From a virus (lineage: Duplodnaviria; Heunggongvirae; Uroviricota; Caudoviricetes), in the IMG/VR virus record IMGVR_UViG_2534681675_000020: DNA of 11,067 nt. The stretch is one strand, 5' to 3'. The notes below the pieces were generated by a model. That model saw nothing but the letters and a program-made list of their open reading frames with translations. It ran no database searches and was not told the origin of the DNA. The position numbers and the translations under genes were made by a program. Numbering within the stretch: position 1 is the first letter of the stretch; the number at the start of each line of letters is the position of its first letter. Of this stretch, positions 1 through 11,067 are shown in pieces.

Positions 1-372
1 TTACTTCCTGCGTTTATCCCGCTTTGTATGTCCGTGCTGAATGCCCCGCAGTGGATCTTCTTTTTTCAGGTCGATCCCCATGTCCGTTAGTGTTTTTGTG
101 GCGGCGGTTCTTATGGCACAAATCAGGTCTCTTTCCGGTTCCCGGGTTATGGTTGCCTTCCGGATACATGCCGTTCGTCGTTCCGTTACATACTGACGCG
201 CTTCATCACTTGCCGCCTGTTTCAGTAACTCACCCCAGCGATTAGCCGCCCGTCGCCATAAACCTTTCGCTTCCAGTTCTTCCGCTTTGTCATCATGCAC
301 CATAAGCATAATCCCATTGATACCTGTTAAATCTGAATGGTTGGTTTCCGTTCTTTTGATAATTTCCCTCAT
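1..372 (-). CDS. PerC-family-like small transcriptional activator (putative)
   Basis: Complete ORF (ATG at 370-372, stop at 1-3), 123 aa. The motif DDKAEELEAKGLWRRAANRWGELL resembles, from memory, PerC/Pch-type regulators found on prophage-like islands. An internal start at M22 (coordinate 309) is possible. No clear SD. Confidence 0.4.
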   Translation of the reverse strand: MREIIKRTETNHSDLTGINGIMLMVHDDKAEELEAKGLWRRAANRWGELLKQAASDEARQYVTERRTACIRKATITREPERDLICAIRTAATKTLTDMGIDLKKEDPLRGIQHGHTKRDKRRK

Positions 373-505
373 AGCTTATTGTATGACAGTACTGTCCCAC
401 AATAAGGAATCACACATGAGAATGACCAGGCACAAAAAACAGATTCTTGAACTTTACAAACCTGAGTATCGCGATTGGGTGCGGGTGGAGGCCGGAGATC
501 CGCCT

Positions 506-1577
506 TGGATTTGCCCCTATATTTCCAGACATCTGTTATCACTTAACCCATTACAAGCCCGCTGCCGCAGATATTCCCGTGGCGAGCGATAACCCAGCGC
601 ACTATGCGGATGCCATTCGTTATAATGCTCGAACGCCTCTGCAAGGTTCTTTGCTGCCGTTAACCCGTCTGGTTTGGGCATGATACTGATGTAGTCACGC
701 TTTATCGTTTTCACGAAGCTCTCTGCTATTCCGTTACTCTCCGGACTCCGCACCGCCGTGTTCTTCGGTTCAAGTCCCAACATCCGGGCGAACTGGCGTG
801 TTTCATTAGCCCGGTAGCATGAACCATTATCCGTCAGCCACTCCACTGGAGACGACGGAAGATCGTTGCCGAAGCGGCGTTCCACCGCTCCCAGCATGAC
901 GTCCTGTACTGTTTCACTGTTGAAGCCGCCGGTAGTGACCGCCCAGTGCAGTGCCTCACGATCACAGCAGTCCAGCGCGAACGTGACACGCAGTCTCTCT
1001 CCGTTATCACAGCAGAACTCGAACCCGTCAGAGCACCATCGCTGATTGCTTTCTTTCACGGCCACTCTGCCTGTATGTGCCCGTTTCGATGGCGGTACAG
1101 CAGGTTTTCGCTCAAGCAACAGCGCATTCTGGCGCATGATCCGGTAAACACGTTTGGCATTGATCGCAGGCATACCATCAAGTTCTGCCTGTCTGCGAAG
1201 CAGCGCCCATACCCGACGATAACCATACGTGGGCAGCTCTCCGATAACATGGTGTATACGGAGAAGCACATCCGTATCATCAGTGTGACGACTGCGGCGG
1301 CCATCCATCCAGTCATCGGTTCGTCTGAGAATGACGTGCAACTGCGCACGCGACACCCGGAGACAACGGCTGACTAAGCTTACTCCCCATCCCCGGGCAA
1401 TAAGGGCGCGTGCGCTATCCACTTTTTTGCCCGTCCATATTCAACGGCTTCTTTGAGGAGTTCATTTTCCATCGTTTTCTTGCCGAGCAGGCGCTGGAGT
1501 TCTTTAATCTGCTTCATGGCGGCAGCAAGTTCAGAGGCAGGAACAACCTGTTCTCCGGCGGCGACAGCAGTAAGCGT
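506..1577 (-). mobile_element. IS2 remnant: right end (IRR) intact, left ~250 bp (IRL and 5' part of insC) absent
   Basis: Terminal sequence TGGATTTGCCCCTATATTTCCAGACATCTGTTATCACTTAACC at 506-548 matches the remembered IS2 IRR. insD is intact but insC homology stops near 1575 and no IRL sequence is present in the window. Confidence 0.85.
517..1422 (-). CDS. insD: IS2 transposase OrfB (InsD)
   Basis: 301-aa translation with a DDE-type core and the C-terminus ...[24 protein letters not shown], matching IS2 InsD as remembered. The A6G slippery motif (minus-strand CAAAAAAG, + coordinates 1422-1429) is retained at the insC/insD overlap. Confidence 0.9.
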
Positions 1578-1592
1578 TCGCCGTGCCAGCAT
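1380..1592 (-). pseudogene. insC: IS2 insC (OrfA), 5'-truncated
   Basis: Translation from L (1572-1574) onward, [64 protein letters not shown], matches the C-terminal half of IS2 InsC. The N-terminal HTH part is missing and an in-frame TGA lies a few codons upstream of the fortuitous ATG at 1592. Confidence 0.8.
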
Positions 1593-1688
1593 GGAGCAAT
1601 CAGCCGATACAGAACAGTAAAGCCGATAACTTGTTAATCACTCGCAGCAATGCATGTGATTTGTGCACACTTTCGGTTAACTGGTTCG

Positions 1689-1785
1689 ATGTCCGGTTTT
1701 AGTGTCTGTTTTTTGCGCATGTCCGGTTCATGGAAAGCATGTTTTTATATTTTTCATATGGTTAACTTACAGAGAAACCGGACAT
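1689..1785. repeat. three copies of a 10-bp motif ATGTCCGGTT (two direct, one inverted)
   Basis: ATGTCCGGTT at 1689-1698 and 1719-1728; inverted copy AACCGGACAT at 1776-1785. Lies between the IS2 truncation point and the terminator of the capsid operon. Confidence 0.5.
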
Positions 1786-1865
1786 GGATCCCGAAAAATT
1801 TTCATAAATAGTGAAAACGCGCGAGGTCGCCGCCCCGTAACAGGTCCATATGCCGGAAAGGACCC

Positions 1866-1890
1866 GCAAAAAAGCCGGATTTCTCCGGCC
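1866..1890 (-). terminator. rho-independent terminator of the capsid operon
   Basis: Hairpin GCCGGA-TTTC-TCCGGC (1874-1889) preceded on the + strand by A6 (1868-1873), i.e. a hairpin followed by a U-run on the minus strand. It lies 6 nt after the stop of the 137-aa gene. Confidence 0.5.
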
Positions 1891-1895
1891 TTGTC

Positions 1896-2309
1896 TCAGA
1901 TGGTTTTCAGTATGCGATCAATGTCGCCGTCATCGCCCGGGTTTCTGCCATCGTATGCCATGCCAGCTGATACGGCTTGTGGGCTGTGCATGTCCATAAA
2001 GTTTTCAAAGGCTGCGGTAAGCTCTGGTGCAACCTTCTGGCGTTCCTGTTCTATGGTCATGTTCAGGATGTTTTTAGCCGTATCAACATCAATACAAGGC
2101 ACGTTTGCCATTGCACGTAACAGCGGCTGATAGTCGTCAGATTCATGAAGCGACATAATCGCATCAGCGCGCGGCTTGTCCTGTTCTTCCAGTTTGTTAA
2201 GTTGATATATAGCTTCGTAGGTTGATAGACATCTGTCAGCCATTGCCCGCGCTTCAGCTTTAAATTTACTCGCCAGCGGTAGCGCCATGATACTTTCATT
2301 CGTTGCCAT
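1896..2309 (-). CDS. hypothetical acidic protein, 137 aa (last gene of capsid operon)
   Basis: ATG at 2307-2309 preceded by AGGGGGG; the ORF is open upstream to 2420 but that part overlaps the decoration gene. Starts 13 nt after the decoration gene stop. No recognisable motif. Confidence 0.45.
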   Translation of the reverse strand: MATNESIMALPLASKFKAEARAMADRCLSTYEAIYQLNKLEEQDKPRADAIMSLHESDDYQPLLRAMANVPCIDVDTAKNILNMTIEQERQKVAPELTAAFENFMDMHSPQAVSAGMAYDGRNPGDDGDIDRILKTI

Positions 2310-2322
2310 CGTTCCCCCCTGC

Positions 2323-2658
2323 TTATCGCGCCAGCGGCTGAACAGATACACCAGAACCCGCAAAGGCGGCACATTTTTTCGCGTCGGTGTCGACGCTCTC
2401 AGGCCAGTTAACGGCGGCAATATTGAATATCCCCGTCTTGTAACACTGTGCTGATTTCTGCGTTGACGTGTCCACGGGATACGCCGTCAGATAAACAGCC
2501 TTGCCAGATTCCTGACCATCCCACGGCTTAAATTCGCCATTGTCCGCCAGCATCAGCGGGGTAAATTCCTGAATAACGCCAGCATCAGCGGCAAAATGTA
2601 CCAGCGTCGTGGCAACCTGCTGACTGCCTGCAAATAACTCAATGTATGGAGTGTCCAT
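2323..2658 (-). CDS. head decoration protein, lambda gpD-like
   Basis: 111 aa. Segments TPLMLADNGEFKPWDG and YKTGIFNIAAVNWPESVDTDAKKCAAFAGSGVSV align with remembered lambda gpD ([52 protein letters not shown]). GGGGGA RBS. Confidence 0.7.
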   Translation of the reverse strand: MDTPYIELFAGSQQVATTLVHFAADAGVIQEFTPLMLADNGEFKPWDGQESGKAVYLTAYPVDTSTQKSAQCYKTGIFNIAAVNWPESVDTDAKKCAAFAGSGVSVQPLAR

Positions 2659-2669
2659 AGAATCCCCCG

Positions 2670-3725
2670 TTAACCAATTTTGACGGTAACAAATTTGCGA
2701 ATATCTGCCGGAACCGGCTGCGGTGCGCTGTGCGTCTGCACGTACTCAATCGCCGGATCGCCGTCCTCAATCCAGTTTTTCGGGTAAAACATGTTTTGCG
2801 TTGCGCCCGTTCTGACCGCTTCCTGATCCATAATCGCACCATAGGCCACCAGCCCTTTATTGTTGGTGTTGCCCAGGACCAGCAAATCAGGCTCAAGGAA
2901 ATATTTTTCGGTGCCGTCGCTGTCAGTGTATTTGCCGGAATAGACGATAAGGGCAATATCGCCCAGATATCCTTTAAAGCTCACCACTTCGCCCAGGTTT
3001 TTACAGGCCAGCTCTGCGGAGGACTCTGAACCACGGGAAAGATCGTACAGTTCGCGGAATTTTTTAAAGCTGCGTAACGTTCGCCATACCTCAGCGCCCA
3101 TGATCATGACGTTGGCGGGGCAACATGCTTGATCCGCATAAAGCTCGATATCATAGATTGGATCGTGGGTTTCTTTGTCCTGCTCGGACCATTTACGGCC
3201 TTTGGCCTGCTCTATGATGTTTTTTTCCGGTATCTTCCAGTCGATTTCATAGCGTTCTATGCCTTCGCCCTCAATGATGTTTTTTCCGGTCGTTATCGCA
3301 TTCACCGCCAGCCATTCCACGCGCGCTTTAATCGCGTTTATCTGGCGGCGCATGTTGCCAGTAATCAGGCGCATACGGCGATAGGTTGGGTCATTAAGCT
3401 GTGCCGGATCTTCTCCAGCCATACGTATGATGGTTTTCGTTGGATCGATTTCGTGCTTCGGCTTCATGTATCCAGGTTTAATCGTGCTGGTTTCGTACCC
3501 TTTATCGCGCTGGACCTGACTACCCACCATAGGCGAACAAAACGCCGACATCGTAACCTCTTCAATGTCCAGGGTGTCCAGCATGATGTTTTGGGTGTTG
3601 AATGTCGCCACGTTCGGGAAAAACAGCGTGGTAAACAGCGGACTGAATTTAAATTCCGCAATATCCCCGCGATTCAGGTACATGAAAAGCTGGTTAGTGT
3701 TAAGTGCCGTTGCTTTGCCTGCCAT
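2670..3725 (-). CDS. major capsid protein, lambda gpE-like
   Basis: 351 aa (lambda gpE is 341 aa). Motifs FKFSPLFTTLFF, GYMKPKHEIDP, DPAQLNDPTYRRMR, YPKNWIEDGDPA and the C-terminus ADIRKFVTVKIG are collinear with remembered gpE. The start overlaps the upstream stop (TAATG). Confidence 0.85.
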   Translation of the reverse strand: MAGKATALNTNQLFMYLNRGDIAEFKFSPLFTTLFFPNVATFNTQNIMLDTLDIEEVTMSAFCSPMVGSQVQRDKGYETSTIKPGYMKPKHEIDPTKTIIRMAGEDPAQLNDPTYRRMRLITGNMRRQINAIKARVEWLAVNAITTGKNIIEGEGIERYEIDWKIPEKNIIEQAKGRKWSEQDKETHDPIYDIELYADQACCPANVMIMGAEVWRTLRSFKKFRELYDLSRGSESSAELACKNLGEVVSFKGYLGDIALIVYSGKYTDSDGTEKYFLEPDLLVLGNTNNKGLVAYGAIMDQEAVRTGATQNMFYPKNWIEDGDPAIEYVQTHSAPQPVPADIRKFVTVKIG

Positions 3726-3931
3726 TATTCACCCCCATAATTTTTATGCATCCCAAGCGCCGCAAGTAAATAAGAGCGTACAAGTGAACCTATCGACGGC
3801 TCCGGCGTCATCAGCGGATCCAGTCCAGCCGCCACGCCAGCCTCATAGTTTTTTTTGTGGCGCTGCTTGAGCACCTCCACGATTTCGGGGCTTATGTACA
3901 CCGAAACACCGCCTTTTTTCTCTTCAGCCAT
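3725..3931 (-). CDS. hypothetical protein, 68 aa, translationally coupled to the capsid gene
   Basis: ATG at 3929-3931 with AGAGGA RBS 10 nt upstream; its stop overlaps the capsid start codon. No recognisable motif. Confidence 0.5.
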   Translation of the reverse strand: MAEEKKGGVSVYISPEIVEVLKQRHKKNYEAGVAAGLDPLMTPEPSIGSLVRSYLLAALGMHKNYGGE

Positions 3932-3958
3932 AGTAAGAAATTCCTCTTTGACTTAAAA

Positions 3959-4016
3959 AATCAGAACTGGATGTTCATCCAGTTCTGATTATAATCATGA
4001 TTGCATTTTATGCAAT
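3959..4016. promoter_or_regulatory. promoter/operator region of the capsid operon: 32-bp palindrome plus a second 7-3-7 palindrome around a palindromic -10 (ATTATAAT)
   Basis: Near-perfect palindrome AATCAGAACTGGATG-TT-CATCCAGTTCTGATT (3959-3990). ATTATAAT at 3988-3995 reads TATAAT on both strands. ATTGCAT-TTT-ATGCAAT at 4000-4016 overlaps a minus-strand -35-like TTGCAT with 16-nt spacing to the -10. Confidence 0.4.
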
Positions 4017-4095
4017 GATGTTGAGTTGTGTTGCAAATTATGAAATGATGATCCCGATCATGTGTGTCAGTGCACCAAAAAGCCTCATATGCAAA

Positions 4096-4132
4096 AGCCC
4101 GATAAGCCACCTCTGACCTTATCGGGCTTTTT
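4096..4132. terminator. bidirectional rho-independent terminator-like hairpin
   Basis: Stem AGCCCGATAAG (4096-4106) / CTTATCGGGCT (4118-4128) with an 11-nt loop, followed by T5 on the + strand and flanked by A4 on the other side. Confidence 0.45.
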
Positions 4133-4307
4133 TATCTGCCTGCAAAGATGTCGAACAAAAATTAACCACAACCATCATCTTTTTTGCATCAAAACAATTA
4201 AAAACAATAAATTACGCTCATGATGATGATGACGATAAAATCACAAAAATGCGCTTTTTTCCGCGCCTCCCGCCCCGTGTTCAGGCCCACCCCGCCAGGA
4301 GGACCCG

Positions 4308-4331
4308 TAAAAAAGCCGGATTGCTCCGGCT
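4308..4331 (-). terminator. rho-independent terminator after ssb
   Basis: Hairpin GCCGGA-TTGC-TCCGGC (4315-4330) preceded on the + strand by A6 (4309-4314), 17 nt after the SSB stop. Nearly identical to the terminator cassette at 1866-1890. Confidence 0.5.
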
Positions 4332-4346
4332 TCTGTCACTCGTCGC

Positions 4347-4769
4347 TTAAAACGGTATGTTATCCCCGTACGGATCATCATTCCCCGCCTGTTGTTTTGC
4401 CCTGTTCAGCGCGTCAGTAGCCTGGCCCTGTTGACCTTTTTTGCCGCCCAGTCGCGCCGTTCGCGCACTGATTACACTGTCTGCGATAACCTGCCAGCCC
4501 TGCCGCGTTTCTCCGTTCTGCCCAGTCCACTGGCTGATCTGCATGTTACCCGCCACGCTCAGGAGTTCACCCTTGCGGTGCCTTTCCAGTGCTTCGGCCT
4601 GTCTGCCAAATGCCAGGACGGATAACCACATCGTCGCCGTTCCGTCATCTGCCTGGCTGCACGGAAGGGGGACCGCCATACGCGCCAGCGTCATCGGTGT
4701 GCCCTTGCTGGTCTGTTTTACCTGCGGGTCGTCCACCAGCCGCCCGTAAGCGGCTATCTGTGCTGTCAT
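4347..4769 (-). CDS. ssb: single-stranded DNA-binding protein (SSB family)
   Basis: 140 aa. OB-fold region WLSVLAFGRQAEALERHRKGELLSVAGNMQISQWTGQNGETRQGWQVIA parallels E. coli SSB ([50 protein letters not shown]); Gly/Gln-rich linker and C-terminal acidic tip ...DDPYGDNIPF (SSB ends DDDIPF). GGAGAGG RBS. Confidence 0.8.
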   Translation of the reverse strand: MTAQIAAYGRLVDDPQVKQTSKGTPMTLARMAVPLPCSQADDGTATMWLSVLAFGRQAEALERHRKGELLSVAGNMQISQWTGQNGETRQGWQVIADSVISARTARLGGKKGQQGQATDALNRAKQQAGNDDPYGDNIPF

Positions 4770-5044
4770 GATTCCACCTCTCCGGTTTTAACGTTGATTG
4801 TTGTTACCTGTTCCGCTTCGGCAATCTCCCGCTCTGTCAGCGTGGCAAAATTTGCCGCCGTCGTGGTCATGAATGCGCTTATCAGGTCGGGATGTGCTTT
4901 CGCGTATCCTTCCCCCGCGTGGCGGTCTATCGTTCTGATTGCCACCTTTAAAGCGTGCTCTGTCATGTCTAACGCGCGATATTTCGGTTCTGTTCTGTCT
5001 CTGCGTTTTTTGAGTGATTTATTAAATTTCCCTGAAGTGTGCAT
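4766..5044 (-). CDS. hypothetical protein, 92 aa, coupled to ssb
   Basis: ATG at 5042-5044 with GAGGGGG upstream; its stop overlaps the ssb start (ATGA). Basic N-terminus; no recognisable motif. Confidence 0.45.
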   Translation of the reverse strand: MHTSGKFNKSLKKRRDRTEPKYRALDMTEHALKVAIRTIDRHAGEGYAKAHPDLISAFMTTTAANFATLTEREIAEAEQVTTINVKTGEVES

Positions 5045-5092
5045 ATTTATTTTTACCCCCTCGTTTAAAAAGTTTTGAGTTGTGCCTCCCCT

Positions 5093-5319
5093 TGTCTACC
5101 TTATCTACCTTAGTGGCCCTCATGCCAGTAATGGCGCGGCTTTCAGCGGGGTAGAGTGCTTTTATCCACTATCTACCCCGTGTCTACCTCCCTGTCTGAT
5201 TCAGGTAAAATCAGGTAGAGAGGGTAGATAGTGGGTAGATAGTAAAAAAAGGCTATCTACATAACTTAATGCACTGAATTAAATGTATTTTTCTTTACTC
5301 AGGTAGACAGGGTAGACAG
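5093..5319. repeat. iteron cluster (GGTAGA[CGT]AG-type, both orientations); putative origin of replication
   Basis: At least 11 copies: TCTACC-type at 5093-5100, 5102-5109, 5170-5177, 5181-5188, 5254-5261; GGTAGA-type at 5149-5158, 5214-5220, 5223-5230, 5234-5240, 5302-5310, 5311-5319. An AT-rich stretch lies at 5262-5300. It starts 14 bp after the primase stop. Confidence 0.6.
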
Positions 5320-5332
5320 CAATTACAAAAAA

Positions 5333-7087
5333 TTATAAAAACGCGTCGCACTCGTCTGTTGTTATTGCGTTAGTCTGCGTTACTCCCTTAACTTTCCGCG
5401 TAATATATTCATGTCCGTAAACTTTCGCGGCTGGCTTCATAGCCTTGCCAAAGTCATTTACGTTTAGCGGTTTGCTCCTGCCTGCGTACGCCATAAACGC
5501 CAGATAGACGCGATAAAGGCTGTTCCTGGTCGTGTACTTCACTGAATCACCACCGCCACCCATCATCAGGCCGCGCGCTTCCTCCAGAAAATTCAGGAAC
5601 TGGCAAAACTCAATAACCGGATCCGTCTGTTGCTTTATTGCCAGTGCTTCATCACCGTCACGCTGTTCCAGTAGTAAAGCCCGTGCCTTCTCAGGGTCGG
5701 TAAAGTTCGCCAGCAATCGGCGGATAATGACAGGGATTTCAGCCGCAATCTTTTCCGGTAGCTCCCTGTCTTTTTCGGCCTCACTGACGATATTGTCGAA
5801 ACGGAAAATTACGCGACGACGTGACACACCTCCGGCCCGTTCGGTGAATATCATCGGGTTATTGTTGGTAGCCAGCACCACCGCCCTGATTACCGCCGTA
5901 AAACGCTTTTCATATTTCGGGTTAATTTCCACGGGGTCGCCGCCCGTGATTTTCTTGATGCCCGTTCCTTCGCCTGTATATTTCGGCTGGTCAGCCAGGA
6001 CGATAAGACGACTCCCGACAACCTGCGCACGTCCACCAGCATCATCAAGCGATGTCATCTCCGCGCTCACCGTGTTCTGTTTCCCTGCCAGAAGGCTGGC
6101 TATGTGCGTGAATGTACTTTTACCGCTCCCGCCGTCTCCGGTGGCCTCAATAAACATCTGCCAGTCGTACCGGTTCGCCATAATCATGTACAGCGCGGCA
6201 CATATACGCATCATCTTGCGCGGGTCTTTTCCGGCTACGTGCTCAAGCCATTTATGAAAGTTTGGCGCGTTGTCGCGGATATTCTCCCCTGGTGCTGGTG
6301 GCGTGTACTCAATACCGTTGTGCGTGGTGATCCAGTTCTCCGGCGTGTGCGGGGAAAATTCCCCCGTTTTCAGGTCAAGCGCACCATTGGCGAACGGCAG
6401 CAAATCGCCGGACGGCTCGCCCATTGGTTCGGCAATAACTTTTAACGCTTCCACGGCGTTATTGATTACGCGCTTGCTGAAAGTGGCCCTGTGCTCTGAA
6501 TAGATCGCCACCATTTCGCGGCTAAGTTCCATTGTGCTGACCGGACACCATACCCCGCCGCGCCATACGTAAACGATTTCACTTTCAGGATGTACGCAAA
6601 CGCCATCAAAGCGATCGGCAAGCAGCTGCGCGCGCTCACTGTCCGCCATCTGCGAAAGTTGCGCCTTTTGCTTTACCGGAAGCTCAATGACCAGACCATC
6701 AGAAAGATTCTGTCGCTCACGGGCCAGATATTCGCGCCAGTTCTGCACCTCTTGGCCGTGCATACCCTCAGGATAAAAATTTGCATCCTGTACGCCTGCC
6801 GCCGCCAGCTTCTGGCCAATCGCCTTTATCATTACTGGCGCAAGATATCCGGCCCTGAATATGCGCACGGATTTTCTGCCTTCCGGCACAATTTGCAGCT
6901 TATCCAGTTCTGATAACTGCTGCTCCCCAAGCCACACAGGAGGCTCATTATCTCCGGCCAGACGCGCGTCATGTTCCTGCCATTGTTTTGCGTGTGACCA
7001 GGCATCACTACCCGCAAAAATAATGACTTCTGTTTCTTTGTGTTTTATGCCGCGTGACTGCTGTTTTACGTTCGGTGCCAGTTTCAT
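5333..7087 (-). CDS. P4-family DNA primase/helicase (replication initiator)
   Basis: 584 aa with Walker A GDGGSGKST, a downstream Walker B-like LIVLAD and a primase-like N-terminal half; architecture typical of phage/plasmid P4-alpha-type primases. Start overlaps the upstream stop (ATGA). Confidence 0.85.
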   Translation of the reverse strand: MKLAPNVKQQSRGIKHKETEVIIFAGSDAWSHAKQWQEHDARLAGDNEPPVWLGEQQLSELDKLQIVPEGRKSVRIFRAGYLAPVMIKAIGQKLAAAGVQDANFYPEGMHGQEVQNWREYLARERQNLSDGLVIELPVKQKAQLSQMADSERAQLLADRFDGVCVHPESEIVYVWRGGVWCPVSTMELSREMVAIYSEHRATFSKRVINNAVEALKVIAEPMGEPSGDLLPFANGALDLKTGEFSPHTPENWITTHNGIEYTPPAPGENIRDNAPNFHKWLEHVAGKDPRKMMRICAALYMIMANRYDWQMFIEATGDGGSGKSTFTHIASLLAGKQNTVSAEMTSLDDAGGRAQVVGSRLIVLADQPKYTGEGTGIKKITGGDPVEINPKYEKRFTAVIRAVVLATNNNPMIFTERAGGVSRRRVIFRFDNIVSEAEKDRELPEKIAAEIPVIIRRLLANFTDPEKARALLLEQRDGDEALAIKQQTDPVIEFCQFLNFLEEARGLMMGGGGDSVKYTTRNSLYRVYLAFMAYAGRSKPLNVNDFGKAMKPAAKVYGHEYITRKVKGVTQTNAITTDECDAFL

Positions 7088-7383
7088 TTTTTACCCCTGA
7101 ATCCGTTAATCATGGTTTTCAGCTTCTGGATGTTTGCCCGTGCCCTGGCGTTGCTGGTGGGCACGTTATGCGGCGCGGTCTGTACCAGAGAAAAATCACG
7201 CCGGAACTGATAAACAGGCATCACGCAATCATATTCGTAACCTTCACGGCGGTAAGTTACGCACCGTCCCGCCACGCTTTTAATCGTTACCGTGCCGCCG
7301 TAGTTATCCCGGAAAATATCGCCGGGGCGGATTTCAGGCCGAGCGAGGCCACTGGCAGTAAAGCCAGAATTTTTCTGTTTCAT
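7084..7383 (-). CDS. hypothetical protein, 99 aa, coupled to primase
   Basis: ATG at 7381-7383 with GGAGAA RBS; its stop overlaps the primase ATG. No recognisable motif. Confidence 0.5.
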   Translation of the reverse strand: MKQKNSGFTASGLARPEIRPGDIFRDNYGGTVTIKSVAGRCVTYRREGYEYDCVMPVYQFRRDFSLVQTAPHNVPTSNARARANIQKLKTMINGFRGKK

Positions 7384-7388
7384 GGTTT

Positions 7389-7616
7389 TTATTCTCCGGT
7401 GTGATGCGCTTTATTATTCTCGTGAATTGCCATCACTGTATTTAATTCGTTAATTACTGGCGTTAATAATGTGTGCACGGCAGAAAACATCATGGGATAT
7501 GATTCATCGCCATTTTCCGGCACTTCCATTAACTTAAGTAATAATGCCTCCATTTCCTTTGCGCGGATTAATGCATTCTCAGAATGAATAAGAACATTAA
7601 AGGGTATTTTATGCAT
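7389..7616 (-). CDS. hypothetical protein, 75 aa (AT-rich gene)
   Basis: Preferred start ATG at 7614-7616 (MHKIPF...) with GGGAGA about 9 nt upstream; this start overlaps the stop of the upstream gene by 8 nt (ATGCATAA). The track start at 7652 lies inside the upstream gene. Locally AT-rich by eye. Confidence 0.45.
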   Translation of the reverse strand: MHKIPFNVLIHSENALIRAKEMEALLLKLMEVPENGDESYPMMFSAVHTLLTPVINELNTVMAIHENNKAHHTGE

Positions 7617-7839
7617 CACACAGTTTCTCCCTGATTCTTTTAGTGTCCTCATTGAGGATGTCTGTAGCTTTTGTCAGTGAGTTTTTGATAATTATTTTTA
7701 TTGTTTTAAATTTTCTTTTGTCGTACTCCGACTGTGATTTCCTCTCCATGATCTCTACCATGCAATTTATATCCACAAGCGCATGTATCAGTACTTTCAA
7801 TGCTTCGCCTGCTGCGTCCGGCGTGTTTTTATTGCACAT
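7609..7839 (-). CDS. hypothetical protein, 76 aa (AT-rich gene)
   Basis: ATG at 7837-7839 (MCNKNTPDAAGE...) preceded by AGGAGG with 5-nt spacing. The track ORF extends to 7881, but that upstream start has no RBS. Confidence 0.5.
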   Translation of the reverse strand: MCNKNTPDAAGEALKVLIHALVDINCMVEIMERKSQSEYDKRKFKTIKIIIKNSLTKATDILNEDTKRIREKLCDA

Positions 7840-8443
7840 GGCGCACCTCCTGACGAATACGGGCGGCGAATACAGCAACACAACCGGACGGGCAACGACT
7901 ACGCGCTTCGCGTTCCGTCCAGGCGGTTACGTGGATGATTTGGGATTCTGACGCGCCAAAGATGATAAAGCGCCAGATAAAGGCAGTTTGAGAATGTACG
8001 AGGGCAGGGATAGTAGCCATGTTGGCAGCCTCTTCGTTAGGTTTAATAAACCCACCGCAGGAAACGCCAATTTCGCTGGCGGTGGACTGTACAGGGTTGG
8101 CGTAACCGGTTAACGAAGAACCCGGCGCGGATTGCTCCGCCCCCATACAGCCCACCATTGATAAGGTGTGACTATCCGGCACAAAAAAACACGCAGGGCG
8201 CGTGTTGTGCGCTTCGTTAAATACCAGGACGCCAATCCCGGCACCAGATTTTGCTGGTGCGGATAAATCATAGCCCTGGCTGGCAATGGCGATCAACTGG
8301 TTTTTCTGGCGTGCTTCCTGTTCGCTGGTGGCCTCAATGGTAATCACGCGCGGTTGTGCTGTGCTCAGGGCGATAAAACGCCAGATATATTTATTCAGGT
8401 TGTGCGAGTCCCGCCCTTGCGGGTGTATGGTATGATTTAACAT
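7829..8443 (-). CDS. hypothetical protein, 204 aa, with a diverged internal repeat; first gene of the leftward early operon
   Basis: ATG at 8441-8443 with GAGG 5 nt upstream; C-terminus overlaps the next gene by 11 nt. N- and C-terminal segments repeat: IWRFIALSTAQPRVITIEATSEQEAR versus IWRFIIFGASESQIIHVTAWTEREAR. It is the C-terminal part of a 423-codon open frame whose upstream part is judged non-coding. Confidence 0.4.
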   Translation of the reverse strand: MLNHTIHPQGRDSHNLNKYIWRFIALSTAQPRVITIEATSEQEARQKNQLIAIASQGYDLSAPAKSGAGIGVLVFNEAHNTRPACFFVPDSHTLSMVGCMGAEQSAPGSSLTGYANPVQSTASEIGVSCGGFIKPNEEAANMATIPALVHSQTAFIWRFIIFGASESQIIHVTAWTEREARSRCPSGCVAVFAARIRQEVRHVQ

Positions 8444-8525
8444 AGCTACCTCGATACTCTCGTTATCGTTGGTGGTTAGAAGCCCGGTTAGTGTTAGCGC
8501 ACTGCCGGGTTTCGTCGTTTCTGCA

Positions 8526-8622
8526 CCTTGTATCAACAAGGTGTAAGACACAATGTAAAATAATAGTGTCTTACACGTCAACCCTTCAAAATAATTTTTT
8601 TTCGTGTATATTGTCTTACACC
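8526..8622. promoter_or_regulatory. divergent control region: three copies of operator motif GTGTAAGACAC plus a sigma70-like promoter for the + strand gene
   Basis: GTGTAAGACAC at 8541-8551, inverted GTGTCTTACAC at 8566-8576, third copy TGTCTTACAC at 8612-8621; small palindrome CCTTG-TATCAA-CAAGG at 8526-8541. -35 TTCAAA (8585-8590), 16-nt spacer, -10 TATATT (8607-8612). Confidence 0.45.
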
Positions 8623-8642
8623 AAAAACATAAGGAGTTAGAC

Positions 8643-8822
8643 ATGGCAACAGGTCCAAAGAATGCAAAATCACAATCTGTAACTGCACGTATTGCCCATG
8701 AAATTATTGAAGGCATGGAAAACGTGAAAGAAGAAGGCGAAAGTACAGGGCAGTTTATAAGTGCAGCCATGCGCGGCGAGATCAAACGCCGCCAGCGCCG
8801 CAAGGCCAAAGAGCAGGAGTAG
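8643..8822 (+). CDS. small DNA-binding-like protein (possible ribbon-helix-helix fold), 59 aa; candidate island regulator
   Basis: ATG at 8643 with AGGAG 6 nt upstream. A short beta-like segment SVTARIAHEII is followed by two predicted helices and a basic tail KRRQRRKAKEQE. It is the only convincing + strand gene in the window. The fold is inferred, not searched. Confidence 0.5.
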   Translation: MATGPKNAKSQSVTARIAHEIIEGMENVKEEGESTGQFISAAMRGEIKRRQRRKAKEQE

Positions 8823-8925
8823 CTCCACCGGAATTTTTTTCCGGTTACGCTTTGCCCACCAGCCGCAAATGTGGCATTGTTGGCTATGCTCATGCGTTGG
8901 GGATAACGTGTAGCTTGTGTCGAGG

Positions 8926-8953
8926 GGCCACCGTAGCGGGTGGCCTTTGTTTT
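8926..8953 (+). terminator. rho-independent terminator
   Basis: Stem GGCCACC (8926-8932) / GGTGGCC (8939-8945), loop GTAGCG, followed by TTTGTTTT. Confidence 0.45.
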
Positions 8954-9049
8954 GCCTGTTATCCGGCAATTGTGGCGCTTCGTCACACGGTTGATATAAT
9001 TCCACTGCACTGATCCATTTTTTTCGCAGCAGGTTAATTGTTCGCAAGG

Positions 9050-9077
9050 GCGCTCCGGCAACGGGGCGCTTTTTGTT
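9050..9077 (+). terminator. rho-independent terminator with GNRA loop
   Basis: 8-bp stem GCGCTCCG / CGGGGCGC with one G-U pair, loop GCAA, followed by TTTTTGTT. Confidence 0.45.
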
Positions 9078-9104
9078 ATGTTCATCGCGTTACGCCTCAC
9101 ACCA

Positions 9105-9311
9105 TTACGCAGCCGTTCCGCGCGCTTCTTCCTCGCGCTCTTTCAGCCAGGCCAGCACTTCATCTTCATACCAGCCAACACGGCGCAGACCGATTTTGAA
9201 GCCTTTCGGGAATTTTCCGGCGTTGATCATGTCCTGTAGCGAACTGTCTGCCTTGATGCGCAGAATATTTTTTACTTCCTGACGGGTAAGAATTTTTCTG
9301 ATTGTTTCCAC
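9105..9311 (-). CDS. alpA: AlpA-family phage transcriptional regulator/excisionase-like protein
   Basis: 68 aa with GTG start at 9309-9311 and GAGG RBS. Motif ...LRIKADSSLQDMINAGKFPKGFKIGLRRVGWYEDEVLAWLKER is typical of the AlpA/Phage_AlpA family (HTH followed by a conserved W). Confidence 0.75.
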   Translation of the reverse strand: METIRKILTRQEVKNILRIKADSSLQDMINAGKFPKGFKIGLRRVGWYEDEVLAWLKEREEEARGTAA

Positions 9312-9375
9312 TATGTTTTACCTCGTTAATCCGGCGTATTCCGGTGATAAATACGGTAAAACAGGGCAGGGCGGG

Positions 9376-9418
9376 AAAAACAGTACCCACCGTTTTAAAA
9401 CGGTACCCACTGTTTTTT
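9376..9418. promoter_or_regulatory. composite palindrome upstream of alpA (possible operator or bidirectional terminator)
   Basis: Perfect 16-bp palindrome ACCGTTTTAAAACGGT (9389-9404) flanked by direct repeats GTACCCAC (9383-9390, 9403-9410) and outer arms AAAAACAGT / ACTGTTTTTT. Confidence 0.35.
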
Positions 9419-9446
9419 ATCTTATTGATTACGCTTTTCTTTCTGC

Positions 9447-9476
9447 AAAAAAATAGCGACCGCAAGGGGCCGCTAT
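9447..9476 (-). terminator. rho-independent terminator after the 80-aa gene
   Basis: Stem ATAGCGACC / GGCCGCTAT (one mismatch), loop GCAAGG, preceded on the + strand by A7 (9447-9453), i.e. a U7 tail on the minus strand. Confidence 0.5.
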
Positions 9477-9481
9477 TGTGA

Positions 9482-9724
9482 TTACCGTTTCCACTTCTTA
9501 GGTCGCCCACCGCATTTAAGGCTGGTGGGCCTCAGCACCTTGTCGATACTTTCAGCCAGATTTTTCGATGCGCCACGCGAGCGCAAAAAACTGACTACCT
9601 CGTGTTTTGTGGGGGCAGTTGATTTGTCTTCCGGATCGTACGTTGACCAGAATTCACGATTTGCCATTAAGGCCAGTTGAAGGCCTTCACCATAGGCAGG
9701 GGATACCTTTTCATTGAAAAACAC
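9482..9724 (-). CDS. hypothetical protein, 80 aa (GTG start)
   Basis: GTG at 9722-9724 preceded by AGGAG with 8-nt spacing; basic C-terminus GGRPKKWKR. Lies between the integrase and alpA. No recognisable motif. Confidence 0.4.
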   Translation of the reverse strand: MFFNEKVSPAYGEGLQLALMANREFWSTYDPEDKSTAPTKHEVVSFLRSRGASKNLAESIDKVLRPTSLKCGGRPKKWKR

Positions 9725-9825
9725 TCGGATAACTCCTTGAATTTCAAGAGTCGGGTCTCTCTGTATATGGTGATTATACGATGGTTTAGCATGGTTTGCA
9801 TCGCTTTTACTGGTTTTTTGTACAG

Positions 9826-11067
9826 TTACACGGCACGGATACCCCTTTTACCACTGGCTATGGTCACTCCGGTTGCTGCGGCCTCTACAAATTCCCCCCA
9901 CCAGCGCATAAGCACCACGCGCTTTTCCAGGTAGTTACTTCGGTTATATGCTCGCCTTACCTCGTTCGTGTCCACGTGTGCGAGTGCGGCCTCGATTACG
10001 TCCGGCTCGAATCCTTCCTCGTTCGCTGCTGTGCTGAATATGGCGCGTAATCCATGAGACACCAGCACGCCAGCGAATCCCATTCGCCGCAATGCTGCGT
10101 TGGCGGTCTGGCTGTTCATAGGCTGCCGTGGGTCTTTCAGGCTAGGGAAAACGTGCTCGCGGTGGTGGCTGATTGGCTTCATGGCCTCCAGTACCGCCAT
10201 AGCCTGACTACAAAGCGGGATAACGTGATCACGCCGCATCTTCATGCGTCCGGCGGGGATCGTCCATTGTTGCGCGTCCATGTCGATTTCTTCCCAGCGT
10301 GCTGACGATGCTTCAACCGGACGGGTTACAGTCAGTAGCTGCCATTCAATCAGTAATCTGGTCTGCCGTTCTGTTGCTGATACGGATAAAGCCTGCATAA
10401 GCTCCGGCAACTGTTCGGGGCGGATTGTTGGCATATGTTTTTTTACAGGGGAGGGGAACGCCTTACGCACATTCATAGCCGGATTGGCATCAATCAGCCC
10501 ACTGTTGGCGGCGTAATCCATTACCTCATTAACGCGCTGTAAAACCCGCTTGAGTGTTTCCAGGTTGCCGCGCTCCTTGATGGGTGTAAGCACCTCAACG
10601 AACCTTCGGGCAGTGAGGGTATCTATTGGCGTGTTGCCGATGAACGGGAATACATATTTATCCAGCGAACGCCAGATGTCTTTAATCGTGTTGGGGGCCA
10701 GATTCTGGCTGATTTTCACCTGGTACCATGCCGCCGCCACATTTTCGAACGTGTTCCCTTGTCTTCGGGCCTCTGCCTCTCGTTTTTTCTTCTCATGGTC
10801 CTGCGGGTCAGTTCCGGCACTGATTAACGTCCTGTACTCGCTACGGCGTTTTCTGGCATCAGCCAGGGAAACATCTTCAAGCGATCCAAAACTCAGCAAT
10901 ATTCTTTTTTTGTCCGATGGTCGGTAGTAGGAAAATCGCCAGAGTTTTGATCCGGACGGTTTTACCAGGAGAAAAAGCCCACCGCCGTCCTGTAGGGTGT
11001 ACTCCTTTTGCGCTGGTCTGGCTGCTTTGATCTGCACTGTGGTTAATGGGGGTGTTTTTCTCGCCAT
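9826..11067 (-). CDS. int: tyrosine recombinase, P4-type integrase
   Basis: 413 aa. N-terminal arm-binding motif LQDGGGLFLLVKPSGSKLWRFSYY; catalytic-domain signatures HGLRAIFSTAANEEGF...AALAH and the tyrosine region RRAYNRSNYLEKR. The start codon sits at the window edge, so the true start could lie beyond it. Confidence 0.9.
   Translation of the reverse strand: MARKTPPLTTVQIKAARPAQKEYTLQDGGGLFLLVKPSGSKLWRFSYYRPSDKKRILLSFGSLEDVSLADARKRRSEYRTLISAGTDPQDHEKKKREAEARRQGNTFENVAAAWYQVKISQNLAPNTIKDIWRSLDKYVFPFIGNTPIDTLTARRFVEVLTPIKERGNLETLKRVLQRVNEVMDYAANSGLIDANPAMNVRKAFPSPVKKHMPTIRPEQLPELMQALSVSATERQTRLLIEWQLLTVTRPVEASSARWEEIDMDAQQWTIPAGRMKMRRDHVIPLCSQAMAVLEAMKPISHHREHVFPSLKDPRQPMNSQTANAALRRMGFAGVLVSHGLRAIFSTAANEEGFEPDVIEAALAHVDTNEVRRAYNRSNYLEKRVVLMRWWGEFVEAAATGVTIASGKRGIRAV

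Follow-up and report, generated by a model that had tools for sequence, protein, structure and literature searches.

The window—by which we mean the whole stretch of 11,067 nt of DNA that was analyzed—carries four closely packed genes on its minus strand, which encode, in this order, a 68-aa protein, a major capsid protein of the lambda gpE type, a head decoration protein of the lambda gpD type, and an acidic protein of 137 aa. These genes and the signals around them are as follows.

4031-4045, minus strand: palindrome TTTCATAATTTGCAA, of the TT(G/T)CA-N5-T(G/T)CAA type, a putative operator
4001-4015, minus strand: palindrome TTGCATAAAATGCAA, at the -35 position
3988-3993, minus strand: TATAAT, a putative -10 element
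3955-3990, minus strand: hairpin with a 14-bp stem and T6 ahead of the ribosome-binding site (dG -19.8, z -6.3)
3955-4045, minus strand: putative promoter/operator region formed by these palindromes, the TATAAT, and the hairpin
3725-3931, minus strand: 68-aa protein, c1498 homologue (68% identity), PHROG 3255 (unknown function)
2670-3725, minus strand: major capsid protein, lambda gpE type, satellite lineage, 351 aa, c1499 homologue (96% identity)
2323-2658, minus strand: head decoration protein, lambda gpD type, 111 aa, c1500 homologue (97% identity)
1896-2309, minus strand: 137-aa acidic protein (414-nt gene, pI 4.6), c1501 homologue (92% identity)
1868-1892, minus strand: intrinsic terminator directly 3' of the 137-aa gene (dG -17.5 kcal/mol, U6, z -3.5)

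An earlier note on this DNA had read the two central genes as a gpE/gpD pair, and profile-HMM searches uphold both assignments. The capsid protein matches PF03864 (Phage_cap_E, E=1.6e-50) and PHROG 29 "major head protein" (4e-106) and is 43% identical to lambda gpE, while the decoration protein matches PF02924 (HDPD, 2.1e-18) and PHROG 49 and is 38% identical to lambda gpD. The order of E then D, described as the reverse of that in lambda, is likewise confirmed; all satellites sampled have it, and no phage that was examined does. All four reading frames of the proposed operon are real, but the range of 2323-3931 originally assigned to it excludes the 137-aa gene.

The operon had also been credited with a promoter region and a terminator of its own. 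The terminator was found, and the TATAAT and both palindromes upstream of the operon are kept in phage-inducible chromosomal islands (PICIs) of E. coli and Salmonella, with TTGCA-N5-TGCAA palindromes and a TAAAAT -10 element in an Edwardsiella PICI; a scan for the sigma-70 consensus, however, does not call the operon promoter, which hence stays putative. In CFT073 and in the loci L002 and L003, the leader hairpin is changed on both sides; it is missing from more distant PICIs. A blastn search with the operon leader (3932-4145) against 50,697 phages gave no match, so that a reading of this leader as a helper late promoter or tR' lookalike is unsupported. The leader palindrome and the 68-aa protein were also considered as an operator/repressor pair, which fails for want of co-variation: L002 and L003 share the 68-aa protein of the window, and their palindrome differs.

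The TAA stop of the 68-aa gene overlaps the ATG of the capsid gene as TAATG. The 68-aa protein has no match in Pfam, NCBIfam, or the PDB sequences—neither alone nor as a profile—and four lambdoid head regions, translated in all six frames, hold no counterpart of it. Its AF2 model (pLDDT 75) shows an extended segment followed by two helices, for which a fold search in PDB and BFVD returned no significant match; a ribbon-helix-helix reading of this strand-helix-helix pattern would be a mere guess and is not claimed. Both this protein and the 137-aa protein had been put forward as candidate scaffold or size-redirecting factors. No evidence for any role was found for the 68-aa protein, whereas the 137-aa protein is scaffold-like.

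More precisely, the 137-aa protein is a stand-alone, protease-less homologue of the Nu3/gp6-type scaffold domain of lambdoid S49 head proteases, and the statement that the window holds no scaffold was wrong in this respect. Compared with the Nu3-type C-terminal domain of these proteases, hhalign yields a probability of 95.8% (E 7.5e-9); the C-terminal positions 493-567 of PHROG 53 are matched with E 2.6e-8; the HMM of the 137-aa family matches solely the C-terminal scaffold part of S49 head proteases (Gifsy-1, CFT073 phage 4, PhiR12_1); and phmmer finds a Nu3-like 195-aa protein (E 2.6e-5) among 1.84 billion representatives. The 137-aa protein and the Nu3-type domain have in common a repeat unit, an F-E-x-F-M-x-x-H-S-P motif, and a C-terminal tail. 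While a Nu3/gp6-type scaffold is nested in-frame in the 3' part of a protease gene, the present one is a separate gene after the decoration gene, and ORF and Pfam searches find no S49 domain in the island. A tblastn search of 50,697 phage records gave no match to this protein, for which only close relatives were available as alignment input; its AlphaFold2 model, made without an alignment, reaches a pLDDT of 45, which does not suffice for searching folds. Some copies bear the NCBI label "phage head-tail connector protein". We reject this label because the family HMM gives no signal with W, FI, or FII of lambda, Gifsy-1, or CFT073, and because there is no Pfam or NCBIfam match.

Beyond the operon lies a packaging site, followed by the remains of a rearrangement.

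1824-1835, minus strand: cosN GGGCGGCGACCT, an exact lambda match, ~60 nt past the operon
1700-1872, minus strand: lambda-type cos site with a cosQ-like sequence, exact cosN, and phage-type cosB
1567-1620, plus strand: remnant of the TerS-like gene rpp, comprising the last 17 codons and the stop codon of an RppA-like reading frame, in opposite orientation to the operon
500-1574, minus strand: truncated IS2 of ~1,075 bp, with insD intact and insC without its 5' part (rve and HTH_21 domains)

Over 173-185 nt, the cos region shares 93% identity with that of phage PhiR12_1, present there in full between Rz and Nu1, and is a hybrid of the two cos copies of EcCICFT073, with cos1 on the cosQ side and cos2 on the cosB side. 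Cos-like repeats flank the operon on both sides. The tail of the remnant reading frame is the C-terminus of CFT073 RppA; a derivation of this tail from IS2 was considered and rejected, as the match to IS2 stops at 1574 and does not include the 17 shared residues. The IS2 remnant is 99.9% identical to IS2 copies and stands where L002 and L003 have 1,158 bp comprising the rest of rpp, a second cos copy, and a 93-aa gene. Window positions 1557-1866 match positions 3030-3340 of the locus L004 plus/plus, and the operon matches L004 plus/minus. What destroyed the gene was an inversion, with a cos copy in opposite orientation at either end, followed by a truncated IS2. Of the usual pair of a packaging-redirection gene (a TerS homologue or Rpp) and a cos or pac site, the island hence retains the cos, while rpp is destroyed. 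This loss is secondary in the present copy and no difference between families, the gene being present in relatives, where it retargets the helper TerS to the island cos. As the surviving cos has a phage-type cosB, the island would now need the TerS of a PhiR12-like helper to be packaged.

The integrase/AlpA/primase/ori backbone that the earlier note had placed upstream of the operon was found in full by domain matches and iterons, with an SSB gene in addition.

9826-11067, minus strand: int, with Arm-DNA-bind_3, Phage_int_M, and Phage_integrase domains
9105-9311, minus strand: alpA (Phage_AlpA 4.5e-8)
7084-7383, minus strand: DUF4222 gene
5333-7087, minus strand: P4-type primase (D5_N, DUF5906, Pox_D5)
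5088-5322, minus strand: iterons GGTAGA(T/C)AG and inverted repeats, predicted origin
4766-5044, minus strand: 92-aa gene
4347-4769, minus strand: SSB
4347-11067, minus strand: the PICI backbone as a whole, in the same gene order as in Nissle 1917, MFDS1022581, and GB089
1-372, minus strand: PerC-family regulator gene (Pfam PerC 7.7e-23), an accessory gene at the distal island end, annotated PerC in relatives too

These features are those of a PICI: a tyrosine integrase at one island end, an AlpA-type regulator, a primase-replicase with a predicted iteron origin immediately 3' of it, and a capsid homologue as capsid-morphogenesis component. Portal, protease, large terminase (TerL), and tail genes had been reported as absent, and the ORF list together with Pfam and other family searches bears this out, with no lysis ORF in the window either. 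The island ends and attachment sites fall outside the window, and the placement is therefore taken from relatives, three of which have the whole island—at a size of ~11.5 kb, within the ~10-15 kb of a PICI—between tRNA-Pro/yejM and yejO/narP, with an attachment site of its own and no other phage structural or lysis genes. We regard the identity of the element as established: it is almost certainly a PICI of E. coli of the EcCICFT073 type, with 2323-3931 lying within its capsid operon. This operon is ordinary for the EcCICFT073 family and not new, its capsid and decoration genes having been described and knocked out before; the arrangement, earlier treated as unusual, is in fact the standard late module of a known PICI family.

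The four-gene module is present in 598 of 5,426 complete E. coli genomes (~11%), and relatives of it occur in at least three further genera (Salmonella, Serratia, and Edwardsiella). Against 50,697 phage records, the capsid protein has 172 matches, the best at 46% identity, and none of these records holds a phage capsid protein more similar to the satellite capsid than that. Its relatives at 52-85% identity, from E. coli, Salmonella, Serratia, and Edwardsiella, all reside inside int-alpA-replicase-E-D islands with three different replicase types; two of these islands lie within head genes of lambdoid helpers, and a third within a P2-like prophage. Scans of genome contigs for capsid relatives, with the single protein or a four-sequence alignment, returned nothing, and the context was drawn from the encoding contigs instead. 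The dN/dS values are 0.09-0.13 for the capsid, 0.09-0.24 for the decoration, 0.15-0.18 for the 137-aa, and 0.18-0.39 for the 68-aa protein, with dS being saturated in comparisons against Salmonella. The module represents a lineage that is old, restricted to satellites, and subject to purifying selection, with E before D in all cases. A complete set for a shell is not universal in this capsid lineage, as other clades have an AlpA-domain protein as third gene rather than a scaffold homologue.

Compared with EcCICFT073 itself, the present island has the same int-alpA-pri-ori type of backbone, its four genes in the same order as c1498, c1499, c1500, and c1501, and a lambda-type cos directly after the 137-aa gene. 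EcCICFT073, however, is attached next to phoQ and carries PerC upstream of the operon, while the present island is placed at tRNA-Pro/yejM with PerC at the distal end; and it bears rppA (c1503), a second cos, and the 93-aa gene, which the present copy lacks, having the single hybrid cos. The capsid-forming PICIs (cf-PICIs, e.g., EcCIEDL933) have a backbone of the same int, alpA, and rep family and likewise their own capsid protein, but encode portal, protease, head-tail connectors, HNH, TerS, and TerL and build their own capsids. The window has none of these genes, and portal, prohead protease, head-tail adaptor/connector, and TerL were not found in the complete islands of relatives either. 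PICIs embedded in helpers (11capE type) share the capsid lineage and the late zone, whereas the present island sits at a chromosomal tRNA site and not in a prophage. Lambda C/Nu3-D-E offers homologues of the capsid, the decoration protein, and the scaffold domain as well as the same cosN; its order, though, is scaffold-D-E and not E-D-scaffold, its scaffold has three repeat units rather than one and is not a separate gene, and its portal, protease, W, FI, and FII genes are missing from the island. With P4-like satellites, the island has in common an integrase, AlpA, a P4-type primase, and packaging by a helper at cos. No window ORF matched the Sid-, Psu-, or Delta-type families, the ORFs downstream of ori matching other families or none, so that the island carries lambda-type capsid genes in place of the Sid/Psu/Delta set. 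The window also holds an Ash-family/Icd-like segment and a C4-type antisense RNA, as do P4-like satellites.

What these capsid genes do in a satellite has been approached in EcCICFT073, the sole member for which helper-dependent induction, packaging, and high-frequency transfer were demonstrated (PMC6092414). With c1499 or c1500 deleted, transfer by the resident helper and interference with lambda were both unaltered, "no phenotype" being reported for c1499, and the DNA packaged with lambda was phage-sized (PMC6092414). An island with c1498-c1501 replaced by cas9 was still transduced by phi80 (PMC10530653), and of the genes after ori, expressed singly from pBAD18, c1503 (rppA) alone inhibited lambda (PMC6739421). 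According to published work, packaging of the island also proceeds without the shell genes, as multimers of phage length inside ordinary capsids of the helper. The earlier suggestion of a satellite that supplies its own shell or remodels it is thus unsupported as it was stated (PMC6092414, PMC10530653), and any part these genes may have in a shell can be no more than auxiliary or specific to certain helpers. On the other side, every marked EcCICFT073 in the 2018 study carried c1501::tetA or c1499::cat (PMC6092414), and we found no published test of an island with an intact c1498-c1501 module. Were the module a working shell kit, its phenotype would have gone unnoticed on this account, and because lambda is the most distant helper with respect to the scaffold motif.

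For the role of the satellite capsid genes, we infer the following course. Upon induction of a lambdoid helper, the island would excise, replicate from its own ori, and express the late operon; the capsid, decoration, and Nu3-type proteins might then assemble satellite-encoded or mixed procapsid shells, which would use the helper portal, be matured by the helper S49 protease, and be filled by the helper terminase at the island cos site. Such a shell kit would be an auxiliary, helper-dependent function, for which the staphylococcal cpmAB and Ccm described below offer precedents (PMC6893505). As an overall explanation, a late operon of the EcCICFT073 family combined with shell building appears to be the best one, at a probability of roughly 0.55. 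The shell-building mechanism taken for itself is a tentative proposal with the odds leaning against it, and its narrower form—a minimal kit that, with phage-21/PhiR12-type helpers, uses the helper portal to build capsids specific to the satellite, perhaps of less than T=7—is rather doubtful.

A different use of the same proteins would be the redirection of capsid size or shape, with the satellite capsid acting like Ccm and the Nu3-like protein like CpmB by co-assembling or competing with the helper capsid protein; with the natural helper, small capsids would then form, with room for one or two island genomes of 11 kb but not for the genome of the helper. CpmB of SaPI1 and Ccm of SaPIbov5 are satellite scaffold-like and capsid-like proteins, the former sharing the C-terminal motif of the scaffold of its helper 80alpha and the latter being a satellite capsid homologue, and cpmAB is conserved yet dispensable for transfer (PMC6893505), as is the present module. 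The 137-aa protein bears helper-type scaffold C-terminal motifs in the same way, the related PmCI172 has a capsid homologue and makes small capsids, and the published size data all stem from islands marked in c1501 or c1499. The SaPI proteins have no sequence relationship to the present ones, though, and size redirection, demonstrated for them, is conjectural for the present module. Moreover, DNA seen with lambda was phage-sized only, deletion of c1499 or c1500 gave no relief of interference, single-gene expression left lambda uninhibited, and cos islands have been engineered on the assumption that their size is an exact fraction of the helper genome (PMC10530653), which altogether makes this reading unlikely. 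Less probable still is interference or defense, in which the shell proteins would be poison subunits or decoys against competing or non-helper lambdoid phages and not form transducing particles. Strong purifying selection without a transfer phenotype would fit, a scaffold-like tail could block the helper protease or scaffold incorporation, and anti-phage functions are frequent in satellites; yet lambda plaques were unaffected by deletion or single-gene over-expression, and the decoration protein, co-conserved with the capsid, would be left unexplained.

Two further readings take the genes as phage property. Helper late genes might have been captured by recombination as back-up copies, mainly useful to PICIs that interrupt helper E, B, or C and otherwise neutral cargo—an idea discussed in PMC10111431 and in line with the islands L013 and L018, found inserted in gene E and the portal gene of helpers, and with the cos-like repeats that bracket the operon. 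We consider this improbable: no phage capsid exceeds 46% identity to the satellite protein, which argues against recent capture, a dN/dS of ~0.1 is also found in islands at chromosomal tRNA sites, and excision restores the interrupted helper gene anyway (PMC10111431). A decayed ordinary lambdoid prophage could likewise leave lambda-type E and D, a cos site, and an IS element. Flanking sequence had been proposed as the place to look, and that of the relatives already refutes this: their complete islands, from tRNA-Pro to yejO, carry a P4-type primase and AlpA, sit at a chromosomal site of their own, and have no portal, protease, or TerL, no contiguous portal or tail genes, and no head, tail, or lysis genes besides those of the module. 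The E-D reversal in all sampled satellites and no examined phage, together with the purifying selection on the genes, points the same way, so that the chance of a prophage remnant is negligible and the earlier view of a satellite stands.

The present copy is a partly damaged further member of a satellite family that has already been mapped, engineered, and catalogued, and bears little weight as a discovery. What is added here are the scaffold homology, the old satellite-only lineage, the caveat on the marked islands, the exact cosN, and the destruction of rpp. The puzzle lies in a satellite-only set of capsid, decoration, and scaffold genes that is strongly constrained and yet dispensable for transfer in the laboratory. 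With a Nu3-type scaffold homologue as its third gene, and with the published constructs all having disrupted the module, this question becomes directly testable. If the reading as a minimal kit for satellite-specific capsids holds true, the module would stand midway between the classical PICIs and those that form their own capsids.

The four-gene operon announced by the earlier note is real: its reading frames lie closely spaced on the minus strand, as do all island genes of the window. The range claimed for it, 2323-3931, takes in the capsid, decoration and 68-aa genes and omits the 137-aa gene that the same text described.

3725-3931, minus strand: 68-aa protein; its TAA stop and the capsid ATG overlap in TAATG
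2670-3725, minus strand: 351-aa capsid protein (Pfam Phage_cap_E, 1.6e-50; PHROGs major head protein, 4e-106)
2323-2658, minus strand: 111-aa decoration protein (Pfam HDPD, the lambda gpD family, 2.1e-18; PHROGs head decoration, 5e-28)
1896-2309, minus strand: 137-aa acidic protein (pI 4.6)
5088-5322: iterons, GGTAGA(T/C)AG

The genes are tightly packed, with GGGGGA-type ribosome-binding sites in the gaps of 11-13 nt. The proposed gpE and gpD assignments are upheld by the profile search, in which Pfam and PHROGs agree; identity to the lambda proteins is 43% for gpE and 38% for gpD. Upstream of the operon the island encodes an integrase, AlpA, a DUF4222 protein, a primase with D5_N/DUF5906/Pox_D5 domains, the iterons, a 92-aa protein and SSB. 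Portal, protease, large terminase, connector, tail and lysis genes are absent from the 11,067-nt window, as had been stated for most of these.

The window matches E. coli chromosomes, and in Nissle 1917, MFDS1022581 and GB089 the same roughly 11.5-kb island sits between tRNA-Pro/yejM and yejO/narP. These flanks exclude a decayed prophage with adjacent head or tail genes—the outcome that had been named as fatal to a satellite—and the satellite reading is right. EcCICFT073, the phage-inducible chromosomal island (PICI) that serves as the Gram-negative model, has the identical order at its right end: 68 aa, capsid, decoration, 137 aa; RppA (144 aa) and a gene for 93 aa follow. The window proteins are 68, 96, 97 and 92% identical to c1498, c1499, c1500 and c1501. 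Fillol-Salom et al. 2018 (PMC6092414) identify c1499 as the capsid gene and c1500 as the head decoration gene in their main text; lengths of 68 aa for c1498 and 137 aa for c1501 are listed in the supplement. Of 5,426 complete E. coli genomes, 598 carry the four-gene block; 590 of them have it at full length, mostly at 90-95% nucleotide identity. SatelliteFinder lists "capsid morphogenesis" among five core PICI components (PMC10085698), and by the count of Mageeney et al. 21 of 29 reference Gram-negative PICIs have a capsid gene (PMC10111431). Hence, the operon is an instance of something already described; the module is known, and we put the probability that the element is an EcCICFT073-type PICI operon at about 0.95.

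Of the two proteins proposed as scaffold candidates, the 137-aa protein stands as a scaffold homologue; the 68-aa protein has no Pfam, NCBIfam or significant structural match. In a second PHROGs match, the 137-aa protein aligns with the "head maturation protease" family over the final 75 of its 583 positions (E 2.6e-8). Among selected head proteins its family profile matches only the C-terminal part of S49 head proteases, and the same restriction holds when ~105 kb of lambdoid sequence is searched as ORFs in all six frames. The targets are Gifsy-1 (residues 410-480), helper phage 4 of CFT073 (416-489) and PhiR12_1, with a weak match to lambda gpC (359-398). W, FI and FII are not matched by this profile, and the name "head-tail connector protein" that NCBI occasionally applies was therefore rejected. 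Searched exhaustively with phmmer, 1.84 billion representative proteins gave eight matches in total, including a 195-aa three-repeat Nu3-like protein (E 2.6e-5) and a 134-aa relative (41% identity). In the alignment the repeat unit R-x-D-A-I-M-A-L-x-E...P-G-M-T-V-x-x-A-K-x-I-L occurs once, accompanied by the motif F-E-x-F-M-x-x-H-S-P-x-A-V-x-x-G and an acidic patch, and the extreme C-termini are alike; profile-profile comparison with the Nu3-type domain reaches 95.8% probability (E 7.5e-9). AlphaFold2 run without an alignment returned an unreliable all-helical model (pLDDT 45). Lambda makes its Nu3 scaffolding protein from an internal in-frame start in gene C, so that it equals the C-terminal region of that gene's product. 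In that light the homology supports, at the level of sequence, a 137-aa scaffold homologue: the island would encode a protease-less, stand-alone Nu3-type scaffold.

The 68-aa family is narrow (E. coli and Salmonella), and in several PICI clades its gene keeps the place immediately 5' of the capsid gene. Pfam, NCBIfam, PDB sequences and lambdoid head regions yielded no match. In its model (pLDDT 75) an extended segment precedes helices 15-34 and 47-58; structure searches gave no significant neighbour.

The predicted terminator is present beyond the 137-aa stop (dG -17.5, U6). About 60 nt past the operon, an exact lambda cosN, GGGCGGCGACCT, lies at 1824-1835 within lambda-like cosQ and cosB-proximal sequence. 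For the operator-bearing promoter the outcome is divided: a consensus scan of the window called no operon promoter, whereas E. coli and Salmonella PICIs conserve two TT(G/T)CA-N5-T(G/T)CAA palindromes 30 nt apart and a TATAAT, and in an Edwardsiella PICI a TAAAAT -10 element accompanies two TTGCA-N5-TGCAA palindromes. Around these elements the sequence of all three has diverged, which supports a putative regulated promoter. A 14-bp hairpin with T6 (dG -19.8) overlaps the -10 element; it shows two-sided change among close relatives and is missing in distant PICIs. At 4250-4335 on the minus strand, just after the SSB gene, lies a degenerate cos-like copy: the terminator hairpin recurs there, GGGTCCT resembles cosQ, and GGGCGGGAGGCG stands where cosN would be. 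Cos-like direct repeats thus bracket the operon and may mark a module-exchange junction.

In CFT073, Nissle and two other relatives an inverted cosN pair—cos1 and cos2 of PMC6092414—flanks an rpp or terS gene. This region is rearranged in the window, where 1-506 and 1679-7427 are collinear with relatives and 507-1678 are not. An IS2 (500-1574, 99.9% identity) lacks ~250 bp at its insC end, relative to a full length of 1,331 bp. Positions 1557-1866 correspond to the CFT073 segment from the rppA 3' end to cos2, inverted relative to the operon, and the final 17 rppA codons remain at 1567-1620 on the plus strand. The surviving cos (1700-1872) is a hybrid, its cosQ side resembling cos1 and its cosB side cos2. 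In the simplest history, the two inverted cos copies would have recombined, after which a deletion associated with IS2 took out the 93-aa gene, one cos copy and most of rpp. Presumably this copy has lost the means to retarget helper TerS via Rpp; packaging may still occur with a helper TerS that recognises the surviving cosB. The cosB side of cos2 and of the window cos is 93% identical over 173-185 nt to the cos region of phage PhiR12_1, covering all of it between Rz and Nu1 (L016, the phage, 9001-9173; L004, CFT073, about 3100-3340). Hence, the second, inverted PICI cos looks genuinely phage-type and might be usable without Rpp.

Other islands vary at this position. The MFDS1022581 island and a further close relative (L002, L003) have the Rpp homologue cut to a 69-aa C-terminal fragment; in Nissle 1917 (L001, 7359-7901) the position of the shorter RppA of EcCICFT073 is occupied by a full-length TerS of Nu1 type (180 aa; identity to lambda Nu1, 35%). 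In a Salmonella island (L008) Rpp is present as two paralogues of 141 and 146 aa, and a 79-aa acidic protein takes the place of the 137-aa one.

In the early region, Rfam places isrK at 8184-8260 (80 bits) and C4 antisense RNA at 8075-8162 (75 bits), both on the minus strand and adjoining an Ash-family/Icd-like coding segment; the arrangement resembles the c4-icd cassette of P1/P4 type, and the 423-aa ORF spanning it (7829-9100) looks spurious. The three nearest islands lack anything close to segment 7428-8302, the sole match being 83% over ~105 nt, and the segment's 87-aa and 90-aa ORFs have no Pfam match. As its flanks are 98-100% identical, it is a variable accessory slot.

Across 50,697 phage records no capsid protein exceeds 46% identity to the satellite one (best matches: Gifsy-1, PhiR12 phages, phage 21), and tblastn found no match to the 137-aa protein there. 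Capsid relatives at 52-85% identity come from E. coli, Salmonella, Serratia and Edwardsiella, and all eight contexts sampled are int-alpA-replicase-E-D islands, with replicases of three kinds (P4-type primase, AAA_25, DUF927). E precedes D in the window, as the earlier note had seen, and in every sampled satellite; lambda, Gifsy-1, CFT073 phage 4 and PhiR12_1 have the opposite order. In more distant clades the third gene encodes an AlpA-domain protein, not the scaffold homologue. Pairwise dN/dS against the CFT073, Nissle and Salmonella copies is 0.09-0.13 for capsid, 0.09-0.24 for decoration, 0.15-0.18 for the 137-aa and 0.18-0.39 for the 68-aa gene. These are working genes, not relics, and to judge by such comparisons the lineage is old, constrained and satellite-only. 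Individual copies do decay: in MFDS1022581, the closest full-length relative, the capsid gene is annotated as frameshifted (L002, 10655-11708). In Salmonella (L017, 2292-9812), a same-lineage PICI (52% identity) is embedded among tail genes of a P2-like prophage—lambda-type capsid genes within a myovirus-type prophage.

In EcCICFT073, deletion of c1499 or c1500 left transfer by the resident helper and interference with lambda unchanged (PMC6092414). A synthetic EcCICFT073 with cas9 replacing c1498-c1501 retained phi80 transduction (PMC10530653). The module is thus dispensable for transfer in helper capsids, and the "own capsid" function of the earlier note, unproven in itself, is contradicted as an essential one. 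Yet by the strain names in Table 1 of the 2018 paper every marked island is c1501::tetA or c1499::cat, the tetA cassette lying, as judged from the name, in or near c1501. With markers in the Nu3-like gene or the capsid gene, the 2018 negatives on capsid size and transfer would come from disrupted modules. Later work used unmarked or rebooted wild-type islands; we found neither capsid sizes nor particle compositions reported in the literature for intact-operon islands, and the module may never have been assayed intact.

If expressed during helper growth, the operon would supply capsid, decoration and Nu3-like proteins for satellite-encoded or mixed shells, relying on the helper's portal, protease and terminase—an accessory route beside the known packaging of multimers of the island into helper capsids. 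We hold such shell building tentatively, with the odds somewhat against it. A precedent is SaPI cpmAB, which are conserved, dispensable for transfer and act via a scaffold whose C-terminus mimics the helper's (PMC6893505). As a rival, the operon might redirect the size of helper capsids, for which the size negatives stem from the marked strains. It might also act against phages through poison subunits; here the unchanged interference with lambda has to be weighed, as does the finding that among post-ori genes expressed singly only c1503 (rppA) inhibited lambda (PMC6739421). Or it might hold back-up copies for helper-embedded islands: two capsid relatives lie within a lambdoid helper's E or portal gene, and the three nearest islands sit at a chromosomal tRNA gene.

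Beyond shell building and its rivals, the remaining interest lies in the role of a widespread, constrained module and in the chance that it has never been assayed intact.

Follow-up and report, generated by a model that had tools for sequence, protein, structure and literature searches.

LexA is the host repressor of the DNA-damage (SOS) response. Genes under its tight control usually have boxes that overlap the start site (PMC8072944). Among phage satellites, operon I of the S. aureus islands (SaPIs), which serves packaging and morphogenesis, is LexA-controlled according to Ubeda et al. (2007, Mol Microbiol 65:41), as cited in PMC6092414. The prototype Gram-negative PICI is EcCICFT073, and islands of its type are widespread and serve as model Gram-negative phage satellites. 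In the published model (Fillol-Salom et al. 2018, 2019), AlpA is the activator, Rpp redirects packaging and helper factors act as triggers; the same authors named the capsid and decoration genes c1499 and c1500. Expression of EcCICFT073 alpA was explicitly reported not to be SOS-dependent, and its induction needs a helper phage, not SOS alone (PMC6092414). SOS is therefore not the only trigger of the island. The timing of the capsid/packaging (Rpp) operon is not described in the literature searched. A LexA site at the capsid promoter is not mentioned in PMC6092414, in the Rpp paper (PMC6739421) or in the other literature searched, nor is LexA control of a Gram-negative PICI packaging operon. 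Lambda Q and P. aeruginosa AlpA work through an element between -35 and -10 and a downstream intrinsic terminator (PMC7969949, PMC9371919).

The stretch of DNA analysed here (the window, 11,067 nt) is a PICI-like island homologous to EcCICFT073. We propose that the core of a 32-bp palindrome at its capsid promoter is a LexA operator that would gate the capsid/packaging operon, and we give this reading a probability of roughly 0.6. The site would then be a predicted Gram-negative counterpart of the LexA-controlled SaPI operon I. As the cited SaPI work is presented in PMC6092414, the two are alike in that a satellite's packaging-remodelling or packaging-redirecting operon would stand under the host SOS repressor and be expressed when the helper is SOS-induced. 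They differ in that the genes and promoter of the window have no homology to their SaPI counterparts and the SaPI LexA motif is of the Gram-positive type. The SaPI case is also, by the same account, an experimental one, whereas the E. coli case is a prediction from sequence. If the palindrome is a LexA operator, Gram-negative and staphylococcal satellites would have reached the same control logic independently, and antibiotics and other SOS inducers would directly turn on satellite packaging and interference genes. The best explanation of the palindrome is a familiar type of element, an SOS box, whose location is what makes it interesting.

The island and its capsid-operon promoter

All long ORFs of the window run leftward. 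They begin with an integrase (9826-11067), an AlpA-family regulator (PF05930; 9105-9311), a D5-type primase (5333-7087) and an SSB (4347-4769), and the capsid module follows. The first gene of the operon, separated from ssb by a gap of 415 nt, encodes a 68-aa protein (phrog_3255; 3725-3931, minus strand, ATG at 3931-3929) with no Pfam match. Next come a lambda E-type major capsid protein (capsid E, 2670-3725), a lambda D-type decoration protein (decoration D, 2323-2658) and a scaffold-like gene (1896-2312). No Nu1-like Rpp gene was seen in this window, so its packaging module may be disrupted. EcCICFT073 has the 68-aa gene, capsid gene c1499 and decoration gene c1500, with a near-identical promoter region and an identical predicted LexA box. 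In CFT073 the capsid and decoration genes are thus preceded by the same upstream region, and the module is shared. E. coli GB089 carries a 99% identical copy of the island beside tRNA-Pro and yejM, and the region was matched in about 1,040 of 5,426 complete E. coli genomes.

The DNA upstream of the 68-aa gene is very probably the leftward promoter of the capsid operon, as the earlier note had supposed. A predicted -10 hexamer, TATAAT, was read from the sequence at 3988..3993 (minus strand), 56 nt upstream of the ATG. The palindromic ATTATAAT (3988-3995), which does read as TATAAT on both strands as that note had said, encloses it, as does TGATTATAATCA (3986-3997). The hexamer is TATAAT in 91 of 93 homologous loci, the exceptions being TGTAAT (L043) and TATAAC (L066). 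A predicted -35 hexamer, TTGCAT, was read at 4010..4015 (minus strand), 16 bp from the -10. This arrangement, TTGCAT-16-TATAAT, falls within the sigma-70 spacing of 16-18 bp. Across haplotypes TTGC is invariant and the last two bases are AT, AC, GC, GT, GA or AA. The -10 matches the consensus at 6 of 6 positions and the -35 at 3-4 of 6. A consensus scan that requires 4 of 6 matches in each hexamer does not list the promoter, because it counts only 3 of 6 in the -35. Every locus retains the ribosome-binding site AAGAGG (3943..3948, minus strand, read from the sequence). Read in gene sense, the elements run O2, O1 with the -35 (O1 and O2 being two small dyads), the 16-bp spacer, TATAAT, the palindrome, a T-run, AAGAGG and the ATG. 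By eye, neither a sigma-54 motif nor the P2/P4 Ogr-Delta late-promoter motif (TGT-N12-ACA) is present here.

Two terminators lie upstream. One is an intrinsic terminator just after ssb (about 4307-4337). The other, at 4093..4135, is a strong bidirectional intrinsic terminator recognised from its inverted repeat and fold; it ends the replication module and has the better T-run on the plus strand. With two terminators upstream, a local promoter is needed for the capsid operon. Matches to O157 and O145 reach only window position 4133, and the replication modules there differ. Since islands with other replication modules are homologous only as far as the second terminator, 4093-4135 marks the boundary between the replication and packaging modules. 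Many relatives carry inserted PerC-family genes in the interval between these terminators.

The promoter block is 88.9% identical to that of relative L006 and 71.3% to that of the Salmonella locus L010. The corresponding values are 75.6% and 57.8% for the 68-aa gene and 94.2% and 70.0% for the capsid gene. A non-coding block is thus conserved as strongly as the capsid gene, and its greater conservation than that of the 68-aa gene indicates that it is under purifying selection.

A predicted LexA box within the 32-bp palindrome

The -10/+1 side of the promoter is covered by a perfect 32-bp palindrome at 3959..3990 (minus strand), AATCAGAACTGGATG-TT-CATCCAGTTCTGATT, seen both in the inverted-repeat listing and in the RNA fold. 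It has a 15-2-15 layout with arms that are 100% complementary, and the chance expectation for such a repeat in 11 kb is about 1e-4. The palindrome had been reported before; its CTG-N10-CAG core had not. The core, CTGGATGTTCATCCAG at 3967-3982, lies within a predicted LexA (SOS) box that reads AACTGGATGAACATCCAGTT in gene sense (3965..3984, minus strand) and has a heterology index (HI) of 6.98. This HI refers to a matrix built here from 18 E. coli boxes in PMC3009722, not to the original Lewis matrix. On this matrix the 18 known boxes score 0.27-9.29 (0.6-12.6 in leave-one-out scoring), with ruvA at 6.54 and uvrB at 6.62 against the 6.98 of the capsid promoter. A best HI of 7 or less was reached by 0.1% of 1000 Markov 11-kb sequences. 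The site thus lies within the range of known boxes and scores better than background.

In form the box is nearest to those of ruvA (CTGGAT...ATCCAG) and recA. Like the E. coli SOS boxes of ruvA (CGCTGGATATCTATCCAGCA), cho, uvrB and recA, it is a 20-bp CTG-N10-CAG dyad with an A/T-rich centre and an HI in the same range, and it has the CTGGAT...ATCCAG half-sites of ruvA and cho. Half-sites of the type CTGG/CCAG, rather than the commoner CTGT/ACAG, probably mean moderate affinity. The box lies 4 nt after the conserved predicted TATAAT, ends 33 nt before the ATG and precedes the ribosome-binding site. Lying 4 nt after a -10 would be the classic position for a repressor, and chromosomal SOS boxes are likewise found at or next to the -10 and +1. 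Unlike those boxes, this one is set within a 32-bp palindrome, is followed by a T-run, has a terminator-like character and is carried by a mobile element.

Only one other site in the window has an HI of 10 or less, AACTGTACAAAAAACCAGTA at 9808-9827 (minus strand), with an HI of 4.68. This second, better-scoring predicted box directly adjoins the stop codon of int, and 29 nt downstream of it lies a TATAAT (9778-9773) in front of an 80-aa ORF and alpA. It is conserved in other islands, as AGCTGTACAGAAAACCAGTA. The int-alpA spacer of EcCICFT073 has only a degenerate version in which ...CAC replaces CAG, and this degeneracy would fit the published finding that alpA is not SOS-inducible there.

Under LexA control, the sigma-70 promoter TTGCAT-16 bp-TATAAT would drive the leftward capsid/packaging operon of this EcCICFT073-type PICI, and the central 20 bp of the palindrome would be the operator, covering the expected start site. 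In an undamaged cell, LexA on the box would block RNA polymerase. DNA damage would bring about LexA self-cleavage, and the operon would be derepressed as the lambdoid helper prophage is induced. The 68-aa protein, the capsid E and decoration D homologues, the scaffold-like protein and, in intact islands, Rpp would then be made. O1, over the -35 and spacer, and O2, near -60, would make up a control element of their own, one with wider conservation. LexA binding, the start site and a regulator of O1/O2 are what we infer, from features, scores, conservation and a geometry relative to the -10 that were observed directly. The earlier note had proposed two regulators or a repressor/activator pair here, in keeping with helper-dependent late-gene control. 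Two different dyads are indeed consistent with two regulators, but the large one is better read as an operator of the host's LexA, which would couple the operon to DNA damage rather than to a late regulator encoded by the helper.

Box and hairpin across relatives

The comparison covered 93 homologous loci with the palindrome. They come from E. coli genomes, from 80 IMG/VR contigs and from Salmonella, which supplied two loci with a 68-aa protein of only about 55% identity. Relatives were drawn from E. coli genomes and IMG/VR, plus four look-ups of encoding contigs; genome-contig scans with the capsid protein and with the 68-aa alignment returned no relatives, and the phage collection held no DNA or protein match to the promoter or the 68-aa protein. 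CTG-N10-CAG is intact in 92 of the 93 loci, EcCICFT073 and Salmonella included, and the one exception has a 1-nt insertion. Every one of the 93 loci scanned has exactly one site with an HI of 9.5 or less, and the HI of all box variants is 5.2-9.2. In a register alignment of 90 loci, which comprise 21 distinct 32-mers, positions 9-14 (CTGGAT), 19-20 and 22-25 (AT.CAGT) are invariant. Variation is found mainly at positions 6-8, 27 and 29, at the edge of the 20-mer or outside it. Two recurrent substitutions within the box move it toward the LexA consensus and lower its HI, and each of them costs the stem one pair. G15->A is found in 22 loci; C21->A, which gives ATACAG, is found in 9, on two or more backgrounds. 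Selection on LexA recognition would predict such a pattern, and selection on pairing alone would not be expected to produce it.

Pairing in the arms is kept less strictly. Stem pair 12-21 is broken in 9 loci and pair 15-18 in 24. Pair 6-27 occurs as T:A, as G:C (in the window) and as C:G, and is non-Watson-Crick in 53 of 90 loci. Where pairs 7-26 and 8-25 depart from Watson-Crick, they are mostly G:T (38 loci), equivalent to G.U in the sense RNA, with A:C rare. Conservation extends to the T-run and to the flanks beyond the 20-mer (AATCA...TGATT). A LexA box alone does not explain the conserved flanks, the T-run or the states of pair 6-27, and these features suggest an additional hairpin or terminator role.

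The minus-strand RNA of 3959-3990 folds into a 14-bp stem (5 G-C pairs) with a 4-nt loop (-19.8 kcal/mol, z = -4.95). A T/U run follows directly at 3955..3960 (minus strand), with six U at 3960-3955 of which two can pair. Such a stem-loop with an immediate U-run has the make-up of an intrinsic terminator, and the terminator scan called the palindrome and U-run terminator-like. All leader variants compared have a T5-T7 run after ...TGAT, and the hairpin energy of 30 distinct homologous leaders is -9.4 to -22.2 kcal/mol. The terminator-like structure thus appears to be maintained as well, loosely. The 5' arm of the hairpin begins within the -10 hexamer, and the start predicted from the adjacent -10 falls inside this arm. 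RNA begun about 7 nt after TATAAT would keep a hairpin of about 7-9 bp, about 4 nt from the U-run. Because the 5' arm is mostly absent from RNA of the local promoter, the structure could terminate only transcripts from further upstream. Attenuation or antitermination in the leader, raised in the earlier note as an alternative, is consistent with the fold and the U-run, but with the 5' arm inside the -10 it could act only on such upstream transcripts.

This geometry bears on how the 32 bp might be used. They may serve as insulator, operator and promoter-proximal element at once, the promoter lying within the 5' arm of a terminator that carries the LexA box. RNA arriving from upstream would hold both arms and stop at the U-run; RNA from the LexA-controlled +1 would be without the 5' arm and proceed into the capsid operon, and SOS gating would be tight. 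In an extended form, AlpA-modified polymerase would pass all three terminators when the helper infects without SOS. We regard this composite arrangement as a tentative reading that is possible but improbable. It is unlikely that the palindrome and T-run are primarily an intrinsic terminator, next in line after the two upstream, with an incidental likeness to a LexA box, which would stop transcripts of the replication module or would act as a leader attenuator overridden by a processive antiterminator (island AlpA or helper Q). The 14-bp hairpin of -19.8 kcal/mol, its U-run and the terminator-like call all suit a terminator, as does the retention of hairpin and T5-T7 across haplotypes (-9.4 to -22.2 kcal/mol). 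So do the compensatory states at pair 6-27 and the prevalence of G.U over rare A:C at pairs 7-26 and 8-25, and the P. aeruginosa AlpA antiterminator loads between -35 and -10 (PMC7969949). Yet the invariant bases are exactly the LexA-critical ones, and both G15->A and C21->A improve the LexA score at the expense of the stem. About half of the loci have a mismatch at pair 6-27, a full stem is impossible in RNA from the local promoter, and two good terminators already lie upstream. The two GTGGGTAC repeats of the alpA promoter are also absent from the capsid promoter. The promoter does superficially resemble the Q and AlpA systems in having O1 over the -35 and spacer, a hairpin and U-run downstream, and an AlpA-family protein (PF05930) encoded by the island. 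It is unlike them in that the hairpin starts inside the -10, hence is absent from the promoter's own transcript, and O1 bears no resemblance to the GGGACG-N5-GGTA of P. aeruginosa AlpA. A Q/AlpA-type antitermination site was rejected on these grounds: the hairpin is not downstream of the predicted start, the element shows no similarity and the alpA repeats are missing.

It is more doubtful still that some non-LexA regulator of the island or the helper phage uses the palindrome as its operator. Such a protein could account for a symmetry that reaches 32 bp in the window, beyond the 20-bp LexA box. The 68-aa gene product, which has a weak ribbon-helix-helix resemblance, accompanies the promoter throughout the loci, and neighbouring genes are often of the PerC family. 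In most relatives, however, the extended symmetry is imperfect, while the LexA core never varies; agreement with the LexA matrix is far better than chance, and the CTG-N10-CAG site list holds no second copy of the 32-mer motif in the window. Very improbable is a rightward role, in which the palindromic -10 would also or mainly drive an RNA of about 135 nt, from about 4001 to the 4135 terminator, with O1/O2 conserved as part of a small RNA rather than as protein sites. The TATAAT on both strands and the better plus-strand T-run of the 4093-4135 terminator would allow for this, and the first 55 nt or so are the most conserved intergenic part. But the -35 position on that strand is CTGGAT, a match at only 2 of 6 positions, and the sequence from O2 to the terminator is not conserved between lineages, which leaves no conserved body. 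There is no Rfam family match, and a 39-codon plus-strand ORF at 3997 loses its start codon in many haplotypes. That ORF was rejected as a gene: the ATG at 3997 is not conserved and substitutions are mostly non-synonymous. A known RNA family at the promoter was likewise ruled out, with no Rfam match near 3900-4150. The LexA operator remains the preferred reading of the palindrome core.

The segment 3945-4060 holds the window's densest cluster of TGAT/ATCA, with 8 tetramers in 116 nt. One part of it, TGATT-N2-AATCA, surrounds the -10, and a further TGATT follows the LexA box. Under a Markov model of the segment, such an enrichment has P = 0.22 and is not significant.

Upstream dyads, the LexA-less lineage and other features of the island

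The -35 side of the promoter carries a different dyad, O1 (ATTGCAT-N3-ATGCAAT, 4000..4016), which lies over the -35 and spacer and is centred at about -27. This 7-3-7 dyad had been described before and is present as reported: 4000-4016 reads ATTGCAT-TTT-ATGCAAT and extends to 11-3-11 with one mismatch (3996-4020). In gene sense, O1 with the -35 is ATTGCATAAAATGCAAT, with TTGCAT inside. Perfect inverted repeats with arms of 7 nt or more and a loop no longer than 10 number 9 in the window, where Markov nulls give 5.8 +/- 2.2. A 7-3-7 repeat is therefore not unusual alone, and the weight of O1 comes from its position and conservation. What is conserved is the core ATTGC-N7-GCAAT (= TTGCA-N5-TGCAA). 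The inner two bases on the left vary freely, with no compensating changes on the right, so the perfect 7-3-7 of the window is not itself selected. Both palindromes are perfect in the window, but not in most relatives, where pair 6-27 of the large one is non-Watson-Crick (53 of 90 loci) and the dyad is reduced to its core. O1 persists in E. coli and Salmonella (L010, L011), and also in a lineage without the LexA box (L098-L102). Its conservation is in part that of the -35 itself.

A second site, which the earlier note had not recorded, lies 30 bp upstream. O2 (4030..4050, about -50 to -69 with its centre near -58) is a degenerate copy of the O1 region and reads CATCATTTCATAATTTGCAAC in gene sense. 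It is 85% identical to the O1 region at a spacing of 30 nt, and its TTTCATAATTTGCAAC is nearly invariant across 52 haplotypes. Salmonella and L098-L102 also have recognisable variants of O2. The retention in three lineages of two related sites, 30 bp from each other, suggests a dimeric regulator, and we infer that such a protein may bind O1/O2. O1 was compared with the consensus sites of ArgR, PurR, Cra, FadR, Fur and IHF as well as the LysR T-N11-A motif, and none of these fits well. Just upstream of alpA (9383-9410, minus strand), a perfect 16-bp palindrome, ACCGTTTTAAAACGGT, has a GTGGGTAC direct repeat on either side, the two copies being 20 bp apart. These repeats and the palindrome are candidate sites of AlpA autoregulation. 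An AlpA site at the capsid promoter was rejected, the GTGGGTAC repeats being absent there.

The same capsid module occurs without a LexA box in 22 E. coli genomes (e.g. STEC313) and four IMG/VR contigs. The loci are at about 1400-1500 in L098-L101 and at 6080-6190 in L102 (E. coli STEC313). This lineage keeps O2, O1 (as ATTGCAAAAAATGCAAT) and the -10, as TAAAAT. After the -10 it reads AATCA-TGAC-TGATTTTTCGTTATGTTTGTTTTTT, and a T-rich tract remains. The four IMG/VR loci scanned have no site with an HI of 12 or less and no strong hairpin. Compared with this lineage, loci that carry the LexA box appear to differ by an indel of about 18 bp within a small 5-4-5 palindrome. Since the sister lineage has O1, O2 and the -10 but no box, LexA control is dispensable for this promoter family. 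O1/O2 would then be the older shared control element and LexA control a layer that was added or lost, and the LexA-less lineage offers a natural comparison for islands that carry the box.

Several other features were seen elsewhere in the window. A perfect lambda cosN core, GGGCGGCGACCT, lies at 1824-1835 (minus strand), just 3' of the scaffold-like gene, and is presumably the cos site of the island, used with the helper terminase. The promoter region was ruled out as a cos site on account of this cosN. IS3-family transposase ORFs at 517-1592 (minus strand; orfB 517-1422 and an orfA fragment 1380-1592) separate the capsid module from a PerC-like gene (1-372), and the 99% identical island of GB089 has hypothetical genes where the window has these ORFs. 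Rfam matches at 8075-8273 (minus strand) comprise the C4 antisense RNA (8075-8162, 75 bits), isrK (8184-8260, 80 bits) and, below threshold, the c4 a1/b1 target region (8221-8273, 42.9 bits; gathering score 46.7). This segment is a P1/P7-type RNA immunity cassette adjoining an Icd-like gene, and the 423-aa ORF at 7829-9100 that crosses the C4 and isrK RNAs is probably spurious.

What the first reader, a model, noticed from the sequence alone, without database searches (positions are those of the whole stretch)
7389..7839. AT-rich pair of overlapping small genes inserted in the early operon
Two small genes (76 and 75 aa) are visibly more AT-rich than the flanking primase and 204-aa gene and are joined by an 8-nt start/stop overlap (ATGCATAA). 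The compositional contrast suggests separate acquisition. Tightly coupled small gene pairs in satellite early operons are candidates for helper-interference, anti-defence or toxin-antitoxin-like modules.
Basis: partly seen in the sequence, partly recalled or inferred. Interest (0 to 1): 0.5.

Follow-up and report, generated by a model that had tools for sequence, protein, structure and literature searches.

The report
Two small early satellite genes
The two AT-rich overlapping genes are real, but they are not a linked pair or a fresh insertion: they are two unrelated, conserved little helical proteins of unknown function that sit in a shuffled row of small genes in the early operon of E. coli phage satellites.

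Summary
Observation confirmed. Two minus-strand genes, A (7609-7839, 76 aa) and B (7389-7616, 75 aa), have good ribosome-binding sites and an ATGCATAA overlap. Their GC is 0.38/0.37 against 0.50 for the window, the lowest stretch in it.

Interpretation only partly holds. The window is an E. coli PICI/cf-PICI satellite with a P4-like early operon: isrK and C4 RNAs, Icd-like gene, A, B, DUF4222, primase.

- **Slot:** related islands hold 1-4 small genes between Icd and DUF4222, in a fixed order and all chained by short overlaps.
- **B (phrog_2196):** near-constant last gene before DUF4222 (about 81-83% of islands). It mostly occurs without A and keeps the same ATGCATAA start whatever lies upstream.
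- **A (phrog_5146):** an optional subtype that travels with the isrK-C4-Icd block.
- **Both families:** GC about 0.39 throughout, under purifying selection (dN/dS 0.39 and 0.20), predicted two-helix hairpins, no detectable homology to each other, no known domain, and absent from 50,697 phage genomes.

A toxin-antitoxin module or a single recent insertion is not supported. A occupies the position of P4's helper-derepression gene epsilon, with only weak, inconclusive similarity. Function remains unknown; small protein-binding early effectors is the best guess. Modest interest.

The parts
7609..7839 (-). Gene A, 76 aa. Predicted two-helix hairpin, pI 8.8. AT-rich subtype 'a' of family phrog_5146. 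Optional slot member.
   Evidence: ORF and SD. phrog_5146 at E 1.3e-9. 23 homologous clusters, all Escherichia (E. coli, E. albertii) where a source names the organism. AF2 pLDDT 88.6 with helices 9-34 and 38-75. dN/dS 0.39. Absent from collinear island L007.
7389..7616 (-). Gene B, 75 aa. Predicted two-helix hairpin, acidic (pI 5.6). Family phrog_2196. Near-constant last gene before DUF4222.
   Evidence: ORF and SD. phrog_2196 at E 7.7e-9. 64 clusters, only E. coli and Shigella among named ones. Only 14 clusters among 1.84 billion representative proteins. AF2 pLDDT 84.7 with helices 6-30 and 39-73. dN/dS 0.20. Positional conservation.
7609..7616 (-). 8-nt start/stop overlap ATGCATAA: B start and A stop.
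   Evidence: The same ATGCATAA junction precedes B when the upstream gene is Icd-like (L007); family-b genes that follow a family-d gene (L002, L009) also start in an 8-nt overlap, with a different sequence.
7829..7839 (-). 11-nt overlap ATGTGCAATAA: A start and Icd-like stop. It is preceded by the conserved linker GCCCGTATTCGTCAGGAGGTGCGCC.
   Evidence: The linker, or its 3' half, recurs at the 3' end of Icd-like genes and of family-c cassettes in other islands.
7394..7397 (-). GGAG ribosome-binding site for DUF4222, lying inside B's last codons (His-Thr-Gly-Glu).
   Evidence: Junction sequences caccggagaataaaaaccATG in W, L001, L002, L007 and L008. This accounts for the conserved C-terminal HTGE.
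7084..7383 (-). DUF4222 gene, 99 aa, basic (pI 10.3). Always follows the slot. Overlaps the primase start by 4 nt.
   Evidence: PF13973 at E 1.2e-24..
5333..7087 (-). Replicase (D5_N / DUF5906 / Pox_D5 primase-helicase), the end of the early operon.
   Evidence: In related islands it is exchanged for a RepA helicase or a DUF927 protein while B and DUF4222 stay.
7829..8020 (-). Complete Icd-like ORF, 63 aa, immediately upstream of A.
   Evidence: NCBIfam phage_ICD_like, second stretch at residues 155-198 of the 204-aa ORF. Aligns with the 62-67-aa Icd-like genes of other islands.
8075..8162 (-). C4 antisense RNA, a relative of P4 CI RNA.
   Evidence: Rfam RF01695, 75.3 bits, E 1.2e-13. The same model finds P4's CI region.
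8184..8260 (-). isrK-like RNA (a P4 seqA-type leader) with an intrinsic terminator.
   Evidence: Rfam RF01394, 80 bits. Terminator-like site at 8206-8188.
8300..8443 (-). Icd-like 5' fragment (about 48 codons) fused in frame to the RNA region. This is the first part of the '204-aa ORF'.
   Evidence: Homology to L007 resumes at 8303.

Best explanation
A and B are two independent, non-homologous small proteins. They are not a two-gene module and not one insertion. They fill a cassette slot in the early operon of Escherichia PICI/cf-PICI satellites. In this window that operon reads: promoter, isrK-like leader, C4/CI-type immunity RNA, Icd-like gene, A, B, DUF4222, primase.

Shown:
- The slot holds 1-4 genes of 61-86 aa in a fixed order, Icd [e|c] [a | a2 d] b DUF4222. 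They are chained mostly by 8- or 11-nt overlaps (range 0-28 nt) with strong ribosome-binding sites.
- B's family is the near-constant last member. A is an optional, AT-rich subtype of the common a/a2 family.
- Islands recombine at the gene junctions, so replicase type, DUF4222 allele, B allele and upstream cassettes assort freely.
- Both proteins are under purifying selection and are predicted alpha-helical hairpins.
- Both are found only in Escherichia and Shigella among hits whose source names an organism (many are unnamed metagenome sequences), in satellite-type chromosomal islands, and in none of 50,697 phage genomes.

Inferred:
- They are co-transcribed and translationally coupled with icd and the replicase. 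They would therefore be made only when the satellite's RNA immunity is lifted after helper induction.
- Being 75-aa helical hairpins with no enzymatic or DNA-binding signature, they most likely act by binding another protein of the helper phage, the host or the satellite.
- A sits exactly where P4 has epsilon, the anti-repressor that derepresses the helper. A role of that kind in helper interaction or specificity is the leading guess for the a/a2 family.
- B is acidic and always placed just before the basic DUF4222 protein. It probably serves a step that every island variant needs, either as a modulator of DUF4222 or at the start of satellite replication.
For: - **Element identity:** int, AlpA, capsid E, decoration protein, SSB and D5-type primase. 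Annotated homologous islands.
- **RNA immunity cassette:**, with the same layout in P4.
- **Slot order and overlaps:**
- **B without A:** 208 genomes hold B-like DNA and 43 hold both genes. L007 is collinear but lacks window 7623-8302, the block carrying isrK, C4, Icd #2 and A.
- **B's position:** B-family HMM hits in 63 of 81 DUF4222-anchored loci, plus 4 disrupted copies. B is present in 60 of 74 complete intervals and a/a2 in 63 of 74.
- **Free assortment:** the replicase after B-DUF4222 is the primase in 34 loci, RepA in 26 and DUF927 in 9. Near-identical B alleles are paired with DUF4222 alleles of 66-100% identity.
- **Composition:** stable low GC, b 0.391 +/- 0.013 (n=66) and a 0.386 +/- 0.006 (n=21). 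GC3 is 0.36 and 0.44.
- **Selection:** dN/dS 0.39 for A and 0.20 for B.
- **Structure:** helical hairpin models with pLDDT 88.6 and 84.7.
- **No relation between A and B:**
- **Transcription signals:** no promoter- or terminator-like site on the coding strand within 7389-7839.
- **Cis elements:** no repeats in the pair region, while iterons lie downstream of the primase.
- **P4 parallel:** epsilon and orf151 follow the CI-RNA region with 8-nt overlaps upstream of the alpha primase. Epsilon is an anti-repressor that binds P2 C (PMC2995052).
Against: - No functional evidence exists for either protein. All fold matches are generic hairpins with E > 0.09, and profile searches of solved structures found nothing.
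- Pfam's Derepression model (PF25738) does not hit A or B. The a-family versus epsilon-family profile comparison gives only 10% probability.
- Free recombination between B and DUF4222 alleles argues against an allele-specific B-DUF4222 partnership.
- E. coli PICI rep plus ori alone can drive replication (PMC6092414), so B is unlikely to be essential for replication itself.
- Only 5 of 20 sampled islands carry the C4 RNA, so gating by RNA immunity is not general to the slot.
- The C4 loop-to-target complementarity is short (9 nt) and only marginally better than shuffles.
Confidence: 0.6

Rival explanations
1. Toxin-antitoxin-like or abortive-infection pair: one small protein is toxic, the other neutralises it, and tight coupling fixes their ratio.
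For: Two small adjacent genes with an 8-nt overlap. One is acidic and the other mildly basic. Satellites are known carriers of defence cargo (general knowledge).
Against: B occurs without A in most genomes and islands. The overlap is a feature of B's start whatever lies upstream, and overlaps run along the whole operon. No hits in Pfam, NCBIfam or PADLOC. No promoter of their own on the coding strand. Both are embedded in an operon that ends in the replicase.
Confidence: 0.04
2. Separately acquired accessory cargo (anti-defence or helper-interference 'moron' genes) brought in from an AT-rich donor.
For: GC of 0.37-0.38 against 0.50-0.54 in the flanks, with GC3 also low. The slot is variable between islands. 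A is presence/absence polymorphic.
Against: B is near-core, in 81-83% of islands. Low GC is constant across deeply diverged family members, so it does not date an event in this island. No donor is visible: 0 hits in 50,697 phage genomes, 0 places on plasmids within the E. coli complete-genome collection, and only 14 clusters in 1.84 billion representative proteins. No match to known defence models.
Confidence: 0.15
3. Replication accessory proteins: B, with DUF4222, helps load or regulate whichever replicase follows. Examples would be bridging to host DnaB or SSB, or acting at the origin.
For: B and DUF4222 always sit immediately upstream of the replicase and are translationally coupled to it. 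An acidic B lies next to a basic DUF4222. The iteron-type origin candidate lies just downstream of the primase.
Against: The same B-DUF4222 unit precedes three unrelated replicase types. A rep-ori segment alone replicates in E. coli (PMC6092414). There is no similarity to known loaders.
Confidence: 0.2
4. The AT-rich DNA itself is the functional element (an H-NS or Rho target, an origin or a promoter), and the ORFs are secondary.
For: The lowest-GC stretch of the window. Two promoter-like hexamer pairs on the opposite strand at 7671-7712.
Against: Purifying selection at the protein level. Conserved reading frames and lengths across 30-100% identity. No direct or inverted repeats in 7300-7900. 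Promoter-like matches are expected in any AT-rich DNA.
Confidence: 0.05

Closest known systems
Satellite phage P4 left (early) operon: CI RNA region, epsilon (helper derepression protein, PF25738), orf151, orf106, alpha primase
   Same: Same order and strand logic. isrK-like and C4/CI RNA models hit both elements. The RNA region is followed by small genes chained by 8-nt overlaps and then a D5-type primase. A sits where epsilon sits. The N-termini match (M-x-N-K-x-T-P). There is weak similarity in the C-terminal helix (hhalign P=0.003; 0 of 150 column shuffles reach the score). DUF4222 is weakly similar to the N-terminus of orf151 (P=0.002).
   Different: PF25738 does not detect A, B or the a2 proteins. 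hhalign probability is only 10%. Epsilon is 95 aa and has ordinary GC (0.52). P4 has no Icd-like gene and no relative of B. The helper of this island is presumably lambdoid, since its capsid E and decoration D genes are lambda-type, and not P2.
Phage P1/P7 immI operon (c4 antisense RNA, icd, ant)
   Same: A C4-family RNA lies upstream of an icd-like gene whose translation is coupled to downstream genes (Rfam family and NCBIfam phage_ICD_like). A 9-nt complement to the C4 loop overlaps the icd-like ribosome-binding site.
   Different: Downstream of icd here there is a row of 60-100-aa proteins and a replicase, with no Ant antirepressor. The regulatory pairing is inferred only, and the duplex energy is marginal.
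PHROG families phrog_5146 (A) and phrog_2196 (B), both 'unknown function'
   Same: HMM matches at E 1.3e-9 and 7.7e-9. Sister cassettes in other islands match at 1e-26 to 1e-30.
   Different: These are database clusters with no assigned function. No member was found in deposited phage genomes by tblastn.
Gram-negative PICI / capsid-forming PICI (EcCICFT073, EcCIEDL933) four-zone layout: Integration, Bro, Replication, Late
   Same: int, alpA, an Ash/Icd 'Bro-zone' region with optional C4/isrK RNAs, primase plus SSB, then capsid genes (PMC10111431; bioRxiv 10.1101/2022.09.08.507074).
   Different: In the passages retrieved from these papers (term searches and single sections) the small genes between the Bro zone and the replicase are not characterised. 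The ordered cassette row described here was not mentioned in them.

Membership tests
Type II toxin-antitoxin module | The two genes co-occur as an obligate pair | tested here: not met
   B is found without A in most carriers: 43 of 208 genomes have both. See also L007 and the IMG/VR loci.
Type II toxin-antitoxin module | Sequence or profile similarity to a known toxin or antitoxin family | tested here: not met
   No Pfam, NCBIfam or PADLOC hit that passes any cutoff.
Type II toxin-antitoxin module | Own autoregulated promoter upstream of the pair | tested here: not met
   No sigma-70-like site on the minus strand between 7389 and 8266. The genes are chained by overlaps to icd and to DUF4222-primase. 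This rests on a consensus scan only.
Type II toxin-antitoxin module | Toxicity of one product, rescued by the other | not testable with these tools
   Needs expression assays.
P4 epsilon / Derepression protein family (PF25738) | Match to the family HMM | tested here: not met
   PF25738 hits P4 epsilon at 9e-51 but not A, B or the a2 proteins at E<=0.1.
P4 epsilon / Derepression protein family (PF25738) | Remote homology by profile-profile comparison | tested here: inconclusive
   a/a2 family against the epsilon family: hhalign probability 10%, P=0.003, 22 columns, with 0 of 150 column shuffles reaching the score. Controls give P=0.055-0.11.
P4 epsilon / Derepression protein family (PF25738) | Position: first gene after the CI/C4 RNA region, start overlapping the upstream ORF, upstream of the primase | tested here: met
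   Met for A (with an Icd-like ORF interposed between the RNA and A).
P4 epsilon / Derepression protein family (PF25738) | Binds and inactivates the helper's immunity repressor | not testable with these tools
   Needs two-hybrid or pull-down and prophage-induction assays.
Known anti-phage defence systems (PADLOC-DB) | Match to any defence-system protein model | tested here: not met
   No hits for A, B, DUF4222, Ash/Icd or YlcI.
Gram-negative PICI / cf-PICI satellite (host element) | int, alpA, primase/rep, and its own capsid genes, at an island size of about 10-15 kb | tested here: met
   Pfam hits for Phage_integrase, Phage_AlpA, D5_N/DUF5906, SSB, Phage_cap_E and HDPD. Homologous annotated islands next to tRNA-Pro and other sites. 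The late module here is cut by an IS3-family element.
Recently acquired compositional island ('insertion') | Atypical composition, together with absence from otherwise collinear relatives | tested here: inconclusive
   Composition is met for both genes. Absence from collinear relatives is met for A but not for B. Low GC is family-wide and old.
PHROG phrog_5146 / phrog_2196 | HMM match over the full length | tested here: met
   A residues 1-69 at E 1.3e-9; B residues 1-71 at E 7.7e-9.

The most novel reading that the evidence does not exclude
The a/a2 family (phrog_5146, including A) is a very diverged relative of P4 epsilon. It would then be a helper-derepression or anti-repressor protein of PICI/cf-PICI satellites that targets the repressors of lambdoid helpers. 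Cassette swapping at conserved junction linkers would retune helper specificity. B would be the near-universal acidic partner needed for the early programme. This would mean many E. coli PICIs actively switch on their helpers and do not simply wait for induction.
Probability: 0.12. Interest if true: 0.6.

Novelty: new member of a known kind. Interest (0 to 1): 0.3.

Why it matters
If the slot proteins prove to be the satellites' tools for handling their helper or host, the ordered, recombining row of small genes would be the place to look for what sets helper range in the very common E. coli PICI/cf-PICI islands. These genes have not been studied. As it stands, the finding mainly corrects a tempting misreading. 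An AT-rich, overlapping gene pair in a satellite is not by itself evidence for a toxin-antitoxin module or a recent insertion. Here the overlap and the composition are properties of the operon and of the gene families.

Tried and rejected
- **Homology between A and B:** none by BLASTP or hhalign. Tandem-duplication origin rejected.
- **Known domains:** Pfam, NCBIfam and PADLOC gave nothing above threshold. Sub-threshold hits (Nucleolin_bd, MoaC) were treated as noise.
- **Fold searches:** PDB for both models and BFVD for A returned only generic two-helix hairpins (encapsulated ferritin, Get1 coiled coil, Tsi2, Rop), all at E>0.09. The ferritin-like reading was rejected because there is no ExxH metal motif.
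- **Profile searches of PDB sequences:** nothing.
- **tblastn against 50,697 phage genomes:** no match for A or B.
- **DUF4222-anchored scan of one genome per species:** only 2 loci, because the patterns were too strict. It was replaced by IMG/VR scans.
- **Epsilon homologues in IMG/VR:** nearly all 97-99% identical and useless for a profile. A protein-database search was used instead.
- **B 5'-half next to an SSB gene:** this match in many poultry-associated genomes looked like a fusion. It is a decayed island remnant cut by IS elements.
- **Origin or iteron role for the AT-rich stretch:** rejected, since there are no repeats there and the iterons lie downstream of the primase.
- **RNA duplex energies (C4 loop against its putative targets):** only marginal against shuffles, so that pairing is reported as inference.

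Full report
**1. Checking the observation**

The window carries its genes mostly on the minus strand. Two ORFs fit the description. Gene A runs 7609-7839 (76 aa), with AGGAGG 6 nt upstream of its ATG. Gene B runs 7389-7616 (75 aa), with GGGAGA upstream. B's ATG and A's TAA overlap as ATGCATAA.

GC is 0.381 for A and 0.368 for B. The whole window is 0.504, DUF4222 downstream is 0.520, the primase 0.528 and the upstream ORF 0.537. The 451-nt interval lies in the lowest 0.5% of all windows of that length, and the global minimum overlaps it. Third-codon-position GC is also low: 0.455 and 0.368 against 0.56-0.57.

**2. What the element is**

Pfam identifies the following:
- a tyrosine integrase (9826-11067);
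- AlpA (9105-9311);
- an Ash/Icd-like ORF (7829-8443);
- DUF4222 (7084-7383);
- a D5_N/DUF5906 primase-helicase (5333-7087);
- SSB (4347-4769);
- lambda-type capsid E and decoration D (2670-3725 and 2323-2658);
- an IS3-family transposase (517-1422);
- PerC (1-372).

This is the layout of Gram-negative PICI/capsid-forming PICI satellites: Integration, Bro, Replication and Late zones (PMC10111431; bioRxiv 10.1101/2022.09.08.507074). Annotated E. coli islands with the same order were retrieved.

Rfam places isrK (8184-8260) and C4 antisense RNA (8075-8162) on the coding strand inside the '204-aa' ORF. That ORF is therefore a composite. It consists of an Icd-like 5' fragment, the two RNAs, and a complete 63-aa Icd-like gene (7829-8020) that ends 11 nt inside A.

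The same two RNA models hit P4's CI region. In P4 the RNA region is followed by epsilon, orf151 (each with an 8-nt overlap), orf106 and the alpha primase. A thus occupies epsilon's position.

A 9-nt complement to the C4 loop overlaps the ribosome-binding site of the Icd-like gene (8030-8040). Another lies in isrK, just before its terminator (8210-8220). This fits the P4/P1 paradigm, but the duplex energies are only marginally better than shuffles, so I treat gating by the RNA as inference.

**3. The pair is not a unit**

A DNA search of 5,426 complete E. coli genomes with the pair found matches in 208. Only 43 hold both genes. Most of the rest hold B alone, directly after an Icd-like gene.

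Island L007 is collinear with the window at 92% identity from 2362 to 7622, that is, up to 6 nt before B's start. It lacks window 7623-8302, the block carrying isrK, C4, Icd #2 and A. So a mosaic breakpoint runs between A and B. B belongs with DUF4222 and the replicase side, and A with the RNA-immunity block.

In seven islands examined by hand, the interval between Icd and DUF4222 holds 1-4 genes of 61-86 aa, chained mostly by 8- or 11-nt overlaps (range 0-28 nt). A 5-nt gap, DUF4222 and a 4-nt overlap into the replicase follow. B's ATGCATAA junction is the same whether Icd or A precedes it, and family-b genes that follow a family-d gene also start in an 8-nt overlap. B's last codons (His-Thr-Gly-Glu) carry the GGAG for DUF4222.

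**4. Survey**

| Sample | Size | Result |
|---|---|---|
| IMG/VR loci anchored on B | 72 | All read b, DUF4222, replicase. Replicase is the primase in 34, RepA in 26, DUF927 in 9. |
| DUF4222-anchored loci | 81 | ORF ending just upstream matches a B-family HMM in 63. Four more have disrupted B. Thirteen have another family (g) and one has family f. |
| Complete Icd-to-DUF4222 intervals | 74 | a/a2 in 63, b in 60, d in 51, g in 22, e in 15, c in 12. |

In the 74 complete intervals the usual order is Icd [e|c] [a | a2 d] b DUF4222, with minority variants in which c or g is interposed. The exact 'a b' combination of this window occurs in 3 of them.

Near-identical B alleles are paired with DUF4222 alleles of 66-100% identity and with different Icd alleles. 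Recombination at the junctions is therefore frequent. Three further observations fit junction-mediated cassette exchange:
- a conserved linker, GCCCGTATTCGYCAGGRGGTG...ATG, ends the Icd-like genes;
- its 3' half reappears at the 3' end of family-c cassettes;
- one database protein is a chimera of A's first eight residues and B.

**5. The proteins**

- **Distribution of A:** 23 homologous clusters, all Escherichia (E. coli, E. albertii) where a source names the organism.
- **Distribution of B:** 64 clusters, only E. coli and Shigella among named ones. A B profile finds only 14 clusters at 50% identity among 1.84 billion representative proteins.
- **Outside satellites:** neither protein has a tblastn match in 50,697 phage genomes. 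None of the 227 genomic places is on a plasmid.
- **PHROG membership:** A matches phrog_5146 and B matches phrog_2196, both of unknown function. The divergent last-slot gene of L003 matches phrog_2196 at 2e-28.
- **Selection:** dN/dS is 0.39 for A and 0.20 for B, similar to or lower than the neighbouring genes.
- **Composition:** GC is 0.39 +/- 0.01 in every member of both families, although synonymous divergence reaches 0.3-0.7. The AT-richness is an old, maintained family trait.
- **Structure:** AlphaFold2 predicts two antiparallel helices for each (pLDDT 88.6 and 84.7).
- **A against B:** no detectable sequence relation.
- **Charge:** B-family members are always acidic (pI 4.2-5.6), DUF4222 is always basic (about 10), and A is mildly basic.
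- **Fold and PDB searches:** only generic hairpins.

**6. Is A an epsilon?**

Pfam's Derepression model does not hit A, B or the a2 proteins. A profile of 29 a/a2 sequences against 22 epsilon-family sequences gives an hhalign probability of 10% (P=0.003) over 22 columns of the C-terminal helix. None of 150 column shuffles reaches that score. Controls (b against epsilon, b against a) give P=0.11 and 0.055.

The N-termini are alike: MCNKNTPD in A and MCNKNTPQ in one epsilon homologue. That stretch overlaps the stop of the upstream ORF, so it may reflect a shared junction and not shared protein ancestry. DUF4222 shows a comparably weak similarity to the N-terminus of P4 orf151 (13%, P=0.002).

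I rate remote homology as possible but unproven. Epsilon's known function is to bind the P2 C repressor (PMC2995052).

**7. Mechanism**

Shown: both genes are real, conserved and satellite-specific. Both are embedded in one overlapping gene chain from icd to the replicase, with no promoter- or terminator-like signal of their own on the coding strand. The region has no repeats, whereas iterons (GGTAGAYAG, about ten copies) lie at 5088-5322 just past the primase.

Inferred: they are expressed only with the early operon after immunity is lifted, and they act by protein binding.
- A's family is the positional counterpart of the helper-derepression gene.
- B is a near-core acidic hairpin upstream of DUF4222.

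A rep-ori fragment alone replicates in E. coli (PMC6092414), so an essential replication role for B is unlikely.

The rivals are weighed in the report sections: a TA pair, separately acquired cargo, a replication accessory, and a cis-acting AT-rich element. The TA reading fails its testable criteria.

**8. Verdict**

This is an ordinary, though uncharacterised, feature of a known kind of element. The useful results are the ordered cassette slot, B's near-core status, the correction of the '204-aa gene', and the weak epsilon lead.

Noticed in passing
window 7829-8443 (-), with 8075-8162 and 8184-8260: The '204-aa Ash/Icd gene' contains isrK (80 bits) and C4 antisense RNA (75 bits) on the same strand. 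It looks like an Icd-like 5' fragment, two immunity RNAs and a complete 63-aa Icd-like gene read through as one ORF. Protein annotation of this stretch is probably wrong. P4's 'cI ORF' shows the same situation.
   Followed up: yes
window 8030-8040 and 8210-8220 (-): 9-nt complements to the C4 loop (UCUUCGUUA / CUUCGUUAA) lie on the ribosome-binding site of the Icd-like gene and inside isrK just before its terminator, like P4 seqC and seqA. Duplex energies are only marginal against shuffles.
   Followed up: partly
window 5088-5322: About ten copies of GGTAGAYAG, in both orientations, immediately downstream of the primase stop codon, in a lower-GC stretch. Candidate iteron-type origin of replication.
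   Followed up: partly
window 7840-7865; L001-L009 junctions: A conserved linker, GCCCGTATTCGYCAGGRGGTG...ATG, ends every Icd-like gene. Its 3' half recurs at the end of family-c cassettes. The slot genes keep a fixed order with optional members. This looks like junction-mediated cassette exchange.
   Followed up: partly
window 7392-7403 (-): B's conserved C-terminal His-Thr-Gly-Glu codons carry the GGAG ribosome-binding site of DUF4222, which may explain why that tail is conserved.
   Followed up: yes
window 7084-7383 (-) vs P4 orf151 (L010 7440-7895): DUF4222 shows weak profile similarity to the N-terminal 50 residues of P4 orf151 (hhalign probability 13%, P=0.002). Both lie between the small early genes and the primase.
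   Followed up: partly
window 517-1650: An IS3-family element (301-aa rve transposase plus a 70-aa upstream ORF) separates the capsid/decoration module from a PerC gene at 1-372. The satellite's late module is probably interrupted or truncated.
   Followed up: partly
window 3900-4350: A second low-GC patch (0.37) between SSB and the 68-aa gene ahead of capsid E. It has a perfect 15-nt palindrome (3959-3973 / 3976-3990) and several hairpin-plus-T-run sites. It may be the early terminator and late promoter region.
   Followed up: no
L006 5001-5127 (NZ_CP054388.1) and the 12 other spread-sampled records with the identical 127-nt match (H73-H84), most from chickens: The 5' half of a B gene sits directly next to an SSB gene in a decayed island cut by IS5, IS3 and IS66 elements. 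The identical remnant recurs in 13 of the 60 sampled records, which suggests a clonal or widely spread relic.
   Followed up: partly
protein P0090: An 83-aa database protein starts with A's N-terminus (MFSNNTPD) and continues as a B-family protein. This is a natural A/B chimera formed near the gene starts.
   Followed up: no
L163-L241 (e.g. L187 3293-3496): In 13 of 81 DUF4222 islands the last slot gene is a different 66-aa family (MHNHEAHLPVVLNVPSDYTGRVLIFLDKGKVKSQ...), apparently related to family c. It also ends in Thr-Gly-Lys just before DUF4222.
   Followed up: no

Follow-up and report, generated by a model that had tools for sequence, protein, structure and literature searches.

The 204-codon open reading frame on the minus strand of the DNA analysed here (the window, 11,067 nt) is very probably the satellite's counterpart of the eta/kil genes of phage P4, built around an antisense-RNA immunity cassette of the P1/P4 type. 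In its middle third the reading frame coincides with two RNA genes of the same strand, both above the Rfam gathering score, and real protein behaviour is confined to the last 63 residues. The features of the region are:

7829-8443, minus strand: eta-like ORF of 204 codons, composed of a truncated icd-like 5' part, the read-through of an RNA cassette and a nested kil-like 3' part
8444-9100, minus strand: upstream continuation of the open frame, with GTG 9100 and ATG 9085 (GAGG 9 nt upstream)
8540-8622: divergent control region, three GTGTAAGACA-type sites overlapping promoter-like hexamers on both strands
8303-8404, minus strand: N-terminal repeat copy (residues 14-47), a truncated Icd-like domain
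8267-8296, minus strand: internal sigma-70 promoter-like site, by consensus match only (-35 TTGATC, 18-nt spacer, -10 TATGAT)
8184-8260, minus strand: IsrK-like/P4 seqA-like leader RNA (Rfam RF01394, 80 bits, gathering score 50)
8229-8235 and 8211-8220, minus strand: C4 target sites b1 and a1 in the isrK-like leader, by complementarity to the C4 loops
8188-8206, minus strand: stem of the intrinsic terminator of the isrK-like leader, with a U7 run
8075-8162, minus strand: C4/P4-CI-type antisense RNA gene (Rfam RF01695, 75.3 bits, gathering score 45)
8110-8119 and 8097-8103, minus strand: C4 loops a' (UCUUCGUUAA) and b' (ACGCCAA)
8031-8070, minus strand: second target set, b2 at 8064-8070 (UUGGCGU) and a2 at 8031-8040 (CUAACGAAGA)
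7829-8020, minus strand: nested kil/icd-like gene of 63 aa, beginning MATIPALVHSQTAFIWRF and holding the C-terminal repeat copy
7609-7839, minus strand: next operon gene, 76 aa (ATG 7839, SD GGAGG; phrog_5146)

The reading frame exists as an earlier note on this DNA had described it, from ATG 8443, preceded at 6 nt by the SD GAGG, to the stop TAA at 7829-7831, and the operon downstream of it, tightly packed on the minus strand, indeed ends with the gene for a P4-type primase (5333-7087). The view that the protein belongs to no known family could not be upheld. Pfam Phage_ASH (PF10554) covers residues 59-151 with 59.5 bits (cut-off 26, E = 4.9e-16), the NCBIfam Icd-like family NF033153 matches in two stretches (2.1e-25), the layout is that of P4 eta/kil, and NCBI names the close homologues 'Ash-like/host cell division inhibitor Icd-like protein'. 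An orphan protein is ruled out by the Pfam, NCBIfam and PHROG matches. The Ash match itself shows no purifying selection on its residues and no confident fold, and it occupies the same DNA as isrK and C4. We therefore conclude that the Ash label denotes a translated RNA cassette and not a protein domain. The Gly/Ser-rich middle pointed out in the earlier note is present, but its content is two RNA genes read as protein. AlphaFold2 gives pLDDT values of 21-25 for residues 50-152 and of 60-69 for the Kil part, with a mean of 37 for the whole model.

The promoter-like site in front of the isrK-like leader is proposed to be the analogue of P4 PLE and of Salmonella PisrK. By the consensus scan the end of its -10 element lies 7 nt ahead of position 1 in the isrK model and transcription is predicted to start at about 8260; GCTATGATT is kept in all satellite leaders but one, among those whose extract reaches it. 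The c4-a1b1 model (RF03163) matches at 8221-8273 with 42.9 bits (E = 3e-8), which is below its gathering score of 46.7, and overlaps the stronger isrK match; its score is similar in P4 (44.1 bits). The other Rfam matches (symR with 33 bits against a gathering score of 61, and two miRNA families) were sub-threshold and were dismissed. The C4/CI-family RNA gene sits in the leader of the primase operon and has complementary targets on both of its sides, a1/b1 (8211-8235) upstream and a2/b2 downstream, where a2 overlaps the SD of the nested kil-like gene (GAGG 8030-8033). The C4 RNA folds with a minimum free energy of -45 kcal/mol, and 15 of the 27 pairs in its helices show compensatory double changes among 13 homologues, including P4 CI and the C4 of phage D6. 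In the predicted fold of the leader the isrK sites pair in cis with the C4 loops (z = -4.3).

For comparison we used 25 distinct related leaders. Over 11 (a', b') specificity types loop a' co-varies with a1 and a2, and loop b' with b1 and b2. Cognate pairing reaches 8.5/10 for a'-a1, 9.4/10 for a'-a2 and 7/7 for both b'-b1 and b'-b2; the respective values for non-cognate pairing are 5.7, 6.3, 5.1 and 5.1. The suggestion that the region might encode a structured RNA instead of a protein thus turned out to be half right, as the middle encodes isrK and C4, with strong covariation and no amino-acid constraint. The selection analysis likewise divides the ORF. In the kil part the variable sites are distributed 11/9/27 over the codon positions and the synonymous/non-synonymous codon differences are 2842/2104, which is a coding signature. 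The middle segment (variable sites 17/14/26 and 39/33/37; synonymous/non-synonymous differences 229/713 and 109/661) is flat over the codon positions and varies in blocks that follow the RNA pairing.

The frame is nevertheless conserved in related islands, being open in 23 of the 25 distinct leaders, a count that does not represent independent events since many of these leaders are closely related. In these 23 the kil frame has no stop, and the other two frames contain 145 and 34 stops in total. Indels measure 3 nt; the exceptions are the two leaders with a broken frame (L029 and L006), where single bases are deleted and whose islands persist nonetheless, and an insertion in L044 cannot be sized from this alignment. 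Stops are also missing from the spacers, which are unconstrained, and from every one of the 11 loop variants. In phage D6, the only P1-like control for frame openness, the icd frame is closed upstream by two stops in 270 nt and hence there is no eta-like ORF. Since D6 has the same RNAs, the RNA genes do not by themselves keep the frame open. The possibility that the 204-aa ORF originated as a chance fusion is weakened by many full-length homologues, by the stop and indel statistics and by the P4 precedent.

The open frame mechanically extends beyond ATG 8443 and reaches to just past alpA, the GTG 9100 being 4 nt and the ATG 9085 19 nt from the alpA stop (9105-9107); ATG 8443 lies 662 nt from this stop. 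The continuation passes antisense through the YlcI/YnfO gene, and protein domains were detected neither in this extension (8444-9100) nor in the long N-terminal extensions. At 10 loci the frame is open for a further 640-1230 nt upstream, ending 4-19 nt from the alpA stop. These open stretches include spacers without sequence similarity, and none of 2000 shuffles was stop-free. The GTGTAAGACA-type sites are, as judged from the sequence, candidate operators of a putative leftward promoter serving ATG 8443. As a separate observation, the open frame of many islands begins right after alpA, has a length of 350-500 codons and runs antisense through a repressor gene.

The internal repeat reported in the earlier note is real. 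Residues 14-47 and 149-182 align with 12 of 34 identical positions and a BLOSUM62 local score of 73, compared with 22.9 +/- 4.3 in 2000 shuffles, of which the best scored only 51. We agree that it is a genuine diverged duplication reaching past the short shared DNA motif; this motif is present, but its coordinates had been given slightly off and are 7964-7979 for GATAAAGCGCCAGATA and 8372-8387 for GATAAAACGCCAGATA. When each copy is compared alone with NF033153 (cut-off 25), the C-terminal one scores 59.6 bits over the full profile (1-48) and the N-terminal one 40.4 bits over positions 1-32 of 48. The N-terminal copy matches another icd-like allele over its first two thirds, and the final third of the domain is missing; its AlphaFold2 model has a beta-beta-alpha shape resembling that of the C-terminal copy. 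Positions 8303-8509 of the window are homologous to an operon head in another island (L045), where a 67-aa icd-like gene stands alone and intact; the identity to its 5' part and to the sequence upstream of it is 92%. In islands without the cassette such an intact allele heads the operon. Near-identical relatives have the N-terminal copy complete, partial or not at all (204-, 186- and 179-aa forms), and one locus (L046) carries cassettes in tandem. Probably the N-terminal repeat is a fragment of an icd-like gene that was left when a cassette of promoter, isrK, C4 and kil joined an older icd-like operon head, and the truncated fragment would now supply SD and ATG and maintain the frame. P4 Eta lacks an Icd-like copy at its N terminus, so this part of the ORF is without precedent, which counts against an explanation of the P4 type.

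The nested kil-like gene (ATG 8020) shares frame and stop with the long ORF. Its product is 42% identical to the Icd of phage D6 and can be aligned with P4 Kil; the model shows a beta-beta-alpha-beta fold, and no related solved structure was found. By analogy with P1 Icd, which binds FtsZ (PMC11897509), it probably inhibits cell division by acting on FtsZ; division inhibition of this type is known only for P1 Icd. The following gene overlaps the kil-like stop by 11 nt, suggesting translational coupling. The ORFs downstream of the kil-like gene (76 aa, 87 aa, DUF4222 and the primase) contain no antirepressor, Bro or Rha domains. For the helper-sensing or derepression protein expected at the head of this operon we found no evidence; instead the data point to an RNA immunity and anti-termination switch together with a small division inhibitor of the Kil/Icd type.

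The immunity region of P4 (Forti et al. 1999, J Bacteriol 181:5225) consists, according to the summary in PMC10111431, of nested eta/kil with PLE, seqA, CI RNA and seqC; homologues of CI and seqA in PICI genes are reported in the same paper. P4 eta has 199 codons (8168-8767 in P4), with an isrK-like RNA at 8615-8692, C4 at 8420-8507 and Kil as its last 65 aa. The two regions have in common a single frame and strand, the order of isrK/seqA-like leader, C4/CI RNA and target on the kil SD, a short Kil (63 aa in the window) in the frame of the long ORF and with the same stop, an eta start upstream of the internal promoter (putative in the window), the location between alpA/orf88 and the primase operon, and the Pfam/NCBIfam architecture of Ash plus Icd-like. 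They differ in the N-terminal Icd-like copy and in the loop specificities. Moreover, P4 eta directly overlaps the orf88 stop, whereas in the window an open stretch of 657 nt, carrying the antisense YlcI/YnfO gene, separates alpA from ATG 8443. Compared as a whole by BLASTP, the ORF resembles P4 Eta only weakly (30% over 104 aa, E = 2e-4), and the element in the window is a capsid-encoding island of the PICI type, whereas the P4-type satellite has Sid/Psu/Delta.

With the immI region of P1 and P7 (c4-icd-ant) and with D6 the window shares the C4 RNA family, an isrK/a1b1-like leader, an Icd family protein opening with the MATIP...FIWRF motif, a target site on the icd SD and a next gene overlapping the icd stop. 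The downstream gene in P1 and D6 is an antirepressor; in the window it is the replication operon. Gifsy-1 (isrK-orf45-anrP) likewise has an IsrK sRNA with its own promoter (putative in the window) and terminator, followed by an ORF with conserved nucleotides and a variable peptide. This ORF overlaps a C4-like region, its product Orf45 has been detected, and the downstream gene is coupled to it and needs its translation (PMC4825925). Gifsy-1 is, however, described as a case of IsrK trans-activation with an antirepressor downstream and has neither a kil/icd-like gene nor a primase operon.

By analogy with P4 and P1, the switch would belong to an already known kind of RNA immunity switch, here controlling the replication operon. 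In the quiescent island the internal promoter would be constitutively on, and its transcripts would mostly end early and be processed to C4 RNA. Pairing of C4 with a2/b2 (and a1/b1) would block kil translation and provoke premature termination, keeping the replication operon off. The outcome would be satellite immunity, with its specificity set by the a/b loop sequences. When the putative upstream promoters fire (that of alpA, or the divergent one upstream of 8443), ribosomes starting at ATG 8443 or at 9085/9100 would translate across the whole cassette. This would prevent the RNA from folding and pairing and exclude Rho, so that transcription could reach the primase. For the middle segment, then, translating would count and the peptide sequence would not; only the C-terminal Kil/Icd-like domain would be a selected protein. 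Rho-dependent termination, RNase P processing and anti-termination by translation are all carried over from P4 and P1; for a termination that translation of eta would relieve, the conserved open frame offers indirect support.

Three other explanations were weighed against this P4-type switch. A genuine multidomain protein of 204 aa, for instance a regulator or an FtsZ inhibitor of the Icd type with two heads, in which the Gly/Ser stretch would be a flexible linker and the RNA overlap secondary, appears improbable to us. It could account for the good SD and ATG, for a frame kept open in most relatives and for the hundreds of database proteins that cover 93-100% of the ORF, and both Icd-like parts pass the NCBIfam cut-off, the N-terminal one with a fold like the C-terminal one. 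But the supposed linker (pLDDT about 22) is without amino-acid constraint and changes in blocks tracking the RNA pairing, and the N-terminal head is incomplete, is deleted or shortened in near-identical islands and is absent from P4 Eta. We give as little credence to the view that the long ORF is a fortuitous read-through which is never translated as a whole, its frame being open merely since the conserved RNA sequences happen to be stop-free, with function confined to the RNA pair and the kil-like gene of 63 aa. The annotation of close relatives by PGAP, with a separate Icd-like CDS of about 63 aa and an 'ash' part often called a pseudogene, would fit this, as would the two natural frameshift variants, the RNA constraint over much of the region and D6, whose P1-like system works with stops in the frame. 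Against it stand the stop-free spacers and loop variants, the 3-nt indels in all but the two broken loci and the 640-1230 nt of additional open frame at 10 loci, together with the reports that translation of P4 eta is functional (PMC10111431) and that the Gifsy-1 orf45 product is made.

It is also rather unlikely that the region works as described for Gifsy-1, with a terminated IsrK-like RNA activating in trans and thereby opening a long transcript for translation of the ORF over C4 and of the downstream gene. The strong isrK match with a good terminator at its end, the documented IsrK mechanism (PMC4825925) and the cis pairing of the isrK sites with the C4 loops speak for such a scheme; yet covariation links the C4 loops to a1/b1 and a2/b2, the position of a2 on the kil SD is the repressive geometry of P1 and P4, and downstream lie, as in P4, kil and the primase operon and not an antirepressor. 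The Gifsy-1-like and the P4-like mechanism are not mutually exclusive.

A P1/P4-type RNA immunity switch, with a specificity that can be read from two short loops, is the most likely way in which the replication operon of this island is silenced. The very common annotations 'Ash family protein', 'Icd-like protein' and 'transcriptional repressor' (PHROG) are only partly right, and recent papers on PICIs still count Ash/Icd-like ORFs as ordinary proteins. We tentatively suggest that PICI and P4-like satellites may possess a 'ribosome track', i.e., that selection keeps the kil frame open for up to about 500 codons, the product being translation itself and no peptide. The track would start directly behind the alpA stop and run, antisense, through a small repressor gene with its terminators, then through the divergent promoter region, the internal promoter and the two RNA genes into kil. 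It would serve as a switch against both termination and antisense pairing, protecting transcripts induced by the helper from the C4 RNA that the island itself makes. The a/b loops reassort in at least 9 x 5 types, and track and loops together would form a combinatorial code of RNA immunity in most E. coli genomes, masked by the 'Ash' and 'Icd-like' protein annotations. Should the frame from alpA to kil indeed be maintained only in order to be translated, it would offer a clear example from nature of selection on translatability and not on a protein.

Only 10 IMG/VR contigs have the exact a' plus b' specificity of the window; nine are of satellite size (10-16 kb), the tenth measures 28.9 kb, and none is a full-size phage contig. 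In GenBank phages the cassette is found almost always at 60-80% identity. RNA cross-talk between satellite and helper is therefore unsupported. With the 63-aa Kil as query only 3 loci were found in genome contigs, and with a small alignment 37 in IMG/VR. Related DNA is present in 3340 of 5426 complete E. coli genomes.

The 204-aa ORF described in the earlier note is present on the minus strand at 7829-8443, with an ATG at 8443 and a GAGG upstream. Its internal repeat is real as well: the local alignment of residues 14-47 and 149-182 scores 73 under BLOSUM62, far above the shuffled sequences (22.9 ± 4.3 over 2000 shuffles, none reaching 73). The DNA motif shared by the two copies was found at 7964-7979 and 8372-8387, 1–3 bases away from where it had been placed. 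The assignment of the protein to no known family could not be upheld. Pfam Phage_ASH matches aa 59-151 (4.9e-16), i.e., the middle of the ORF, between two matches of the NCBIfam Icd-like profile NF033153 (2.1e-25). Scanned alone, the C-terminal 63 aa cover the entire profile (59.6 bits), the N-terminal 50 aa only profile positions 1-32 of 48 (40.4 bits). The NCBI name of close homologues is "Ash-like/host cell division inhibitor Icd-like protein". AlphaFold2 with a 22-sequence alignment predicted a beta-beta-alpha-beta fold for the Kil part (pLDDT 60-69) and a truncated beta-beta-alpha for the N-terminal copy (pLDDT 40-51), with aa 50-152 at pLDDT 21-25. While the ORF and its repeat stand, the interpretation changes: the locus is an RNA immunity and anti-termination module of the P4 type in which a Kil/Icd-like gene is nested, a known kind of module which was flagged in PICIs in 2023.

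The middle of the ORF consists of two RNA genes. When the window was scanned with Rfam, both families fell on the strand of the ORF, and the following elements were found:

8296-8267, minus strand: sigma-70-like site (TTGATC, 18 nt, TATGAT), 7 nt before isrK position 1
8184-8260, minus strand: isrK (Rfam 80 bits, gathering threshold 50)
8206-8188, minus strand: isrK 3′ terminator, stem and U7
8075-8162, minus strand: C4 antisense RNA (Rfam 75.3 bits, gathering threshold 45)
ATG 8020, minus strand: nested kil-like gene of 63 codons, beginning MATIPALVHSQTAFIWRF...
ATG 7839, minus strand: downstream ORF with SD GGAGG, overlapping the 3′ end of the kil-like gene by 11 nt (7829-7839)

The Rfam c4-a1b1 target motif at 8221-8273 scored 42.9 bits, slightly under its threshold of 46.7. 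The C4 loop CUUCGUUAA (8118-8110) is complementary to 8220-8212 within isrK, the overlapping UCUUCGUUA (8119-8111) to 8039-8031, and ACGCCAA (8103-8097) to both 8235-8229 and 8070-8064. The downstream a-site shares bases with the GAGG that precedes the well-placed start ATG 8020.

To avoid a bias towards the long ORF, loci for comparison were seeded with the 63-aa Kil part only, giving 37 IMG/VR loci and three species genomes; five E. coli RefSeq loci (DNA-similarity matches to the window) and P4 (by accession) were added, resulting in 25 distinct 260-nt leaders upstream of kil. The C4 helices show compensatory double changes in 15 of 27 predicted pairs (13 sequences, including P4 CI and the C4 of phage D6). 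Nine a′ and five b′ loops of C4 occur in 11 combinations, each matched by its own target sites in isrK (a1, b1) and downstream of C4 (a2, b2). Cognate pairing amounts to 8.5/10 for a′-a1, 9.4/10 for a′-a2 and 7/7 for both b′-b1 and b′-b2, compared with 5.7, 6.3, 5.1 and 5.1 for non-cognate pairs. Loop switches also appear in database proteins as co-varying peptide blocks (e.g., FNEA with PNEEA, MSKA with LSKEA). In kil the variable sites are distributed 11/9/27 over the codon positions, with 2842 synonymous and 2104 non-synonymous codon differences; for the RNA middle the values are 17/14/26 and 39/33/37, with 229/713 and 109/661. In 23 of 25 leaders no stop interrupts the kil frame over the upstream 260 nt; the two remaining frames contain 145 and 34 stops in total. 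Leader indels are 3 nt, apart from one-base deletions in two broken loci (L029, L006) and an insertion in L044 of about 38-39 nt, a size not reliable from this alignment. The P1-like phage D6 served as a control: it shares the RNA families and has an Ash-like translation in the same register, yet two stops. Together with the structure prediction, these results show that the RNAs are functional, that Kil is a selected protein and that selection on the middle acts only to keep it open.

P4 (NC_001609) has a frame of 199 codons (8168-8767) that overlaps the stop codon of its alpA/vis homologue, orf88. Inside this frame lie, ordered as in the window, an isrK-like match (8615-8692) and a C4 match (8420-8507), the latter being the CI RNA; the frame closes with a 65-aa MATTLTPSHPEF... 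peptide. Its domains are Ash (aa 22-146) followed by a single Icd-like domain (aa 146-193). According to PMC10111431, which summarises Forti et al. 1999, P4 Kil is a shortened version of Eta; full-length Eta arises only from an upstream late promoter, coupled to the alpA homologue, and Eta translation prevents termination. The same source mentions that PICI genes contain CI and seqA homologues. On these grounds the window ORF is a homologue of eta/kil. Its mode of action would be that carried over from P4 and P1, which the covariation and selection patterns support.

Two features are unprecedented: the icd copy at the N-terminus, which is truncated, and the great length of the open frame from alpA to kil. 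In the window the kil frame is open past 8443 to GTG 9100 or ATG 9085 (GAGG 9 nt upstream), and the frame starts 4-19 nt after the alpA stop. Long open frames of 350-500 codons are found in ten loci (the window, L001, L003, L012, L013, L017, L028, L030, L036 and L046) with three AlpA variants, beginning 4-19 nt past the alpA stop and passing antisense through a small repressor gene, also where the spacers lack sequence similarity to one another: the 640-1230 nt from alpA to the cassette contain no stop in the kil frame and 9-28 stops in each other frame, and none of 2000 shuffles of this stretch was stop-free. The frame is interrupted in about one third of the loci. A search for protein domains in the N-terminal extensions found none. 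The window frame (7829-9100, minus strand) runs antisense through a YlcI/YnfO gene and its terminators; the spacer of L013 has no detectable sequence similarity to that of the window and holds an antisense Arc-like gene instead. We infer that uninterrupted translation from alpA onward may shield the transcript, in agreement with the P4 idea.

8643-8822, plus strand: YlcI/YnfO-family gene, ATG 8643 with SD AAGGAG, probably the true start rather than the mechanical GTG 8604
8540-8622: divergent control region, three GTGTAAGACA-type sites overlapping promoter-like hexamers on both strands

The gene and these sites may form a repressor-operator pair that acts on the leftward promoter.

The origin of the repeat is indicated by L045 (E. 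coli 19SZHZ663Rt), which shares the backbone of the window (integrase, AlpA-type HTH, divergent YlcI/YnfO, DUF4222, primase) and in which both C4 and isrK are absent. Here an intact 67-aa icd-like gene (2438-2641) heads the primase operon. Window 8303-8509 is 92% identical to its first 47 codons and upstream region, and the similarity resumes at 7837-7873, so that the window ORF comprises the 5′ two thirds of an L045-type icd-like gene followed by a promoter-isrK-C4-kil cassette of about 430 nt. Elsewhere the L045-type allele is a bona fide C-terminal Kil (P0102), and in near-identical islands the N-terminal copy is whole, shortened or absent (204-, 186- and 179-aa forms). The related island L046 (E. 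coli A19, 1047-2319) carries two C4 genes (1269-1356, 1747-1834) and three Icd-like copies arranged in tandem, which means that duplication of the C4-icd unit is possible. The best reading is that cassettes recombined or were duplicated between icd-like genes and that the repeat is a by-product of this, any function of the truncated copy being putative. In several IMG/VR loci a third Icd-like copy lies some 300 nt downstream of kil.

The 11-nt overlap with the ORF at ATG 7839 suggests that the downstream operon is translationally coupled to kil; in P1-like phages icd similarly overlaps ant. The minus-strand genes 3′ of the window ORF are compactly arranged and comprise, in order, a 76-aa ORF, an 87-aa ORF, DUF4222 and the P4-family primase (5333-7087).

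The isrK/C4-like cassette is carried by 281 GenBank phage records. Lambdoid phages, including Stx2 phages (e.g., VT2-Sakai), have it within long annotated ORFs. In phage SfV (L049, 853-1689) this is the 278-aa orf37, which sits between cro and the replication genes and bears the annotation "transcriptional regulator". In the P4 record a CDS "cI gene product, transcriptional repressor" (8168-8584) is annotated over the CI RNA region, and PHROG families 6196, 1743 and 6928, matched by the window ORF, are labelled "transcriptional repressor", labels which probably descend from this CDS.

The island is a PICI-type satellite encoding its own capsid genes. Besides integrase and AlpA it contains:

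1-372: PerC-family activator
517-1592, minus strand: truncated IS3-family element (rve transposase, 301 aa)
2323-2658: D-like decoration protein
2670-3725: lambda E-like major capsid protein
4347-4769: SSB

The IS element, which we take to resemble IS2, sits between the PerC-like gene and the head genes, and its upstream ORF seems to lack the 5′ part. A Kil-seeded match of 100% identity was IMG/VR contig 2671180296_000007 (11,051 bp versus 11,067 bp for the window). Among 5426 complete E. coli genomes, 3340 contain DNA related to the 615-nt query and only 81 have the full three-part arrangement.

Follow-up and report, generated by a model that had tools for sequence, protein, structure and literature searches.

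Gene content of the island

The window, by which the whole analysed stretch of 11,067 nucleotides is meant (IMG/VR record IMGVR_UViG_2534681675_000020, Caudoviricetes), is a phage satellite, a phage-inducible island (PICI) of the EcCICFT073 type. It carries int, alpA and a primase gene, and beyond the primase follow an SSB gene, a lambda-E-like capsid gene and a decoration gene; this order, together with the similarity to the prototype, is that of the Gram-negative PICIs. The replication and capsid modules (1789-4133 and 4441-7414) were 92% identical to EcCICFT073 at the nucleotide level. Between alpA and the leftward early operon lies a gene of 59 codons on the opposite strand, here called the RHH gene for the ribbon-helix-helix fold predicted for its product. 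In the loci examined, an Icd-like gene heads the leftward operon, and the same transcript runs into DUF4222 and the primase. The preliminary description had taken the 59-codon gene for the only one on the + strand, and this holds for convincing protein genes but not for candidate small RNAs, which are present on that strand. The strong ribosome binding site described for it is evident as AAGGAG (Table 1).

Table 1. Features of the window, with the coordinates of the regulatory region and its neighbouring genes.
Feature	Position	Strand	Remarks
D5-type primase gene	5333-7087	-	Pfam D5_N; in early operon, as is DUF4222 (Pfam)
First leftward frame, Icd-like/Ash-like/Icd-like	7829-8443	-	Pfam Phage_ASH, NCBIfam phage_ICD_like; opens the early operon
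C4 antisense RNA	8075-8162	-	Rfam; inside leftward transcript
c4-a1b1 and isrK	8184-8273	-	Rfam; inside leftward transcript
Candidate extended -10 of SymR-like RNA	8428-8436	+	TGgTATGAT
SymR-like structured RNA	8444-8520	+	Two hairpins, U-rich tail; antisense to leader, SD and AUG of first leftward gene
O1	8541-8551	+ orientation	GTGTAAGACAC, exact; spans about -6 to +5 of P_L
P_L	8552-8581	-	TTGACG (8581-8576), 18-nt spacer, TACATT (8557-8552); predicted start ~8545
O2	8566-8576		GTGTCTTACAC on the + strand, exact reverse complement of GTGTAAGACAC; in P_L spacer, abuts -35
P_R of RHH gene	8585-8612	+	TTCAAA-16-TATATT; predicted start ~8619
O3	8611-8621		TTGTCTTACAC, 1 mismatch; over last 2 nt of P_R -10 and over +1
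RBS	8631-8636	+	AAGGAG, 6 nt 5′ of ATG
RHH gene, 59 aa	8643-8822	+	ORF; YlcI/YnfO family
Intrinsic terminator of RHH transcript	8923-8948	+	10-bp stem, T-rich tail; conserved in locus L001 and EcCICFT073
alpA	9105-9311	-	Pfam Phage_AlpA; convergent with RHH gene
Integrase gene	9826-11067	-	Pfam integrase

The prototype EcCICFT073 has the whole module, comprising an RHH gene (C_RS30120; 14474-14653 of our locus L084, NC_004431.1 1380473-1380652), the divergent Icd-like gene C_RS30125 and three operators, GTGTGGCCCAC in two copies and then TGTCCCCCAC, with the strand QALKARV in the protein. The module is found there under the recent RefSeq locus tags C_RS30120, C_RS30125 and C_RS30800. Among the 5426 complete E. 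coli genomes, at least 806 contain 80% or more of the region 8444-8830.

Several further features of the island were observed. Three mixed-orientation copies of ACTATCTACCC are located just 3′ of the primase gene (5166-5243) and are probably iterons of the island replication origin. The interval separating the SSB region from the capsid operon has perfect inverted repeats at 3959-3990 and 4093-4131 (AATCAGAACTGGATG and AAAAGCCCGATAAG, each with its complement), which may serve as terminators or in the control of the late operon. At ~370-1650, two - strand ORFs of 301 aa (517-1422) and 70 aa (1380-1592) resemble in appearance the pair of frames of an IS3-family element; they break the right-hand accessory region of the island, and homology to EcCICFT073 picks up again at 1557-1866. 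Repeats of AAACCGGACAT are found near these ORFs, at 1689-1786. Of 18 related loci, eight (L003, L007, L009, L043, L045, L058, L060 and L065; ~6450-7040, - strand) have the Rfam int-alpA RNA (RF02996) in the interval from int to alpA; it was not detected in the window, where an 80-aa ORF without family match (9482-9724) occupies its place.

The spacer between the RHH gene and alpA (8849-9077, + strand) is 93-99% conserved in L001 and EcCICFT073. Within it are TTGTGG-18-TATAAT (8971-9000) and, at 9046-9073, a hairpin followed by a T-run; this hairpin is invariant and is kept in E. ruysiae too. This may be a + strand sRNA of about 70 nt convergent with alpA, or mainly a one-way terminator.

The 59-residue protein and its family

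The product of the gene had been described as RHH-like, and the predicted secondary structure agrees: a strand at about residues 10-17 (SQSVTARI), helices at 19-28 and 35-58 and a conserved basic tail, EIKRRQR, that is, the N-terminal beta-strand followed by two helices of the MetJ/Arc/CopG fold. No match to a curated RHH model or a solved RHH protein was obtained: Pfam returned no family for the window protein at E ≤ 10, a sequence profile search of the PDB found no relative and Foldseek against the PDB no match. Pfam searches with 10 distant family representatives yielded nothing decisive, one of them giving a weak PSK_trans_fac match (E 0.006), and tblastn against 50,697 phage genomes found no homologue.

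With NCBIfam NF041551 (cut-off 30) the protein scored 66.8 bits over residues 9-50, which places it in the YlcI/YnfO family; it also matches phrog_949, of unknown function, and RefSeq labels its homologues only as 'YlcI/YnfO family protein'. K-12 YlcI itself matches PF13132 (DUF3950; E 2e-20), a family in which neither the window protein nor the CFT073 protein gave a match, and hhalign of the window protein with K-12 YlcI returned a probability of 7%. By these comparisons the two are only remotely related, and the context of K-12 ylcI differs, being next to cos/nohD in DLP12. The family is small, with 87 clusters at 50% identity among 1.84 billion representatives, and the named matches are Enterobacterales without exception.

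The most conserved stretch of the protein is residues 46-52 (8778-8798), in the basic C-terminal helix extension EIKRRQR(R/K)K, which extends past the second helix of the canonical RHH fold. It might touch the DNA backbone, hold dimers together or offer a site for a partner.

Putative operators and predicted promoters in the window

An 11-bp motif had been reported in three copies, two of them forming an inverted repeat and the third overlapping the -10 and +1 of the gene's promoter. The reported arrangement was reproduced throughout: O1 and O2 are inverted with 14 bp between them, O3 carries the single mismatch, and P_R as found by a promoter scan puts O3 where it had been placed. Every 11-mer is a near-palindrome of the form GTG-N5-CAC. 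The cluster, defined as two exact 11-mers no more than 100 bp apart with a third copy of at most one mismatch nearby, was matched in none of 1000 dinucleotide-preserving shuffles of the window. This test was used in place of a plain motif count, which over the whole window with up to two mismatches was not above chance. The motif has no further copy elsewhere in the window.

The same scan found P_L, and thereby two back-to-back divergent promoters, both overlapped by operators, in keeping with the divergence from the early operon that had been noted before. O3 is predicted to be systematically the weaker site, since the first base of its frame belongs to the -10 and is non-consensus.

Concerted change of the operators across related loci

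For comparison, 80 loci encoding relatives of the protein were collected, one genome per species, and 58 had enough upstream sequence. In 50 of these 58 the -10 (TATACT or TATATT) is at exactly -36 from the ATG, O3 starts at -32 and O2 at -77; the approximately 50 loci with this fixed geometry come from other Enterobacterales, about 30 genera. O2 is directly followed by GTCAA, which is TTGAC on the opposite strand. Of 49 unique loci, 47 have a P_L -35 of the form TTGA[CAG][GA] abutting O2, and 47 have a P_L -10 of the form TAnnnT 17-18 nt away. O1 has counterparts of the same class in the related loci, -97 to -112 relative to the ATG and in either orientation, over or just after the predicted leftward start.

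The GTG...CAC frame is constant, whereas the central five bases (N5) vary between elements, in all three sites in concert. The N5 of O2 and O3 differ on average by 0.74 mismatches within a locus versus 3.47 between loci (19 strand classes), and are within one mismatch of each other in 16 of the 19 strand classes (permutation p ≤ 1e-5). The operator class tracks residues 11-15 of the predicted beta-strand: QSVTA, QSVTV and QSITV go with TCTTA, QSLKS and QALKA with TGGCC, QMTTV with AAATA, KKLEA with TCAGC (operator GTGTCAGCCAC), QQIVS with AATGC, LQVSV with AACAC and QKIHA with TGTTC, among other pairs. In Xenorhabdus, proteins with about 75% identity to that of the window have the same operator as the window, whereas the E. 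coli protein P0047, also 75% identical and with an identical C-terminus, has the QALKA strand of EcCICFT073 and a different operator class; because of this contrast, overall protein similarity is insufficient to explain the classes. As far as computation can test it, this concerted change supports the preliminary reading of the repeats as operators.

A blind prediction gave the same association from the DNA side. IMG/VR was scanned by the DNA pattern GTGTAAGACAC-N(10-18)-GTGTCTTACAC alone, which returned 28 contigs, mostly satellite-sized. The gene was present, 65-66 nt after O2, in all 27 contigs that include the downstream side. The strand in these 27 is SQSVTARI in 25 and SQSLTARI in two, O3 is of the same class in all of them, and at least 12 distinct protein sequences are represented.

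Two limits apply to the association between strand and operator. Mutual information between protein and operator peaks at residues 12 and 14, and is also high at the non-strand residues 24 and 44, so in a set of 46 related sequences it does not resolve which residues make the contacts. Moreover, a stretch of about 130 bp contains both the operators and the N-terminal codons, which are inherited as a block, so the association is partly one of linkage; the window is 96% identical to EcCICFT073 up to 8483, 62-78% identical over 8484 to ~8775 and fully identical in the last 46 bp. The stronger argument is that three separated sites are co-identical within otherwise conserved promoter DNA. Sites changing in concert would need a reader encoded by the element, and since the adjacent RHH protein is the sole candidate, it is taken as the probable reader.

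A hairpin or attenuator formed by the O1-O2 repeat was considered and rejected, since the orientation of O1 to O2 differs between classes: several have the two as direct repeats, and others, the window's among them, as inverted ones. The centre-to-centre spacing of O1 and O2 varies from 22 to 35 bp, so cooperative binding is not obviously phased.

The repeats might instead serve a different factor (AlpA, integrase arm sites, a replication initiator or a host protein), with the ORF unrelated to them. The island does encode AlpA, an integrase and a primase-initiator, and the constant GTG/CAC frame could be read by a common factor. AlpA, which the preliminary description had named as a possible owner of the repeats, was rejected, as an identical AlpA is found with three operator classes (L019, L050 and L051/L076), and a second identical-AlpA pair (L004 and L028) with two. 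Conversely, the window's operator class co-occurs with three unrelated AlpA types. It is likewise found with at least four Icd-like variants and so does not follow the Icd-like neighbour, and the central 5 bp also differs among elements with the same Icd-like type. The iteron-like repeats are located elsewhere (5166-5243), a host protein cannot account for at least 12 element-specific classes, and in about 50 loci the sites sit exactly over the promoters of the ORF and of its divergent partner. A factor other than the RHH protein is therefore considered very improbable.

RNA elements in the leftward leader and transcript

Between O1 and the first leftward start codon, a structured RNA (8444-8520) is conserved in 43 distinct loci, with an anti-SD in the loop of its first hairpin. 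In the alignment 97.7% of cells are paired on the + strand, versus at most 52% in slid controls, and 14 of the 16 pairs change on both sides. The covariation score of 0.458 was reached by none of 500 shuffles (0.19 in the shuffles). Pairing on the - strand falls to 88.7%, and the alignment has 61 G-U cells and no A-C; the better pairing on the + strand argues for an antisense RNA rather than a leader structure.

Rfam symR (RF01809) scored 33 bits on this RNA, below the gathering threshold of 61. Reciprocally, a model built from it (R1) matched the annotated K-12 symR with 19.3 bits (E 0.012), in the same register relative to the start codon. The RNA thus resembles SymR and may be related to it, and is not filed as a member of that family.

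The leftward transcript of the window also contains known antisense elements. Rfam gave isrK (RF01394) 80 bits against a gathering threshold of 50 and C4 (RF01695) 75.3 against 45, placing both in their families, and c4-a1b1 42.9 bits, slightly under its threshold of 46.7. Flanked by two Icd-like segments, the cassette (8075-8273) is embedded in an Ash-like frame. Eighteen loci of other species that keep the RHH module lack it, and BLAST of EcCICFT073 against the window gave no match across 7415-8302. The idea that the cassette belongs to the module universally was therefore rejected; it has the look of an insertion adding a further layer of control.

The combination of a small repressor and an antisense RNA next to an Icd-like gene could also be read as an addiction or toxin-control unit, in which an RHH antitoxin-like repressor and a type-I-like antisense RNA would restrain a toxic Icd-like division inhibitor and stabilise the island. 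Against this, the transcript extends to DUF4222 and the primase in the loci examined, so that the whole replication operon would be controlled; the putative toxin and the RHH gene are transcribed away from each other, whereas type II systems co-transcribe their genes; and no domain for an interaction between RHH protein and toxin is evident in the 59 residues. We regard such a unit as improbable.

Comparison with known systems

In the immI region of phage P22, the RHH repressors Mnt and Arc act together with the sar antisense RNA, which controls ant. By analogy, this region is the closest working counterpart of the module described here: both have a small RHH repressor gene divergent from the operon that it silences or is predicted to silence, operators over back-to-back promoters, autoregulation (predicted here) and a short cis-antisense RNA over the ribosome binding site of a downstream gene. 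The two share no detectable sequence homology. P22 has one 17-bp Mnt or one 21-bp Arc operator, whereas here there are three 11-bp sites of one class, and the target in P22 is an antirepressor and the element a phage, unlike the icd-primase early operon of a satellite.

In its tolerance of site orientation, the closest analogue is the omega repressor of pSM19035 (PDB 1irq, 2bnw), which also recognises short repeats. Omega, however, binds 7-bp heptads in arrays of 7-10, in contrast to a fixed set of three 11-bp sites, and its residues and regulon (copy number, partition, toxin-antitoxin) are unrelated to those of the window protein. For the biological role, the Stl/Rpr regulators of Gram-positive PICIs (SaPIs; PMC6092414) would be closest, lying beside int and divergent from the xis/pri-rep operon and keeping the island quiescent. 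Stl differs in being a large HTH protein inactivated by binding of helper-phage proteins, in contrast to the 59-aa RHH protein proposed as regulator here, next to which the island has AlpA as a distinct activator. None of Mnt/Arc, omega and Stl/Rpr is homologous to the window protein by sequence.

The immunity regions of P1 (immI, c4-icd-ant) and P4 (P_LE, CI RNA, seqA/seqB) resemble the leftward operon, which likewise starts with an icd-like gene and in the window contains the C4 and isrK matches above gathering. The P1 promoter is under C1 and that of P4 under Vis and the CI RNA; both lack an RHH repressor such as is predicted for the window.

With SymE-SymR of K-12, the module shares a cis-antisense RNA of about 77 nt that begins just inside the ORF, covers AUG and SD and folds into two hairpins with the same apical GUGUUnGCGCAC, the sub-threshold matches in both directions falling in the same register. 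It differs in that the downstream protein is Icd-like and not SymE, and in the symR score below gathering. Upstream of symE, K-12 has a LexA-box-like CTGTATATATCATCAG where the RHH operators sit here.

A proposed repressor model for the island

Judged from the sequence comparisons, the RHH protein most likely binds the three 11-bp sites in its own promoter region and silences the early replication operon. We put the probability that it is an autoregulated maintenance repressor of the icd-primase operon, similar to P22 Mnt, at about three in four.

One RHH dimer would bind each GTG-N5-CAC site. The constant palindromic frame would be read by the invariant residues N7, K9, S10 and R16, and the asymmetric central 5 bp by the variable strand residues 11-15, presumably chiefly 12 and 14. 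Occupation of the two full-match sites O1 and O2 would block the start site and the spacer and -35 of the strong, near-consensus P_L, keeping the icd-like gene, the small ORFs, DUF4222 and the primase off in the resident island, if the sign of regulation is as assumed. The weaker O3, over the -10 and +1 of the repressor's own promoter, would provide negative autoregulation and hold the repressor at a set level. Operators and gene together would form an exchangeable immunity cassette with at least a dozen specificities. The SymR-like antisense RNA, if constitutive, would clear leaky transcripts at the SD and AUG of the first leftward gene, and in the window island the P4/P1-type C4/isrK RNA would be an additional layer.

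AlpA is required and sufficient for the induction of EcCICFT073 and is itself turned on by the helper (PMC6092414), so any repressor must be bypassed by a novel route. Leftward transcription driven by AlpA may converge on the RHH gene, disturb its expression and read into the early operon. Such read-through is possible because alpA converges on the RHH gene with no - strand terminator between them, the scan from 9105 to 8822 having found no terminator-like site on that strand. Alternatively, the helper could encode an anti-repressor.

The preliminary description had left the choice between a repressor and a Cro-like protein, and the same contacts could indeed serve a Cro-like or establishment role, the protein being made mainly after induction or when the island enters a new cell, and shutting down the early operon late. 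The divergent back-to-back layout is that of the lambda cro/cI regions, and induction of EcCICFT073 by AlpA alone (PMC6092414) is easier to understand if the RHH protein is not a maintenance repressor. A Cro-like protein, however, would have to be held off in the resident state, and no second regulator gene that could do this at P_R is visible; the leftward operon is without a recognisable DNA-binding repressor, P_R has a single site, which is of the class proper to the protein and weaker than the other two, and the P_R -10 is near-consensus and conserved. Because no other visible regulator could switch P_R off, we expect the resident island to produce the protein, infer a maintenance role and consider the Cro-like one unlikely.

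Implications for phage-inducible islands

The founding paper on Gram-negative PICIs left a global repressor unclear (PMC6092414), and later openly searchable papers make no mention of the RHH gene. The literature on YlcI, YnfO, DUF3950 and PICI with ribbon-helix-helix, outside subscription-only papers, contained no functional study that we could find. The YlcI/YnfO family may supply the repressor whose absence from Gram-negative phage-inducible islands had been assumed. Devices of this kind are well known, and the interest lies in PICI biology.

A wider reading is put forward tentatively, its chances being in our estimate somewhat short of even. In Gram-negative PICIs and cf-PICIs, RHH proteins of the YlcI/YnfO type would then fill the vacant place of a master repressor and would also determine immunity. 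Nature would have produced a dozen or more mutually orthogonal specificities on a single 59-aa scaffold by varying a few residues of the beta-strand. They would act in series with a SymR-like RNA, and the chromosomal SymE-SymR leader would be an evolutionary relative in which LexA sites have replaced the RHH operators.

If the protein is a maintenance repressor, the silence of the island, and how helper phages and AlpA overcome it, would become directly testable, and the operator classes would correspond to immunity (incompatibility) groups of satellites. The co-varying pairs of strand and operator would then provide a code for the specificity of RHH proteins that needs no design, and small orthogonal repressors could be drawn from them, and the link to SymR would suggest an origin for a chromosomal toxin-antitoxin-like locus.
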